A DNA stretch of 64,000 nucleotides from positions 68,140-132,139 of the forward strand of contig LCFP01000012.1 of the NCBI GenBank assembly GCA_000999095.1, in the 5' to 3' direction. The notes under the pieces are model-generated. The model made no database searches. It saw only the letters and a list, made by a program, of their open reading frames with translations, and was not told the DNA's origin. The DNA is from Candidatus Gottesmanbacteria bacterium GW2011_GWA2_43_14. GTDB taxonomy: Bacteria > Patescibacteriota > Microgenomatia > 2-02-FULL-39-11. Below are positions 1-64,000 of the stretch, piece after piece; the stretch's first letter is position 1; each line of letters begins with the position of its first letter. The position numbers were made by a program, and so were the translations under genes.

Positions 1-1
1 T

Positions 2-253
2 GCCATCCTTATTTACCGGGACATAGTCGGTATGGGCAAAATCCCGATTGACGTCTACAGCGAGCCGCTGCGTTCCCTGATTACGTTTGTCATCCCGGTC
101 GGCATTATGATGGCTTTTCCGGTCAAAGCCCTTTTAGGCAGTCTGAAAATGCCGCTTATCATTTTTACCTTTGTTTTCAGTTTAAGCCTCCTCTTTATAA
201 GCATTGCCTTTTGGAATTATTCTTTGAAAAAATATACGTCAGCCTCCAGCTGA
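2..253 (+). CDS. C-terminal fragment of a polytopic membrane protein (ABC-2-type permease-like); 5' end lies outside the window
   Basis: Reading frame is open from the window edge. Hydrophobic TM-like segments (ITFVIPVGIMMAF, LIIFTFVFSLSLLFISIAF). Stop at 251-253. Confidence 0.35.
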   Translation, partial: AILIYRDIVGMGKIPIDVYSEPLRSLITFVIPVGIMMAFPVKALLGSLKMPLIIFTFVFSLSLLFISIAFWNYSLKKYTSASS

Positions 254-288
254 TTTAAAAATCAGGGAGGTGTTGCAGGTAAAACACG

Positions 289-1533
289 ATGAAAAAAAAC
301 ACAATTGTTATCGGTATCACTTCCGGCATCGCCGCTTACAAGGTCGTCAGTCTCATCAGGCTTTTAAAGACACAAGGTTTCTTAGTCGAAGTGGTGATGA
401 CGGATACGGCCGTCGCTATGTTCGGCGCCGAAATGTTTGAAAAAGAGACAGGCAAGCCTGTTTTCCACAAGCTTGTCGGGAAGGATTTCAGCTGGAGGGA
501 TACGGTTGAAAGGAAAGAAGTCGACCATATCAGGCTGGCTGACCGGGCGGATCTTTTGCTGATTGCCCCGACCACCGCCAATACCATCGCCAAATTGGCT
601 GCCGGCATCGCCGATAATTTTTTGACAACACTCGCTTTGGCGGTGACCTGTCCTGTTGCCATCTGTCCGTCGATGAATGTCCATATGTGGGGAAATCCCG
701 TTGTTCAAAAAAATCTGGAAAGCCTCAAAAAGCGGGGTTTTATCGTCATCCCTCCGGATTCGGGTAGCCTGGCCTGCGGCTATACCGGGGTGGGCAGGCT
801 CAAAGATACGGAAGAAATTGCCGGAAAGATCGGAAACATAATAAAAAGAGGACGCCGTCTTACCGGCAGTAAAATTCTGGTGACAGCCGGCGGGACTGCT
901 GAGTATATTGACAGCGTGCGCATTCTGACCAACAAAGCCAGCGGCAGAATGGGTCTGGCCATAGCCGGAGAGGCCAAGCTCCGGGGAGCGGAAGTGCTTC
1001 TCTTAAGAAGTGAGAAATCCGTTTCCGATCCGTTTGTTCCCGAAAAAACCTTTACCACATCGTCCGACCTGAAAAAACTGCTTGAAACATATACGCCCGT
1101 CTATGATATAATTTTCCACTCGGCCGCTGTTTCCGATTTTATGCCGGAAAAAAGTTTTAAGGGGAAAATCGAAAGCAGCCGGGATTTCGAACTCAGATTC
1201 CGTCACACGGATAAACTGATCGATACGGTCAAAAAACTGAATCCGGAAATCAAATTGATCGGTTTCAAGGCGGTTTTTGGGTTGAAAGAGACTGAAATTG
1301 CACAAATTGCGGATAAGATGTTTGTCAGAAGCGGGGCTGATTTTATTTGCGTAAACGACATCAAAAGAGCCGATATCGGATTTGAAGCCCGTGACAATGA
1401 AATTTGGCTGGTGACAAAAAGAAGAGCGGTGGTAAAATTAGAAAAAGCGCCGAAAGAGGAGATTGCCGCCAAACTTCTGGATTTATGTACGCGCAAGGAA
1501 ACCGGAAATGAGAAAAAGAAAACTGTTCGATAA
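289..1533 (+). CDS. coaBC: bifunctional phosphopantothenoylcysteine decarboxylase / phosphopantothenate-cysteine ligase
   Basis: N-terminal flavoprotein fold (IVIGITSGIAAYKVVSLIRLLK ... ICPSMNVHMW) plus C-terminal CoaB ligase domain (ILVTAGGTAEYIDSVRILTNKASGRMG). SD GGGAGGTG upstream of the ATG. Confidence 0.9.
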   Translation: MKKNTIVIGITSGIAAYKVVSLIRLLKTQGFLVEVVMTDTAVAMFGAEMFEKETGKPVFHKLVGKDFSWRDTVERKEVDHIRLADRADLLLIAPTTANTIAKLAAGIADNFLTTLALAVTCPVAICPSMNVHMWGNPVVQKNLESLKKRGFIVIPPDSGSLACGYTGVGRLKDTEEIAGKIGNIIKRGRRLTGSKILVTAGGTAEYIDSVRILTNKASGRMGLAIAGEAKLRGAEVLLLRSEKSVSDPFVPEKTFTTSSDLKKLLETYTPVYDIIFHSAAVSDFMPEKSFKGKIESSRDFELRFRHTDKLIDTVKKLNPEIKLIGFKAVFGLKETEIAQIADKMFVRSGADFICVNDIKRADIGFEARDNEIWLVTKRRAVVKLEKAPKEEIAAKLLDLCTRKETGNEKKKTVR

Positions 1534-1723
1534 GGAAAAACGCCTCAAGGACCTGGAGATAAAATTGTCTTTTTACGAAGGCAAGCTTCTAAACCAGATG
1601 TCGACCTACCGCGGCATTGTCTCAGAAAGCGTCGCCTCGCCCATCAAGCACCAGGAGCTGATCATGCTGTATACCCATGTTGACGACCTCAAAAAAGAAA
1701 TAGAAGAACTCGAAGCCGATTAA
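1508..1723 (+). CDS. small hypothetical coiled-coil protein (71 aa counted from the internal Met MRKRKLFDKEKRLKDLEIKL)
   Basis: ORF overlaps the coaBC 3' end in another frame. Charged, heptad-like sequence; no recognisable family. Confidence 0.25.
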   Translation: MRKRKLFDKEKRLKDLEIKLSFYEGKLLNQMSTYRGIVSESVASPIKHQELIMLYTHVDDLKKEIEELEAD

Positions 1724-1730
1724 AAGTCGC

Positions 1731-2015
1731 TTACAAAAGTTTTTTCCTATAGAGCTGGACGTGTGTCCCTATTGCGACAAAAAAGGCAACCGATTCTTCA
1801 TAATCTTCGGTAATTTCCTTATAGATAGCTCTCCAGTCTGCTGTGATATTGATGCTGCGAAAACCGTAGTATTCACTTTTAAGCGGGTGATTATTTAACA
1901 GGGGATGGTAGGGATTTTTGACAAAGAGTACAATGCGTTCTTTAAATTTTTTGCGTATGCGTACGTTTGTTTTTTTAAGGGTTTTTATAAATTCAGGGCC
2001 AAACTGAATTTTCAT
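1731..2015 (-). CDS. relE: type II toxin-antitoxin system toxin, RelE/ParE family
   Basis: 94 aa. C-terminal pattern typical of RelE/StbE (YGFRSINITADWRAIYKEI ... VAFFVAIGTHVQLY). Overlaps the upstream antitoxin gene by 4 nt. Confidence 0.7.
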   Translation of the reverse strand: MKIQFGPEFIKTLKKTNVRIRKKFKERIVLFVKNPYHPLLNNHPLKSEYYGFRSINITADWRAIYKEITEDYEESVAFFVAIGTHVQLYRKKLL

Positions 2016-2296
2016 ACCCCTTGTTTTTCCAACCAGTCGATTGCATCTTCAGGTGTGTGGAAAACAGGAGATGCTTTTCCGGATTTCCGGTTTTTCTCCG
2101 CTTTTTTCATGGCACGAAGAAGATACTGGTTGGGGTCTTCATCAATGAGAGTAAAGTTAATTGTTTTAGTTCTGACGAGCTGTTTCAACCAGGCATTCAT
2201 TAAAGAACTTAAACTAAAACCCAGCTCTTTAGCTACTTTTTGAGCTTTTTCTTTTACTTCAGGTTCTGTTTTGATATAAATTGCTGTTGAATTCAT
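2012..2296 (-). CDS. relB: type II toxin-antitoxin system antitoxin, RelB/DinJ family (ribbon-helix-helix)
   Basis: 94 aa. RHH-like N-terminus (IYIKTEPEVKEKAQKVAKELGFSLSSLMNAWLKQL). Lies immediately upstream of and overlaps relE, the classic antitoxin-toxin order. Confidence 0.65.
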   Translation of the reverse strand: MNSTAIYIKTEPEVKEKAQKVAKELGFSLSSLMNAWLKQLVRTKTINFTLIDEDPNQYLLRAMKKAEKNRKSGKASPVFHTPEDAIDWLEKQGV

Positions 2297-2371
2297 ATAG
2301 CTAAAGTATATACAAAGTATATACTTATGTCAAGATAGCGAATTCTAAAATATCTGATAAAATATGCAGAA

Positions 2372-3622
2372 ATGATTCAGACCTACTTCATAAAAACCTT
2401 CGGCTGCCAGCAGAATGAATCCGATTCCGAACGGATCGCCTCCTACTTCCGGAACCGCGGCTTCGGCAAAGCCAAAGGCATGTATCAGGCGGACACGGTA
2501 GTCATCAATACCTGCATGATCAGGGAAATGGCGGAAAACCGCGTCTACGGCACCGTCAACAATCTGGTCAAAAATAAGCTGAAAATGGGCAAACCCGGCA
2601 AGATTGTGGTTACCGGCTGTATGGTCGGTATGGCCGCCAGGGACAAGAGCGGCGTTTTCATGAAACTGATCAGGAAAAGGATGCCCTATGTCGATGAATT
2701 TTTGCCGATCGAGGAAGTCGGCTTCGACCATCCGCCTCTCCGTTCGGATACCGTCAACGCCTGGGTGCCGGTCTCCAACGGCTGCAACAATTTCTGCACT
2801 TTTTGCGTGGTTCCCTTCACCCGCGGCCGCGAGATTTCCAGGCCTTACGCCGATATTTTGGCCGAATGCCGCAAGCTGGCCGCTGGTGGCTTTCGCAAAA
2901 TCACTTTGCTTGGGATGAACGTCAATTCCTACGGCGCGGATCTGATAGTCGGGGCAGACAACGTCCAGGTCATGCGGGATATCGGACGGAAGTATTTCGG
3001 GAACAAGTCCGGCAAAATGCCCGCCGGCTACGTTTTACCTGACGGCCGCAAAGTGAAACCGGTTTTGGTGACGCATCTTGGCCGTTTGCGTATTCCCACC
3101 CTTTTTCCCTATCTTTTGGAGGATATCTGCGCCATTGAGGGGATTGAAAATATCGATTTCATGTCATCAAACCCCTGGGATTTTTCCCCGGAACTGATCG
3201 GAACAATTGCCAAAAATCCCAAAATCACCCGGAAACTGCACCTGGCAGTCCAGTCCGGCAGCGATACGGTCCTTAAGAGGATGAACCGCTGGTACAAAAG
3301 GAGCGAATTTCTGAAATTGCTCCGGACGATGAGAGAAAAAATAAAAGGAGTGGAATTCTCGACGGATATCATCGTCGGCTTCTGCGGGGAAACGGACAAA
3401 GAGTTTGAGGAGACGCTTGACCTGGCCAAAAAAGCCAAATTTTACAAAGCCTATATTGCCATGTATTCGGACCGCCCGGGTACAGCCGCGCACAAAGCCT
3501 TCAAAGATGACGTGCCCCACCCGCTTAAAAAGAAACGCTGGCAGGTTCTGGAAAAGATGATCAACAAGCCGTATGTTGAAAGTTTAAAAAGAAAAAAGAT
3601 TCCATCAAAAGCCAACCGTTAA
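2372..3622 (+). CDS. miaB: radical SAM tRNA methylthiotransferase, MiaB/RimO/MtaB family (probably MiaB given the adjacent miaA)
   Basis: N-terminal MTTase domain (IKTFGCQQNESDSERIASYF). Radical SAM motif CNNFCTFCVVPFTRGRE. TRAM-like C-terminus. Confidence 0.85.
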   Translation: MIQTYFIKTFGCQQNESDSERIASYFRNRGFGKAKGMYQADTVVINTCMIREMAENRVYGTVNNLVKNKLKMGKPGKIVVTGCMVGMAARDKSGVFMKLIRKRMPYVDEFLPIEEVGFDHPPLRSDTVNAWVPVSNGCNNFCTFCVVPFTRGREISRPYADILAECRKLAAGGFRKITLLGMNVNSYGADLIVGADNVQVMRDIGRKYFGNKSGKMPAGYVLPDGRKVKPVLVTHLGRLRIPTLFPYLLEDICAIEGIENIDFMSSNPWDFSPELIGTIAKNPKITRKLHLAVQSGSDTVLKRMNRWYKRSEFLKLLRTMREKIKGVEFSTDIIVGFCGETDKEFEETLDLAKKAKFYKAYIAMYSDRPGTAAHKAFKDDVPHPLKKKRWQVLEKMINKPYVESLKRKKIPSKANR

Positions 3623-4632
3623 TCATCATCTGCGGCCCTACCGCAACCGGCAAAACCGGCCTGGGCCTTGAGCTTGCCCGGAAGTTCGGCGGGGAAATCG
3701 TCTCTGCCGACAGCCGCCAGGTTTACCGGGGGATGGATATCGGCACCGGCAAGGATATCCCCAAAAATTCCAATTTCCGTATCACCCCCGGGGTGATACA
3801 GGATTCACAATCCGGGATTTTAAATCATCAGGATATTAAAATCGGATATTATCTGATAGACGGAATTCCCCTCTGGCTGGTGGATATCGTCAAGCCGGAT
3901 TTTAATTTCCACCTCAGCCTTTACCGCCGCCTGGCTCTTGCTGTTATCGCCGATATCAGCAGGCGGGGGAAACTGCCTTTGGTTGTCGGCGGTACCGGTT
4001 TGTATATCAAATCTCTTTTAACCGATATGCCCGATATGGAGATACTGCCTGATGCGGATCTGAGGCAGCAACTTAGCGGTAAAAACAGCAATGAACTGGG
4101 GGAAATTTTGCGCGCCCGCGATTTTGTCAAATGGCAAAAAATGAACGTGTCGGACAGGCAAAATCCCCGCAGGCTGGTGAGGGCCATCGAAGTTGCCGGC
4201 AAAAGGCCGGCGGAAAAGACTATACTGCCTGTATTCGATTTCCTGATGGTTTATTTGAAAGGCCCGAAAACCTGGTTGGACGACAGGATCAAAAAAAGGG
4301 TGGCGGAGAGAATATCCGCCGGTGTGGTGGCAGAAACGGATAATTTAATAAAAGACGGTTACGATTTTAATTTGCCTTCCTTTTCCGCTTCCCCTTACAG
4401 ACAGCTGGCGGCATACTTCACCGGAGGAAAAAAGCCGGAACTGCTGGATCAGGCTCTTAACAACTGGCAAAAGGCGGAAAAAGACTATGCCCAAAGACAA
4501 ACAGTCTGGTTCGATAAAATGGCCCGGCAGTTTTCAGCCCCAGGAAAAGTAATGGAGGTTGACGCCTCGAAAATAAACAGAAAGCAGTTAGAAGTTGAGA
4601 TTGGGGAATGGTATACTAAAAGACGTGCCTAA
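3604..4632 (+). CDS. miaA: tRNA dimethylallyltransferase (isopentenyl-tRNA transferase); the start is not an ATG
   Basis: The P-loop IIICGPTATGKTGLGLELARKFGGEIVSADSRQVYRGMDIGTGK is encoded in-frame upstream of the first ATG at 3733. The frame opens right after a TGA at 3577-3579 and overlaps the miaB stop. MiaA motifs follow (LVVGGTGLYIKSLL). Confidence 0.8.
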   Translation: MKSQPLIIICGPTATGKTGLGLELARKFGGEIVSADSRQVYRGMDIGTGKDIPKNSNFRITPGVIQDSQSGILNHQDIKIGYYLIDGIPLWLVDIVKPDFNFHLSLYRRLALAVIADISRRGKLPLVVGGTGLYIKSLLTDMPDMEILPDADLRQQLSGKNSNELGEILRARDFVKWQKMNVSDRQNPRRLVRAIEVAGKRPAEKTILPVFDFLMVYLKGPKTWLDDRIKKRVAERISAGVVAETDNLIKDGYDFNLPSFSASPYRQLAAYFTGGKKPELLDQALNNWQKAEKDYAQRQTVWFDKMARQFSAPGKVMEVDASKINRKQLEVEIGEWYTKRRA

Positions 4633-5527
4633 GAAAGTCGAAATTTCCCACAGGACTATCATTTTTACCACGGTTTTTCTGCTGTCTTTGTGGTTTCTGG
4701 TCCAGGTGTCGGAGATTATTTTCTGGCTGTTTATTTCCTTTATCCTGATGTCCGCTTTCAAGCCGACGGTAGATTATCTGGAAGGAAAAAGATTTCCGCG
4801 GATTTTAGCCATACTGGTAATTTATGTCTTTCTGATATTGGTCCTGGTTTTTGTGGGCAGTACGATCATTCCTCCTTTGGTTACCCAGACTATCGGGCTG
4901 ATAGAAAGGCTACCCGGGTACCTCAGGACTGTTTTGCCGTTTTTGACCATCGATCCGGGTGTGGTGACACAGCAGATTGCTCCTATCGGCCAAAACCTGG
5001 TCAAACTTAGCTTGGGTATTTTCAACAATCTGGTAGCTTTCTTTACCATTATCGTTATTACCTTTTATCTTCTTCTGGAACGGAAAAACCTCAATTCTTA
5101 CCTGACTTTTTTACTGGGGGATACAACAGGCAGCAATGTCAGCGGCGTCATCAGGAAGGTCGAGGAACGCTTAGGGGCCTGGGTCAGGGGACAGGTGACC
5201 CTGCTTTTTGTCGTCGGTATCCTGACTTATATCGGTTTGGCGATTCTGGGCATTCCGTATGCTTTGCCTTTGGCGATTCTGGCCGCCCTTCTGGAAATCG
5301 TGCCCAACATCGGTCCCGTTTTGGCTTCCATCCCGGCCATCATCGTTTCCTTTGCCGTTTCCTCCCTGCATCCTATGTTTACGATTATTATGTACATTAT
5401 CATCCAGCAGTTGGAAAACCAGCTGATTGTGCCGCAGGTCATGCGCAGAGTAGTCGGTTTGCCGCCACTTGTCACAATCGTCGCCATTCTGATCGGGGTC
5501 AAACTGGCAGGAATCCGCGGCGTGTAA
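4595..5527 (+). CDS. AI-2E family transporter (PerM/YhhT, UPF0118) membrane protein
   Basis: About 8 TM segments and the family's C-terminal region (GAWVRGQVTLLFVVGILTYIGLAILGIPYALPLAILAALLEIVPNIGPVLASIPA). The 5' end overlaps the miaA 3' end, so the start is uncertain. Confidence 0.7.
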   Translation: MRLGNGILKDVPKKVEISHRTIIFTTVFLLSLWFLVQVSEIIFWLFISFILMSAFKPTVDYLEGKRFPRILAILVIYVFLILVLVFVGSTIIPPLVTQTIGLIERLPGYLRTVLPFLTIDPGVVTQQIAPIGQNLVKLSLGIFNNLVAFFTIIVITFYLLLERKNLNSYLTFLLGDTTGSNVSGVIRKVEERLGAWVRGQVTLLFVVGILTYIGLAILGIPYALPLAILAALLEIVPNIGPVLASIPAIIVSFAVSSLHPMFTIIMYIIIQQLENQLIVPQVMRRVVGLPPLVTIVAILIGVKLAGIRGV

Positions 5528-5552
5528 GCTTCTCTATACTTAATTTTGGACA

Positions 5553-7238
5553 ATGGAAATTTTGGCTCTTATTTCATTCGGTTTATCGATTTATGCTATT
5601 TTGAGGGTAAACCGGTTGGAAAGCTATCTCAAGGAAAAATTTGACGGTGAGATCAAAGGTGAGGTTGTAAATCAAAAGACAGGGGAGGCGGAACCGGTTT
5701 TCGGGAAAAAAGAGAGTACGGCTAATATTTTCAGCTGGTTTGCCCACGAATGGCCTTTAAAAACAGGCGCACTCCTTATTCTCCTCGGATTTATCTGGCT
5801 GGTCACTTATGCCTTTTTAAATAACTGGGTGGGACCGTTGGGCAGGATTACTTTCGGCTTTCTCTCAGGCTCAGCCATCCTTTATTTAGGCGAAAAACGG
5901 TTAAAAACTGTTTCTTCCCAGGGAATAACCATGACCGGACTGGGAGCTGCGGTAATCATGATAACCGTTTATGCGGCCCAGCATGTTTACAGCATGTTTC
6001 CTGCCCCAATCGCCTTATTATTTACCTCTCTGACCATGATGATGACCGCCGCGGTCAGTTTAAAGTATAAAGTCAGGTCGCTGGCCATCTTCAGCCTGGC
6101 AATCGGAGGACTGGCTCCGCTTCTTATAGGCAGGGCGGGCGAAGGCATCCTGGGGCTTTATGGTTACCTTTTGGCTGTAACCGCCGGGGTGATCTGGCTG
6201 GCCGGTTATTCCCGCTGGAAAATCCTGATTTTTCTGTCGATGGTTACTATTTCATTCTACAGTTTTTCCTATTTTTTCCCGGGCAGGATTTTCCCCGGTT
6301 CGATCCTACTGCCGCAGGAGTTTTTCTACCTGAAATTTTTTGCGGTCACCTTCTCTAGCCTGTATTTTTTTACCATCCTTTTGTCCGTGGTTTCGCGCAA
6401 GGTGGAGGTTCCGGATTTGTTGGCAGCGGCAGCCCACGGCCTGTTTACCGTCGGCTGGATCAACGGCATTGTCCTGCCGGAATATAAAAGCGCGGTTACG
6501 CTTTTGGCGGCTGCTTTTTATCTCGGGGCCACCTACCTGGTTTTTCTCCGCACCAAGGTCAAAAACGCTCTTTTCCTCTATACCTTTATTTCCGTATTTC
6601 TGCTGACTTTGGCGGCGGTCTTTGAGTTTCAGGGACCGGTTCTGGTCATTGCCCTGTCGGTCGAGGCGGCTCTCCTGCCTATAGCTGCTCTGGCTTTGCT
6701 GAATCAGGAAATCGCCGGCTACCTGTTAGCACTTTTCATTCTGCCTTCCCTTTTTTCGGTGCCTTCCCTTTTTTCCGGCAAGTGGAACCTGGGGCTTCTT
6801 CAGAATGATTTTTATGCCCTGTCGGGGGTTACTCTGGCATACCTGACTTCCGGCTTTTATTTTCTCGGAAAATTCAGACAGAAGGATCATTCCCTGCACC
6901 GGGCGGCTATCCTCGTAACCATTGCCGGAGCCTATTATGCCTTATTTTTAATCTGGAAAATAAACCGGGTGTTTTTTACGCCTGATTATGTAGCCAGGAT
7001 GATCAGCCTGTTGATTTACTCCCTGGCCGGACTGTATTTTTATGTTAAGGGGGAATTGGAACAAAGAAAAATATTTTACCGTTTCGGCATGTCGGTACTT
7101 ATCTTTGTCGTTGCCAGGCTTTTGATTGTCGAGGTCTGGTCCATGGAAATAAGCTACCGGATTGTTACCTTCTTTTTGACGGGTTTGATGTTTACCGGGT
7201 CCGTAATTTTGAGGAAATCGAAGGTTACCCAAAAATGA
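5553..7238 (+). CDS. hypothetical large polytopic membrane protein (about 16-18 TM; DUF2339-like architecture)
   Basis: 561 aa, almost entirely hydrophobic helices. No catalytic motif recognised. Confidence 0.5.
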   Translation: MEILALISFGLSIYAILRVNRLESYLKEKFDGEIKGEVVNQKTGEAEPVFGKKESTANIFSWFAHEWPLKTGALLILLGFIWLVTYAFLNNWVGPLGRITFGFLSGSAILYLGEKRLKTVSSQGITMTGLGAAVIMITVYAAQHVYSMFPAPIALLFTSLTMMMTAAVSLKYKVRSLAIFSLAIGGLAPLLIGRAGEGILGLYGYLLAVTAGVIWLAGYSRWKILIFLSMVTISFYSFSYFFPGRIFPGSILLPQEFFYLKFFAVTFSSLYFFTILLSVVSRKVEVPDLLAAAAHGLFTVGWINGIVLPEYKSAVTLLAAAFYLGATYLVFLRTKVKNALFLYTFISVFLLTLAAVFEFQGPVLVIALSVEAALLPIAALALLNQEIAGYLLALFILPSLFSVPSLFSGKWNLGLLQNDFYALSGVTLAYLTSGFYFLGKFRQKDHSLHRAAILVTIAGAYYALFLIWKINRVFFTPDYVARMISLLIYSLAGLYFYVKGELEQRKIFYRFGMSVLIFVVARLLIVEVWSMEISYRIVTFFLTGLMFTGSVILRKSKVTQK

Positions 7239-8380
7239 AATTGAAAATCATCCTATTTTCAGTCTGCTTGTTATTTTTGAATTTGTCCGCTTCCGCCCGG
7301 GTTTCGGCGCTGACTTATTATGCGACTCCGGCAGAGTTGCCGGTTGCGGAAATAATCAGCAGTTTTCGCCTTTATCAGGTAATTGCGGATCTGCAATTAA
7401 GCGTTCCCTCGGTGGTAAAGTTTCCGTTAGACGGCAGTTCAGGCAGTTTTGCCGTTCTGGAAACGGAAAGCAATACTTTCCAGCCCTATAATGTCACCTC
7501 CGAACTGACAAAAGTACCGTTTACGGTTGAGAGCGGAAATGCTGATGATCCGTTTTTGAACGACGGCAATAATAATACTTTTGCGGAATATGCCCTGGTT
7601 GATGCGGGTGGCGAAAACACCGCGGTGCTTACTTTTTCCTATTCAAGGCCAATCAGTACATATCAGCTGAAATTCAGCCTGGCGGACAACGTCCAGCTGC
7701 CGGATGCGGTTTCAGTTGTTGAGCTAGGGGGAAATTTGGAAAGGATACTGATCAACCGCAAAGCGCTTTCAAACAGCGCGGTCAGTTTTCCGGCTTCAAA
7801 TGCTTCCTCCTTCAGGGTAATTTTTTATTACCGCCAGCCTTTGAGAATCAGCGAAATAGGCTTTAATGATACGGCCGGCAGAACCGCCCAAAAATATCTT
7901 TTGTTCCTGGCCGGCCCCGGATTGAATTACCATGTTTACAGTTCTGCCGAAGTCGTCCCATATATCAGGCTGCCTGAATCAGCCGACTTGCGGGCAGGGG
8001 CCGAAACCGTGGAAATCGCCGCGCCTCCCAAGGTATTAAACCCCTTCTTTAAAGAAGCCGATTCCGACCGGGACGGGATAGCTGACAAAAGGGACAATTG
8101 CCGCGACATCCATAATCCAGACCAGGCTGATGTCAACCGGAATTCACGCGGGGATGCCTGCGAAGATTTTGACCTTGACGGAGTCTTAAACGGCAAGGAC
8201 AATTGTCCTGACAAGCCGAACCGTTTGCAGCAGGATAGCGACCGCGACGGAGCCGGTGATCATTGCGATTCAACCGAAAACAGGATAATAGAGCGTTTCC
8301 CGTATTTGCCATGGCTGGGCATCGGGATCGGTTTTTTGATAGTGGCTTTAATATTTAAAACCGCCATTTCACCGAAATAA
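7235..8380 (+). CDS. secreted protein with thrombospondin type-3 (calcium-binding) repeats and a C-terminal TM anchor
   Basis: Signal peptide (MKLKIILFSVCLLFLNLSASA). TSP3 repeats (DSDRDGIADKRDNCRDIHNPDQADVN ... DLDGVLNGKDNCPDKPNRLQQDSDRDGAGDHCD). C-terminal hydrophobic segment. ATGA overlap with the upstream gene. Confidence 0.6.
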   Translation: MKLKIILFSVCLLFLNLSASARVSALTYYATPAELPVAEIISSFRLYQVIADLQLSVPSVVKFPLDGSSGSFAVLETESNTFQPYNVTSELTKVPFTVESGNADDPFLNDGNNNTFAEYALVDAGGENTAVLTFSYSRPISTYQLKFSLADNVQLPDAVSVVELGGNLERILINRKALSNSAVSFPASNASSFRVIFYYRQPLRISEIGFNDTAGRTAQKYLLFLAGPGLNYHVYSSAEVVPYIRLPESADLRAGAETVEIAAPPKVLNPFFKEADSDRDGIADKRDNCRDIHNPDQADVNRNSRGDACEDFDLDGVLNGKDNCPDKPNRLQQDSDRDGAGDHCDSTENRIIERFPYLPWLGIGIGFLIVALIFKTAISPK

Positions 8381-8474
8381 CTCCGTCTTTTACGTCCGCT
8401 TTTTTTAATATACAAAATATTAATAAATTATATAAACTTGACTTTATTAATATTTTATAGTTAAATGTATTTAT

Positions 8475-8786
8475 ATGAAGTCGCAAGTATCAATGGACGA
8501 GTTCAGAAAAAATTTGTCAGAGATTGTTGCAAGAGTTATGTACGGTGATCAGACTTACCTGGTTAAAAAACACAGCAGGTCAGGAGTTGTGGTCATTAGC
8601 GAGAGGGAATATGAAAATTTGAGGGATCCGAGAAAACGGTTTGATTCAAAAAGCGATTGGAATAAATTTTTTAAGTTTACCGATAAAATCAGATCCGCAA
8701 TGTCTGTAAAGGATCAATTGAGGTTGGAAAAAATCATTAACAGAGAAATAAAGGCCATTAGGTCAAAAAAAGCCATAAAAGACTGA
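8475..8786 (+). CDS. type II antitoxin, Phd/YefM family
   Basis: 103 aa. N-terminus MDEFRKNLSEIVARVMYGDQTYLVKKHSRSGVVVISEREYENL is typical of Phd/YefM. AT-rich promoter-like region 8400-8470 (TTGACT ... TTAAAT). Confidence 0.65.
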   Translation: MKSQVSMDEFRKNLSEIVARVMYGDQTYLVKKHSRSGVVVISEREYENLRDPRKRFDSKSDWNKFFKFTDKIRSAMSVKDQLRLEKIINREIKAIRSKKAIKD

Positions 8787-8796
8787 AAAACATTTT

Positions 8797-9231
8797 ATGG
8801 CCGGTATTATACGAGTAATTTTAGATACAAATGTCTTAATCAGCGGACTTTTCGGTATCAAAAATTCCGCTTCCGCAAAAATCCTTATAGCCGTCCGTAA
8901 TCAAAAATTTATCCTCGTAAACTCTCCTGAAATTCTTGAAGAGATAGCGGAAGTGATAAACCGTGAAAGAATTGTGAAGATAACCAAAATGAATAAAGCG
9001 GAAAGGAAAAAATTCATGGAAGAATTAATTGGCAGAAGCGAGGTAACTTCAGGCAGGAAACTATCAAAATCAGGAGGACGCGACGAAAAGGACGATAAAT
9101 TTTTGGCTTGTGCTTACGAGGCTCACGCGGATTATATTGTGACAGGGGATAAAGACCTGTTGGTTTTGAAAGAGTATGGATATACAAAAATAGTGTCTCC
9201 GAAAGAATTTACGGAATTCATGAGTCTGTGA
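8797..9231 (+). CDS. PIN-domain toxin (putative toxin-antitoxin toxin component, PIN family)
   Basis: IRVILDTNVLISGL at the N-terminus, acidic residues, and C-terminal YIVTGDKDLL. Directly downstream of the Phd/YefM gene. Confidence 0.65.
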   Translation: MAGIIRVILDTNVLISGLFGIKNSASAKILIAVRNQKFILVNSPEILEEIAEVINRERIVKITKMNKAERKKFMEELIGRSEVTSGRKLSKSGGRDEKDDKFLACAYEAHADYIVTGDKDLLVLKEYGYTKIVSPKEFTEFMSL

Positions 9232-9270
9232 TTAATGCCCCGAATCGATCAGGACAATCATACCATCCGG

Positions 9271-9300
9271 TTGGACGTGTCATGTCATTTTTGTTATAAT
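9271..9300 (+). promoter_or_regulatory. sigma70-type promoter for rnpB (TTGGAC - 17 nt - TGTTATAAT, extended -10)
   Basis: TTGGAC at 9271-9276, a 17-nt spacer, TATAAT at 9295-9300 preceded by TGT. About 7 nt upstream of the predicted RNA 5' end. Confidence 0.6.
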
Positions 9301-9307
9301 CCGTCAT

Positions 9308-9739
9308 GCCTGCGGAAGCTAAGATGACTAGTCCGATTCCCGGTTTAACCGGGGCATCGGACAGGAAAGTCCGGACTGCAGAAAGCGGGGGACTCGCGGT
9401 AACGCGTGCCTAGGTACAATTATAGTATCTAGCGGGTGCCTAAAATCGAAAGATTAAGGGACGATGTCCGACGTACGTCGGACTGAGAGAGCCACAGAGA
9501 CGATCTTTTTCCTAAAGCCGTAAGGATATGGAAAAAGGGTGAAACGGGGCAATCCCACCTGCAGCAATCTCCGAATGGGCTGATAAAGACGGACGCTTTC
9601 CCGGAGCCCGAGGATTGAGAGCATTCCGACGTAAAGTCGGAGCGGTTGAGACGACAGAATCGTCATCCCGGTGAGAATCGGGAGAAACCGAGACAAATTG
9701 TCATCGAAATACAGAATCCGGCTTATTACTTCCGCAGGC
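9308..9739 (+). ncRNA. rnpB: RNase P RNA (bacterial type)
   Basis: The 5' sequence GCCTGCGGAAGC pairs with the 3' sequence CTTCCGCAGGC (P1 helix). The conserved P4 strands ACAGGAAAGTCCGGAC (near 9352) and ACAGAATCCGGCTTA (near 9710) are present. No protein-coding potential. A T-run follows at 9740-9748. Confidence 0.8.
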
Positions 9740-9806
9740 TTTTTTTTATTCCAATCCCCTCAAACACCTCGGACGGTGAATAGTCCTCCCAGGTGGACGG
9801 AAAATA

Positions 9807-9834
9807 TTGCCAGATTGCTCCAAGTGTGTATAAT
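9807..9834 (+). promoter_or_regulatory. sigma70-type promoter (TTGCCA - 16 nt - TGTGTATAAT) upstream of the collagen-like ORF
   Basis: -35 TTGCCA at 9807-9812 and -10 TATAAT at 9829-9834 with a TGn extension. Strong SD AAGGAGGTG lies 6 nt before the ATG at 9903. Confidence 0.5.
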
Positions 9835-9902
9835 AGGGATATATTTTCCGGCTGCCCCCAAAAAGGCAGCTTTTTTTATTCCCGAAAGGAGGTGAAAAAT
9901 AT

Positions 9903-10373
9903 ATGCACGATTTAGTAGCATCACTCATGGCTCTTATAGCTACATTCGTTCCGGGTCAAGGCGGCACGCCGCAGACACTGCCTCCGATCGACCAGTCGCA
10001 ATTTGTGGTCAGAGGCCAGCAGATCAGGGATATTGCCCAATCGTTCAATCCTTCATCATCCGGCCAGTCAGGCCCGACAGGCGCAACCGGTGCCGGCAAT
10101 TTATATACTTTGCCGCCCGGTTTCCAAAACAGGTTCGACAGGATTTCGCGGTATTCAGGACCGGTTGGTCCTTCAGGTTTTACGGGACCGACTGGGGCTA
10201 CCGGAGCGACCGCACATCCACCCAACGACCGTTTGCCGGCGGATAACCTTAACAGCCGGATTCACATGCCGGCCCTGATTCCGCAAAATGCCATCGAAAA
10301 TTCTCGGGCACTTGATTTTGCCCAGTGGAATTTCGCCACGCCTCCGGGTAACAGGGGAAGCAGTGGAAAGTAA
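9903..10373 (+). CDS. hypothetical protein with short collagen-like Gly-X-Y repeats
   Basis: GQSGPTGATGAG and GPVGPSGFTGPTGATGAT tracts. Excellent SD. Overlapping ORFs in other frames have no SD. Confidence 0.5.
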   Translation: MHDLVASLMALIATFVPGQGGTPQTLPPIDQSQFVVRGQQIRDIAQSFNPSSSGQSGPTGATGAGNLYTLPPGFQNRFDRISRYSGPVGPSGFTGPTGATGATAHPPNDRLPADNLNSRIHMPALIPQNAIENSRALDFAQWNFATPPGNRGSSGK

Positions 10374-10454
10374 GGCCGATATGTGAAATTTGAGCTTTAC
10401 AAAGCTCTAATTTGCATTTCAGGAAGAAATGTATTATTATACAGCCCAATCTAT

Positions 10455-11195
10455 ATGAGAAACACTTTTTGGCGTTTTGTTTTTCTCCTGACTGCCGTTC
10501 TGGCGGTTTTTCCGGTGTCGGTATTGGCCCAGCCGGATTTGCCGAAAGGGTTGGCGGACCGCGGACCATTGACCAGGATTAAGTTCATTCATTACCGCAA
10601 GGCTCTTGCCAAACCATCTTCCCCCGGAAACTCCAAAAAACAAAATTCTTGTTTTAGCTATCTGGGTTCAGGGGCCAAATGGAGGACAGAGGAAGATTAT
10701 TTGGTCAATTTTTCGGGATCCGGACTTGATGAAACAGCTGTTTTGGATGCCGTAACCAAAGGGGAAAGCGAATGGGAAAAATACGGAAGCCAAAATATTT
10801 TCGGCCAGGGCAGAGCGGATGCCTCAGCTATCTATAGTGATGATTTTGACGGACAGAATGTGCTGGCGTTCGGTAATTATCCCGATGCGGGCGTAATTGC
10901 CGTCACCTCAGTCTGGGGATACTTTTCAGGACCTCCCGGCAAGCGGGAACTGGTGGAATGGGATATGCTTTTAAATACCGGTTCATCTTGGCAGTTCGGG
11001 GATGCTCTTAGCGATAGTTCCAAAATGGATTTGCAGAATATCACCACCCATGAATTAGGTCACAGCGCCGGTATGGGTGATCTTTACAGTCTTTCCTGCG
11101 ACCAGGAAACAATGTACGGCTATTCGGCGGAAGGTGAGATAATCAAACGGGACCTCAATCAGGGCGATATAGCCGGCATTTCCAGCCTCTATTAA
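10455..11195 (+). CDS. secreted zinc metalloprotease of the metzincin type (matrixin/snapalysin-like, HExxHxxGxxD)
   Basis: Signal peptide MRNTFWRFVFLLTAVLAVFPVSVLA. Zinc motif THELGHSAGMGDLY. Matrixin-like C-terminal DIAGISSLY. The ORF track starts at 10383, but the Met before the signal peptide (10455) is more likely. Confidence 0.6.
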   Translation: MRNTFWRFVFLLTAVLAVFPVSVLAQPDLPKGLADRGPLTRIKFIHYRKALAKPSSPGNSKKQNSCFSYLGSGAKWRTEEDYLVNFSGSGLDETAVLDAVTKGESEWEKYGSQNIFGQGRADASAIYSDDFDGQNVLAFGNYPDAGVIAVTSVWGYFSGPPGKRELVEWDMLLNTGSSWQFGDALSDSSKMDLQNITTHELGHSAGMGDLYSLSCDQETMYGYSAEGEIIKRDLNQGDIAGISSLY

Positions 11196-11291
11196 ATAAG
11201 CTTCCGAAAAAGTTTTCCTAAAATACTTGACAAAGCTATTTGAAGTATTTTAGTATGGAATATAGGTGCAGGCAGGCGCAAAATTAATATT

Positions 11292-11966
11292 ATGAAAAAA
11301 TTTACCTTCCTTTCCGGAGTTTTGGCTACTCCTGTTATTTTTTCCCTTCTTTTTCTGGTAGCTACAGTCAGGGCTGAGCCCTACGGCTGGAGCCCGGATG
11401 TGGACAATTCAGGAGGAGGCCCTCCTTCATGTTCAGACACCAAACCCGACAAAGCACCGATTTTGATGCAGCCGAACCATCCTTTATTGCCGAGAGGCAA
11501 AGCCGGCGAAGTCAGGCTTTTCTGGCACAAAGTGCCGGGGGCGAATAGTTACAATGTCTATTACGGCCTGTCACCGAGTAACTATATCTTTTCAGCCATC
11601 AATATCGGAGACATTGACAATTTCACCGTCGGACAGCTCACCGCCAGGCGGTATTATTTCGCCGTCCAGGCCAGGAATGGCTGTGCCGCCAGTGATTTGT
11701 CAAATGAATGGGCAGGCACACCGGTCGGATTAGGCGGAGGCGTAGGCACGGCTTTAACCTCGGTCAGCAACACCTTCGAGCCTGAACCGACAGTTGTTGA
11801 AGAGGAACCGGAAGCGACTGTGGCGCCAGAAGTCCAGGGATTGACTGAGGAAGTGCCGCCGGTCGAAGAATATCAACCGCCGGCCAATCCGAATCCCTTT
11901 GTTCCGACACCGACACCCAAGCCGTTAAGTTTCTGGCAGAGGCTTTTGAGAATCTTTTTCAGATAA
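11292..11966 (+). CDS. secreted protein with a fibronectin type III-like domain and a Pro/Glu-rich C-terminus
   Basis: Signal peptide, then the Fn3-like stretch RLFWHKVPGANSYNVYYGLSPSNY. PEPT/PVEE low-complexity tail. Confidence 0.45.
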   Translation: MKKFTFLSGVLATPVIFSLLFLVATVRAEPYGWSPDVDNSGGGPPSCSDTKPDKAPILMQPNHPLLPRGKAGEVRLFWHKVPGANSYNVYYGLSPSNYIFSAINIGDIDNFTVGQLTARRYYFAVQARNGCAASDLSNEWAGTPVGLGGGVGTALTSVSNTFEPEPTVVEEEPEATVAPEVQGLTEEVPPVEEYQPPANPNPFVPTPTPKPLSFWQRLLRIFFR

Positions 11967-11990
11967 AAACAGTAGAGTTATAAAAAAAAC

Positions 11991-12026
11991 GCTACCCCGA
12001 TGGGAATCGGGAGTAGCTTTTTTTTT
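11991..12026 (+). terminator. intrinsic terminator (GC hairpin followed by a 9-T run)
   Basis: Hairpin GCTACCCCGATGGGAATCGGGAGTAGC followed by TTTTTTTTT. Confidence 0.7.
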
Positions 12027-12060
12027 AGCCTGATGATTATAATATAGGCTATTCTATTTT

Positions 12061-13356
12061 ATGGGCATTATCAGGAAGATCACGTCACATAAACTTATCA
12101 GGGGCAGTTTCCTGGTTTTTTTGGCGTCCAATTTCGTCAATTTCGGCAACTTCCTCTTCAATCTCCTGATGGCCAGGCTTTTACCCAAGGAAGTCTACGG
12201 TGAGATGGGCGCTCTGTTTTCTCTGTCGATGATGGTCGGCATACCTTTATCCGTCTTCAACATTTATATCATCAAAATCGTTTCCGCCCTTTACGGTAAA
12301 AAGGATTATCCGAAAATCCGTTACCTGCGCTCTTTTATTTTCCCCAGGATTGTGGCCGTCTCGCTTCTGCTTTTTGCCCTGATTGCGGTAAATAGCCTCT
12401 TTCTGGCGGGCTTTCTGAAGCTTTCCTCATCAGTACCATTGATCATTATCGGCTTCAACATTCTTTTGGGCGGCCTTTCGGCCATAAACGGAGCAGTCCT
12501 TACAGGCATGCTGGCCTTTTCATATTCGGCTCTAAACGGCGCGGTGGAAGTCATCCTCAAGCTGCTGCTGTCCGTTTTCCTGGTTTTTTCAGGTTTCGGC
12601 TTGTACGGGGCGCTTCTGGGAGTTTCGATAAGCGCTTTTGCCCGCCTGCTTATGTCATCCTGGGAATTGAAGAAACTTGTTCCTGCAACTAGTGTCAAAC
12701 AATTTCAATTCAGCCGTTTGAAGGATATCGTGCCGGTTGTTTTGACCATGCTGATCTTGGTTTCGTTTCTGAATATCGATATTTTACTGGTCAGGCATTT
12801 TTTCAGCCCCGCCCGCGCCGGTGAATACGTTGCCCTCACCACAATCTCAAAGACCATTCTCTATGCCACCGGGCCTCTTATTACCGTCATGTTTCCGGTT
12901 ATCTCAAACAGGAAAAGCAGCGGCCTGCCGTATCTTCTGCCTCTTCTGGGCTGTCTTTTCGGATCAGCCCTGATTTCGCTTTTAGTCATTATGCTCTTTT
13001 CCATTTTCCCGGATTTTGTGGTCGGCATTCTTTTCGGAGGCAGATATGCCACGATCATTCCCTATATGGTTTATGCTGCCTTCTTTATGGCTGTTTTTAC
13101 TTTGAACGATATCCTGACTTATTTTCTGCTCTCGGCCTCATTTCATAGGTATATCTATATTCTGGCTTTGTTTCCGATCACCCAGGCTGTATTGATATTC
13201 CTGTTCCACGGCAATATCCGGACCGTCATCATGGTCAATATTTCCGTCAGCCTGCTGTATTTGTTGTCAGCTTTGATTATGATCTGGCGTAGTGAAGCGA
13301 AAAATCTTAAAATACTCTTTGCCAGGTACCTGCCGGCCCCCTTTTTCAATGAATGA
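12061..13356 (+). CDS. polysaccharide biosynthesis flippase (Wzx-like, MOP superfamily)
   Basis: 431 aa, about 12-14 TM helices. First gene of a long co-directional glycan locus. Confidence 0.55.
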   Translation: MGIIRKITSHKLIRGSFLVFLASNFVNFGNFLFNLLMARLLPKEVYGEMGALFSLSMMVGIPLSVFNIYIIKIVSALYGKKDYPKIRYLRSFIFPRIVAVSLLLFALIAVNSLFLAGFLKLSSSVPLIIIGFNILLGGLSAINGAVLTGMLAFSYSALNGAVEVILKLLLSVFLVFSGFGLYGALLGVSISAFARLLMSSWELKKLVPATSVKQFQFSRLKDIVPVVLTMLILVSFLNIDILLVRHFFSPARAGEYVALTTISKTILYATGPLITVMFPVISNRKSSGLPYLLPLLGCLFGSALISLLVIMLFSIFPDFVVGILFGGRYATIIPYMVYAAFFMAVFTLNDILTYFLLSASFHRYIYILALFPITQAVLIFLFHGNIRTVIMVNISVSLLYLLSALIMIWRSEAKNLKILFARYLPAPFFNE

Positions 13357-14107
13357 CAACAATAAACATAAACTATCGGTCATTATTCCGGCATACCGCC
13401 AGGCCAGGACAATCGTTACGGATATCAGGAATATCGAGTCGACGCTGAAAAAAATCCGCTATCCGTTCGAAATTATCGCCGTTGTTGACGGTTACGGGGA
13501 CGGCACCTACAGGCAACTGAAAAAAATTCTTTCACCGACTGTCAAAGCCACCGTTTACATGAAAAACCAGGGCAAAGGCCACGCCGTCAGGATCGGCATG
13601 GAGAAGGCGACAGGGGACTATGTGGCATTCATGGACGCCGGCAGGGAGATAGACCCCAACGGTATCTCCATGCTTCTGGAGCACATGGAATGGTACAATG
13701 CTGACATAATTGTCGGGTCCAAGAGGCATCCGGTCTCTTATGTCAACTATCCTCTGACTAGAAGAATTTTAAGCAGAGGTTACCAGTATATTATCTGGGC
13801 GTTGTTCCGGCTAAATGTGCGTGACACCCAGGCGGGCTTGAAAATCTTCAAAAGAAAAGTCCTAAAAAAAGTCCTGCCCAAACTTCTGGTTAAACAGTAT
13901 GCTTTCGATCTGGAAATGTTGGTAGTTGCCCGCCATCTGGGTTATAAACGAATCTTCGAAGCTCCCATCAAGCTAAAATATAATTTCTATTCAATGACCC
14001 GTGCTTCAAATATGCGAGCAATATATGGAATTTGGATTGATACTATGGCTATTTTTTACCGATTGTACATACTAAAATATTACGATCGGAAATCTATCAC
14101 TAAATGA
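13352..14107 (+). CDS. GT2 glycosyltransferase resembling polyprenyl-phosphate sugar synthases (DPM1/GtrB/ArnC type)
   Basis: LSVIIPAYRQARTI ... EIIAVVDGYGDGT ... YVAFMDAGREIDPNGISMLL ... DIIVGSKRH. Likely start MNDNNKHKLSVIIPAY at 13352, overlapping the flippase stop. Confidence 0.7.
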   Translation, partial: NDNNKHKLSVIIPAYRQARTIVTDIRNIESTLKKIRYPFEIIAVVDGYGDGTYRQLKKILSPTVKATVYMKNQGKGHAVRIGMEKATGDYVAFMDAGREIDPNGISMLLEHMEWYNADIIVGSKRHPVSYVNYPLTRRILSRGYQYIIWALFRLNVRDTQAGLKIFKRKVLKKVLPKLLVKQYAFDLEMLVVARHLGYKRIFEAPIKLKYNFYSMTRASNMRAIYGIWIDTMAIFYRLYILKYYDRKSITK

Positions 14108-15084
14108 CTTTAGAGCGCTTCAAATTTTCTGTAATTATCCCCTTTAAAAGTATAAATCCTTACGTACAGCAATGTCTCAATCACCTCAAGAAACAAAGCT
14201 ACCAGAATTTCGAAATTATCCTATTGCCTGATAAAAAGGAAAAAATTATTTATAAAAATGTTATATCTTTAGCTACAGGTTCTATTGGTCCTGCAGAAAA
14301 AAGAGATCTCGGTGCAAAAAAGGCAAGAGGAGAAATTCTGGCTTTTATTGACGATGATGCATATCCTCATCGGGATTGGCTGAAAAATTCTCTTAGTACA
14401 TTAAAAAATAAGAATGTGGCAGCGGTATGTGGGCCCGGGGTGACTCCTCGTGAAGATGATATCTTTAGACAGGCAGGAGGTTGGGTTAATTCACTCTGGT
14501 TTGGTTCAGGTGGAGCGGGTACATATCGTTTTATTCCTCAAAAAGAAAGGTCGGTTGATGATTATCCTTCGATGAATTTTATTGTCAGAAAGGTCGATTT
14601 TGATAAAGTAGGAGGTTTTAATACTCATTATTGGCCGGGAGAAGATACAAAATTATGTCTGGATTTAGTTTATAACTTAAAGAAGAAAATAATTTATCAG
14701 CCAAAAGTATTGGTTTATCACCACCGGAAACCCCTTTTTTTGCCTCATTTGAAACAGGTTTCCCGTTTCGCCATCCACCGTGGATATTTTGCCAGGGTTT
14801 TTCCTCAAACCTCATTAAGGTTCGGATACCTTATTCCTACGCTTTTTGTGTTGTTTTTGATTGTTGGGTTTTTTCTATCATTATTCTTTAAATCCCTTTC
14901 GCCATTGTACCTGATAAGTATAGGTGCCTATCTATCTGTCTTGACCATTAATATGGTCTATGTTATGGTAAAATCACGCAATATTTTAACAGGAGTTTTA
15001 ACGGGTACAGGTATTTTCTTGACCCATATATTCTATGGTATTCTTTTTCCATTAGGATTTCTGAAAAAAAATCTTAAACAATGA
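14104..15084 (+). CDS. GT2 glycosyltransferase with C-terminal transmembrane segments
   Basis: FSVIIPFKSINPYVQQCLNHLKKQSYQNFEIILLPD ... LAFIDDDAYPHRDWL. Two C-terminal TM helices. Confidence 0.7.
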   Translation: MTLERFKFSVIIPFKSINPYVQQCLNHLKKQSYQNFEIILLPDKKEKIIYKNVISLATGSIGPAEKRDLGAKKARGEILAFIDDDAYPHRDWLKNSLSTLKNKNVAAVCGPGVTPREDDIFRQAGGWVNSLWFGSGGAGTYRFIPQKERSVDDYPSMNFIVRKVDFDKVGGFNTHYWPGEDTKLCLDLVYNLKKKIIYQPKVLVYHHRKPLFLPHLKQVSRFAIHRGYFARVFPQTSLRFGYLIPTLFVLFLIVGFFLSLFFKSLSPLYLISIGAYLSVLTINMVYVMVKSRNILTGVLTGTGIFLTHIFYGILFPLGFLKKNLKQ

Positions 15085-16607
15085 AAATAGCCATATCGTA
15101 TCCTTCAATTGATACCAGTAAAGGAGTTCCACTGCTTTCCCAAAACCGCCAGTTCCAGTATTTCAATAATCCTACCTATATTTATCCGGTCGTTCCTGCC
15201 TACGCCGCTACAATGTTAAAAGAGGCAGGATACAAAGTAGCTTGGCTGGATGCTATTGCCGAAAGATGGCAGTTGTCAAAATATCTCGAGGAGTTGGAAA
15301 GAAGCCAGGCTGATATTCTGGCAATCGAAAGTAAAACACCGACTATCAAGCCATTCTGGAAAATCATCGATGATCTTAAAAAATTTTTCCCCAAGTTAAA
15401 AATAGTGCTTATGGGGGATCATGTCACGGCCATGCCTCTGGAATCGATGGAGAATTCAAAAGTTGATTTTGTCCTAACGGGAGGAGATTTCGATTTTGCT
15501 TTATTAAATCTGGTTAATTTTCTAAGTAAAAAAGTTAAATATTTGGAACCGGGTGTATATTACCGGGATAAAAAAGGGAAAATTTTAGACAGCGGACATT
15601 TCAAGCTCGATCACACACTGAAGAATCTGCCGCTGATTGACAGGGAACTAACACGGTGGTGGCTTTATGCCTATGCAAATGGCAATTTTAAATATACACC
15701 GGGGACCTATACCATGATCGGCCGGGACTGCTGGTGGCGACGACCATCAAGTGAAGGCGGTCACGGCTGCACTTTTTGCTCCTGGACTTCCACATTTCCC
15801 ACCTGGAGGGTTGGTACTCCGAAAATGTTGTTAAAAGAGGTAAAAAATTGTTTGAAGCTTGGTATTAGAGAGATATTTGATGATACCGGCACTTTTCCTA
15901 TTGGTCCCTGGTTGAAGGAATTTTGTGAGGGTATGATTGATAAGGGTTACCACAAAAAAATTAAAATCGGCTGCAATATGAGAGCTAATGGTATTAAAGA
16001 TCAGAGTACCTATGATTTGATGGGTAAAGCCGGCTTCCGCTTTATTCTCTATGGTCTTGAATCAGCTTCTCAAAACACTCTTGACCGTCTTAACAAAGGC
16101 ACTATACCGGCTGATATGGTGACGGGTGCAAAAATGGCCAGCAAAGCAAGATTAGAGCCACATGTGACCTGTATGGTCGGCTACCCCTGGGAATCAAAAG
16201 AAGAAGCGGAAACAACGGTAGCCAGAACAAAGGAATTATTTAATAAAGGCTGGATAAATACCCTGCAGGCGACAATTGTCATTCCGTACCCCGGTACGGC
16301 GCTTTTCAGGGAGTGCGAAAAAAATAAATGGCTAAAGACTAGGGATTGGAACAGATACGACATGAGAGAGCCGATCATGAAATCTCCTATTCCGGATGCA
16401 GAAATCATGGAACTTACCCAGAAAATTTACACTTCATTTTTGACACCGCGTTACATTTTAAGAAAGCTTTCATCCATCAGGTCTATGGATGACGTTAATT
16501 ATTATATTTTCCGCGGAGGCAAATACATTTGGGGTCACCTGAAAGACTTTGCAAAATCCCAATTATTGAAAAAGTCACATCCCACTTTAACTCCTAGCCT
16601 CAATTAA
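15081..16607 (+). CDS. B12-binding-domain radical SAM protein (class B-like)
   Basis: Rossmann-like B12-binding N-terminal domain (ADILAIESKTPTIK ... KIVLMGDHVTAMPLE). Cysteine cluster DCWWRRPSSEGGHGCTFCSW, i.e. an unusual Cx12CxxC spacing. Radical SAM core follows (GLESASQNTLDRLNKG). Confidence 0.6.
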   Translation: MKIAISYPSIDTSKGVPLLSQNRQFQYFNNPTYIYPVVPAYAATMLKEAGYKVAWLDAIAERWQLSKYLEELERSQADILAIESKTPTIKPFWKIIDDLKKFFPKLKIVLMGDHVTAMPLESMENSKVDFVLTGGDFDFALLNLVNFLSKKVKYLEPGVYYRDKKGKILDSGHFKLDHTLKNLPLIDRELTRWWLYAYANGNFKYTPGTYTMIGRDCWWRRPSSEGGHGCTFCSWTSTFPTWRVGTPKMLLKEVKNCLKLGIREIFDDTGTFPIGPWLKEFCEGMIDKGYHKKIKIGCNMRANGIKDQSTYDLMGKAGFRFILYGLESASQNTLDRLNKGTIPADMVTGAKMASKARLEPHVTCMVGYPWESKEEAETTVARTKELFNKGWINTLQATIVIPYPGTALFRECEKNKWLKTRDWNRYDMREPIMKSPIPDAEIMELTQKIYTSFLTPRYILRKLSSIRSMDDVNYYIFRGGKYIWGHLKDFAKSQLLKKSHPTLTPSLN

Positions 16608-16664
16608 TTAGAATACGTTAGTTGTTTCTGCTACCATGGTGAAAACAATAACTGATGTATTACT

Positions 16665-17543
16665 ATGTTTATAAATCATATCAATCCATTCATTTCCATA
16701 ATTATACCGACATATAATTCAGAAAAAGTACTCCCATTGACTTTACAGAGTATTAAATATCAGGATTATCAGCGGAATAGAATGGAAATTATCATAGTTG
16801 ATAATAAAAGTACTGATTACACAATACGGATAGCTAAAAAGTTTAATAGTAAAGTACTTTTTGTTGACGGAAAACCACCGCAAGTATGTCTCCAGAGAAA
16901 TTTAGGGGCAAGAAAGGCAAAAGGGGAATATCTATTTTTCTTGGATCATGACATGGAGCTGTCAAAGAATTTGCTTAAAAATTTTTTAATAAAAGTAAAA
17001 AAGTCAAATAATCAAATTGATGCCTGGTATATACCAGAAAAAATACATGGAAATAATTCAGTTATCAGCAAGATAAGAACATTCGAAAGAAGCTTTTATA
17101 ATGGGACGGTAATTGACGCTACCAGGATTATTAAAAAGAAAAAATTTTGGGATACTAATGACAAATATGATGTTTCTTTGTCCGGAGGGCCGGCAGATTG
17201 GGATTTGGATATTCAGTTAAACCTACTGAACTGTAAATTTGGAATTTTAAATGATTTTATTACCCATCACGAGGAAAGCCTTCATTTTTGGCAGTATATT
17301 TTTAAGAAAACAAAATATTTAAAAGGAATAAACATTTATAAAAAAAAATGGGAGAAAAAAAATAATTTGGTCCAGAATAAGGTTTTGCAAAAACAGTTTG
17401 GTTTTAATTATAGGTATATTGAAGTATTCCTTGAAAACAAAAAATGGAAAAAATTAATTTCACAACCGCATCTTACGATTGGAATGTATTTTTTAAGACT
17501 TCTTATCGGATTGAATTATTTGTTAAATGTTGTGAAGAAATAA
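16665..17543 (+). CDS. GT2 glycosyltransferase
   Basis: ISIIIPTYNSEKVLPLTLQSIKYQDY ... EIIIVDNKSTD ... YLFFLDHDMEL. Very AT-rich coding sequence. Confidence 0.7.
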   Translation: MFINHINPFISIIIPTYNSEKVLPLTLQSIKYQDYQRNRMEIIIVDNKSTDYTIRIAKKFNSKVLFVDGKPPQVCLQRNLGARKAKGEYLFFLDHDMELSKNLLKNFLIKVKKSNNQIDAWYIPEKIHGNNSVISKIRTFERSFYNGTVIDATRIIKKKKFWDTNDKYDVSLSGGPADWDLDIQLNLLNCKFGILNDFITHHEESLHFWQYIFKKTKYLKGINIYKKKWEKKNNLVQNKVLQKQFGFNYRYIEVFLENKKWKKLISQPHLTIGMYFLRLLIGLNYLLNVVKK

Positions 17544-17547
17544 TTCT

Positions 17548-18741
17548 ATGAAAGTTCTTTTAATAACTCCGACTTTTTTTCCCGATGTCGGCGGGGTAGA
17601 AACTATGCTTCTGAGATTTTGCGATTATTTAGTGAAAAAAAGAATTTATACTGAGGTGATTACGTTTAATCCATTATTTACGGTTAAGTCAACTCCGATA
17701 AGGGAAATATCCAATAAATATCTTACTATTATCAGAATTCCCTGGCTTGGATATGGATTGTTTAATGTTTTTGAGAAATATCCTATTATCCAGTTTTTTT
17801 ACCTGGTTCCGGCATTGACATTAACAACCTTGTTTTACTTGATGTTCAATAAATCTCGTCCGCGTATCATTCATGCCTTTGGATTATCCGCTGCTTTTGC
17901 AGGAGGAATCGTTTCTAGAATTTTAAAAATTGCCAATATAACAGATTTATGTACGGTTTATAGACTACCTCAGCGTCCTATACTTGCTTTATTTGTGAAA
18001 AGGATACTTGGTTGGAGTAATTATATTAGGGCTAATAATCCAAAAGGAAAAGAAGAATTAATAAAAATTGGCCTGAATGCTCAAAAAATCGGAATTATTA
18101 GTCCTCCAGTTGACGAATCGCTTTTTAGGCCAATGTCCAAAATTAAGGTAAGAAAAAAGCTTGGGTTAACACAAAATAAATTTATAGCTTTGTTTGTAGG
18201 ACGAATGGTAGAAAGTAAGAATGTTGATTTAGCAGTAAAAATTACTTCATTAATACACGACCGGAATATAATATTTATATTTATTGGAGAGGGACCTTTA
18301 CAGTATATGGTGGAGAAAATAGCAAAAAAAGATAAAAGGGTTAAGTATATGAGTAATGTTAGATATGAGGATTTAGTATATTATTATAATACTGCCGACA
18401 TACTTTTGTGTGCAGCAGTAGATGAAAAACTATTATCATTTGTTGGGCGGGAAGCTCTAATGTGTGGTTTACCAATTCTTGCTCCCAATGTTGGGAATTA
18501 TTTTGGAATTTCATACAAAATTAATAAGAATTTAGTTCCTTCACGGGTTGGTAAACTTATTCATCCACAACCAAAAGAATTTGCCCGTTATCTTGAAAAA
18601 TTAATTATTTATAAAAAAAGAAATAATAAAATTCCTTTTTCAAAAGATGATTGTAGGAAACATGCACTTGAAAATTATTCATCAAGTGCACTTAATTGGA
18701 TTGGTGATATTTATAAAACAATTGAGTCTAATAAATTTTAA
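17548..18741 (+). CDS. GT4 (group 1) glycosyltransferase
   Basis: C-terminal GT-B motifs (FVGRMVESKNVD ... EALMCGLPILAPNVGN). Confidence 0.65.
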   Translation: MKVLLITPTFFPDVGGVETMLLRFCDYLVKKRIYTEVITFNPLFTVKSTPIREISNKYLTIIRIPWLGYGLFNVFEKYPIIQFFYLVPALTLTTLFYLMFNKSRPRIIHAFGLSAAFAGGIVSRILKIANITDLCTVYRLPQRPILALFVKRILGWSNYIRANNPKGKEELIKIGLNAQKIGIISPPVDESLFRPMSKIKVRKKLGLTQNKFIALFVGRMVESKNVDLAVKITSLIHDRNIIFIFIGEGPLQYMVEKIAKKDKRVKYMSNVRYEDLVYYYNTADILLCAAVDEKLLSFVGREALMCGLPILAPNVGNYFGISYKINKNLVPSRVGKLIHPQPKEFARYLEKLIIYKKRNNKIPFSKDDCRKHALENYSSSALNWIGDIYKTIESNKF

Positions 18742-18768
18742 ATTTATTAATCGAGATAGACACTGATA

Positions 18769-19578
18769 ATGAAAAAAATAATTCAAATAATAAATAGAGA
18801 TACAGAGAAATATTTCTATAAGAATTATTACGGTGTTGTAAATGACAATATAGATTTTAAGACATTTGTAAATGAACAGTTAAATTTTCGTGGCGCGAAA
18901 GACAAAAACCAATTCTTATGGTTTTCAAAATTTATTAAACTTAAAAAGGAAAATACGATACTGGATTTCGGCTGTGATTTTGGGAATTTAGTTATATTAT
19001 TATGGAAAAAGGGCTATAAAGTTGATGGTAATGAAATAAATCAGGACATTTATCAAGTATTAAAACTCAGAGAAAAAATTTCTAAATTTAAAAAAGGATC
19101 ATTCATTTATTCGAATAATGGATCTGTTATAGCAAAAAAGAACTCATACGATATAATTTTATCGTATTTTGTATTAGTGCATGTAAGTGAGATTGAAGCT
19201 TACATCAAAAAATCAATTAGAGTTCTTAAACCCGAAGGAAAATTCATTTTTACAACCAGTAATTATCGAGTTGGATTCGAATATTATTATGCGTGTTGGT
19301 TACCATTATTTTCAAGAAATCTTTCAAAATTCATTTTAGGTATAAAAAAGAAAAATACTTTATTTATTGATGGATTAAATTTTATTACACCTGAAAAAGT
19401 TGAATCTGTGTTAAAAGAAATGAAATTAACTAATTCAATTAACGTAACAAACTTAGGCTCAAAGTTTTTCTTGAGAGAAATCTTTAACAATAAAATACAT
19501 CCATCAGTATTCATTAGGTATGCTAAATTATTTGATAAATTACATCTTATCCCGCTAATGGTAAAACTAAATTTTTAA
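18769..19578 (+). CDS. class I SAM-dependent methyltransferase
   Basis: Motif I ILDFGCDFGNL; post-I acidic residue; LKPEGKFIFTT. Confidence 0.6.
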   Translation: MKKIIQIINRDTEKYFYKNYYGVVNDNIDFKTFVNEQLNFRGAKDKNQFLWFSKFIKLKKENTILDFGCDFGNLVILLWKKGYKVDGNEINQDIYQVLKLREKISKFKKGSFIYSNNGSVIAKKNSYDIILSYFVLVHVSEIEAYIKKSIRVLKPEGKFIFTTSNYRVGFEYYYACWLPLFSRNLSKFILGIKKKNTLFIDGLNFITPEKVESVLKEMKLTNSINVTNLGSKFFLREIFNNKIHPSVFIRYAKLFDKLHLIPLMVKLNF

Positions 19579-19633
19579 AATCCGTTAATTTATGTAATTC
19601 AGAAATTATAAAATTATTTAAGCAAAAATCATT

Positions 19634-20206
19634 ATGTCTCAATTGTCTGTAAAAGATTTATTGAAGCTAAAATTTAAAAAACTGGGTAAAAATTTATATA
19701 TTTCTGATAAAACATCGTTTCATAATCCAACAAATATATCCATCGGTGATAATTCTAGAATTGATGATTATTGTGTTCTTTCAGCAGGTCGCGAAGGTAT
19801 AGATATTGGTAGAAATGTACATATAGCAGTTTATTCATCTTTAATTGGCCAAAGTAAAATTCGGATCGGCGATTTTACTAATATATCATCACGGGTATCT
19901 GTATACTCAAGCAATGATGATTATTCGGGAGAAACAATGACAAATCCAACAATCAATGAGAAATATAAGAAAGTAACGCATGGTAAAGTCGATATCGGTA
20001 AACATGTAATTATTGGATCGGGCAGTATCATATTACCAAATGTAATAATAGAGGATGGTGTCGCGGTAGGTGCACTCTCTCTGATAAAATCCAACTGTAA
20101 AAGTTTTAATATTTATGCAGGTATCCCTGCAAAAATTATTAAAAAACGGAGTAAAAAGCTTCTGAATCTGGAAAAGAGATATTTACTTTCTTTCCAGAGA
20201 AAATAA
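19634..20206 (+). CDS. hexapeptide-repeat (LbH) acyl/acetyltransferase, probably an amino-sugar N-acetyltransferase
   Basis: Repeated [LIV]GxxxxI hexapeptides (IGDNSRIDDYCVLSAG, IGRNVHIAVYSSLIG, IRIGDFTNISSRVSVY, IGKHVIIGSGSIILPNVII). Adjacent to a sugar aminotransferase. Confidence 0.65.
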   Translation: MSQLSVKDLLKLKFKKLGKNLYISDKTSFHNPTNISIGDNSRIDDYCVLSAGREGIDIGRNVHIAVYSSLIGQSKIRIGDFTNISSRVSVYSSNDDYSGETMTNPTINEKYKKVTHGKVDIGKHVIIGSGSIILPNVIIEDGVAVGALSLIKSNCKSFNIYAGIPAKIIKKRSKKLLNLEKRYLLSFQRK

Positions 20207-20211
20207 ATTTT

Positions 20212-21345
20212 ATGGATCTAAAGCCATTCAAAAAACCGATTTACATTACTCGTCCCATCTTGCCTAATCTACAGGCAATGCAGGATAAGCTCAAACAAAT
20301 ATGGATCACAAAATGGTTATCTAACAACGGTTATCAGCATAGATTGTTTGAACGAGAAATCCAGAAAGTATTAAAGGTCCCTTGCGTTTCTTTATTCAAT
20401 AACGGAACCATTGCGCTGCTTACGGCCGTAAGAGCACTCAATCTTTCCGGAGAAGTAATCACAACTCCCTTTACGTTCCCCGCAACTCCACACGTACTTT
20501 CTTGGAATAATATTCAACCTGTGTTTTGCGATATAGATCCTGTTTCCCTGACAATTGATGCTAATAAAATTGAAAAACAAATTAACAAGAAAACTACAGC
20601 AATCCTTGCAGTGCATGTTTTCGGTAATCCGTGTAACATTTATAAAATCCAAAAAATTGCTTCCCGTTACAACCTTAAAGTAATTTATGATGCTGCACAT
20701 GCTTTTGAAGTTGAATTAAACGGTATTGGAATAGGTAATTTTGGTGATCTCACAATGTTTAGTTTTCACCCGACCAAGCTTTTTCATACCGCCGAAGGAG
20801 CGGCTTTAACGGGTAAAAAGCATGAACTGAAAAAGAAAGTTGATCTCTTAAAAAATTTTGGTATAAAAAATGAGGAAGAAGTGGTAGAGATCGGGATCAA
20901 TGGAAAAATGAATGAAATACAGGCAGCCTTAGGCTTATTAGTATTAAAAATTAAGAATAAGGAGCGCATGAAAAGAAAGTTGTTATGTGCAACCTACAGA
21001 AACTGTTTAATTAATACAGAGGGGATTTCCATTTTGGGAGAAGAATCTAATATTAAAAACAGTTATCAATATTTAGTAATTAGAATTGATCAAAAAAAAT
21101 TTGGCAGATCCAGAAACTTTATATATAGCAAGCTAAAAGAATATAACATATTTACTCGAAAATATTTTTATCCGCTCTGTAGTAATTTTCCTTATTATAA
21201 AAATCACAAATCATCAGGGAGTAAGAATCTACCGGAAGCTACAAAGGCTGTGGAAGAAGTACTTTCAATGCCATTTTATGGTGAGTTAAAAGTGGTTGAT
21301 ATCGAAAAAATCTGTACAATACTTAAAAATCTTAAGACGAAATGA
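20212..21345 (+). CDS. DegT/DnrJ/EryC1/StrS family PLP-dependent sugar aminotransferase
   Basis: Family hallmark FSFHPTKLFHTAEGAAL (Schiff-base Lys). Overall length about 377 aa. Confidence 0.8.
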   Translation: MDLKPFKKPIYITRPILPNLQAMQDKLKQIWITKWLSNNGYQHRLFEREIQKVLKVPCVSLFNNGTIALLTAVRALNLSGEVITTPFTFPATPHVLSWNNIQPVFCDIDPVSLTIDANKIEKQINKKTTAILAVHVFGNPCNIYKIQKIASRYNLKVIYDAAHAFEVELNGIGIGNFGDLTMFSFHPTKLFHTAEGAALTGKKHELKKKVDLLKNFGIKNEEEVVEIGINGKMNEIQAALGLLVLKIKNKERMKRKLLCATYRNCLINTEGISILGEESNIKNSYQYLVIRIDQKKFGRSRNFIYSKLKEYNIFTRKYFYPLCSNFPYYKNHKSSGSKNLPEATKAVEEVLSMPFYGELKVVDIEKICTILKNLKTK

Positions 21346-22037
21346 AATCGCAAAAATTATTAAAAATAAATATTGGTTCAGGTCCTATAGGCAGATCAGA
21401 TTGGATAAATTTGGACTGGGGAATTCTGCCACTATTAAGCAAACTTCCTTTGCTAATCCGATTATTAGTCAATTTAAAGTTATTGCCGCGTGGATATAAT
21501 AAACCATGGCCGAGTAATCCCGTACTGCACGATTGCCGTAAAAAGCTTCCTTTTTCTGATTCAACCGTAGATTTCATATATTCATCCCATTTTTTGGAAC
21601 ACCTTTATCGTTTTCAGGCAATAGAATTATTAAAAGACTGTAAAAGAATATTAAAACCAAATGGAATTATAAGAATTGTTGTACCTGATTTAGCTATTTT
21701 GGCAGAAAAATACTTAAAAAATGACAAGGTTTTCTATAATAAATTATTATCTGATAGTGAAAGAAAAAATACGATTTCCAAATATTTAGCCGATGAGTTT
21801 GTGAATAATTTTAATGGATATGAATCCTGGGATAAATCAAATTTAATTCAAAAAATTCAACGATTATTTATCAGGGGACACTTATGGATGTATGACTATG
21901 AATCTCTAAAAAATATTTTAATTACTCTCGGTTTCAGAAAAATAATAAGATGCAAGCCTGGAATCGGAAAAGTACCTAATATAAAATATTTGGATATTCA
22001 TAAGTTTGGTAGTTTACTTATTGAATCTTCAAAATAA
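21342..22037 (+). CDS. class I SAM-dependent methyltransferase
   Basis: LKINIGSGPIGRSDWINLD (motif I); LKPNGIIRIVVPD. ATGA overlap with the upstream gene. Confidence 0.55.
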   Translation: MKSQKLLKINIGSGPIGRSDWINLDWGILPLLSKLPLLIRLLVNLKLLPRGYNKPWPSNPVLHDCRKKLPFSDSTVDFIYSSHFLEHLYRFQAIELLKDCKRILKPNGIIRIVVPDLAILAEKYLKNDKVFYNKLLSDSERKNTISKYLADEFVNNFNGYESWDKSNLIQKIQRLFIRGHLWMYDYESLKNILITLGFRKIIRCKPGIGKVPNIKYLDIHKFGSLLIESSK

Positions 22038-22056
22038 TTTTCTATAAATTAAATTA

Positions 22057-23223
22057 ATGAATAAGCGAAAAATATTGTTTATAGCTTCAGCATTAGACGG
22101 TTCTACCATAAATCAAGGTATTAGCGGAGGAGAGGTTAGACTTGCTGAAATTATAAAGGCATTTATTAAAAATAATTGGGAAGTTCATTTTCTGGCAAAT
22201 AAAAACAATAATATTTTCTGTGAACACTTTAATCTTAATAATGTCATAAACCATAATTTTAATATTCAATACAATAATACTAGATTCTGGTTTATTAAAT
22301 TCACCTTAAAGGTATTATTTACTTTGCCTGAAAGTCTGAAGGATTTTAAAGGAAATATTTATACCGCAAATGAACAATTATATGATGTAATTCCTGCCGT
22401 TAAATTAAAGTTAAACAACAGTAATATTTGGACAGCAATTGTTCATTGGCTTCCTCCTTATAAATTCTGGCAAAGAAAAAAATCAAATTGGTATAACTCC
22501 TTGATTTTTATGTTAGCAGAAATGATAAGCATACTGCTGATTAAATATCTTGCCGATAAATCTCTGGCTGTATCAAACTCCACTAGAAATCAATTGCTGA
22601 AAATTGGTTTTAGTAAAAATAAAGTTATAGCTGTGGAATGCGGTGTCGATTTTGGTTTAATTACACAAATAAGTAAAAAAAAGTCTAGAAAAGAATTCGA
22701 CGCTGTCTTCATAAAAAGAATCCAGGCTGTAAAAGGAGTATTTGATTTAATTGATATATGGAAATTAGTACTTAAGAAAATTCCAAATGTTAAGTTGGCT
22801 ATAATCGGCGGTAGCATTGATAATTCGTTACTAATAAATGAAATAAGAAAAGAAAAGTTATATAATAATATATCTTTTTTTGGCCCGATCATTGATTTTA
22901 AAAAGAAAATTCAGATTCTTTTATCTTCGAAGCTTTTTATTCTTCCAAGTTATGAAGAAAACTGGGCAATCGTAATTGGTGAAGCAATGGCATGTAAAAT
23001 ACCAGTGCTAGCTTACGGACTCCACGAGCTAATTGACGTCTGGAAAAATAATTTCTTCCCAATAAAAGTAGGAAATAAAGGGGAATTTGCACGTACTATT
23101 ATTCGCTATCTGGGCAATGAAAAACTACGAATAAGCCAAGCAGACATAGGTTATAAATATATTCAGCAGTTTGATTGGAAGAAGATTGCTGAAAGGGAAG
23201 TTAAAATTATCCAAAGCTTATGA
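22057..23223 (+). CDS. GT4 glycosyltransferase
   Basis: GT-B C-terminal domain (LAIIGGSID ... FILPSYEENWAIVIGEAMACKIPVLAYG). Confidence 0.65.
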   Translation: MNKRKILFIASALDGSTINQGISGGEVRLAEIIKAFIKNNWEVHFLANKNNNIFCEHFNLNNVINHNFNIQYNNTRFWFIKFTLKVLFTLPESLKDFKGNIYTANEQLYDVIPAVKLKLNNSNIWTAIVHWLPPYKFWQRKKSNWYNSLIFMLAEMISILLIKYLADKSLAVSNSTRNQLLKIGFSKNKVIAVECGVDFGLITQISKKKSRKEFDAVFIKRIQAVKGVFDLIDIWKLVLKKIPNVKLAIIGGSIDNSLLINEIRKEKLYNNISFFGPIIDFKKKIQILLSSKLFILPSYEENWAIVIGEAMACKIPVLAYGLHELIDVWKNNFFPIKVGNKGEFARTIIRYLGNEKLRISQADIGYKYIQQFDWKKIAEREVKIIQSL

Positions 23224-24296
23224 AAATAGCAATAATTTTGGGAACACGGCCGGAGATAATCAAAATGAGCCCTATTATCAAAGAATGTCAACACAGAAAA
23301 CTCGATTTTTTTATTTTACACACGAACCAGCATTATTCAACAAATCTAGATTCAATATTTTTCAAAGAACTCTGCCTTCCCCATCCGCAATATAATTTAC
23401 AGATTGGATCAGGAACCCATGCGGAAGAGACTGGTAAAATGCTTATTGGTATTGAGAAAATACTAAAGAAGGAAAATCCAAATATCATATTAGTCGAAGG
23501 TGACACAAATACAGTATTAGCCGGAGCATTATCAGCTGCTAAGCTTCGGATTAAAGTCGGACACGTAGAGGCCGGACTTAGGTCATATTTTCGGGAAATG
23601 CCGGAAGAAATTAATAGAATATTAACTGACCACTTATCTGATTATTTATTTACACCAACTACCCAAACTAAAGAAATTCTGTTAAGAGAAGGCATTAGCC
23701 AGGAAAGGATATTTTTAACTGGAAATACAATTGTTGATGCCGTATTCCAAAATTTGAAAATTGCTGAAGAAAAATCACAAATATTAAAAAAAATAAAATT
23801 AAAGAAAAACAATTATTTATTATTGACTGTTCACAGACAGGAAAATGTTGATATTAGAAATCGGTTAAACCAAATTATGAGCGGAATAGGTAAAATTTAT
23901 CGTAAATATAATTTACCGATAATCTACCCGATTCACCCTAGATCTTCAAAGATGATTAAACAGTTCAAAATAATTATTCCTGATGGAGTAAAGATAATCA
24001 ATTCGGTTGGGTATCTTGATTTTCTTAATCTAGAAGCTAGCTCAAGGCTTGTGTTAACGGATTCAGGAGGAGTTCAAGAGGAAACATGCGTACTTCAAGT
24101 TCCTTGTGTGACATTACGGGATAATACCGAAAGACCGGAAACCATAGAAGTTGGTAGTAATATTCTGGCAGGAGTGAATCCCCAAAAAATTCTTCAATCG
24201 ACTGAATTTATGTTAAATAAAAAGAAGCATTGGGAAAATCCGTTTGGAAGTGGAAAATCTTCTCTGACTATTTTAAATATAATTACCCATATATGA
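23220..24296 (+). CDS. wecB: UDP-N-acetylglucosamine 2-epimerase (non-hydrolysing)
   Basis: MKIAIILGTRPEIIKMSPII, HVEAGLRSY, DSGGVQEET, which are the conserved WecB/MnaA segments. Confidence 0.85.
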   Translation: MKIAIILGTRPEIIKMSPIIKECQHRKLDFFILHTNQHYSTNLDSIFFKELCLPHPQYNLQIGSGTHAEETGKMLIGIEKILKKENPNIILVEGDTNTVLAGALSAAKLRIKVGHVEAGLRSYFREMPEEINRILTDHLSDYLFTPTTQTKEILLREGISQERIFLTGNTIVDAVFQNLKIAEEKSQILKKIKLKKNNYLLLTVHRQENVDIRNRLNQIMSGIGKIYRKYNLPIIYPIHPRSSKMIKQFKIIIPDGVKIINSVGYLDFLNLEASSRLVLTDSGGVQEETCVLQVPCVTLRDNTERPETIEVGSNILAGVNPQKILQSTEFMLNKKKHWENPFGSGKSSLTILNIITHI

Positions 24297-26089
24297 AAAT
24301 CTGTTATGTATTTTCTGGCATTTATCAGGCAAATATTATTGGACAATCAGGAGTAGCGCTTCGATTAATAGAAAATATAAAAAAGTATAATAATGATATT
24401 TACCTCATCTCAAATTACCTTTCAGAATCAGATAACTTTGATTTAAAGGGAAAAAACAATTTATTGCTAAAAGGCCCAAATACATTAAATACTTATCTAA
24501 GAAACACCCTTAAAATTGTTAGTTATCTTAGAAAATTGCATCCAAATATCCTTCACGTCAGGGGATTATTAATTGTTCCATTTATGTGGGTAATAAATAA
24601 ACTATTTCTTGGTTATCCTATTGTCTTCTCTATTTTTGAAACTCCGGAACATTTAAAATCTCACTTTATTTATTTAATCGCATATTGCATAAACCATGGG
24701 GATGGAACATTTGTTTCATCGAATTTCATAAAGAAAAAATTTGTTGAAAAAGGAGCATTACCAGAAAAAATTTTTGTTAGGTATACCGGAATTAAAGATA
24801 AATTTCTAGTGCAGAACAAATTAAATTCAACTGAAGACAATGATGTGTTATTTTTCGGGGATAGTAGCAAAGAAAGAGGTTTTGACATAGTTTGTAAACT
24901 AGCAAAAAAAATGCCCAAAGTAAAGTTTAAAGTACTCCTTAGATGGCAGGCAAAAAATTGCCATATTGAATTGGAAAAGATAAAAAATCTTAAAAATACG
25001 ACTATTTGGTATTATCCATACAAAAAAAACCTAGAAGAGATATTGTCGAATACAAAACTCATCATATTGCCATTTAGATACATGGGAATGAGACCTCCGA
25101 TTAGTCTTTTAGAAGCTATGGCTTTGTCGAAATGTGTGATTACATCCACTATGGGTGGAAATAAAGAATTCATTAACAATAACAAGAATGGTTTTGTAAT
25201 GAACATTTCCAAAATAAGTAACATTGAAAAAAAAATTTTGTTTTTACTTAAGAATCAAAATGTAAGGAAAAAAATAGGTGATGCTGCAAATCGAACGATT
25301 CGTAATTTATACTCAAAGAATGAGTATAAGAAAATTGCTGATTATTATACCTATATAAAAGAAGACTTTTATGAGAGAAGAATGTTTGATAGTATCGGGG
25401 GACATCACATATCCCATAAAGAAATTAATTTAGTTTTACGTTTACTGAATCCGAAAGAAAAGAGTGTGATACTAGAGGTAGGCACAGGTAGCGGTCGTTT
25501 TGCCCGAGCGATAGTGAAGTCTTCATCGGCAAGAGTGGTAGGTGTAGATCCGGACAGAAAGATATTGAGAGAAGGAAAAATACTGAAGCGTATTTTCCTT
25601 TCCAGAGAAGATAAAGATAGGTATACTTGTGTGATAGGAGACGGACATGCGCTTCCTTTTGGAAATAATACATTTGATAAGGTACTCTGTTTTAGAGTAA
25701 TAAAGTATTATAAGGATCCATGGAAAGGGATAGACGAGTTAATAAGAGTTCTTAAGCCTGGTGGAGAAATGGTGTTGGAAATCACCAGTAATCTTAGTTG
25801 GGAATCTATAGTGAATCCACTACTATCTTTTTTCATAAAAAGAAAACAATTTCATCACTTTTGGGAAAAAAAAATGATAAATTTTAATTCTATATCAGTT
25901 AAAAAATACTTTATGGTAAGAAATATGAAAATTACGCACGAAGTATTTCTTCATAAAATGCCACCTGCTTTATATTCAAAATTAAACAATCCAATTATAA
26001 ATAACATACTTGATGCATTTGAAAGTGTATTACAGTATACCCCGAAGCGTCTTTTTTCCAAGAGCATTATTTTAAGATATAAGAAATAA
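24293..26089 (+). CDS. fusion protein: GT4 glycosyltransferase (N-terminal) plus class I SAM methyltransferase (C-terminal)
   Basis: N-terminal half is a GT-B fold (ILPFRYMGMRPPISLLEAMALSKCVITSTMGGN). C-terminal half has methyltransferase motifs (ILEVGTGSGRFARAIV ... VGVDPD ... LKPGGEMVLE). Likely start MKICYVF at 24293; the track starts at 24230. Confidence 0.6.
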   Translation: MKICYVFSGIYQANIIGQSGVALRLIENIKKYNNDIYLISNYLSESDNFDLKGKNNLLLKGPNTLNTYLRNTLKIVSYLRKLHPNILHVRGLLIVPFMWVINKLFLGYPIVFSIFETPEHLKSHFIYLIAYCINHGDGTFVSSNFIKKKFVEKGALPEKIFVRYTGIKDKFLVQNKLNSTEDNDVLFFGDSSKERGFDIVCKLAKKMPKVKFKVLLRWQAKNCHIELEKIKNLKNTTIWYYPYKKNLEEILSNTKLIILPFRYMGMRPPISLLEAMALSKCVITSTMGGNKEFINNNKNGFVMNISKISNIEKKILFLLKNQNVRKKIGDAANRTIRNLYSKNEYKKIADYYTYIKEDFYERRMFDSIGGHHISHKEINLVLRLLNPKEKSVILEVGTGSGRFARAIVKSSSARVVGVDPDRKILREGKILKRIFLSREDKDRYTCVIGDGHALPFGNNTFDKVLCFRVIKYYKDPWKGIDELIRVLKPGGEMVLEITSNLSWESIVNPLLSFFIKRKQFHHFWEKKMINFNSISVKKYFMVRNMKITHEVFLHKMPPALYSKLNNPIINNILDAFESVLQYTPKRLFSKSIILRYKK

Positions 26090-26718
26090 TGACAAATAAT
26101 TCGTGGTTAGACTGGAATCATCTACTAAATACCTATTCCAATGTTGTTACAAAAGAGAATCTAGTTATAGAAATTGGTAGCTCTACAGTTTCAAGGACAA
26201 TTGATATAGCAAAACGTTGTAAAAAATTGATAGGGGTGGAAAAGTATAAAAATCGAATTCCTGCAGACAATAAATTTTCAAGATATAAAATTAAAATTAT
26301 TAAGGGAGATTGGCAAAATTTAGGAGAAGTAATTACCCCAAATTCAATAGACATTATTATTGCTTCCCATGTAATAGAGCATGTTAAAGACGATATTAAG
26401 TGTTTGAATGAGAGTTATAAAGTGCTTAAAGAGGGAGGATACTTGATATTTAATACTCCAAATAGGAAAAGATTAGCAAGAACTATTATTGAATTTTTTA
26501 TTGGAGAAAGAAAGTTTCCTTTTTGGGAACATATTAGGGAATATGTCAAGTCAGATCTAGAAAAATTAATTGAAAAGTCAAATTTTTCTGACAAGGAAGC
26601 AGTAATTTCTTCTGTTGGATTTGGACTCCGCCTATTTGGTTTTGGATACTATACAACTCGGTCCCCAGTAATTCTTGACTCATTATCTACTTTTTGGGAA
26701 GTTGTACTAAGAAAATAA
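26089..26718 (+). CDS. class I SAM-dependent methyltransferase
   Basis: IIASHVIEHVKDDIKCLNESYKVLKEGGYLIFNTPN. Confidence 0.55.
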   Translation: MTNNSWLDWNHLLNTYSNVVTKENLVIEIGSSTVSRTIDIAKRCKKLIGVEKYKNRIPADNKFSRYKIKIIKGDWQNLGEVITPNSIDIIIASHVIEHVKDDIKCLNESYKVLKEGGYLIFNTPNRKRLARTIIEFFIGERKFPFWEHIREYVKSDLEKLIEKSNFSDKEAVISSVGFGLRLFGFGYYTTRSPVILDSLSTFWEVVLRK

Positions 26719-29481
26719 ATGTCAGTTTTTAAGAAGTATTATCCTTTTCTCTTTTTGACTCTTCTATCTTTTTGGTTTGTTATTTATCAAAAAAATGGCC
26801 TTCTTTCATTAGGTGATTTTGTATTTCCTCCAATACCTGAACTGTGGTTATATTTTAGATTGTTTGCTTGGAAAGATTTCGCATTTTTAGGGAATGCATC
26901 CTACATTGATTATGTAAATCTCATTCACTATTTCCCAATTTTTGCGCTTTTTAAAATCGGAATTCCAATTACTGTAATACAATCCATTTTCATTTCGGCA
27001 CTTTTTATTATTGGTTCTTTTGCTATGTACCATTTGCTTCATGAAGTATTAATAGAGTCAATCCACAAGAAAATTATTTGTATGATATGTGCAATTTTGT
27101 ATATGTTTAATCCATATGTAGCGATAGTCAAACTTAGAGGATATAATATGAGTTTATATGCTTATGTATTCGCTCCTTTAATAATCTATTTCTTTACAAA
27201 ATATATTAAAGGAAGACATTTTTTTAAAAACAAATATCTATACTTAATCGGATTTTCATATTTATTATCAAGTCCTGCGAGTACTCAACCTGCGTATATA
27301 ACTTGGTCAATTTTCCTAATTTTCTATTTCAGTCTTTTACTGTTTTTGTTTCATAACTTTAATAAAACTATTCTTCTAAAATTTTTAATTGTAATCACTC
27401 TTTTTTTTCTCATAAATACATTTTGGATTATGTCTTTGGTGTTAAATTTAGGTGCGATCAATAGAATTATAGACGTAGTTCAAGATGAAACTAGTCTTGA
27501 AGCAATAAATAATGTTAGTGGGAATAATTTAGTTAATACATTCAGGTTATTGGGTATACCTGGAATGGACGCTACATGGAGAGGGATCCCGTATCTTTCA
27601 TATTATCAAATATATTCTTCTCCGATTTTTATCTTCGTAGGAATTTCATTGTTTTTAATAACATTTTTCGGATGGTTATTTTCACCTTGGACTCATTTAA
27701 AAGGTAAAGAAAGATTATGGTGGTTCTATTTTATTTCAATATCTCTACTCTCAATCTTTATTATTGGAGGAGTAAATTTTCTAATTCCAAATTTGAAACT
27801 CTGGTTATTTAAAAATTTTCCTCTTTTTCTACTCTATAGAAAACCGTATGAAAAAGGGGCATTTTTTTTCATTTTTTCACTAGTAGGCCTTTTAGCTATT
27901 TCCTTGAAAATCATATCAAACATGCTTGATTTTCATGTTAAAAAGCGAAATAAGAATATTACTACAATTTTTTTTATTGTTATTCTATTCTTCGTGCTTC
28001 TATACAATTTCCCGTTTTGGTCAAAGCAGATTTTCACGTCCATAAATCATCCAGAATGTACTATTAATAGTCTGAATCATTACCCGAATTATCTTTATTA
28101 TTTTGGAGAACAATTAGAAAAGGATAAAAAAGTTGGTCGATTATTAGGATTACCGATTAATAACAGTCCAATCAGTTCTGGTGTAGAAAATTTTAAATGG
28201 GGTTATGCTGGAATTGATCCAATATTTCTATTTACTAATAAAGGATATATTCTTATGAATCCTTTAATCCCCTTTATAAAAAATTTTTATCAAAATATAA
28301 ATAGCGAATCTGTAAATGAAATAAATTATGTGTCAAATTTATCATCCATAAATAGTCTATTCAATATAAAAAAAAACATATTACGAAACGATATTTGCTG
28401 GCAACTGTATCATTCTCCAGATCCTTCTCATGACAAAAAATATTTAGATGGAATGAACACAAAAAAAACTAGTATCGGAGAACTAGATTTATATGATGTT
28501 TCTGCTGAAAATTTTGTCCCCCATGTTTACACACCTCAACATATAATTTATTCTCAAGACTCTGTAAAAAAACTTACATTTATCATTTCTCAACCAGAGT
28601 TTACTGCTCGCTCTGCAGTATTTTTTGAAAGCCAAAATTCTTTTACTCATTTTAAGAATCAATTAAACCAATTAGGAATAAGTAGTATTTCAACAGATGG
28701 AGCAAAAATTCAGCTGAGTCGTCTTCCTGTAACTGAATTTAAGAAAATTAATCCTGTAAAGTATAGAGTTATTATCCATGGTGCTACCGGTAAATTCCCC
28801 TTTTTACTTAATGAAAGTTTTCATGATGGGTGGAAGACTTATTTTGTAAAACTCAATAATATTTGGTCATCAAATCATAATTCCAAATCGGATCTCAACT
28901 CCCTAATTACAAAATATAAAATACTAGATGGAAATGAAGAAGATCAGGTAAATATTGAAGAATTAAAGGAATTTGTAGATAAAGGTTTGGTAACAATCTT
29001 AGGAAATGGCGAGGAACAATCGATTATTCATTTGAAATATGAAAATGGAATAGAGAAATTGGATTACATTGAAAAATATAAAATTGATTTTGTATCGAAG
29101 AATTTTCAGGATACGATTCAGAATGATAATTTGCCTAACGGTTCGTATTATGAAACTTGGTTTGCCGGAAAGAGTGATGATTCCTGGATCAGCAAAATAA
29201 CTGGTTTTAATAAAAGCATACTTCAAGTTCCTGATGATACTCACTTAATGGTTAATGGATATGCTAATTCTTGGATTATTGATCCTGAAAAAATTTGTAA
29301 AAATAATGGATTCTGTAAAATAAATGATGACGGAAGTTACGACTTAGAAATGGTTATTGAATTTTGGCCGCAAAGGCTATTTTATTTGGGATTAGGAATT
29401 TCCGGAATGACATTGCTATTATGTTTGATATATTTAATTTATGACTTTATATATAAAAAGATGGTAAGATATAGAGTGTGA
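26719..29481 (+). CDS. very large polytopic membrane protein with an extracytoplasmic C-terminal domain; putative GT-C-type glycosyltransferase/polymerase (YfhO-like)
   Basis: 920 aa. About 14 N-terminal TM helices, a long soluble region, then a final TM helix (LGLGISGMTLLLCLIYLIY). No soluble enzyme motif recognised. The architecture matches GT-C enzymes that use polyprenyl-phosphate sugars. Confidence 0.4.
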   Translation: MSVFKKYYPFLFLTLLSFWFVIYQKNGLLSLGDFVFPPIPELWLYFRLFAWKDFAFLGNASYIDYVNLIHYFPIFALFKIGIPITVIQSIFISALFIIGSFAMYHLLHEVLIESIHKKIICMICAILYMFNPYVAIVKLRGYNMSLYAYVFAPLIIYFFTKYIKGRHFFKNKYLYLIGFSYLLSSPASTQPAYITWSIFLIFYFSLLLFLFHNFNKTILLKFLIVITLFFLINTFWIMSLVLNLGAINRIIDVVQDETSLEAINNVSGNNLVNTFRLLGIPGMDATWRGIPYLSYYQIYSSPIFIFVGISLFLITFFGWLFSPWTHLKGKERLWWFYFISISLLSIFIIGGVNFLIPNLKLWLFKNFPLFLLYRKPYEKGAFFFIFSLVGLLAISLKIISNMLDFHVKKRNKNITTIFFIVILFFVLLYNFPFWSKQIFTSINHPECTINSLNHYPNYLYYFGEQLEKDKKVGRLLGLPINNSPISSGVENFKWGYAGIDPIFLFTNKGYILMNPLIPFIKNFYQNINSESVNEINYVSNLSSINSLFNIKKNILRNDICWQLYHSPDPSHDKKYLDGMNTKKTSIGELDLYDVSAENFVPHVYTPQHIIYSQDSVKKLTFIISQPEFTARSAVFFESQNSFTHFKNQLNQLGISSISTDGAKIQLSRLPVTEFKKINPVKYRVIIHGATGKFPFLLNESFHDGWKTYFVKLNNIWSSNHNSKSDLNSLITKYKILDGNEEDQVNIEELKEFVDKGLVTILGNGEEQSIIHLKYENGIEKLDYIEKYKIDFVSKNFQDTIQNDNLPNGSYYETWFAGKSDDSWISKITGFNKSILQVPDDTHLMVNGYANSWIIDPEKICKNNGFCKINDDGSYDLEMVIEFWPQRLFYLGLGISGMTLLLCLIYLIYDFIYKKMVRYRV

Positions 29482-29482
29482 T

Positions 29483-30487
29483 ATGCAAAGTTCAGGTAAA
29501 CAGTCTTTAGACGAACAGTATCATATTAAAAGGATTGATCCCCAAGCCAAGAGTAGTATAATACCCTCTAATGGAAATTTTATGAGCTCAAACAGAAATG
29601 TTGTCATATCAGCCTTGATCATTCTGGTGACGGTTGTACTGGGAGGATATTTGTTAATAACCAAAAAAGACTCGCTGATCAGAAAGGGCAGTTCTACTGA
29701 TATTATTAATACTGTCGGCCTCAAATTTTCTGAAAAAAGCTTCAAGCTAGATTATGCCAATATTGATCCGGAAACTGTTTTGGAGATTTCTGACTTTGAG
29801 CGCAAAGAAGAATGGCGGGGTAGCCACGAATATGATGATGTAATCTTTTGGAAAGGCGAATACTCACTTCTTTTATCTTCCAAAGATAACGAGCAGGTTG
29901 ATGCTTACACGGAAAAGTCCTTGAATCTAGATAAACATGATGTTTTCAAAATGGCTCTGAATGTCCAGACAGATCCGGCCGATATTGAATCAGTCAAGGT
30001 TTATTTTTCCGATAAGGACAAAAACTCGTCATATTATTATTCCATCCGCAGTATTGTTAAAGGATGGAATTTTCTGGTCATTCCCAAAGAGAAATTCTCA
30101 ACGAGGGGACTCTCCAAGGAGCCGGCAGCGGCTTCCCCCGGCGCTATAACTGGTGAACTGAGTTGGTCTAACATCGAAAGGGTAGGCTTCGAATTAGCTT
30201 CAAGGGCAAATTCTTCCAGTGAAATAAATGTGGATTCGATGGAAACCTTCATCAATGAAGAATATTTGGATTCCTGGTTGGTAAAAAGTCCGGTACAGCT
30301 TAATTTGGCAAAAGTGGGAGGTCAATATTATCTTGAAGGACGTAATTACGGCGGCTCCGTAGCCTTGCTGAAAAAACTCAGCGGCATTTCCAACTTTAAA
30401 TTTAAAGCCAAGTTGATGCCAATGAAATCCAATGCCAGGAGTGGCTTGTTTGTGCGCGGTGATACGGTGTCATTAATAATTTTATAG
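29483..30487 (+). CDS. membrane-anchored extracytoplasmic protein with a beta-sandwich (lectin/GH16-like) C-terminal part; 3' end appears frameshifted
   Basis: N-terminal TM VVISALIILVTVVLGGYLLI. The ORF stops at SLIIL*, but the homologous-looking sequence continues in another frame (see next feature). Confidence 0.5.
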   Translation: MQSSGKQSLDEQYHIKRIDPQAKSSIIPSNGNFMSSNRNVVISALIILVTVVLGGYLLITKKDSLIRKGSSTDIINTVGLKFSEKSFKLDYANIDPETVLEISDFERKEEWRGSHEYDDVIFWKGEYSLLLSSKDNEQVDAYTEKSLNLDKHDVFKMALNVQTDPADIESVKVYFSDKDKNSSYYYSIRSIVKGWNFLVIPKEKFSTRGLSKEPAAASPGAITGELSWSNIERVGFELASRANSSSEINVDSMETFINEEYLDSWLVKSPVQLNLAKVGGQYYLEGRNYGGSVALLKKLSGISNFKFKAKLMPMKSNARSGLFVRGDTVSLIIL

Positions 30488-30681
30488 TTGAAAAAGATGT
30501 TCCTTTGTGGCTGTCAGTAGAAGCAAAAGGCTCGAATTTTAAATATTCCTTGTCAATGGATGATAAATCCTATTCCGAGCTGGCCCAGGTAAATGACTCG
30601 GAATATAAAGAGGGCGGCCTGGGAATAGCAGTTCTTGATTTGGGAGCCACTCTTTTTGACATGTTTGACTTCTCTCAATAA
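30463..30681 (+). pseudogene. frame-shifted C-terminal continuation of the preceding gene (indel or sequencing error around ...TCATTAATAATTTTATAG...)
   Basis: Open frame YGVINNFIVEKDVPLWLSVEAKGSNFKYSLSMDDKSYSELAQVNDSEYKEGGLGIAVLDLGATLFDMFDFSQ*. It reads through the stop of 29483..30487 and has no start codon or SD of its own. Confidence 0.4.
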
Positions 30682-30706
30682 AATCCCTTTCGTGTAAAAT
30701 AAAATA

Positions 30707-31921
30707 GTGAGAGATATACGGCCTGTAAACATCCTTTTTACCAGCATTGTTTTTCTGTTTGTAGTCTATCTGACCGGCGCATTGGATTTGGCGATAACAG
30801 CTTCCGTTATCGCCTCTGCCTTGCTTTTTCGGTTTCAGTCTGTTTGGCTCTTTCTCTCGGCTTTAATTGTTTTTGCTTTCTATTTGGTGACTATCTTCCT
30901 GTCACTGAAGATCAAACTGGTAACCGATTTTTCCGTTTCCTCCTATCTTCTTTTTGCTTCAGGACTTTTGCTATATTTTCTTGAAGGGCAGAAAAGCCGC
31001 TGGCAGATAAATCTGCCCGTTTTGGATAAGTTCCCGGTGGATAGGAATAATTTGGTTAAGCTCGGGGCTATCCTGTTTTTCACTTTTTTGGTTTATCCCC
31101 TAACCGGACCAAATTTTGGTGCCATATTCGGTTACATTGCATTTCTGTATTTATTTAAAAAATCTGAAGGCAGGTACGCTTTTATAGTGGCTTTATTTTT
31201 TCTTATTCTTTGCCCGTTTCTTCTGATCGCTAAGAGAGAAAAAGTAGCTGAAGAATCGGCAATATTTACCTATTATTTTCTTGTTATCGGTACCTTTCAG
31301 GAAATCATTGATATGTTTAGAAGTCCCACCAGTGAGGATGAGCCAATTGAGGATGACGGGGAAAACAGTCTGGGATATACTCTTCTCGACTATAGGAAAA
31401 AAATGCATTCGGTCCATATTAAAAAATTAAAGCTGTACACAGCTTTAGTATTTATCCTGATATTAATTTTGGCGGGCATCTTTTACGGCCAGAAATATTT
31501 ATCGAACGGAAAAAAATTAAATTTAAACCTTAAACTATTCAATAAGACGTCAAAACAATTACCTACTGTCACTCCGTCTCCGGCGGATATGTCTCCGACG
31601 CCTACTTTAACTCAAGTAGAATTAAAGGACAGAATAGCCAGCGACAGTTTTAATCTCAAGGTTTCCGTTCTCAACGGTACCGATATCGCCGGATTGGCAG
31701 CCTCAACCGGTGCCAAATTGAAGACAGCCGGCTTTAATAATGTCGATACAGGGAATACTCCGGAAGCTTACCAGACTTGGAGGCTTTCCATAAAGGAAAA
31801 AGAAGACTTGCTAATAGAGTATTTAAAGGCAATTCTTGAGCTTAAACAGTTGGATGTTATAGAAGCAACCGGCGGAGCTGTCTACGACTTGGAAATAATT
31901 GCCGGAAAATCCTCTCAATGA
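30707..31921 (+). CDS. membrane protein with a C-terminal LytR_C (cell-envelope-related) domain
   Basis: About 6 N-terminal TM helices and a further mid-protein TM helix. C-terminal KVSVLNGTDIAGLAASTGAKLKTAGFNNVDTGNTPEAYQTWRL matches the LytR_C domain pattern. Confidence 0.5.
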   Translation: MRDIRPVNILFTSIVFLFVVYLTGALDLAITASVIASALLFRFQSVWLFLSALIVFAFYLVTIFLSLKIKLVTDFSVSSYLLFASGLLLYFLEGQKSRWQINLPVLDKFPVDRNNLVKLGAILFFTFLVYPLTGPNFGAIFGYIAFLYLFKKSEGRYAFIVALFFLILCPFLLIAKREKVAEESAIFTYYFLVIGTFQEIIDMFRSPTSEDEPIEDDGENSLGYTLLDYRKKMHSVHIKKLKLYTALVFILILILAGIFYGQKYLSNGKKLNLNLKLFNKTSKQLPTVTPSPADMSPTPTLTQVELKDRIASDSFNLKVSVLNGTDIAGLAASTGAKLKTAGFNNVDTGNTPEAYQTWRLSIKEKEDLLIEYLKAILELKQLDVIEATGGAVYDLEIIAGKSSQ

Positions 31922-31964
31922 TCCTGTTGTCCCGGAAGATGTTTTTAACTACAATATCTGTTAT

Positions 31965-33752
31965 ATTTTGATGATTAAAAGGAATCTGTCCGCTTTTGTT
32001 TTTTTTGGCCTGCTATCCCTGGTTATTACTCTGCCTCTTTTAAAGCCGGGCTACATCCTGACTTTGGATATGGTCCAGGTGCCTGATCCGGGCTGGCCAT
32101 CCCCCTGGCAGGTCAGTTTTCCGGTTGCCCTCTTAAACAAATTATTTGTCCTGTTTCTGCCTTCTTACTGGTTTCCGAAGATAGTTTTATTTCTGGTTTT
32201 TTTCCTTTCAGGTGTAAGCATGGCTACTTTTGTAGGAACAGGGAATATTCTCGTTAATCTTTTTGCCGGAACAATTTATACCCTGAATCCGTTTGTATAT
32301 GAAAGGGTCATGGCCGGTCACTGGTATTTCCTCCTCGGTTACGCTTTGTTTCCCTGGCTGGTTAAATCCGTTGTTGATCTTTTCCGCCGGCCGGCTCTTA
32401 CTTCGACTTTAAAATTAGCCTTGCTGGCCACTCTTATATTCAATCTTTTTCTTCATTTTACAGTCATTTTCGCCGTTTTTTTTGTCATCTATGCGATCTT
32501 CTTTCTTATTGTCAACTCCCGGAACATAAAATCAAAACTGTATTATTATTTGAGCCTGTTCCTCTTTGTCATCTTTATTTTCAATCTTAACTGGTTATTG
32601 CCTACATTAGCCGGTAAATCTACAATCAGTGATTCCCTAAGCTCTTTTTCCCGGCAGGACCTCTATGCTTTCCAGACAGTCGCTGATCCGCAGTTCGGGC
32701 TGATATTCAATCTTCTATCCGGTTTTGGTTTTTGGGAAGAAGTATATGATTATTTTATTTCACAAAAGCAGATAATCCCCTTTTGGCCTTTACTGTCATT
32801 GCCGATCATTGCTCTTTCAATCATGGGGTTAGTTTACCTCCTGACTAAAAAAGAAAATTGGGAAAACCTGGTTTTGAATATCAGTTTGCTGGTGGTTTTT
32901 ATACTGGCTTTGGATTTTGCCGGAGGCATCGCCTTAAAACAGTTCGCTCCGACAGTCTTTGCTCTGTATGATAGGATTCCCATCCTCTATGGATTGAGAG
33001 AGCCGCAAAAGCTGGTCATGCTGATGATGTTCTCTTACGCTTATTTCGGAGCGTACGGGCTGAAATGGTTTAAATCATTAGTAAAGCCATTGGCAGCCAA
33101 ATTGCTTGTTATCGGCGGATTTTTCTTGATTCCTTTTGTTTATACACCACTTATCTTTGCAGGATTTTGGGGACAGTTAAAGCCTGTTTTTTATCCCGAA
33201 AGCTGGTACCGTGTCAGCGCCATTATTAATGCGGACAATGATAACTTCCGGATGTTATTTTTACCATGGCACCAGTATTTGAGGTTTAATTTCAATCATA
33301 ATTTGGTTATCGCTAATCCCGTGCCTGAATTTTTTAATAAACCTGTTTTGGCTTCTCGAAACTATGAAACCAGGCCTTTATACAGTCATGACCAAAGGCC
33401 GGAAGCGCTTCATATGGAGGGGCTTTTCTCTATTCAGGAAAAGAAAGTCAACCTTTTCGGGCAGGAGGTTGAATATCCGGTAGATTGGAGCCGGGATTTA
33501 GCGATCATAGATATAAAGTACATCATGCTGTCGAAGGACTCCGACTGGCTAAAGTATAAATTCTTGGATGATGATCCTGAGTTGTATAAACAATTCGAGG
33601 ATGACAGCCTTATACTTTACCGCAATCTGATGTTCGGGGTAGAGCCTGTCTACCCCGAACCGGAGCCTTCCCCCACGGTTGCCACCGGGTCAGCCGGGCT
33701 GGAAAATGAAGAAACATCAACTGCCCCTGCCGAAACGATCGAAGAAGAATGA
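31965..33752 (+). CDS. large polytopic membrane protein; second putative GT-C/YfhO-like glycosyltransferase
   Basis: More than 12 TM helices, then a soluble C-terminal region and an acidic PEPEPSP...EEE tail. Likely start MIKRNLSAFVFFGLL; the track ORF begins at 31899. Confidence 0.4.
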   Translation: MLMIKRNLSAFVFFGLLSLVITLPLLKPGYILTLDMVQVPDPGWPSPWQVSFPVALLNKLFVLFLPSYWFPKIVLFLVFFLSGVSMATFVGTGNILVNLFAGTIYTLNPFVYERVMAGHWYFLLGYALFPWLVKSVVDLFRRPALTSTLKLALLATLIFNLFLHFTVIFAVFFVIYAIFFLIVNSRNIKSKLYYYLSLFLFVIFIFNLNWLLPTLAGKSTISDSLSSFSRQDLYAFQTVADPQFGLIFNLLSGFGFWEEVYDYFISQKQIIPFWPLLSLPIIALSIMGLVYLLTKKENWENLVLNISLLVVFILALDFAGGIALKQFAPTVFALYDRIPILYGLREPQKLVMLMMFSYAYFGAYGLKWFKSLVKPLAAKLLVIGGFFLIPFVYTPLIFAGFWGQLKPVFYPESWYRVSAIINADNDNFRMLFLPWHQYLRFNFNHNLVIANPVPEFFNKPVLASRNYETRPLYSHDQRPEALHMEGLFSIQEKKVNLFGQEVEYPVDWSRDLAIIDIKYIMLSKDSDWLKYKFLDDDPELYKQFEDDSLILYRNLMFGVEPVYPEPEPSPTVATGSAGLENEETSTAPAETIEEE

Positions 33753-34654
33753 AAATTCTCGTCACAGGATCTGCCGGATTTATAGGTTCCCATCTTATTG
33801 ACAGGCTGTCAAAGGACGGTTTTTCCGCAATCGGATTGGATATAGCCGAAAACCGGGGCAGGCAGGGAAAGCCGAACGCACAAATCGACATCAGGGACAA
33901 GGCCGGGTTGGAAAAACTTTTTAAAAAGGAAAGTTTCCGCTCCATAGTCCATCTGGCAGCCAGGGGTGGCGTCAGGCAGAGCATTGCCGAACCGGTCGTT
34001 TTTATGGAAACCAACATCATCGGCACCGTAAATCTGCTGGAGCTGGCCGAAAAGTATAAAGTCAGAAATATCATCTTTGCCTCTTCCTCGTCCGTTTACG
34101 GCGACGTAAAGACTCCTTTCCGTGAAGATATGCCTTCAGGCAGGCTTCTGAGTCCGTACGCGGTCAGTAAAAGGGCAGGTGAGGATTTGTGCCGTATTTA
34201 CCACAAAAGGAGCGGACTAAAAATGGCGGTCCTGAGATTTTTTACGGTTTACGGCCCCCGGGGACGAACGGATATGGCCGCCGGTCTTTTCACCAAAGCT
34301 GTCCTGGGGAATAAAAAGCTTGTCCGGTTCGGCAAAGGGGAATGTCTGCGGGATTTTACCTATATTGACGATATTGTCGACGGTGTGATGTCGGTCCTTA
34401 AGGCCGTTCCTGATTTTGAGATCATCAATCTGGGCAGCGGGCGGGCTGTTTCCGTCAACGGATTGATTGAAACAATCGAGAAAATCACCGGCAAAAAGGC
34501 CGCAGTTGCCGAAAGGCCGTTGAATCCGGCTGACGTTTTTTCCACCCTGGCTGACATTTCCAAGGCCAAAAAGCTTTTGGGTTACCGCCCGAAATGGACA
34601 CTTGAGAAGGGGATGGCAAAGTTCATTGAGTGGTATCTTAAATTTAAGCAATAA
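33749..34654 (+). CDS. NAD-dependent epimerase/dehydratase (SDR family sugar-nucleotide 4-epimerase-like)
   Basis: MKILVTGSAGFIGSHLIDRL (GxxGxxG). Catalytic YAVSK. 301 aa. Confidence 0.8.
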   Translation: MKILVTGSAGFIGSHLIDRLSKDGFSAIGLDIAENRGRQGKPNAQIDIRDKAGLEKLFKKESFRSIVHLAARGGVRQSIAEPVVFMETNIIGTVNLLELAEKYKVRNIIFASSSSVYGDVKTPFREDMPSGRLLSPYAVSKRAGEDLCRIYHKRSGLKMAVLRFFTVYGPRGRTDMAAGLFTKAVLGNKKLVRFGKGECLRDFTYIDDIVDGVMSVLKAVPDFEIINLGSGRAVSVNGLIETIEKITGKKAAVAERPLNPADVFSTLADISKAKKLLGYRPKWTLEKGMAKFIEWYLKFKQ

Positions 34655-34734
34655 GTATAGAATTGATTTTCAAAAAGAAAACTGAAAGAAGTTATTGTCT
34701 TGTCAATAGGACAATAATATGGTAATGTTGTCCT

Positions 34735-36021
34735 ATGAATACAATATTAAGAACATTGTTATATGAGTGGAAGGATAGGAAATTACCCAAAGTATTGGCA
34801 CGGGATACCCGTATAGACATTTTACCTGAACAGAAAACTGAAAACGCTACAGTAATAACGGGATTCAGACGGGTAGGCAAAACCTACCTGCTGTATGGGG
34901 CGATAGAGAAACTGTTGGAAACACAGCCTCGTGAGGATGTTGTTTACCTGAATTTTGAAGATGAACGGATAATTGCACCATCTACAGGAATTCTGACAGA
35001 CCTTATTCCGGAAACTCAGGCAGTCTATGGCAGGAAACCTAAATATCTGTTTTTGGATGAATTACAACTTGTTCCCAACTGGTCAAAATGGATACGACGG
35101 ATACTTGATACCGAAGACATTCAGCTTTTTATAACCGGATCCTCGTCAAAAATGAGCAGTTCCGAGCTGCCCACTGAGCTTAGGGGCAGGGCTTGGGAAG
35201 TTAAGGTTTCCCCGCTTACCTTTCATGAATTTTTACGTTTTAAAAAATTATATCTTGATCCTGAGAAAATGGCTTTTGTAAAAGAGGAAACAGCCCGTTT
35301 CCGTTTTCTTTTTGATGAATATCTGACCTTTGGAGCACTGCCGGCTGTAGTTCTGACATCATTTGAAAAAAAACAGGAGCTGCTCCAATCCTATTTTCAG
35401 ACGGTAGTGCAAAAAGATATATCAGAGAGATACAAAATAGAGAACGACACCGCTTTAAAAACGCTATTGAAACTGCTGCTTAATTCTAGCTATATTACTA
35501 TTTCCAAACTTCATAACTCTCTGAAAAGTATGGGTATACCTGTAGGGAAATCTACCGTAGATAATTATATTTCTTATATAGAGAGTTCCTATTTTATGAA
35601 CGAGCTATATATTCACACCCCGGCAGTTATAAACCAATTGCAGTATCCCAGAAAAGTCTATTTTATAGATACCGGATTCATGACGGCACTTTCAACCAAA
35701 TTTTCAAAGAACATGGGTAGGCTTTTTGAAAATACGGTATTTCAGAAGTTGTCGCGGGAAATGGAAACGATGTATTACTTTAAAGATGATAAAGGCAATG
35801 AAGTTGATTTTGCAGTACTCAAAGACGGCAAATGCATAGCCTTATACCAGGTTTGTTTTGATTTGTCGGATGAGGAAACACGGCAACGGGAAGTAAAATC
35901 ACTTATCAAAACCGGAGCAGTCTTAAATTGCCGGAATCTGAATATTATAACTGCGGAGAGTATAGATACGGTCAAATTCCCCGAAGAAATAAAGATAATT
36001 ACTGCCGGTGAGTTTTTTTAA
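34735..36021 (+). CDS. AAA-family ATPase with a DUF4143-type C-terminal domain
   Basis: P-loop VITGFRRVGKTYLL. Walker B LFLDELQ. DUF4143-like C-terminal region. Confidence 0.65.
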   Translation: MNTILRTLLYEWKDRKLPKVLARDTRIDILPEQKTENATVITGFRRVGKTYLLYGAIEKLLETQPREDVVYLNFEDERIIAPSTGILTDLIPETQAVYGRKPKYLFLDELQLVPNWSKWIRRILDTEDIQLFITGSSSKMSSSELPTELRGRAWEVKVSPLTFHEFLRFKKLYLDPEKMAFVKEETARFRFLFDEYLTFGALPAVVLTSFEKKQELLQSYFQTVVQKDISERYKIENDTALKTLLKLLLNSSYITISKLHNSLKSMGIPVGKSTVDNYISYIESSYFMNELYIHTPAVINQLQYPRKVYFIDTGFMTALSTKFSKNMGRLFENTVFQKLSREMETMYYFKDDKGNEVDFAVLKDGKCIALYQVCFDLSDEETRQREVKSLIKTGAVLNCRNLNIITAESIDTVKFPEEIKIITAGEFF

Positions 36022-37646
36022 TGGAAAAAATCTCAGGCAATATTGTCGACCTTATAGGTTTCCGGATTTATCCGGGCACCCTGGTTATTTCCGGCGGCCG
36101 CATCAAAGACATCATTCCCGGAAAGCGGAAATATAGGGAGTTTATCCTGCCCGGTTTTGTCGATGCCCATATCCACATCGAAAGTTCGATGCTGCCCCCG
36201 GCAGAATTCGCCAGGCTGGCTGTTGCCCACGGCACGGTGGCCACTGTTTCCGACCCCCATGAAATCGGCAATGTGCTGGGGGTTGCCGGCGTTGAATATA
36301 TGATCAGGGAAGGCAAACGGGTCCCCTTTAAATTTTATTTCGGCGCTCCATCCTGTGTCCCTGCCACCAGCTTTGAAACTTCAGGCAGCGAAATTATTCC
36401 GGGAGATGTCGACAGGCTGATGAAGCGGGCGGAGATAAAATATTTAAGCGAAGTCATGAATTATCCGGGAGTCATAGCTCGGGATAAGGATTTCATGGCC
36501 AAGATAAAAAGTTCCCTGGACAAAGGTAAGCCGGTTGACGGGCATGCGCCTGGTTTAAGGGGAGGGCTTTTGAAAAAGTATGCCTCTGCCGGCATCTCGA
36601 CTGACCATGAGTCTTTTGAATACAAGGAAGGCCTGGAAAAAATAAAGCTGGGGATGAAGCTGATCATCAGGGAAGGCTCGGCTGCCAAAAATTTTGAAGC
36701 CCTGATTCCGCTTTTGGACCTCTATCCGGACAGCTGTATGTTCGGCAGCGACGACAAGCATCCCGATGATCTCGCCCGCGGGCATATCAATCTGCTGGTT
36801 GAAAGGGCGCTGAAAAAAGGCATAAACGTATTCAAGGTTTTGCGGGCAGCTTCCCTTAATCCGGTTAAACACTACAAGCTGGCTGTCGGGCTCCTGCAAA
36901 AAAATGATCCGGCAGATTTTATCATCACCGCAAATTTAGATGATTTGAATATTTTGGCAACGGTAATAGACGGACAACAGGTTGCCGCAAAGGGAAAATC
37001 TTTGATTCCTGCCAAAAAAGCGGCCTTGGTCAATAAATTTGCCGCACTACAAATAACCCTTAAGGATCTGGCGGTCCGCCAAAAGACCGGCAAGATGCGG
37101 GTGATGGCAGCCCTGGATAAACAGCTGGTTACCGGCAAACTTACCGTTAAACCGGCGGCAGGCTTAAACGGTTTTGTGGCGGCCGATCCCCTCAGGGATA
37201 TCCTGAAGATCGCGGTTGTTAACAGGTACAAAAAAGCGCTTCCATCCGTTGGTTTTATCAAAAACTTCGGTTTGAAAAAAGGCGCCATCGCATCCTCCGT
37301 CGCCCATGATTCCCATAATGTGGTGGCTGTCGGAGCAAATGATGAAGATTTGCTGCTTTCCATAAACAGCATCCTTGGGATAAAAGGCGGCCTGTCGGTT
37401 GTCTATAAAAATAAGGTAACGCTTTTGGAGCTGCCGATTGGGGGACTGATGTCCGGGCGGGATGGTTATGAGGTTGCCCGGAAATATGAGGAGCTGGACC
37501 GTTTAGCCAAAAAATTGGGAAGCAGGCTGACTTCCCCTTTTATGACTTTGTCATTCATGGCTCTGCCGGTTATACCCAGTCTGAAAATCACCGACAAAGG
37601 GCTTTTCGATGTCGACAAGTTCCGGCCGGTTGATTTGTTTATTTGA
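36021..37646 (+). CDS. ade: adenine deaminase (amidohydrolase superfamily)
   Basis: GFVDAHIHIESSMLPPAEFARLAVAHGTVATVSDPHEIGNV is a diagnostic adenine deaminase N-terminus. 541 aa. Confidence 0.85.
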   Translation: MEKISGNIVDLIGFRIYPGTLVISGGRIKDIIPGKRKYREFILPGFVDAHIHIESSMLPPAEFARLAVAHGTVATVSDPHEIGNVLGVAGVEYMIREGKRVPFKFYFGAPSCVPATSFETSGSEIIPGDVDRLMKRAEIKYLSEVMNYPGVIARDKDFMAKIKSSLDKGKPVDGHAPGLRGGLLKKYASAGISTDHESFEYKEGLEKIKLGMKLIIREGSAAKNFEALIPLLDLYPDSCMFGSDDKHPDDLARGHINLLVERALKKGINVFKVLRAASLNPVKHYKLAVGLLQKNDPADFIITANLDDLNILATVIDGQQVAAKGKSLIPAKKAALVNKFAALQITLKDLAVRQKTGKMRVMAALDKQLVTGKLTVKPAAGLNGFVAADPLRDILKIAVVNRYKKALPSVGFIKNFGLKKGAIASSVAHDSHNVVAVGANDEDLLLSINSILGIKGGLSVVYKNKVTLLELPIGGLMSGRDGYEVARKYEELDRLAKKLGSRLTSPFMTLSFMALPVIPSLKITDKGLFDVDKFRPVDLFI

Positions 37647-37808
37647 AATAAATGAGGTACAGGGTGAACCCAAATTTTTCGCGCGCAGGCGGACCCCGCC
37701 CGAAGGGAAGGGATCCGAGCACGATAAAATTTCGGGTGAACCCTGTGGCGGATTTCATTTAGTTAATCTGATTTGACTGCCGGAAGGCGTTCATTTAGAA
37801 TAAAATCC

Positions 37809-38972
37809 ATGAAAAAATACTTCCTCCTTTTTTTCCTGTTGCTTCTTCTTCCCCTGAAAGCAGTATTCGCCCAATCTGACGGCAGTCAGAATAATAACGA
37901 AATGAAAGTTTTCCGCATCGAAAGCGATGAGGTAATCGATCACGATGTCTTTGCCGCCGCCGAACGGGTCGATATCGAAGGCACGGTCAACGGCGATGTC
38001 TACGCGGCAGGAGGGCAGGTTTATGTCGGAGGAACTATAACAGGCGATCTTCTGGTTGCGGCCGGGCAGATAAACATCACAGGCGATATCGGCCAGAATC
38101 TGAGACTGGTCGGCGGCAACGTGACCATAAACGGCAATGTCGGACGCAATGTTTCTCTGGCTGCCGGGAATGTGGATATCACCGGTGAAGGAGAAATCAC
38201 CGGCGGCCTGGCAGCTGCTTTCGGCAATCTGAATCTGACCTCACCTGTCGGAAAATACCTCAAAGTTGCCGGCGGCAATCTGACGGTAGCCAACAGAGTC
38301 GGCGGTGATGTGGAAGCCGCCATTGGTGTCATGAGGCTTACCCCCAATGCCCAGATAGACGGAAACTTAACCTATTGGAGTGACAACCGGTCGTCACTTG
38401 ACGAGTCCCGGGTTGCCGGACAGGTGTATTTCAACCGGACTGATATGCCGGCCCGGGGCAGAGTCAGGGATGCCGTCGGACGTGTCGGCGGGGCCATGTC
38501 TGTCGGCAGCTTCATCTTTACCTTTATTTTGGGACTTGTCTTTTTGTGGCTCTTCCCCAAATTCACGCGAAAAACGGTCGGCGTCCTGCGGGAACAGCCG
38601 ATGAAGTCCTTTTTATGGGGAATAGCGACTTTATTTATTTTTATCTTCGTTTTCATCGTTCTGGCCGTGACCATTCTCGGCATACCCCTGGCATTGCTGT
38701 TGGCTTTTCTCTACGGGTTTGCCTCGTATATTTTCCGCATCCCGGTCATCTATTTCGCCGGCTCCTGGCTGATGCAGAGGTTCGGTGATGAGGAAAGGGA
38801 AATCCTCTCCTTGACGGCAGGGCTTATCATTTACTGGATACTGATACTTCTGCCTGTCAGGATGCTAGCGACTTTGGTTGTCACTTTTATGGGATTGGGC
38901 GCGGCTTTTCTGGCCTTCAGGAAAAAGCAGCCGGCGGCTTCGGCAACTGCCCGGGGACGGAAAAAAGCTTGA
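37809..38972 (+). CDS. secreted beta-helix repeat protein (bactofilin-like / polymer-forming repeats) with C-terminal TM segments
   Basis: Signal peptide MKKYFLLFFLLLLLPLKAVFA. Repeats GDVYAAGGQVYVGGTITGDLLVAAGQINITGDIGQNLRLVGGNVTINGNVGRNVSLAAGNVDITG. Three C-terminal TM helices. The track start at 37773 lies upstream of the signal-peptide Met. Confidence 0.45.
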   Translation: MKKYFLLFFLLLLLPLKAVFAQSDGSQNNNEMKVFRIESDEVIDHDVFAAAERVDIEGTVNGDVYAAGGQVYVGGTITGDLLVAAGQINITGDIGQNLRLVGGNVTINGNVGRNVSLAAGNVDITGEGEITGGLAAAFGNLNLTSPVGKYLKVAGGNLTVANRVGGDVEAAIGVMRLTPNAQIDGNLTYWSDNRSSLDESRVAGQVYFNRTDMPARGRVRDAVGRVGGAMSVGSFIFTFILGLVFLWLFPKFTRKTVGVLREQPMKSFLWGIATLFIFIFVFIVLAVTILGIPLALLLAFLYGFASYIFRIPVIYFAGSWLMQRFGDEEREILSLTAGLIIYWILILLPVRMLATLVVTFMGLGAAFLAFRKKQPAASATARGRKKA

Positions 38973-39006
38973 AAAAACGGTAGTCATCTGTTATATATAA
39001 ATAATT

Positions 39007-39090
39007 ATGACGGCGCGTCACGGTAACGAAATTAATATCCTCTCAATTATTGTCCTTGTCATTGGACAGGGCAAAATGCGGGAGGCCTGA
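39007..39090 (+). CDS. ilvL: ilv operon leader peptide (27 aa: MTARHGNEINILSIIVLVIGQGKMREA)
   Basis: Small ORF in the 170-nt ilvD leader. It is rich in Ile/Leu/Val codons (ATC CTC TCA ATT ATT GTC CTT GTC ATT) and is followed by an antiterminator/terminator arrangement. No obvious SD. Confidence 0.55.
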   Translation: MTARHGNEINILSIIVLVIGQGKMREA

Positions 39091-39118
39091 AAAGCAAAAA
39101 ATTTTTAATTTAAAAAAA

Positions 39119-39150
39119 GCCTCTCAAAACAGAGAGGTTTTTTGGTTTTT
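39119..39150 (+). terminator. attenuator terminator of the ilv operon (GCCTCTC-AAAACA-GAGAGGC plus TTTTTTGGTTTTT)
   Basis: Hairpin directly abutting the ilvD start. Its 5' arm can alternatively pair with GGGAGGC (39080-39086), which overlaps the leader peptide stop. The 3' arm GAGAGG doubles as the SD for the TTG at 39142. Confidence 0.6.
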
Positions 39151-40869
39151 ATGAAGAAAAAAAGCCTTAAATGGAGAAGCGGGCTTCTGACGGGAACAGC
39201 CGGTGGCAGCGACTGGGTCAAAAGGGCGGCCGCCAGGGCTATGCTTCGCGCGGTCAATTTCCGGGATGAGGATTTTCTGAAACCGATTGTCACGGTCGCC
39301 TGTCCTTTTACCAACGCCACTCCCTGCAATGCCCATCTTCTCACTTTGGGTGAAACCGTAAGCTTGGAAATCGAAAAACAGGGCGGCAAACCTTTTTTGT
39401 TCGGAACTCCCGTTATTACCGACGGCGAATCGATGGGTATGGAAGGCATGAAGTATTCCCTGGTTTCCCGCGACCTGATTGCCGACTGCATCGAATCAAT
39501 GCACGAATCCTACCAAGCCGACGGCTTAATCGCCCTTTGCGGCTGCGACAAAACCATACCGGCCGCCGCCATGGGACTGGCCCGCAACAATTCAATCGGC
39601 CTGGTTCTTTACGGAGGCAGCATATTGCCGGGACGGCTCAACGGCAAAGACCTGACCGTGGTCTCCATTTTCGAAGCCATCGGATCCAAAAGCGCCGGAA
39701 AAATGACCGATAAGGATTTCCATGATGTAGAATGCGCCTCCTGTCCGGGAAACGGGGCCTGCGGAGGGATGTATACCGCCAATACCATGGCTTCCGCCCT
39801 CGAGGTTTTGGGCATCAGCCTGCCTTATTCCTCTTCAAACCTGGCCGTTGATAGCCAAAACAGACTTTCCCGGGACAAGCTGGCCGATTGCCGCAAAAGC
39901 GCGGAGGCTTTGTTCCTGCTTCTGGAAAAAGGCATCCGGGCCAGGGATATTTTGACCGGGAAAGCTTTTGAAAACGCCGTCACTTTTGTTCTGGCCATCG
40001 GCGGCTCGACCAATGCTGTTTTGCATTTGCTGGCCATTGCCCGTGAGGCCGGCGTCAAACTGGACCTTTCTGATTTTTCCAAATTAGCTGAAAAAGTGCC
40101 CCTGATCGGCAATTTCAAACCGTTCGGCAAATATGTCATGGAAGATCTGCATAAAATCGGCGGCGTGCCCATGGTCATGAAAATGCTTTTTGAGAAAGGC
40201 CTTCTCAACGGCAGCTGTCTGACGGTCACAGGCAAAACTGTGGCCGAAAATTTAAAGGAAACGGGCAAGCGTCCTGCCGGCCAGGATGTGGTTTATAGCC
40301 TGGAAAAACCCCTGGCAGCCAAAAACTGCCATATCCGCATTCTTTACGGCAGTCTTGCCCCCGAAGGCGCTGTTATCAAGCTGGCGGGATCGGGGATAAC
40401 CCGGCACCGCGGCCCGGCGCGTGTTTTTGATCAGGAAGAATCAGCCCTGGAGGCGATTTTGGCAGGTAAAATAAAAAAAGGCGAGTGTCTTATCATCCGC
40501 TACGAAGGACCCAAAGGCGGTCCGGGCATGCGCGAAATGCTCTCTCCTTCATCCGCTTTAATGGGGGCGGGACTAGGCAGAGAGGTGGCCCTTCTTACCG
40601 ACGGCCGTTTTTCCGGAGGCACACACGGTATCATGGTCGGGCATATTTCGCCTGAAGCCGTAGACGGAGGATTGATTGCCTTGGTCAGGGACGGGGACAT
40701 CATAAATATTGACGCTGACAGCCGGACAGTTGATCTGGAGGTGGCGCAAAGCGAAATTAAAAAAAGGAAGGCTGCCTGGAAAAAGCCGAAAGCAAAATAC
40801 CCGCGGGGCGTGTTGGCCAAGTATGCCAGATTAGTCGGCAGCGCCTCGGAGGGAGCCGTCACCAGCTAG
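39142..40869 (+). CDS. ilvD: dihydroxy-acid dehydratase
   Basis: ALCGCDKTIPAAAMGLARNNSIGLVLYGGSILPG and the C-terminal GGPGMREML ... TDGRFSGGTHG motifs. Start is either TTG at 39142 or ATG at 39151. Confidence 0.9.
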   Translation: MVFMKKKSLKWRSGLLTGTAGGSDWVKRAAARAMLRAVNFRDEDFLKPIVTVACPFTNATPCNAHLLTLGETVSLEIEKQGGKPFLFGTPVITDGESMGMEGMKYSLVSRDLIADCIESMHESYQADGLIALCGCDKTIPAAAMGLARNNSIGLVLYGGSILPGRLNGKDLTVVSIFEAIGSKSAGKMTDKDFHDVECASCPGNGACGGMYTANTMASALEVLGISLPYSSSNLAVDSQNRLSRDKLADCRKSAEALFLLLEKGIRARDILTGKAFENAVTFVLAIGGSTNAVLHLLAIAREAGVKLDLSDFSKLAEKVPLIGNFKPFGKYVMEDLHKIGGVPMVMKMLFEKGLLNGSCLTVTGKTVAENLKETGKRPAGQDVVYSLEKPLAAKNCHIRILYGSLAPEGAVIKLAGSGITRHRGPARVFDQEESALEAILAGKIKKGECLIIRYEGPKGGPGMREMLSPSSALMGAGLGREVALLTDGRFSGGTHGIMVGHISPEAVDGGLIALVRDGDIINIDADSRTVDLEVAQSEIKKRKAAWKKPKAKYPRGVLAKYARLVGSASEGAVTS

Positions 40870-40900
40870 TCCATATCACACCGGGTGTGATATAGCTAGA
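40864..40900 (+). repeat. perfect palindromic hairpin (ATATCACACC-GG-GTGTGATAT, flanked by CTAG...CTAG) between ilvD and ilvB
   Basis: Inverted repeat with no T-run, overlapping the ilvD stop. Shares the ACACC...GGTGT core with the repeats at 47431 and 58745. Confidence 0.5.
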
Positions 40901-40923
40901 CACATCCGGGATTTATTAAAAAT

Positions 40924-42645
40924 ATGAAAACAAGATTAAAACAGGGACAAAAGGTCCAGGGGGCGGAAATTATCTGCGAATGCCTGCTCAGGGCAGGGGT
41001 AACTGTTATCTTCGGCTATCCGGGAGGGGCCAATATCCCGATTTATGACGCTTTGTATAAATATCCCGAGTTGAGGCATATATTGGTCCGTCATGAACAG
41101 GGAGCAGCCCATGCAGCCGAAGGCTATGCCTGGGCGACCGGCCGGCCGGGTGTTTGTTTTGCCACTTCAGGTCCCGGTGCCACCAACCTGATTACCGGAT
41201 TGGCCGATGCCATGCTCGATTCCATCCCCATGGTTTGTATCACAGGACAGGTGCCTTCGCCTCTGTTGGGTTCGGATGCCTTTCAGGAAGCGGATATATT
41301 GGGCATGACTTTGCCTGTCACCAAACACAATTATCTGGTAACCAGGGCCGATGATATTGCCGATGTTTTTGCCGAGGCATTTTATCTGGCTGTTGCCGGC
41401 CGTCCCGGACCCGTCCTTATCGATATCACCAAAGATGCCCAGGTCGATTATGCCGAATTCCGTTACAAAGAAAACCGGGACAGGCTCAAAAAGAGGTTGA
41501 AGCTTGAAGCGACAGAAGAAGAAATCGGACAGATATCCTCGCTTTTAAATGAAGCTTTGCGGCCGCTGATTGTGGCCGGCCACGGAATTTTGCTGTCCGG
41601 AGATGGGAAAACACTTTTAAGCGTGGCCGAAAAACAGGATATCCCCGTCACCCTGACGCAATTGGGGCTGTCGGCCATCCCCCACGACCACAGGCTTTTT
41701 ATGGGCATGCCGGGCATGCACGGCAATGTGGCTGCCAACCGGGCGCCTTTGGAGACGGATGTCCTTCTGGCTGTCGGCATGCGCTTTCATGACAGGGTGA
41801 CCAGTAAAGTATCGGCCTACGCGCCCCAGGCCAAGATCATCCATATCGACATCGATCCGTCGGAAATCGGCAAAAACGTCATGCCGCATTTAGGGGTTGT
41901 CGGGGATGCCAAAGCGGTTTTGGGTCAGCTTTTGCCTAAATTGAAATCCCGCAAAAATCCCGGCTGGCTGAAAAAATTTGAAGCCTGGAAAAGTGAAGAA
42001 CAAAAAAAAGTTTTTACCAGGGAATTGTTAAGCCCGAAACTCAAATCCGCCCAGGTGATAGATGAAATTGCCAGGCAGACAGGTTTTCAGGCGACCATTG
42101 TGGCGGATGTGGGTCAGAACCAAATGTATGCCGCCCGTTATTACCAATACCGGAAATACAATACCCATTTCACCTCAGGCGGACTTGGCACCATGGGTTT
42201 TGCCCTGCCGGCCGGCATGGGGGCCAAACTGGGCGATCCCGGGAGGGAAGTGTGGATTGTTATCGGAGATGGCGGCATCCAGATGACTTTGCAGGAACTG
42301 GCCACCATCGTCCAGGAAAAAACGGAGGTAAAAATTGCCCTTTTGAACAATAATTATCTGGGGATGGTCCGGCAGTGGCAGGAATTGTTTTATAAGGGCA
42401 ATTATTCGGAAGTGAAGCTTAAAAACCCAAATTTTCAAAAGCTTTGTGAAGGATTCGGCATCAGCTCTCTCAAGGCTGAAAATCTTAAGGAGACCAAAGA
42501 AGCGATAAATATTGCCAGAAAATCCCAAGGTCCCTTTTTAATCGAGTTCACGGTCGAGGCCGAGGAAAATGTTTTTCCCATGATCCCGGCCGGGGCGGGC
42601 ATCGGCGAAATGGTCGTAAGTTTGGAGGAGTTGAGTAAAAAATGA
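40924..42645 (+). CDS. ilvB: acetolactate synthase (acetohydroxy-acid synthase) large subunit
   Basis: ThDP-enzyme motifs (GYPGGANIPIYDALY ... GDGGIQMTLQEL). 573 aa. Overlaps ilvN with ATGA. Confidence 0.9.
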   Translation: MKTRLKQGQKVQGAEIICECLLRAGVTVIFGYPGGANIPIYDALYKYPELRHILVRHEQGAAHAAEGYAWATGRPGVCFATSGPGATNLITGLADAMLDSIPMVCITGQVPSPLLGSDAFQEADILGMTLPVTKHNYLVTRADDIADVFAEAFYLAVAGRPGPVLIDITKDAQVDYAEFRYKENRDRLKKRLKLEATEEEIGQISSLLNEALRPLIVAGHGILLSGDGKTLLSVAEKQDIPVTLTQLGLSAIPHDHRLFMGMPGMHGNVAANRAPLETDVLLAVGMRFHDRVTSKVSAYAPQAKIIHIDIDPSEIGKNVMPHLGVVGDAKAVLGQLLPKLKSRKNPGWLKKFEAWKSEEQKKVFTRELLSPKLKSAQVIDEIARQTGFQATIVADVGQNQMYAARYYQYRKYNTHFTSGGLGTMGFALPAGMGAKLGDPGREVWIVIGDGGIQMTLQELATIVQEKTEVKIALLNNNYLGMVRQWQELFYKGNYSEVKLKNPNFQKLCEGFGISSLKAENLKETKEAINIARKSQGPFLIEFTVEAEENVFPMIPAGAGIGEMVVSLEELSKK

Positions 42646-43124
42646 CCAGGCAATTATCCAATATCATTATATGGGCGGAAAACAAAACAGGCGTCTTTTT
42701 CCGCATCCTCTGGCTTTTCAGGCGCAAGCAGTTCAATATCGAATCGGCAACTGTGGGACATTCGGAAACTCCGGGAATTACCAGGTTTACCATAACCGTT
42801 GCCGGCAACGAAAACCAGATTGCCAATATGGTGAAGCAGATCACCAAACTGGTCAATGTGATCAAGGCAGAAACCGTAGCAACGGATATGCTCGTTTACA
42901 GGGAATTGGCTTTGATGAAAGTGGCCGTTAAAAATTCCCGCGAAAAAGGCGATATTTTGAGGGTTATCGAGCATTTCCGCGGCCGGGCTATCAACATGGC
43001 CAAAAATACCGTGACTATCGAAGTCACCGGGGATGAAAACAAGATTGACGCCTTTTACGAAAACATGAAGGATTTTGCCGTTTTAGAATTTGTCCGCACA
43101 GGAAGAACGGCCTTGTTTAAATAA
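42642..43124 (+). CDS. ilvN: acetolactate synthase small (regulatory) subunit
   Basis: ACT domain (IIIWAENKTGVFFRILWLFRRKQFNIESATVGHSE) plus ALS_ss_C. 160 aa. Confidence 0.85.
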   Translation: MTRQLSNIIIWAENKTGVFFRILWLFRRKQFNIESATVGHSETPGITRFTITVAGNENQIANMVKQITKLVNVIKAETVATDMLVYRELALMKVAVKNSREKGDILRVIEHFRGRAINMAKNTVTIEVTGDENKIDAFYENMKDFAVLEFVRTGRTALFK

Positions 43125-43145
43125 ATTTAGAAAGGAGCACTACTT

Positions 43146-44213
43146 ATGTCAAAAATGAAATTCGGAGACACGCAGGAAACAGTGGTTACCAGGGAGGAGT
43201 TTCCCTTAAGCCGCGCCAGAAAAGTCCTTAAAAATGAGACAATTGCCGTCATCGGTTACGGCGTCCAGGGGCCGGCCCAGGCGCTGAATCTCAGGGACAA
43301 CGGATTTAAAGTCATCGTCGGCCAGAGAAAACCGTCACCTTCATGGAACAAGGCTCTCAAGGACGGCTGGAAGCCGGGCAAAGACCTTTTTTCCATTGAA
43401 GAGGCCTGTAAAAAAGGGACCGTTGTAGCCTATCTGTTGTCCGATGCCGGACAGGTAACTTTATGGCCGGCTGTCAAAAAATATCTGACGGAAGGCAAAG
43501 CTCTTTATTTTTCCCACGGCTTTGCCGTTACCTACCGCAAACAAACCGCCGTCGTGCCCCCGAAAAATATCGACGTTCTATTGGTGGCTCCCAAAGGCGC
43601 CGGCCGCAGTGTCAGAAGGAATTTCCTCTCCGGCTCCGGCATCAATTCCAGTTATGCCGTTTTTCAGGATGCCTCGGGCAAAGCAGGCGACCGGGTTAAA
43701 GCAATAGGGATGGGGATAGGATCAGGCTTTTTGTTCGAAACGACTATTGAAAAGGAAGTATACTCCGATTTGACCGGCGAACGGGGGGTTCTGATGGGAG
43801 CCATCGCCGGCATTATGGAAGCCCAGTACAATGAGCTTCGCAGGCGTGGCCATACGCCGAGCGAAGCCTTCAATGAAACAGTCGAGGAAGCCACCCAGTC
43901 TTTGATCCCCCTGATCGGCGAAAACGGCATGGATTGGATGTTTGCCAACTGCTCGACAACCGCCCAAAGAGGCGCTTTGGACTGGAAAGGCAAATTCCGC
44001 CAAGCCGTCGAGCCTGTTTTCAGGCAGTTATATACTTCGGTCAAAAAAGGCGAAGAAACGAAAAGGGTCCTTAAATCCAATTCCAGTCCCGATTATAAAA
44101 AGAATCTGCGCCGGGAGCTGGACTTGATTAAAAACAGCGAGATGTGGCGGGTAGGCGCCAAGGTCAGGAGCTTAAGGCCGGAAAAAATAATATTGGTCAA
44201 AGGCAAAAAATGA
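43146..44213 (+). CDS. ilvC: ketol-acid reductoisomerase
   Basis: IAVIGYGVQGPAQALNLRDNGFKVIVGQR (NADPH-binding). 355 aa. SD AAAGGAG upstream. Confidence 0.9.
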   Translation: MSKMKFGDTQETVVTREEFPLSRARKVLKNETIAVIGYGVQGPAQALNLRDNGFKVIVGQRKPSPSWNKALKDGWKPGKDLFSIEEACKKGTVVAYLLSDAGQVTLWPAVKKYLTEGKALYFSHGFAVTYRKQTAVVPPKNIDVLLVAPKGAGRSVRRNFLSGSGINSSYAVFQDASGKAGDRVKAIGMGIGSGFLFETTIEKEVYSDLTGERGVLMGAIAGIMEAQYNELRRRGHTPSEAFNETVEEATQSLIPLIGENGMDWMFANCSTTAQRGALDWKGKFRQAVEPVFRQLYTSVKKGEETKRVLKSNSSPDYKKNLRRELDLIKNSEMWRVGAKVRSLRPEKIILVKGKK

Positions 44214-46057
44214 GCACCAACGGTTTTTACCATATCAGCTGTTTTATCTGCTCCAAAGTCTGGGATGAAAAGGTAAACACGACCGTCTGCAGCTGCGGCG
44301 GGCCTTTGGACATTGTTTACGATTACGACCAGCTGGCCGGTTTGAATACCTATCTTCTGCGCAACGCTCCGCCGAAGGTGATCAAGTATCTGGACTTCTT
44401 TCCCCTAAAAGAAAGAAAAGCACTGGTGAGTTTGGATGAGGGAGCCACCCAGCTTCATAAAGCGGAAAACCTCGGCAAACGATTATCACTGCCGAAACTT
44501 TACATCAAAAACGAGGGCTTGAATCCGACCGGCGCCTTCAAGGACCGGGGTTCATTTGTCGAGATCAACAAAGCCAAAGAGCTCGGCTTTGCTAAAGTCT
44601 GTGTCGCTTCAACAGGCAACATGGCGGCATCCGTGGCAGCTTACAGCGCCCAGGCCGGATTGACCTGTTTTGTCTTTGTCCCGGAAAATACGCCCAGGGG
44701 AAAACTGGCCCAGGCCATTTCTTACGGTTCACATGTCATCCAGGTCAGGGGCACCTATTCGGATGCTTATGACTTGACGATGAAGGTAGCCGCCCATTAC
44801 CGCTATTATCTGGCGGGCGATTATGCCTTCCGGGGAGAGGGCCAGAAATCGCTGTCATACGAAGTCTGTGAGCAGTTGTGGTTTTCGCCGCCTGATTGGG
44901 TTTTGGTTCCGGCCGGTATGGGCACCAATCTTTCGTACATTTGGAAAGGATTCAAGGAGTATTACCGTTTGGGACTGATCCCCAAATTGCCCCATATGGT
45001 GGCAGTCCAGGCGGAAGGATCTGCCCCGATTGTTACTGCATTTGAGAAAAGGTCCAAACTCGTGCCTGTCGGAAAGCCCCAGACTGTCTGTTCCGCCATC
45101 GCCGTCGGCAATCCGATAGACGCGCCGAAAGTCTTTGCCGCACTCAAAGAGTCAAAGGGCCAGGCAATAGCAGTTTCGGATGACGAGACTTTAAAAGCCC
45201 AGCAGGAACTGGCCAAACTGGAAGCTCTGTATGTCGAGCCGTCCTCGGCAACCGTGATAGCTGCCCTGAAAAAACTTATAAAAAAAGGCCTGATAAAGGA
45301 AAGCGATACCGTGGTGGCTGTGGCAACCGGAGCCGGTCTCAAGGATCCCGCGACCACGCTGAAAGTCATTGCCGAGCCGCCATTGATCGAACCTGTTTTG
45401 TCCGAAGTGGAAAGGGTCATGGACAGCGATTTTTTAAGCTTGAGGGCAGGCAGTGTCGGAGAAAAAGAAAAGCTGATATTTGCCAAAGTCCCGGCTTTAC
45501 GGCAGGTGAAGGAGATAATCAAAAAGGAATTCAGCCTGAGCCTGGATGATGAAACAGTCAAAATCATCCGCAACGTCATTGCCAAATTCATAAACATCAA
45601 GGGCAAAAAGATCGTCAAAGCGGATTTGCAGTCGATTATCGAAACGGTTATTGCCGATGAACGCAGGCAAAAGACTTTGGAAGTAGTTGATTTCCATATC
45701 GAAACTTTCAAGAAAAAGAAGCCCATGGCAACAGTCACGGTTGATATTAAAGGCCGTAAGTATACGGAAACCAGTGACGGGGTAGGTCCTGTCGATGCCG
45801 CCATCCGCGCCATCACAGCAGCCATCCGCAAAAATGATGCGGTCAAATTCAGGCTGACCGATTTTGCCGTCGAGATTCCGACCACCGGTTCCGACGCTAC
45901 GGTTGAAGCAACGATGGTCCTTCAGGATGAACACGGCACCCAGGTAGTGGAAAAGGGGACCTCTCCGGATATTATCGTCGCCTCTATCGAAGCCTATGAA
46001 AAGGGGTATAATGAACTTGTTTATCAAAGATCCAAAAACGGAAAGGATAAAAAATGA
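44210..46057 (+). CDS. threonine-synthase-fold PLP enzyme fused to a LeuA/CimA-type allosteric regulatory domain (putative threonine deaminase/synthase-like enzyme of the ilv operon)
   Basis: N-terminal Cys4 ribbon (CFICSKVW ... CSCGG). PLP lysine motif NPTGAFKDRGS. Fold-type II core. C-terminal approx 150 aa matches the LeuA_dimer regulatory domain (SDGVGPVDAAIRAITAAI ... TGSDATVEATMVL ... DIIVASIEAYEKGYNEL). ATGA overlap with ilvC. ridA immediately downstream. Confidence 0.7.
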   Translation: MSTNGFYHISCFICSKVWDEKVNTTVCSCGGPLDIVYDYDQLAGLNTYLLRNAPPKVIKYLDFFPLKERKALVSLDEGATQLHKAENLGKRLSLPKLYIKNEGLNPTGAFKDRGSFVEINKAKELGFAKVCVASTGNMAASVAAYSAQAGLTCFVFVPENTPRGKLAQAISYGSHVIQVRGTYSDAYDLTMKVAAHYRYYLAGDYAFRGEGQKSLSYEVCEQLWFSPPDWVLVPAGMGTNLSYIWKGFKEYYRLGLIPKLPHMVAVQAEGSAPIVTAFEKRSKLVPVGKPQTVCSAIAVGNPIDAPKVFAALKESKGQAIAVSDDETLKAQQELAKLEALYVEPSSATVIAALKKLIKKGLIKESDTVVAVATGAGLKDPATTLKVIAEPPLIEPVLSEVERVMDSDFLSLRAGSVGEKEKLIFAKVPALRQVKEIIKKEFSLSLDDETVKIIRNVIAKFINIKGKKIVKADLQSIIETVIADERRQKTLEVVDFHIETFKKKKPMATVTVDIKGRKYTETSDGVGPVDAAIRAITAAIRKNDAVKFRLTDFAVEIPTTGSDATVEATMVLQDEHGTQVVEKGTSPDIIVASIEAYEKGYNELVYQRSKNGKDKK

Positions 46058-46479
46058 AAAAAGCAGTAGTGGCAGAGAAAAGTCCCAAAGCAGTCGGGCC
46101 TTATTCACAGGCAGTTAAAATCGGAGACCTGGTGTTTGTTTCGGGCCAGATCGGCATAGATCCGAAAACTGATGAGATGGTAAAAGGAGGCATCAATGTC
46201 CAGACGCACCAGACGTTGAAAAATCTGGATGAGGTCCTGAAAGCAGCCGGTACGGGACAGGAAAATGTCCTAAAGGTAACCGTCTATCTGGCGAATATGG
46301 CTGATTTTCCGGTGATGAACGGAATTTACGGCAAATTTTTCAGGGAGCCTTATCCGGCCAGGGCTACAGTCCAGGTTGTCAAACTGCCGAAGGATGCCCT
46401 GATAGAGATAGAATGCATCGCTTATAAAAGTTTTCATCGTGATGATAATGAAGGTTCAGGCTGCTGCGGCAAGTGTTGA
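46054..46479 (+). CDS. ridA: RidA family reactive enamine/imine deaminase (YjgF/TdcF) with an unusual Cys-rich C-terminal tail
   Basis: VGPYSQAVKIGDLVFVSGQIG ... PARATVQVVKLPKDALIEIECIA. Tail SFHRDDNEGSGCCGKC. Confidence 0.8.
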   Translation: MKKAVVAEKSPKAVGPYSQAVKIGDLVFVSGQIGIDPKTDEMVKGGINVQTHQTLKNLDEVLKAAGTGQENVLKVTVYLANMADFPVMNGIYGKFFREPYPARATVQVVKLPKDALIEIECIAYKSFHRDDNEGSGCCGKC

Positions 46480-46482
46480 AAA

Positions 46483-47421
46483 GTGCCCGGGCAGAATCGA
46501 ATGAATGAGATTTTTTTGCCATTCGCTTTTTTCCGGGGAAAAATAATTCCGGCGGAATTGGCAAAGGTTTCCATCATGACCAATGCCCTGCAGTACGGTA
46601 CGGGAGTCTTCGGCGGCATCCGCGGCTACCAGGCAAACAATAAAAAAACTTTTCATCTCTTCCGTTTGTCCGATCATTATCAGCGTTTTTTAAGCAGCTT
46701 AAAAATTCTGAATGCGAAAATTCCCTACAACCGGGAAAAATTAGTCGGGCTGACACTGGAGCTGGCCGCCAGGAACAATTCCAAAACTGATTTTTACATC
46801 AGGCCATTGGCTTATGCTTCAAATTACGAACTCTCTCCTGATTTGTCGCTTTTAACTTTCGACTTTGCCATATATATGATTCCTTTAGGAGAATATCTGC
46901 CCATCCACAAAGGTTTAAAGATTGCCGTCTCAAGCTGGATGCGGATCAACGACAATATGATACCGTCCAGGGCTAAAATAACCGGAGGCTATATCAATTC
47001 TGCCCTGGCCAAAGGCGATGCCGCCCGGATGGGATTTGACGATGCCCTGTTGCTGACATCGGACGGTCATATAGCCGAAGGGTCCGCGGCCAATTTCTTT
47101 ATCGTCAGGGACGGCGTTCTGATCACCTCTCCCCGTAATGCCGATGTTTTGGAAGGCATAACCCGCAGGACCATCCTTCAGCTGGCGCAGGATCTGGGCA
47201 TTCCCACTCAGGAAAGGATGATTGACCGGACCGAGTGTTACATTGCCGATGAGGCTTTTCTGTCGGGGACAGGCGCCCAGCTGGCCTGGATTGCCGAAAT
47301 AGACGGACGGATAATCGGAAACGGAAAAATAGGCGAGATATCAGCCCGGCTGCAGAAACTTTTTTTCTCAATCGTCCGGGGTAACGAGCGGAAATACACC
47401 TCCTGGCTGACTAAGGTTTAG
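46483..47421 (+). CDS. ilvE: branched-chain amino acid aminotransferase (class IV)
   Basis: QYGTGVFGGIRGY ... catalytic region. 312 aa. Last gene of the + strand ilv operon. Confidence 0.85.
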   Translation: MPGQNRMNEIFLPFAFFRGKIIPAELAKVSIMTNALQYGTGVFGGIRGYQANNKKTFHLFRLSDHYQRFLSSLKILNAKIPYNREKLVGLTLELAARNNSKTDFYIRPLAYASNYELSPDLSLLTFDFAIYMIPLGEYLPIHKGLKIAVSSWMRINDNMIPSRAKITGGYINSALAKGDAARMGFDDALLLTSDGHIAEGSAANFFIVRDGVLITSPRNADVLEGITRRTILQLAQDLGIPTQERMIDRTECYIADEAFLSGTGAQLAWIAEIDGRIIGNGKIGEISARLQKLFFSIVRGNERKYTSWLTKV

Positions 47422-47430
47422 TTTCAAGGC

Positions 47431-47467
47431 TACACCCTCGAGGTGTTACAAGGCTACACCTATTGAA
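47431..47467. repeat. REP-like palindromic element GGCTACACC-CTCGAG-GTGT-TACAAGGCTACACC-TATT at the convergent ilvE/leuB junction
   Basis: ACACC / GGTGT / ACACC arms allow alternative hairpins. A near-identical copy sits at 58745-58781, also between convergent genes. Confidence 0.55.
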
Positions 47468-48553
47468 TTAATTGAAAATATATACCGAAATTTTGTTGCC
47501 GGTTTCTCCGGTGCCTAAGATTTTGGACCTATGTGTATTTTTATCAGCGATATCCATAGTCCTGAAACCGTCTGAAATGAATTTTTCCACGGCACCTTCA
47601 ATCGCCGACGCTTCTTTTTGCAAATGAAATGAAATTTTCAGCATCATGGCATCAGACAGGATAGCGCCTATCGGATTGGCAATGTTTTTACCGGCAGCCC
47701 TGTTGAATGCACCGTGGATCGGTTCGTAAAGGGCATATTCATCTCCGATTGAAGCGGAAGGCAATAGGCCGATTGAGCCGGCTATGACAGAGGCTTCGTC
47801 TGTCAGAATATCGCCGAACATGTTTTCCGTCAGGATTACGTCAAAATCAGCCGGCCTTTTGATAATCTGCATGGCCGCGTTATCGACAAACAGATGGGTT
47901 AAGACAACGGCCGGATATTTAACCGCAACCTCGCCAACCGTTTTCCGCCAAAGCCTGGACGTTTCCAAAACATTGGCTTTATCAACAGAGGTGACTTTTT
48001 TCTTTCGCCTCATGGCGAGATCAAAAGCGATCTTGGCTGCCCTTTCGATTTCGGATTTCATATATACAGAAGTATCGATTGCCGTTGTGCCTCCGTCTTT
48101 CCGTTTCCTCGGCTCCCCGAAATAAATTCCTCCGGTCAGCTCCCTGACAACCAGCAAATCAACGTGTTTTATTCTGTCGTTTTTTAAAGGAGATAAATCC
48201 ATAAGATCGGGGTAGACTTTCACCGGACGCAGGTTTGCAAATAGATTTAAAGATTTTCTCAATTTCAAAAGTCCCTGTTCCGGCCGGATTTTGGCTCCGG
48301 GGTTATTATCAAACATCGGATCACCGACAGCGCCGAACAATACGGCATCGGACCTCCGGCAAAGTTCCAGAGTTTCCTCAGGCAGCGGGTTTTTGGTTTT
48401 AACGATGGCAGCTGCTCCGATTAATCCTTCTTTGAAAACAAAATCATGTCCGTATTTTTCAGAAACAGTTTCCAGTACTTTGACCGACTGGGCAGTAACT
48501 TCCGGCCCGACTCCGTCACCGGGCAAGACGGCAATTTTATAGGTTTTTTTCAT
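47468..48553 (-). CDS. leuB: 3-isopropylmalate dehydrogenase
   Basis: MKKTYKIAVLPGDGVGPEV and conserved IMDH core. 361 aa. Confidence 0.9.
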   Translation of the reverse strand: MKKTYKIAVLPGDGVGPEVTAQSVKVLETVSEKYGHDFVFKEGLIGAAAIVKTKNPLPEETLELCRRSDAVLFGAVGDPMFDNNPGAKIRPEQGLLKLRKSLNLFANLRPVKVYPDLMDLSPLKNDRIKHVDLLVVRELTGGIYFGEPRKRKDGGTTAIDTSVYMKSEIERAAKIAFDLAMRRKKKVTSVDKANVLETSRLWRKTVGEVAVKYPAVVLTHLFVDNAAMQIIKRPADFDVILTENMFGDILTDEASVIAGSIGLLPSASIGDEYALYEPIHGAFNRAAGKNIANPIGAILSDAMMLKISFHLQKEASAIEGAVEKFISDGFRTMDIADKNTHRSKILGTGETGNKISVYIFN

Positions 48554-49121
48554 AAGTATTTATTTCCTCCTCATGTGACAAGATGTATCCGAGTTCATCC
48601 GTGCCTGACAGGAGGCAGTACTTGCGGAAAGCATCAATCTCAAAATTGAATTTTATTTTTATTTCAGGAATTTTCACTTCCTGTTTTTTTAATTCAACGT
48701 TAATTTGACAGTCAGGCCGTGTTTTTACAATCTTCATGAACCTGCTTATTTCCATGTCATTTAACTTGATGCATAAGAGCCCGTTTTTAAGAGAATTATT
48801 GTAAAAAATATCTCCGAAGGTGGAGGAAATGATTACTTTGAATCCGAAATCAGTTAAAGCCCAGACCGCATGTTCGCGGCTGGAGCCGCTGCCGAAGTTT
48901 TTGCCGGCCGCCAGAATTTTGGCTCCTTTTGTTTTTTTCTCATTGAAAATATGCTTTTTAAATTTGCCGCCGGTTTCATACCGCCAGTTATAGAAAAGAT
49001 ATTTGCCCAAGCCGGTCCTTACGGTTGTTTTCAAAAATACAGCCGGAATGATCTGGTCGGTGTCGATATTTTCGGTCTCGACAACTATTGCCGTTGAAAT
49101 AATTTTGGAAAAAGATTTCAT
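48537..49121 (-). CDS. leuD: 3-isopropylmalate dehydratase small subunit
   Basis: 194 aa aconitase swivel domain (NIDTDQIIP ... GKNFGSGSSREHA). Confidence 0.85.
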   Translation of the reverse strand: MKSFSKIISTAIVVETENIDTDQIIPAVFLKTTVRTGLGKYLFYNWRYETGGKFKKHIFNEKKTKGAKILAAGKNFGSGSSREHAVWALTDFGFKVIISSTFGDIFYNNSLKNGLLCIKLNDMEISRFMKIVKTRPDCQINVELKKQEVKIPEIKIKFNFEIDAFRKYCLLSGTDELGYILSHEEEINTYEKNL

Positions 49122-50518
49122 AAATAATTCCTGGGGTCGGCAATCCTGCCTTCAAGTGCCGAAACAGCCGCTGTCAGGGGACTGGCCAGAAAAGTCCTCG
49201 CCCCCGGCCCCTGCCTGCCTTCGTAATTGCGGTTGGAAGTCGAAACGCAATATTTGCCGGCAGGAATCCGGTCGCTGTTCATGGCTATGCAGGCGGAGCA
49301 GCCGGACCACCGCCACTGGAAACCGGCATCGGTAAAAATCCGGTCCAATCCTTCTCTTTCCGCTGCCAGTTTTACCTGACGGGAACCGGGAACAACCAGG
49401 GCCGTCACCTCCGGGCTGACTTTTTTGCCTTTGATGATTGCGGCTGCCTCCCGCAGGTCTGATATCCGGGCATTGGTGCAGCTGCCGATGAATATATAAT
49501 CGATGGGGAAGCCTTCCAATTTACCCGACGGCTTAAGGTTCATATAGCTCAGCGCTTTTTCCATCGATTTCCTGCGGCTTTCCGATTTCTCGTTTTTAGG
49601 ATCGGGTATTTCCCCGTTAATTTTTATGGCGGAAGCCGGATCCGTACCCCAGGTAACCAGAGGGGTGATTTTGTTTGCTTCAAATTTTAGCGATTTGGCA
49701 AATTTCGCTCCCTTGTCAGTTTTCAATTTCTTCCATTGCCGGACTTTCTCGTCAAATTTTTGACCATTGGGAACAAATTTCTTGCCTTTCAGATAACTGA
49801 AAGTTATTTCGTCAGGTGCGATCAGTCCCGCCCGGGAGCCTGCTTCTATCGACATGTTGCAGATTGTCATTCTTTGCTCCATGGTAAGATTTCTGATTAA
49901 ACTTCCGGTATATTCGATAAAAAATCCCGCGCCTCCGCCCGTTCCGATTCCGGCCAGGATTGTCAGGATGATGTCTTTGGCAGTGACTCCCTTGCCGATA
50001 TCGCCTTCAACGGCTATTTCCATCGACTGCATGAGTTTGGCCAAGATGCATTGTGTCGCCAGTACCTGTTCTATCTCGGTCGTGCCGATGCCGAAAGCCA
50101 GGGCGCCGAATGCGCCGTGTGTTGAGGTATGGGAATCTCCGCAGACGATAGTTTGACCCGGCTGGACAAAACCGAGCTCAGGCGCCATCACATGGACGAT
50201 TCCCTGGTAAGCGGAATCAAGCCCGTAGAGCCTGATGCCGAAATCACGGCAGTTCTTAATTAAAGTCTCTACCTGAAGTTTGGACAGGGGATCGGCAATG
50301 ACGGTCTGGTTGTCAGTTGGTACGTTATGGTCGCAGGTGGCGATGGTTTTGTCCGTCCGGCGGACTCTTAAGCCTTTTAGGCGAAGATTGGCAAAAGCCT
50401 GCGGGGTGGTCACCTCATGCAGGATATGGCCGTCGATGTAAAGGATTGAAGGCCCGTTTTTTTCCCGGTGGACAATATGTTTTTCCCAGATTTTTTCAGC
50501 CAGAGTTTTTTTCGTCAT
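49118..50518 (-). CDS. leuC: 3-isopropylmalate dehydratase large subunit
   Basis: Aconitase-family motifs (VCGDSHTSTHGAFGALAFGIG ... GSCTNARISDL). Likely start MTKKTLAEKIWEKH at 50518; the track ORF extends to 50605. Confidence 0.9.
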   Translation of the reverse strand: MTKKTLAEKIWEKHIVHREKNGPSILYIDGHILHEVTTPQAFANLRLKGLRVRRTDKTIATCDHNVPTDNQTVIADPLSKLQVETLIKNCRDFGIRLYGLDSAYQGIVHVMAPELGFVQPGQTIVCGDSHTSTHGAFGALAFGIGTTEIEQVLATQCILAKLMQSMEIAVEGDIGKGVTAKDIILTILAGIGTGGGAGFFIEYTGSLIRNLTMEQRMTICNMSIEAGSRAGLIAPDEITFSYLKGKKFVPNGQKFDEKVRQWKKLKTDKGAKFAKSLKFEANKITPLVTWGTDPASAIKINGEIPDPKNEKSESRRKSMEKALSYMNLKPSGKLEGFPIDYIFIGSCTNARISDLREAAAIIKGKKVSPEVTALVVPGSRQVKLAAEREGLDRIFTDAGFQWRWSGCSACIAMNSDRIPAGKYCVSTSNRNYEGRQGPGARTFLASPLTAAVSALEGRIADPRNYL

Positions 50519-50520
50519 GT

Positions 50521-52032
50521 TTATTTTGCGGAAAGATGATTTATGGCATCGATATAAGCCAGGCAGGCAGCCATGACGGTATCGGTGTGGACTGCCGTGC
50601 CCCAACAGAGATTCTTGTTCGATTCCAGGGCGATGTTTACCCGCGCCTGGGCATCGGAACCGCCGGTGGCAGCCTGGATTAAAAATTCCTTCAACGGATA
50701 TTTTTTACCCAGGCTTTTATCGATCGCATTGAAGATGGCATCTATTGCTCCGTTCCCCAGAGCTTCGGCTGATTTTATTTTTCCGCCAACCAGCAATTTA
50801 ATGTCTGCCCGCGGTTTTATATGGCTGCCGGAAATAATTTTCAAATCAGAAAGCCTTATTTTTTTAGTTTGCCCGTTTGACCCGTTGCTGCCAAAAATAG
50901 TCAGCAGGTCTTCGTCGTAGATTTCTTTTTTGGCATCTGCAAGCTGCAAGAATTTTGCGTAGAGTTTATCAAGTTCTTCCGGAGAAATCCTGATGTTCAT
51001 TTTTTCCAGTTTATGTCTGACCGCTGCCCGGCCGCTTCTGGCGGTCAGGATAATCTGCGACAGGCCTGCGCCGACAATTTTCGGATCAATGATCTCATAA
51101 TTTTCCCTGTGTTTGAGAATGCCGTCCTGGTGGATGCCTGATGAATGGGCAAAAGCATTTGATCCGACGATGGCTTTGTTCGGCGCCACGGGAATGCCCA
51201 TGATGTGGGAAACCATCCGGGAAGTATTTATTATTTGCCGGGTTTTGACTTTGGTCGAAAAATTCTGAAAATTTTTCCTGGTATAAAGAGCCATGACGAT
51301 TTCTTCCAGGGAAGTGTTGCCGGCCCGCTCGCCTATGCCGTTGACGGTCACTTCCGCCTGCCGGGCGCCGTTTTCGATGCCTGCTAAAGTATTGGCGGTA
51401 GCCAAGCCCAGATCATCATGGCAGTGGACGCTGATGACAGCCTTGCCGATATTCGGTACGTTTTCTTTCAGGTATTTGATTTTTCGGCCGAATTCTTCCG
51501 GGAAACAGTAGCCGGTGGTATCGGGGATGTTGACGACGGTCGCGCCGGCGTGTATTACGGCGGTAATCAGTTTGGCCAGAAATTCCAAATCAGCCCGGCC
51601 TGCGTCCTCGGCGTAAAACTCGACGTCGTGCACGAATTTTTTGGCGTACTTAACGGCTTCGACTCCCTTTATCAGGATTTTTTCCCTGGTCGATTTGAAC
51701 TTATATTTGATATGGACATCGGATGCTCCTATGCCGGTATGGATTCTGGGACGTTTGGCATGCTGCAAAGCTTCAGCCGCCGCGTCGATATCCTCTTTGA
51801 CAGCCCTGGTCAGTCCGCAGACAACCGTTTTTTTGATCACCCTTGAGATCTGGTCGACTGAGCGGAAATCACCCGGGCTTGAGACGGGGAAGCCGGCCTC
51901 GATTGTGTCCACCCCCAGATTTTCCAGCTGCAGGGCCAGTTGGATTTTCCGGTTGGTGTCCAGTTTCGCCCCGGGCGACTGTTCTCCGTCGCGCAGAGTC
52001 GTATCGAAAATATGGATTTTTTGTCTGCTCAT
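50521..52032 (-). CDS. leuA: 2-isopropylmalate synthase
   Basis: [31 protein letters not shown], and C-terminal LeuA_dimer regulatory domain ([16 protein letters not shown] ...). Confidence 0.9.
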
Positions 52033-52037
52033 CCGAT

Positions 52038-52376
52038 TCAGTCTCCTTTGGTGTTTACTTTTTTAGGTTCCAAAAGCAAAACGACTGCTCTTTTTTCAGC
52101 TTTCGGACAGTGTTTGACGCCCTTCGGTACGACATATCCTTCACCTGACGACAATTCCACGTTTCCGTTTTCGGTTTGAATGGTAATTTTCCCTTTATAA
52201 ATCAGGAAAAATTCGTCATCATCGTGTTTATGCCAATGAAATTCTCCCTTGACCGCGACAGCCCTTAAGACCCAGTCATTGATATAGGCGACATCGACAG
52301 GAGACCAGTAAGTGTCTCCGAGCTTTTTATCTACCTGGGCAAGATTGTATTTTTCGGCCATTTTATTAACATTCAT
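52038..52376 (-). CDS. cupin-domain protein (first gene of the leu operon)
   Basis: [17 protein letters not shown] ... [12 protein letters not shown] (cupin_2 His/Glu pattern). SD AGGAAAGGAG upstream. Only 5 nt precede leuA. Confidence 0.6.
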
Positions 52377-52405
52377 AAAACTCCTTTCCTGCCGTTTTGC
52401 GGCAT

Positions 52406-52430
52406 AAAAAAACCTCTCCTGTTTGGAGAG
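52406..52430 (-). terminator. attenuator terminator of the leu operon (CTCTCC-AAACAG-GAGAGG plus 7 T, on the - strand)
   Basis: Lies about 30 nt upstream of the cupin start. The 5' arm TCTCTCC can alternatively pair with GGGGAGA 20 nt upstream. Nearly identical to the ilv attenuator hairpin. Confidence 0.6.
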
Positions 52431-52469
52431 ATTTAAAATTTATTAAAAAGGATTTTCTCCCCAAACCGC

Positions 52470-52544
52470 TCAGACCTTCAAAAGAAGGCTAAGATCAGGG
52501 TTAAGGAGAGAAATTCCGGTCATGTTTGATTTTATTTTACTCAT
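52470..52544 (-). CDS. leuL: leu operon leader peptide (24 aa: MSKIKSNMTGISLLNPDLSLLLKV)
   Basis: Small - strand ORF in the leu leader with seven Leu codons, including a CTT AGC CTT CTT TTG run. The coding segment GGAATTTCTCTCC is complementary (12/13) to downstream GGGGAGAAAATCC. Confidence 0.55.
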   Translation of the reverse strand: MSKIKSNMTGISLLNPDLSLLLKV

Positions 52545-52574
52545 TCCGCTATTTTCTGTCAATTCCGGTCCGAT

Positions 52575-52601
52575 AAAAAAGGACCGGACAGGTCCTTTTT
52601 T
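52575..52601 (-). terminator. bidirectional-looking intrinsic terminator (AAAAAA-GGACCGGACAGGTCC-TTTTTT) ending the upstream - strand operon
   Basis: Perfect 5-bp stem with flanking A and T runs, just downstream of the stop of 52623..53333 (-). Confidence 0.6.
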
Positions 52602-52622
52602 ATTTTTAAAGATAATTGGTGT

Positions 52623-53333
52623 TTAATTCACGTCAGTTGACACTTCGTAAAACCTGAGCTGAAGCAACTTCAGTCCCTGGTTATCATAGCTCCAGAAATA
52701 ATCCTGAAGCGCGTCATTGAACAGATTATACCTCTCAGTCTGACCGTCACCGTCAAGATCGACATAGATATAAAGCAGTTCCTTGCTGACATTGGTAAAG
52801 GCACTCTTTCCTTTTGTCCTCACTTGGACTGATGTGTAGACCGAGCACCATTCTTCACCCGTTAAAGGATCGGTGGCGCAGGTTGTCATCGTTGATTTAC
52901 CGCCCGGTTTACCCAAAGCTCTGGCATAGACAGAATATTTGGTAATACCGTCATTTTCCGGATCCGGATTGGGCAGTTGAAAAGAAGACTGTCCGTTATC
53001 GGTACAGTTTCCGTCAAGCACCTGGAATTCTCCCATGCTTAAATTTATCTTGCAGTTTCCTTCGAGAGGAACGAATATCCTGTGTCCGCTTGAGCCTGTC
53101 ATACTGGCAGTTTTATTTTTAGGCACACCGATAATATTCAAATTATAGTGGGTGCCGGAGGGCGCGCTGTTGCCTGTTAAGCCAGGCTTGGCTGCCCTGC
53201 CTCTGGTTGAAGTCGAACCATACTGGACTCCCCATAGGACCATAAATACGACTACAGTCAGGAAAAAGATGACCATTAAAGGTGATAAAACGATTTTTAA
53301 ATCTTTATGTATTTTTTTTCTCGCCTTCGGCAT
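52623..53333 (-). CDS. hypothetical N-terminally membrane-anchored extracytoplasmic protein
   Basis: N-terminal TM LSPLMVIFFLTVVVFMVLWGV. Cys-containing, Gly/Asp-rich extracellular part. No family recognised. Confidence 0.45.
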   Translation of the reverse strand: MPKARKKIHKDLKIVLSPLMVIFFLTVVVFMVLWGVQYGSTSTRGRAAKPGLTGNSAPSGTHYNLNIIGVPKNKTASMTGSSGHRIFVPLEGNCKINLSMGEFQVLDGNCTDNGQSSFQLPNPDPENDGITKYSVYARALGKPGGKSTMTTCATDPLTGEEWCSVYTSVQVRTKGKSAFTNVSKELLYIYVDLDGDGQTERYNLFNDALQDYFWSYDNQGLKLLQLRFYEVSTDVN

Positions 53334-53397
53334 GTGATCACCCCCTTTTTATATCTGTATTTATCTTGCCCATAAAATGTCATAATTGTCAACCGTA

Positions 53398-53430
53398 TTT
53401 TCCTTTTTCCAAATCAAAACCCCTTCAATT
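53398..53430 (-). terminator. intrinsic terminator hairpin (CCCCTTCA ... TGAAGGGG) downstream of the small zinc-ribbon gene
   Basis: 8-bp GC-rich stem flanked by AAAA and TT; on the - strand a U-rich stretch follows. Confidence 0.5.
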
Positions 53431-53474
53431 TTTCAATGAAGGGGTTATGAGAAAAACATTTGAAAATTCCTTTT

Positions 53475-53615
53475 TTAGCCGCCGATCTTATACATGCCTG
53501 TTCCGCAGACCGGACACTTACCTTTCAGAGCGGGCTTGCCGTTCTTCATGGTAACTTTCTGGGCATTGGGATCATCTCTTTTGGCGCGGCATTTAACGCA
53601 ATACATTTCTGCCAT
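53475..53615 (-). CDS. small zinc-ribbon protein (46 aa: MAEMYCVKCRAKRDDPNAQKVTMKNGKPALKGKCPVCGTGMYKIGG)
   Basis: Not in the ORF track because it is under 60 aa. Two CxxC pairs (CVKC ... CPVC). Strong SD GGAGGTGAAG 6 nt before the ATG. Terminator downstream. Confidence 0.6.
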   Translation of the reverse strand: MAEMYCVKCRAKRDDPNAQKVTMKNGKPALKGKCPVCGTGMYKIGG

Positions 53616-53644
53616 TAAACTTCACCTCCTTTATTTGAGCCTAT

Positions 53645-53977
53645 TTAGCCTCGTAGCAAGTAATATAACACAACTTGAATTACCAAAGCAAAAACCGTGA
53701 ACAGAGAGATTTTAAGAAGGTCTTTTTTTACGTGGCTGTCGGCGCTCCCGGTGTTAATTGTCTGGGCTGTTCCAACAGTCTTTTCCTTTAATTCAGCCTT
53801 AACGGGTAAACTGATTTCAGGGGAAGGGATCGCCTCCCCAACTTGGGGCTTGACAGGTCCGGCCATTGAGATCTGGAATTGCGTCTGTCTGAGTTTTTCA
53901 GCTCTGAGTTTTTGCTTTTTGGTTTTCTTTGGCATTGAAGTGTCGGCGGGGTTTTGCTTTGGTTTCGAGCGTAGCAT
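53645..53977 (-). CDS. hypothetical Lys-rich protein with a C-terminal TM anchor
   Basis: 110 aa. Basic N-terminus and a C-terminal hydrophobic helix (ISLFTVFALVIQVVLYYLL). Directly upstream of the zinc-ribbon gene on the same strand. Confidence 0.35.
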   Translation of the reverse strand: MLRSKPKQNPADTSMPKKTKKQKLRAEKLRQTQFQISMAGPVKPQVGEAIPSPEISLPVKAELKEKTVGTAQTINTGSADSHVKKDLLKISLFTVFALVIQVVLYYLLRG

Positions 53978-54045
53978 ATTGACAGTAAGTTGTAAAGTCA
54001 GTACAATCTCGAATACATAGTTTACTCATTTGAATTCTTGAAAAT

Positions 54046-54516
54046 ATGGAGTCGGTATTGATCATTATACTGACGGGGATAATAGTTTATTTGGTTGTCC
54101 TGACTTATTATCTGAACCGATATAAAATTCTGATGAGTAAGCTGGTTCAGAATCCCGGTGGGGAAAATCTGGCTGACATTTTGAGATCCATTGTTTCAAA
54201 ATTGGATACTGACAGGGAAAATATAGACCAAATACGCAAAGAAATTTCCCGGCAGGCCCAGTTGAGTTTGAAGCATGTCCAAAAAGTCAGTCTATTGAGA
54301 TTCAACCCTTTTTCCGATACCGGCGGTGACCAGTCGTTTGTCATGGCTTTTCTCGATGCCGATGATAGCGGCATTGTTTTGACTTCACTGCACAACAGGG
54401 GTCAAAGCCGCTGGTATGCCAAAAGCATTGTTCACGGCAAGGGGCTCAGTCATGAACTGTCAAACGAAGAAATTAAAGCCATAAAAATTGCCCATGAAGG
54501 ACATGTTAAACATTAA
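54046..54516 (+). CDS. DUF4446-like protein with an N-terminal TM helix
   Basis: 156 aa. Conserved-looking core RFNPFSDTGGDQSFVMAFLDADDSGIVLTSLHNRGQSRWYAK. Confidence 0.4.
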   Translation: MESVLIIILTGIIVYLVVLTYYLNRYKILMSKLVQNPGGENLADILRSIVSKLDTDRENIDQIRKEISRQAQLSLKHVQKVSLLRFNPFSDTGGDQSFVMAFLDADDSGIVLTSLHNRGQSRWYAKSIVHGKGLSHELSNEEIKAIKIAHEGHVKH

Positions 54517-54532
54517 TTAAGGAGCTTCGACA

Positions 54533-55702
54533 ATGAAATTAAAAATGGTCAATATCATGATGGGACTGGGACTTTACCTCCTGTCAACAGGTATTTCTTT
54601 TGCCGCATTTAACCTGACGTCGCCGCCCTCATCCGATGTGACTTTCCCCCTTATCAACGTTTCTCCCGGACAAAAACCCAAATTCAAGGTCGATCCGTCT
54701 GTTCCCCGCGACCAGGAATGTCCTTTAAACGGAGTCATGTACACCAAGCAGGAAAGCGATATTTACGCCGGGAGGCGGCCTCTGGCTGTCATGATAGAAA
54801 ACAGCGCCGAATCGCGTCCGCAGTCAGGATTGTCCCGGGCCGATATTGTCTATGAAGCCATTGCCGAGGGTTGGATTACCAGAATGATGGGCATTTATTA
54901 CTGCAATACCCCTATGGAAAACATTATTTTTGCACCCGTCAGAAGCGCCAGAACATATTACGTCGATTGGGTGTCTGAATATGACGCTTTGTATAACCAT
55001 GTCGGCGGTGCCGGCCGCTGCAATGACGACACGGTTGACGACAGGGCCAAAGCTCTTTGCCAGATCGACCGCTTCGGCATCAAGGATTTGGACCAGTTCA
55101 GTATCGGTTATCCTGACTGTTACCGCAATCCCGACAGGCTTGACCATCCGGTAGCCACAGAACATACCATGGTCTGTTTCTCGGAAAACCTCTATAAAAT
55201 TGCCGAAAAACGGGGTTGGACGAATGTCGACGAGAGGGATATTCCCTGGGATAAGAATTTTCAAAGCTGGCAGTTCAAGGACGATGCCAAGGAAGCTGAC
55301 CGGGGAACAACCAATTCAATCAAAATAGTTTTCGCGAAAGGCTATGACAAATACGATGCCGGCTGGACGTTTGATCGGGCAAGCAACAGTTATAAGAGGT
55401 CAAGCGGCGGGCAAGTCCATCTCGATCTGGAAACCAAAGAGCAGATTACCGCTAAAAATGTAGTTGTCCAGGTTTCGGAAATAACCGGTCCGGTTGATGA
55501 CCACGCACATATTCTTTATGACACGATCGGTTCCGGTAAAGCTCTGGTTTTTTCGGATGGCAAGGTTATTAACGGCACCTGGACAAAAAAAAGCCGCATC
55601 GGCAGAACTGTCTTTTTTGACAGCGTCGGTAAGGAAATTTCCTTTACCAGGGGGCCGGTTTGGATTGAAGTCATACCGAGCGAACAACAGGTAACCTATT
55701 AA
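54533..55702 (+). CDS. DUF3048-domain secreted protein (YerB-like)
   Basis: Signal peptide, then RPLAVMIENSAESRPQSGLSRADIVYEAIAEGWITRMMGIYY, which is characteristic of DUF3048. Confidence 0.55.
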   Translation: MKLKMVNIMMGLGLYLLSTGISFAAFNLTSPPSSDVTFPLINVSPGQKPKFKVDPSVPRDQECPLNGVMYTKQESDIYAGRRPLAVMIENSAESRPQSGLSRADIVYEAIAEGWITRMMGIYYCNTPMENIIFAPVRSARTYYVDWVSEYDALYNHVGGAGRCNDDTVDDRAKALCQIDRFGIKDLDQFSIGYPDCYRNPDRLDHPVATEHTMVCFSENLYKIAEKRGWTNVDERDIPWDKNFQSWQFKDDAKEADRGTTNSIKIVFAKGYDKYDAGWTFDRASNSYKRSSGGQVHLDLETKEQITAKNVVVQVSEITGPVDDHAHILYDTIGSGKALVFSDGKVINGTWTKKSRIGRTVFFDSVGKEISFTRGPVWIEVIPSEQQVTY

Positions 55703-55745
55703 TAAAGTTATTCTGCCCGAAAGAAAAACCGGAAAGGGGAATAAC

Positions 55746-56321
55746 ATGCTTAAAGAACTAATAATCTCGCGGGTCAGGGTAAAAATTCTGCGACTCTTCT
55801 TTTTGTCCCCGGGAAATATTTATCATGTCAGGGAAATAGTCCGCCGCACCGAAGAGGAAATCAACGCCGTCAGAAGGGAATTGGCCCATTTGGAAAAAGC
55901 GGGCATTATGAGCAAGGAAAGGCGCGCCAACCGTCTTTTCTATATGCTCCGGAAAGATTATGCTTTGTATTACGACCTTATGGCACTCCTCGAGAAAACC
56001 ATGGGACTGGGTGGGGAACTATTGAAAAACAAGGCAAAACTAGGCAAAATCAAATACGCCATGATAGCAGGCCGCTTTGCCCGCCATATTCCCAGAAGCG
56101 GCAATGAAGTTGATCTTTTGATTGTCGGCAAAGTAGTCCTGCCGGAACTGGGCCAAATCGTCCGTAAGGAGGAAGTCCGCCGCGAAGGCGAAATCAATTA
56201 TACGGTGATGACTGAGGATGAATTTGAATTCAGAAAGAAAAGGCGGGACCCGTTCATTATTGATGTATTAAAAGGCTCAAGGATAATGATCATCGGAGAT
56301 GAATACGAACTGGTGAAGTAA
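55746..56321 (+). CDS. putative winged-helix transcriptional regulator with an uncharacterised C-terminal domain
   Basis: N-terminal wHTH-like RVKILRLFFLSPGNIYHVREIVRRTEEEINAVRRELAHLEKAGIM. 191 aa. Confidence 0.4.
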   Translation: MLKELIISRVRVKILRLFFLSPGNIYHVREIVRRTEEEINAVRRELAHLEKAGIMSKERRANRLFYMLRKDYALYYDLMALLEKTMGLGGELLKNKAKLGKIKYAMIAGRFARHIPRSGNEVDLLIVGKVVLPELGQIVRKEEVRREGEINYTVMTEDEFEFRKKRRDPFIIDVLKGSRIMIIGDEYELVK

Positions 56322-56341
56322 GGACTGCCCCGCAACCATTC

Positions 56342-56524
56342 ATGAAACATAAGGTCATCAGAGCAGGTTTGCACAGTCTGGCGGTTATCATTCCGTCCCA
56401 GTTTATCCAGGCACTGGGCATCAAAAAGGGAGATACGGCCGATGTTACGGTTTTCAGGCACAAAGGTGAAGTCAGGATCAAATTTAAAGGCAATCTGCAG
56501 CTTTTATTGCCGGAAGGTAAATGA
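56342..56524 (+). CDS. small AbrB/MazE/SpoVT-like swapped-hairpin DNA-binding protein (60 aa)
   Basis: LAVIIPSQFIQALGIKKGDTADVTV pattern. Immediately upstream of secD. Confidence 0.35.
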   Translation: MKHKVIRAGLHSLAVIIPSQFIQALGIKKGDTADVTVFRHKGEVRIKFKGNLQLLLPEGK

Positions 56525-57856
56525 GTGAAATCAGATAGACGTCTTTTATGGCTTATTGCGGTTTTGACGGTATTGTCAATCTGGATTGTGCTGCCGGAAA
56601 AAATGGAAATCTCCCTGCCGTTTTTGAATAATCTCAAAAGAACGGTTGGGTCCCCGGAAATTAATATCAACCTCGGACCGGTCAAATTGCAGCGGAAATT
56701 TACCACCCGCCTGGGTTTGGACCTTTCCGGCGGGACGCATCTGGTGATGGAAGCGGATATGGCTAAAATACCTGAAGCCGACCGCAAAAGCGCTTTTGAC
56801 AGTGCCAAAAACATCGTCGAGACCAGAATCAACCTCTACGGGCTGACGGAACCGGTGATCCAGGAGTCAAAAGTCGGCGATGCCTTCCGGATTATTGTGG
56901 AAATCCCGGGAGTGGCCAATTTACAGGATGCGGTTGACCTGATCGGGACCACAGCCCAGTTGTCATTCCGGGAAGAGGCGTCGGATGCGGCCAAGGTCGC
57001 TACCCCGTCATCGCTTCTGGAGGTCTGGCCGACGGAATCAGGCATAACCGGCAAAAATCTGAAAAAAAGCGAAGTTGTTTTTGACCAGAACAGCGGCAAC
57101 CCGCAGGTCAGCCTGCAGTTTGACTCGGAGGGAGCAAAAGAATTTGAAGAGCTGACCAAACGGAGTACCGGTAAAACCGTGGCCATTTTCCTTGATGACC
57201 AGTTGCTGTCGGCCCCCCGTGTCAGTACGGCCATCACCGGCGGCAACGCCGTTATCCAGGGCTCATTTTCGGTCAAGGAAGCCCGCGACCTGTCGGTCAT
57301 GCTCAATGCCGGCGCTTTGCCCGTACCTTTGAATGTCATCCAGCAAAGGCATATCGGAGCTACATTAGGCCGGGACACCATCCAGAGAAGCCTGATTGCC
57401 GGCGCGATCGGACTTTCCACAGTGGCCGTTTTCATGATTGTCAATTACGGTTTATTGGGATTGGTTGCCGATTGTGCTTTGATTGTCTATGCTCTTTTAG
57501 TCATGTCAGTCTTCAAGCTCGTTCCGGTTACTTTGACTTTGGCAGGTATTGCCGGATTTATTCTCTCAATCGGCATGGCAGTCGACGCCAATATACTGAT
57601 ATTTGAAAGGTTGAAAGAGGAACTTCGTTGGGGCAAGGATTTTTCAACCGCCTTACACTTAGGCTTCAACCGGGCTTTTCCTTCGATTTGGGACTCCAAT
57701 CTCTCTTCGCTTATAACCTGCGCTATTTTATACTGGTTCGGAACAGGCATCGTCAGGGGTTTTGCCGTGACTTTGGCCATAGGCATTGTTGTCTCCCTGT
57801 TTTCCGCCGTCACCGTGACCCGGACGTTATTAAGGTTGATGTATCCTGAAAGATAA
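56525..57856 (+). CDS. secD: protein translocase subunit SecD
   Basis: LGLDLSGGTHLVMEAD, periplasmic domain, and a C-terminal 6-TM bundle. Confidence 0.9.
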   Translation: MKSDRRLLWLIAVLTVLSIWIVLPEKMEISLPFLNNLKRTVGSPEININLGPVKLQRKFTTRLGLDLSGGTHLVMEADMAKIPEADRKSAFDSAKNIVETRINLYGLTEPVIQESKVGDAFRIIVEIPGVANLQDAVDLIGTTAQLSFREEASDAAKVATPSSLLEVWPTESGITGKNLKKSEVVFDQNSGNPQVSLQFDSEGAKEFEELTKRSTGKTVAIFLDDQLLSAPRVSTAITGGNAVIQGSFSVKEARDLSVMLNAGALPVPLNVIQQRHIGATLGRDTIQRSLIAGAIGLSTVAVFMIVNYGLLGLVADCALIVYALLVMSVFKLVPVTLTLAGIAGFILSIGMAVDANILIFERLKEELRWGKDFSTALHLGFNRAFPSIWDSNLSSLITCAILYWFGTGIVRGFAVTLAIGIVVSLFSAVTVTRTLLRLMYPER

Positions 57857-58743
57857 TGAATATCATCAAATATAAGAACTGGTTTTTCGCTTTTTCCGGT
57901 GCAATCATACTTCCGGGTATTGTTTCCCTTCTTGTTTGGGGAATCAAACCCTCCATAGATTTTACCGGAGGCAGCCTTTTAGAGATTAAAGCAGTTGACG
58001 AAGATAAAAATCTTGATACAAACCGTCTGGCTTCCATTGCCAAGGACCAGGGGATCCAACTCGTTTCTGCTTCAAGGACTCAGGACGGCACTTATCTTCT
58101 CCGTTTAAAGCCTCTTGATAAAGACCAGAACAGGAATTTCCAAAATAAAATTTCCCAGGAGCTGTCGCCCGTCGAGGAAGTCCGTTTCGAAACTGTCGGA
58201 CCGACAATTGGGGCCGAAACTACCCGCAATGCCTTTTATGCCGTGGTTGTGTCTACCATCGCGATTATTATATATATCGCTCTGTCATTCCGGGCTATTC
58301 CCAAACCGTATTCATCCTGGAAGTTCGGCGTCAGTGCTGTATTGACCCTGATCCATGATGTGGTATTGGTGGTGGGGGTTTTTTCCCTCCTGGGACGCTT
58401 TTTCAATGTTGAGGTAGACAGTCTGTTTATCACCGCGCTTTTGACGATCATGGGTTTTTCCATACATGACTCGATTGTGGTCTACGACCGCATCAGGGAA
58501 AATTTACGGAAAATGCCGGGGGAGGATTTTGCCTACATCGTCAATGAGTCGATAGTGCAAACCTTGGCCAGGTCTCTCTCGACTTCATTGACCGTGCTGT
58601 TCACGCTTTTTGCCCTGCTTTTATTTTCCGGAGAATCAATCCGCTGGTTTGTCTTTGCCTTGCTGATCGGTATTGCCTCAGGCAGCTATTCATCCATCCT
58701 GGCCGCCCCTATCCTCATTGCCTGGGAAAAACGCAAGAACTAG
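57856..58743 (+). CDS. secF: protein translocase subunit SecF
   Basis: IDFTGGSLLEIK and 6 TM helices. Start overlaps the secD stop. Confidence 0.9.
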   Translation: MNIIKYKNWFFAFSGAIILPGIVSLLVWGIKPSIDFTGGSLLEIKAVDEDKNLDTNRLASIAKDQGIQLVSASRTQDGTYLLRLKPLDKDQNRNFQNKISQELSPVEEVRFETVGPTIGAETTRNAFYAVVVSTIAIIIYIALSFRAIPKPYSSWKFGVSAVLTLIHDVVLVVGVFSLLGRFFNVEVDSLFITALLTIMGFSIHDSIVVYDRIRENLRKMPGEDFAYIVNESIVQTLARSLSTSLTVLFTLFALLLFSGESIRWFVFALLIGIASGSYSSILAAPILIAWEKRKN

Positions 58744-58744
58744 C

Positions 58745-58781
58745 CATACACCCTCCAGGTGTTATGAGGCTACACCTATTC
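58745..58781. repeat. second copy of the REP-like palindromic element (CCATACACC-CTCCAG-GTGT-TATGAGGCTACACC-TATT) at the secF/cca convergent junction
   Basis: About 30 of 37 nt identical to 47431-47467. Overlaps the cca stop codon. Confidence 0.55.
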
Positions 58782-60149
58782 TTTGAGGGTTATTTCTTTT
58801 TTCAAATCTTTTATTCTTTTAAGCAGAATCTCGCGCGTATTGGGCAGTTTGCCTTCAGAAACATCATTGAAAAGCATATTGAGGACCGAGCCGACCATAG
58901 GACCGGAACCGATATTATAAATTTCCATGACATCGCGGCCGTTGGCTTTCAGGTCGGTGACGGAGAACGGCTGTTTTTGTACTTCAAGAAGCCTTTTTTT
59001 GAAAAGCTCGAGCCTCCACGAAGTTTCCCGGGCACCGCCTCCCAGCCTGTCGCCCGTTCTTAAATGAAGCATATCGGCGAGATACTCTTTGCCGACGTTT
59101 TTGATAAAGCGCCGGAGAGCCGAATCTGTCTGCCTCTCATCAACAGTAAACTGGTGGAAACGAACCAGTCGGACAAGTTTTTCGGAGTCTTTTTTTGACA
59201 TGTGAAGCCTGGCGGCAATGTTTCTGACGATTGAGGCACCGACAATCTCATGGTTGTAAAAGGTGATGACCCCTTCATCGGTTTTGCGGAAAGTCGGCGG
59301 TTTGCCCACATCATGCAGAAGCGTCGCCAGGCGGACAACCGGGTCCCTGGAAGGAGTGTTTTTCAGAGATTCCAACAGGTGGTTGCCCACATCGAGCGTG
59401 TGGTGTCTTTTGGGGCTTTTCTGTTCCACTTGGAAACACTTATCAAGCTCCGGCAGTATTTCCGCCAGAAGCAGACTGTTTCGCAAAAGCCTGATGCCTT
59501 CGGTGGGATACGCAGAGGCAAGGATTTTTAAAAGTTCTTCCCTTACCCTTTCTGCCGATATTTTATTGATAAGTTTGGCGTTATCAGTTATGGCTTGAAA
59601 GGTTTTTTCCTCTATCACAAAACCCAATTCAGAAGCCAGGCGGACAGCTCTCATCATCCTCAGGGCATCCTCGTTAAATCTTTCCGGGGCTTTTCCCACG
59701 CTGCGGATGATTTTTTTCTCCAGATCTTTAAGACCTTCAAAAAGATCGGTAATTTCGCTGCCGTCGTAAGCCATGGCATTGACAGTGAAATCCCTTCTTT
59801 GCAGATCCTCTTCCAATTTTTGTCCGAACACTATTTCGTCAGGGTGGCGGAAATCGCTGTAGCCCTTTTCACTGCGGTAAGTGGTAATTTCATAAACCGT
59901 TTTTTTATAGGGATTGTCCCGGTCCATGGGGATGCCGACCGTACCGAATTTATTATCATAGAAACTGTCGGGAAAAAGTTTCTGAATTTGGTCCGGTGTG
60001 GCGTTGGTGGTGAAATCCCAGTCATTTGTCGGGCGTCCAATGACCAGGTCGCGGACACAGCCGCCGACGGCATAGCAGTCAAAGCCGGCTTTTTTCATTT
60101 TGACAATTATCGCAGAAACTTCCTTCGACAATTTAAATTTATTTTTCAT
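58776..60149 (-). CDS. cca: CCA-adding tRNA nucleotidyltransferase with HD domain
   Basis: GFDCYAVGGCVRDLVIGRPTNDWDFTT (pol-beta NTase). HD motif HHTLDVGNHL ... LLHDVGKP. Confidence 0.85.
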   Translation of the reverse strand: MKNKFKLSKEVSAIIVKMKKAGFDCYAVGGCVRDLVIGRPTNDWDFTTNATPDQIQKLFPDSFYDNKFGTVGIPMDRDNPYKKTVYEITTYRSEKGYSDFRHPDEIVFGQKLEEDLQRRDFTVNAMAYDGSEITDLFEGLKDLEKKIIRSVGKAPERFNEDALRMMRAVRLASELGFVIEEKTFQAITDNAKLINKISAERVREELLKILASAYPTEGIRLLRNSLLLAEILPELDKCFQVEQKSPKRHHTLDVGNHLLESLKNTPSRDPVVRLATLLHDVGKPPTFRKTDEGVITFYNHEIVGASIVRNIAARLHMSKKDSEKLVRLVRFHQFTVDERQTDSALRRFIKNVGKEYLADMLHLRTGDRLGGGARETSWRLELFKKRLLEVQKQPFSVTDLKANGRDVMEIYNIGSGPMVGSVLNMLFNDVSEGKLPNTREILLKRIKDLKKEITLKE

Positions 60150-60170
60150 TTTAGTGTTATTATATCCTAT

Positions 60171-61862
60171 ATGAAGAAATGGCTTGTGGCTTCAGATAAG
60201 CATTTTAACGTCAGTGACGATCATGTTTACGAAAAAATTATTTCGGAGCTTTTATCCAACAGGGGCTTGACCGGCAAAAAGAATATCGCTAAATTCCTGC
60301 ACCCGGATTTAAAGGAAATAAACTTCCGGGAAGCGGGAATTGACGAAAGTGAGTTGTCCAAAGCGGCTGAAAGGGTAAAGAAAGCCATAAAAAACAAAGA
60401 GCAGATGGTAGTTTACACGGATTATGATGTCGACGGCATTACCTCCGGCGCCATTATATGGGAAACAATCAATGACTTGGGAGGTAAAATCATGCCTTTT
60501 GTGCCGCACAGGGTTACGGAAGGCTACGGACTGTCCGAAACCGGTATTGACCGCGTCATAGAGAAGTTCGATCCCCGGCTGATTATTACGGTTGACCACG
60601 GCATTACGGCAGCGGAGCAGATATCTTATGCCAAAAAAAAAAGTATTGACGTAGTTGTTATCGACCATCATCTGGCTCCGGAAAAACTGCCGAAGGCAGT
60701 GTCCGTCGTCCATTCAACTAAAATGGCAGCCGGCGGCGTAGCCCTTTTGTTCGCCGTCTATCTGTATGAAAAACTCCGCGGACAAAAGGAGGCCGATAAA
60801 AAATTTCTCTCCTTTTTGGATCTGGCAGCCTTGGCCACCATTGCCGACCTTGTTCCTCTGGCCGGAATGAACAGGGTGCTGGTGAAGTACGGCCTTGTGA
60901 GTTTACAAAATACCAAACGGGTAGGACTTGAAGCGTTGATTGCTTCGGCGGGACTGGATAAATCGAAAATTGACGTCTACAGCGTCAGCCATATGCTGGC
61001 GCCAAGGTTAAATAGCACCGGCCGGATCCTGCATGGGCTTGATTCCCTGCGGCTTATCTGCACCAGGGACAGGCAGCGGGCTGTGGAATTGGCCGAAAAG
61101 ATAAGCATGATCAACCGCGACCGCCAACTGATGACAGACGACAACACAGCCAGGGCAAGGGAATTACTGCGGGTTGAGGAGGTAAAGGGTAAAATGGGAA
61201 AACTCATTTTTATAGCCAGCGATTACAACCAGGGAATCATCGGTTTGATTGCCGGCAAACTTGTTGATCTGTACCAGCGGCCGGCAATCGTGGTTTCCGT
61301 GGGAGCTGAATTCTGCAAGGCTTCGGCCAGAAGCGTGGCCGGCTTCAATATTGTCGGGCTTTTGAGGCAGGCTACAGATCTTTTGGTTGATGTCGGCGGT
61401 CATCCGATGGCTGCAGGCTTTACCGTCAGGAAAGACAAACTGGAAATTTTGAAGAAAACTCTTCAGGGTCTTACCGAAAAGACTTTGACTGATGGATTGC
61501 TGGTTGGGACTTTGGCTGTTGATTTGATTTTAGATCTTACGCTTGCCAATCTCAAATTGCTTCAAGCTCAGGAAGACCTGGCACCGTTCGGCATGGGGAA
61601 TCCACAGCCGGTATATGCTTCATACGGGACAGTCCTTGCAGGATATTCGCGGGTGGGAAGGGACCAGAAGCACCTCAAGTTTATATTAAAAGGCGGGGCG
61701 GCATATCTTGAGGCCATCGCTTTTAATTTCGGCGATTTGGCCACCCAGTTGTCGCCGGGAGTGAAGCTGGATGTGGCTTATACCTTAAACCGTGACGGCT
61801 GGAAAGGTAAAGATAACTTGATTTTAAAAATAAAGGATGTTAGGGTAAGCGCTAATCTTTAG
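60171..61862 (+). CDS. recJ: single-stranded-DNA-specific exonuclease RecJ
   Basis: DHH motifs (VVYTDYDVDGITSGAI, ITVDHGI, IDHH) and DHHA1 (GGHPMAAG). The real start is MKKWLVASDKHF. The track ORF 59595.. is an artefactual upstream extension antisense to cca. Confidence 0.9.
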   Translation: MKKWLVASDKHFNVSDDHVYEKIISELLSNRGLTGKKNIAKFLHPDLKEINFREAGIDESELSKAAERVKKAIKNKEQMVVYTDYDVDGITSGAIIWETINDLGGKIMPFVPHRVTEGYGLSETGIDRVIEKFDPRLIITVDHGITAAEQISYAKKKSIDVVVIDHHLAPEKLPKAVSVVHSTKMAAGGVALLFAVYLYEKLRGQKEADKKFLSFLDLAALATIADLVPLAGMNRVLVKYGLVSLQNTKRVGLEALIASAGLDKSKIDVYSVSHMLAPRLNSTGRILHGLDSLRLICTRDRQRAVELAEKISMINRDRQLMTDDNTARARELLRVEEVKGKMGKLIFIASDYNQGIIGLIAGKLVDLYQRPAIVVSVGAEFCKASARSVAGFNIVGLLRQATDLLVDVGGHPMAAGFTVRKDKLEILKKTLQGLTEKTLTDGLLVGTLAVDLILDLTLANLKLLQAQEDLAPFGMGNPQPVYASYGTVLAGYSRVGRDQKHLKFILKGGAAYLEAIAFNFGDLATQLSPGVKLDVAYTLNRDGWKGKDNLILKIKDVRVSANL

Positions 61863-61866
61863 AACC

Positions 61867-63369
61867 ATGCGCAAAATACCGACAACCATGGCTACCCAGC
61901 ATCCGGACAATGCCGGCAAGCCCTATTGGCACACACGCCCTTTTATATCTTCTTCCGCGGAACTTAAGGAAAGCTACCTTTGTTTTTCCGACCTCTCAAT
62001 CGATGAGTACAACTGGGATTGGGAAGGCAAATTTGTTGATGAGGCTGTTGTCGACAGGCTTTTGCATGAGTATTATCCGTATTTCCGTAAAAATCCCTTA
62101 GGCCGGGAGAAATTCCTAACCTTCCGTTTTCCCAATCCGCGTGTGGAAAAGCAATTCCGGCTGGCCAGGGCTCTGATGGTGGCCATCACTTCCAGCCAGC
62201 TTTCCCGCAGTTTGGGATTTGACCGGCCGCCTATTTTTGAAGCTATTTTGCCGCTGACCGAAACTGCGGAGGAAATCATCGACATTCAGGAAGCTTACCG
62301 CCTTCTGGTGGGGATTGAACACCGGCTCTTGAAGATGAACGAATCACTGTCCCATATGGAGATCATTCCGCTTTTTGAACAGGTATCGACCATCATGTAT
62401 TCCGATGAACTATTGGCCAAATATATTGATCTACACCTTAAAAAATTCAAGAAGAAGCCGGCTTATATCAGGCCTTACTGTGCCCGCAGCGATCCGGCTT
62501 TAAATTCGGGCCTGGTTCCTACCATTCTGGCTTTGAAAGTAGCCCTGTCAAAATACAGGAAGCTGGAAGAGGCAAAAGGCGTGCCTCTTTACCCGATGCT
62601 GGGTACAGGCTCCCTGCCTTTCCGGGGCGGACTTTCGCCTGCAAATGTCGGTAATTCTCTCAAAGAATATGCCGGCGTCGACACCCTGACCATTCAAAGC
62701 GCTTTCCGTTATGACTATCCGAAAAAGGAAGTCGTAGCCGCCATAAAAAAAATTAATGCCGAATTGCCGGAAAACCGGGCGGCCCAACTTACATCCTTTG
62801 AAGTTAGGGAAGTCGAAGAAGTAATTCCGGGTTTTATCAAAAATTACCGTACTACGGTCGAAAATATAGCTGGAATTATCAATGCTGTTTCCGGCCATGT
62901 TTCCAAAAGACGGGAAAGGATGCAGCATATCGGTTTGTTCGGCTACAGCCGGGGGGTGGGGAAAGTGCAACTGCCGCGCGCCATCACATTCACGGCAGCC
63001 TTATATTCTTTGGGAGTGCCGCCTGAGCTGATCGGAACGGGCAGGGGACTTGCCGAAGCGAAAAAAAAGGGGCTTTTAAATTCAGTCAGGCGCCACTATC
63101 TGTTTTTAAAAGAGGATTTGCAACAGGCAGGTTTTTATCTGAATAAAAAAAATTTGGAAATATTGGCAGGCCGGTCGAATTACTGGCAGGAGGTTGAGGA
63201 GGACATTAGGCAAATCGAGAAAATTATGGAGCTGGAATTGGGTCCTGAAACCGGGGAGCACAGGAAGCACCTTTTAATCACGGAAAAGATCCTGGATAAA
63301 TATTACCGGAACCAAAATATCAGCCAGCTTATTACCTTGGGCGGATTATTGAGAAGAAGCCTGGGGTGA
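61867..63369 (+). CDS. ppcA: archaeal-type phosphoenolpyruvate carboxylase
   Basis: MATQHPDNAGKPYW N-terminus and about 500 aa length are typical of PepcA-type PEPC. Confidence 0.8.
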   Translation: MRKIPTTMATQHPDNAGKPYWHTRPFISSSAELKESYLCFSDLSIDEYNWDWEGKFVDEAVVDRLLHEYYPYFRKNPLGREKFLTFRFPNPRVEKQFRLARALMVAITSSQLSRSLGFDRPPIFEAILPLTETAEEIIDIQEAYRLLVGIEHRLLKMNESLSHMEIIPLFEQVSTIMYSDELLAKYIDLHLKKFKKKPAYIRPYCARSDPALNSGLVPTILALKVALSKYRKLEEAKGVPLYPMLGTGSLPFRGGLSPANVGNSLKEYAGVDTLTIQSAFRYDYPKKEVVAAIKKINAELPENRAAQLTSFEVREVEEVIPGFIKNYRTTVENIAGIINAVSGHVSKRRERMQHIGLFGYSRGVGKVQLPRAITFTAALYSLGVPPELIGTGRGLAEAKKKGLLNSVRRHYLFLKEDLQQAGFYLNKKNLEILAGRSNYWQEVEEDIRQIEKIMELELGPETGEHRKHLLITEKILDKYYRNQNISQLITLGGLLRRSLG

Positions 63370-63409
63370 GCTATACTAAAGAGGAATATTCCTGTCCCGA
63401 ACCTGATTT

Positions 63410-64000
63410 ATGAAAACAATTTCACCTTCCCGCCGCGCTCTGGAAGCGCCCGCTTCTGCCATCAGGAAGCTGGTGCCTTTGGCTGACGCTGCCAAAAAAA
63501 GGGGCATAAAGGTTTATCACGTCAATATCGGACAGCCTGATTTGCCGACACCCGCTCCCGTCATGAAAGCTATCAGGGAATTTCCCGAGAAAACCCTGGA
63601 ATATGCTCCTTCAGCCGGCATAAGAGAAGCACTGGAGGCCTGGGAAACATTTTACCGGAAGAAGAAATTCCCTTTTTCGGTTCAGGATCTGCTGATTACC
63701 TCAGGGGGCAGCGAAGGTCTGATTTTTGCTTTTTTCGCGGTAACCGACCCCGGTGACGAAATAATCATGTTTGAACCCTTCTACACAAGTTATGCCATTA
63801 TTGCCGCCATGGGCGCAATCAGGATTGTTCCTGTGACAACACAGGTAGAAGACGGCTATCATCTGCCTGATAAAAAAACTATTGAGGGTGCGATAACCTC
63901 CAAAACCCGGGCTATATTAGTATGCAATCCCAATAATCCTACAGGCACACTCTACCGGGATGAGGAAGTGAAGCTCATAAAAGAGATTGCCCTGGAACGA
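63410..64000 (+). CDS. class I PLP-dependent aminotransferase (aspartate/aromatic type); 3' end outside the window
   Basis: Aminotransferase class I/II N-terminal pattern (KVYHVNIGQPDLPTP ... LVCNPNNPTG). Confidence 0.75.
   Translation, partial: MKTISPSRRALEAPASAIRKLVPLADAAKKRGIKVYHVNIGQPDLPTPAPVMKAIREFPEKTLEYAPSAGIREALEAWETFYRKKKFPFSVQDLLITSGGSEGLIFAFFAVTDPGDEIIMFEPFYTSYAIIAAMGAIRIVPVTTQVEDGYHLPDKKTIEGAITSKTRAILVCNPNNPTGTLYRDEEVKLIKEIALER

Follow-up and report, generated by a model that had tools for sequence, protein, structure and literature searches.

Attenuators of the trp/leu class combine a short ORF containing cognate codons with a rho-independent terminator and mutually exclusive hairpins. 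In Firmicutes, the usual control of ilv-leu operons is the T-box riboswitch (RF00230). The CPR lineage is usually called metabolically reduced and poorly regulated. For the ilvB and leu attenuators of Corynebacterium, leader peptides made from leaderless transcripts have been documented (PMC5784534). The start site of the C. diphtheriae ilvB leader, mapped by RNA-seq, is at the start codon, and the C. diphtheriae leu leader MNRANLLLLRRGGSQA has a Leu run (PMC5784534).

We analyzed a 64-kb stretch of DNA (termed the window) from Candidatus Gottesmanbacteria bacterium GW2011_GWA2_43_14. An earlier note on this DNA had proposed a Leu-rich leader with a 1:2 / 2:3 / 3:4 attenuator ahead of the leu operon, and both the predicted folds and the conservation described below agree with this proposal. 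Judged from its sequence and from modelled folds, the leader very probably belongs to the trp/leu/his class of ribosome-mediated transcription attenuators and would adjust the expression of a cupin-leuABCD operon to the supply of charged tRNA-Leu. Inspection of the sequence shows that all leader elements described here are present within 52377-52573 on the minus strand. The order on this strand is upstream terminator, promoter, small ORF, purine tract, AU-rich linker, terminator and then cupin-leuA-leuC-leuD-leuB. The genes and signals of the locus are:

52623-53333, minus strand: upstream gene for a 236-aa protein without family match
52573-52603, minus strand: intrinsic terminator of the upstream gene, an A-run/GGACC-loop-GGUCC/T-run hairpin (fold -16.1 kcal/mol)
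52534-52562, minus strand: sigma-70-type promoter with -35 box TTGACA (52562-52557), 17-nt spacer and -10 box TAAAAT (52539-52534)
52470-52523, minus strand: leader ORF of 17 aa plus stop, MTGISLLNPDLSLLLKV, beginning at the second ATG (52523), which is the conserved start
52376-52038, minus strand: Cupin_2 gene (Pfam match) with Shine-Dalgarno AGGAAAGGAG, first gene of the operon (47468-52376)
52032-50521, minus strand: leuA
50518-49118, minus strand: leuC
49121-48537, minus strand: leuD
48553-47468, minus strand: leuB

The four leu genes were assigned by Pfam matches and by gene calls made on L081, an identical contig. The terminator of the upstream gene (52603-52573) forms the 5' boundary of the leader unit.

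Relatives of the locus were collected from LeuA scans of species-representative genomes and metagenomes, and from a look-up of IlvD homologues. Their leu leaders were found by a screen for an ORF plus a terminator and by a covariance model; a strict regular expression with a narrow terminator pattern missed two of them (L084 and L096). Eight further leu leaders share the architecture, and their leader peptides are:

L082, the closest relative (LeuA 78% identical): MPGFSLLNLDLGLLLKA
L001: MKNLFLLNLFLLLPGEF
L002: MRNLTLSSLNLLLGEDF
L003: MRNLTLSSLDLLLQRRFLMV
L084: MNNTLSILTDLLLFGEGK
L096: MKKLLLLNLIGLLLEEI
L167, from Levybacteria: MNKRILLLNLVLLLKE
L085, more distant: MKIISRINNLSLLLLRSRGEVG

The relatives have kept the promoter, an ORF of 16-22 aa, a GGUUUGRGRG segment, an A-rich linker that varies in length and a terminator of the (C/U)CUCUC type. 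The LLL run is invariant across the nine leu loci. Moreover, Leu positions are conserved despite synonymous changes (CUU, CUC, CUA, UUA, UUG, CUG), which argues for coding selection and not for selection on the RNA sequence alone.

The promoter of the leu leader scores 11/12 and is the sole promoter-like site detected in a motif scan of 51900-53000. ATG 52523 lies 10 nt past the end of the -10 box and is not preceded by a Shine-Dalgarno sequence. Relatives likewise combine a near-consensus -35/-10 pair, a distance of 7-13 nt from the end of the -10 box to the leader ATG and the lack of a Shine-Dalgarno sequence. In L082, TTGACA-18-TATAAT is followed by 9 nt and the leader ATG, and there is no in-frame ATG farther upstream. 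With a start this close to the -10 box and no Shine-Dalgarno sequence, the leader mRNA is probably leaderless or near-leaderless, with a 5' UTR of ~0-6 nt as estimated from promoter geometry. A Shine-Dalgarno-like motif was found for only 11 of 32 window genes. Start-abutting promoters (score at least 9/12) occur at 1.6% of random positions and at none of the 44 ordinary genes of the window, and the latter count gives no support to leaderless starts as a genome-wide habit.

The leader ORF can also be read from the first ATG, as a 24-aa peptide MSKIKSNMTGISLLNPDLSLLLKV (52544-52470, minus strand), which is the Leu-rich leader of the earlier note. This longer ORF exists, but it contains six Leu rather than the seven that had been counted, and the conserved start gives 17 aa. 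The functional leader peptide is most likely the 17-aa form from ATG 52523, because the first ATG has no counterpart in L082 and because the -10 box of the relatives precedes the ATG by so short a distance. Its Leu codons are CUC, CUU, CUU, CUU, CUU and UUG at codons 6, 7, 11, 13, 14 and 15. Six Leu in 17 residues (35%) compare with 10.5% Leu in the window (P = 0.006, which is weak if taken singly). These codons are not the rarest ones, as CUU and UUG make up 21% and 20% of the window's Leu codons, and only CUC (8%) is uncommon.

The transcribed leader contains the following pairing segments:

52499-52517, minus strand: region 1, GGAAUUUCUCUCCUUAACC, covering codons 3-9 (including Leu6 and Leu7; nt 7-25 from the ATG), partner of region 2
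52469-52493, minus strand: inner hairpin in helix 1:2, CUUAGCCUUC-UUUU-GAAGGUCUGAG, spanning Leu11-Leu15, Lys, Val and the stop codon
52450-52467, minus strand: region 2, GGUUUGGGGAGAAAAUCC (nt 57-74 from the ATG), the switch segment, which pairs with region 1 or region 3
52421-52431, minus strand: region 3, UCUCUCCAAAC, consisting of the terminator 5' arm and the first loop bases
52406-52434, minus strand: intrinsic terminator (3:4), AAAUCUCUCC-AAACA-GGAGAGGUUU, a 10-bp hairpin with 7 T at 52412-52406

At minimum free energy the leader is predicted to fold into helix 1:2 and the terminator (-50.2 kcal/mol, z = -3.8), a stability that 0 of 200 shuffled sequences attained. In this helix GGAAUUUCUCUCC (52517-52505) and GGGGAGAAAAUCC (52462-52450) are paired at 12 of 13 positions, including one G-U, with one A-A mismatch; it is the same 12/13 complementarity that had been noticed between the coding segment and the stretch after the stop codon. 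The 1:2 duplex has an energy of -23.2 kcal/mol (2 of 500 shuffles are at least as stable), and the 2:3 duplex one of -17.5 kcal/mol, which none of 500 shuffles reaches. The antiterminator is formed by GUUUGGGGAGA (52466-52456) and UCUCUCCAAAC (52431-52421), which pair over 11 bp (-15.3 kcal/mol, as compared with -12.3 for the terminator hairpin). The alternative pairing of GGGGAGA with TCTCTCC in the earlier note is part of it, but its extent had been given too short. Likewise, the proposed terminator hairpin with its 7 T is real, but its division into CTCTCC-AAACAG-GAGAGG was off by one base, the correct split being CUCUCC-AAACA-GGAGAG. Secondary-structure prediction, which had been suggested as a check, recovers the mutually exclusive 1:2, 2:3 and 3:4 states.

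A translating ribosome was mimicked by masking the RNA up to the ribosome's 3' edge for each codon and by folding the remainder without the terminator 3' arm. A mask on any of the Leu codons (6, 7, 11, 13, 14 and 15) resulted in the 11-bp antiterminator every time. Region 2 begins at 52467, close behind the stop codon (52472-52470). When the mask was placed on the stop codon (to +13 nt), region 2 was covered, the antiterminator was lost and the terminator formed. For the complete transcript, the equilibrium energies of the terminator state (~-16.6 kcal/mol) and the antiterminator state (-15.4 to -18.4 kcal/mol) are nearly the same, and therefore the switch must rest on co-transcriptional kinetics, as in classical attenuators. 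The LLL run sits in the inner hairpin, outside region 1, and blocking of helix 1:2 from there is a steric argument. The inner hairpin may, in the modelled structure, serve as a hairpin at which RNA polymerase pauses.

The core GGUUUG(A/G)G(A/G)G of region 2 is common to all family members. In the relatives the stop codon is found 1-5 nt ahead of GGUUUG, or in L003 within it. All eight relatives fold as 1:2 plus terminator and, once their 5' part is masked, as 2:3, and in seven of the nine leaders the 2:3 duplex is better than that of at least 496 of 500 shuffles. The loop bases of the terminator vary by locus (AAAC, AGACC, UUAAGCC), yet they always complement GGUUU. In a MAFFT alignment of seven leaders (A1), the window and L082 were misaligned at region 2; an alignment restricted to five relatives (A2) and model-based alignments (A3 and A4) were used in its place. 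RNAalifold, run on the five relatives alone, independently predicts the same structure. Among seven leaders, pairing is seen in 92% of the cells and double changes in 11 pairs (equalled by 0 of 500 shuffles, with slid controls at 45-63%), in an alignment that was fitted to the covariance model and represents ~5-6 independent lineages. The inner hairpin is also kept in the relatives, with both-side changes in four of its five pairs. Covariation thus backs helix 1:2, the inner hairpin and 3:4. The 2:3 pairing was assessed by per-sequence duplex energies and shuffles, since the register of region 2 differs between the rows of A4, which precludes column counts. The comparative check proposed in the earlier note therefore finds both the Leu run and the alternative pairings conserved in relatives.

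A covariance model (R1) was trained on L001, L002, L003, L084 and L096, with the window and L082 excluded. In the 64-kb window it has exactly two matches, the leu leader and an ilv leader. The leu leader is matched at full length (52514-52404, model positions 1-130) with 29.5 bits; its E-value is marginal in 733 kb (0.071) and 0.0039 in 40 kb, both values being roughly calibrated. The ilv leader is matched at 39036-39143 with 32.4 bits. Over 1.07 Mb, the top matches outside the training set were L082, the ilv leader of the window, L025 and the leu leader of the window. Searches with Rfam at gathering thresholds gave no match in the whole window, and at E <= 10 only chance-level matches were obtained in 52300-52700, among them neither the T-box (RF00230) nor Leu_leader (RF00512). 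This agrees with the earlier note, in which a T-box alternative had been looked for and not seen. The only leader-family match in Rfam was a sub-threshold Phe_leader over the terminator (24 bits as compared with a gathering score of 55).

The second R1 match belongs to a sister element, which follows the three-way pairing scheme of the leu leader but has Ile/Val/Leu codons in its ORF. Its features are:

38969-39143, plus strand: ilv leader, TTGAAA-17-TATATA, then 9 nt, then the ORF 39007-39090, MTARHGNEINILSIIVLVIGQGKMREA
Pairing segments of the ilv leader: region 1 CCUCUC, region 2 GGGAGGC, terminator GCCUCUC-AAAACA-GAGAGGU followed by 6 T
Operon downstream of the ilv leader, plus strand: ilvD-ilvB-ilvN-ilvC-(PALP/LeuA_dimer)-ridA-ilvE

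The sequence CCTCTCAAAACAGAGAGG is found once in the window (39120-39137, plus strand), upstream of ilvD. The leu and ilv leader hairpins, described before as nearly the same, are the only CTCTC...GAGAG hairpins with a T-run in the 64 kb. Moreover, a covariance model derived from leu leaders matches the ilv leaders of three relatives (L163, L165 and L166) with 47-48 bits (E ~1e-5), so that the likeness of the two leader types extends beyond the hairpin; L164 is outside the ilv leader set because its contig begins at ilvD. The ilv leaders of the relatives retain the peptide core ILSIIVLVIGQG and runs of I/V/L, and the leu leaders consist of 23-47% Leu, with isoleucine and valine together accounting for at most 18%. 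The amino-acid content of the leu and ilv leaders fits the respective operon. This match, as read from the sequences, is the strongest argument that sensing would be done by the ribosome.

In both leaders the terminator 5' arm is approximately a copy of the element's own region 1 (UCUCUCC in both segments of the leu leader, CCUCUCAA in both of the ilv leader). The two segments resemble each other because a single purine tract has to pair with either of them, and region 1 is CU-rich because it codes for Ser/Leu or Ile-Leu-Ser. The ilv element of L162 is altered coordinately in all three segments (CCUCC, GGGAGG, GCCUCC), and in the Levybacteria locus L167 the ilv and leu terminators are unlike each other (CUCCCGC and AUCUCCC). 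For the near-identical ilv and leu terminators of the window, the earlier note had suggested either a shared origin or a common recognition. Sequence comparison supports a common design, and the two leaders plausibly descend from a common ancestor. Common recognition in trans found no support, and no trans-acting recogniser common to the leu and ilv leaders need be invoked.

From the sequence elements, the predicted alternative pairings and their conservation we infer the start site, translation of the peptide, stalling of the ribosome and regulated read-through, in the following model. Transcription would begin a few nt before ATG 52523, and MTGISLLNPDLSLLLKV would be translated from leaderless or near-leaderless RNA. 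If there is no ribosome, or if the ribosome has been released, region 1 and the purine tract GGUUUGGGGAGAAAAUCC would pair, and the CUCUCC/GGAGAG hairpin followed by 7 U would terminate transcription. If Leu is abundant, the ribosome would reach the stop codon, where its footprint would cover region 2, and the terminator would form. If Leu-tRNA is scarce, the ribosome would stall at any of the six Leu codons, so that region 1 and the inner hairpin would be occupied and region 2 would be free. Free region 2 would then pair with the terminator 5' arm and loop (11 bp) ahead of synthesis of the 3' arm, resulting in read-through into the operon.

Three other explanations were weighed against this model. 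The same attenuator might encode the 24-aa peptide, for which the ORF is open from ATG 52544, on a longer transcript produced by upstream read-through or from another promoter. However, this ATG (52544-52542) is inside the -35/-10 spacer of the region's sole promoter-like site, and the strong hairpin and T-run of the upstream gene lie only ~30 nt before it. A usable Shine-Dalgarno sequence is absent, an in-frame ATG is missing at this place from L082, the closest relative, and the 16-22 aa peptides of the relatives all align with the 17-aa form. The longer form is thus unlikely. Even less probable is that the locus acts as a constitutive terminator, or as a short non-coding RNA with its own promoter, with unregulated read-through and with Leu codons that merely result from CU-rich stems. 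It is true that the default fold is the terminated form and that CU-rich stems give Leu or Ser codons in one of three frames. However, the operon would be silent if its one promoter were separated from the leu genes by a constitutive terminator. Moreover, regions 2 and 3, loop bases included, show a conserved complementarity that greatly exceeds that of shuffles, and the ATG, the frame, the LLL run and the placement of the stop codon are kept in nine loci.

An equally improbable explanation assumes that antitermination is driven in trans by an RNA-binding protein, or in a T-box-like fashion by an uncharged tRNA, that reads the shared CU- and GA-rich motifs, the ORF being incidental. The purine tracts and terminators of the leu and ilv leaders are indeed so much alike that one factor could see both. 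However, Rfam gave no match to a T-box or other riboswitch even at E <= 10, and across synonymous changes the relatives have retained the ORF, the reading frame, the place of the stop codon and the Leu codons. The replacement of Leu runs by Ile/Val/Leu runs in the ilv leaders is predicted by ribosome sensing and not by a common factor, and the terminators of L167, which differ between ilv and leu, also speak against a single factor. Ribosome-mediated attenuation with the 17-aa peptide is therefore the reading that we prefer.

The species-representative genomes with the nearest LeuA (64-68% identity) are MAGs labelled Gottesmanbacteria, Patescibacteria and, in one case, Gammaproteobacteria, followed by Bacteroidota at ~60%. 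IlvD homologues of 66-70% identity are from genomes labelled Gottesmanbacteria, Levybacteria, Daviesbacteria and Patescibacteria. Going by these labels, the contig, which was recovered from a metagenome, most likely belongs to a bacterium of the Microgenomates (CPR). The window and the homologue MAGs have a gene order in common, in which ilvD-ilvB-ilvN-ilvC-PALP/LeuA_dimer-ridA-ilvE is convergent with leuB-leuDC-leuA. A literature search found no paper joining CPR with leader-peptide attenuation, which is absence of evidence only. The mechanism as such is textbook, and it is the sequence family, which is absent from Rfam, and its occurrence in Microgenomates/CPR that appear to be undescribed. 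Whether the leu and ilv leaders are paralogous members of one undescribed attenuator family, with a promoter abutting the start codon and conserved across the Microgenomates (Gottesman-, Levy- and Daviesbacteria), is a proposition that we regard as evenly balanced.

The promoter-abutted design without a Shine-Dalgarno sequence is consistent in the leu and ilv operons alike. If such a family exists, CPR bacteria that retain branched-chain synthesis would control it through coupled transcription and translation, by sensing charged tRNA. Confirmation would mean that, in uncultivated Microgenomates, stalled ribosomes report on amino-acid supply, for which transcription and translation must be coupled. 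It would also provide a ready covariance model for annotating leu and ilv leaders, as well as a natural case of leu and ilv leaders that have seemingly diverged from a common design by a swap of regulatory codons.

With the T-box riboswitch the present leader shares the position in the 5' leader, the choice between terminator and antiterminator and the physiological output. In contrast to the T-box, it has no specifier loop, no T-box sequence and no covariance-model match, and would sense via the translating ribosome. Bacteroidota-type loci (for example L004 and L087, MNKLLLQQLLIIE; L068 and L154, ...LDILLLLLVSTR) have a Leu-rich small ORF with a hairpin and T-run within ~25-40 nt, directly upstream of a LeuA that is ~57-60% identical. 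However, their RNA is unrelated to that of the present leader, their promoters are of other types, and they are not matched by R1 save for weak matches to L025 and L018. The Corynebacterium leaders belong to a different phylum and differ in RNA sequence, but the likeness is that branched-chain leader peptides are encoded on leaderless mRNA, a state that in our case is deduced from promoter geometry. The closest likeness in mechanism is to leuL of E. coli and Salmonella, which also has an ORF with Leu codons, a terminator, exclusive 1:2, 2:3 and 3:4 hairpins and a ribosome at the stop codon that would mask region 2. A search at E <= 10 did not match the present leader to RF00512 in either sequence or structure. 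Its Leu codons are divided between region 1 and the inner hairpin, whereas leuL has four consecutive rare CUA/CUC codons. Finally, unlike in E. coli, the peptide has 17 aa and no Shine-Dalgarno sequence, the promoter abuts the start codon, and the first regulated gene is that for the cupin instead of leuA.

The leu attenuator is separated from leuA by a small cupin gene, which is preceded by a short hairpin:

52038-52376, - strand, Cupin_2 gene (112 aa), first gene 3' of the leu attenuator
52404-52377, - strand, small hairpin GCCG-CAAAA-CGGC, between the attenuator T-run and the Shine-Dalgarno of the cupin gene

In the window, the cupin gene and leuA are 5 nt apart. The gene is kept in the closest relative (L082:2163-2501), where two additional genes, a 142-aa ORF and a YbaK-like ORF, separate it from the attenuator. 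Across the window, a Shine-Dalgarno-like motif within 20 nt of the start was found for only 11 of 32 gene starts, and most genes therefore have an AT-rich upstream region without one. Yet a strong promoter abutting the gene start was found for none of 44 ordinary window genes.

The leu promoter and leader share an exact 10-nt direct repeat, GACCGGAATT, on the - strand. One copy (52570-52561) overlaps the -35 box, and the other (52521-52512) corresponds to codons 1-4 of the leu leader. The repeat is probably due to chance, since it is not kept in L082; an operator is the less likely reading.

The ilv operon of the window and those of five comparison loci encode a fusion protein of approximately 615-637 aa, which combines a threonine-synthase-like PLP domain (PALP) at the N-terminus with the LeuA allosteric/dimerisation domain at the C-terminus:

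Window 44144-46057, + strand, PALP/LeuA fusion gene of the ilv operon
L162:9730-11592, the same gene in a relative
L163:5369-7234, likewise
L164:4036-5877, likewise
L165:6159-8009, likewise
L166:15117-16982, likewise

A RidA gene is found directly 3' of the fusion gene, and canonical ilvA is absent from the ilv cluster that contains it. The fusion protein may be a threonine dehydratase substitute carrying a feedback domain of the LeuA/CimA type. One of these loci, L163, lies together with L002 on contig CAZFNL010000120.1 of a MAG labelled 'uncultured Gammaproteobacteria'. Its leu/ilv leaders and gene order are nearly identical to those of Patescibacteria-labelled MAGs (L003, L166), and the label is probably wrong.

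In Levybacteria (L167), a normal IlvA (PALP + Thr_dehydrat_C) takes the place of the fusion. Here, as in Daviesbacteria (L168), ilv and leu genes form one mixed cluster with the following leaders:

L167:4280-4460 and L168:3280-3625, Ile/Leu/Val-rich leader and terminator ahead of the mixed cluster (peptides MKKFAIVTLVLLDLA; MINIVMLRKSLILLAVLISQV)
L167:8409-8516, internal Leu leader directly 5' of leuA

The Levybacteria arrangement amounts to two putative attenuators in series inside a single ilv-leu cluster.

Finally, Leu-rich or Ile/Leu/Val-rich small ORFs (e.g., MNKLLLQQLLIIE, MNRFQLDILLLLLVSTR), followed by terminators consisting of a hairpin and a T-run, are found immediately 5' of leuA in ten Bacteroidota-type loci (L004, L087, L088, L068, L154, L018, L118, L025, L136, L150). 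Their LeuA proteins are approximately 57-60% identical to that of the window. The RNA sequences of these leaders are unrelated to the leu/ilv leader family of the window.
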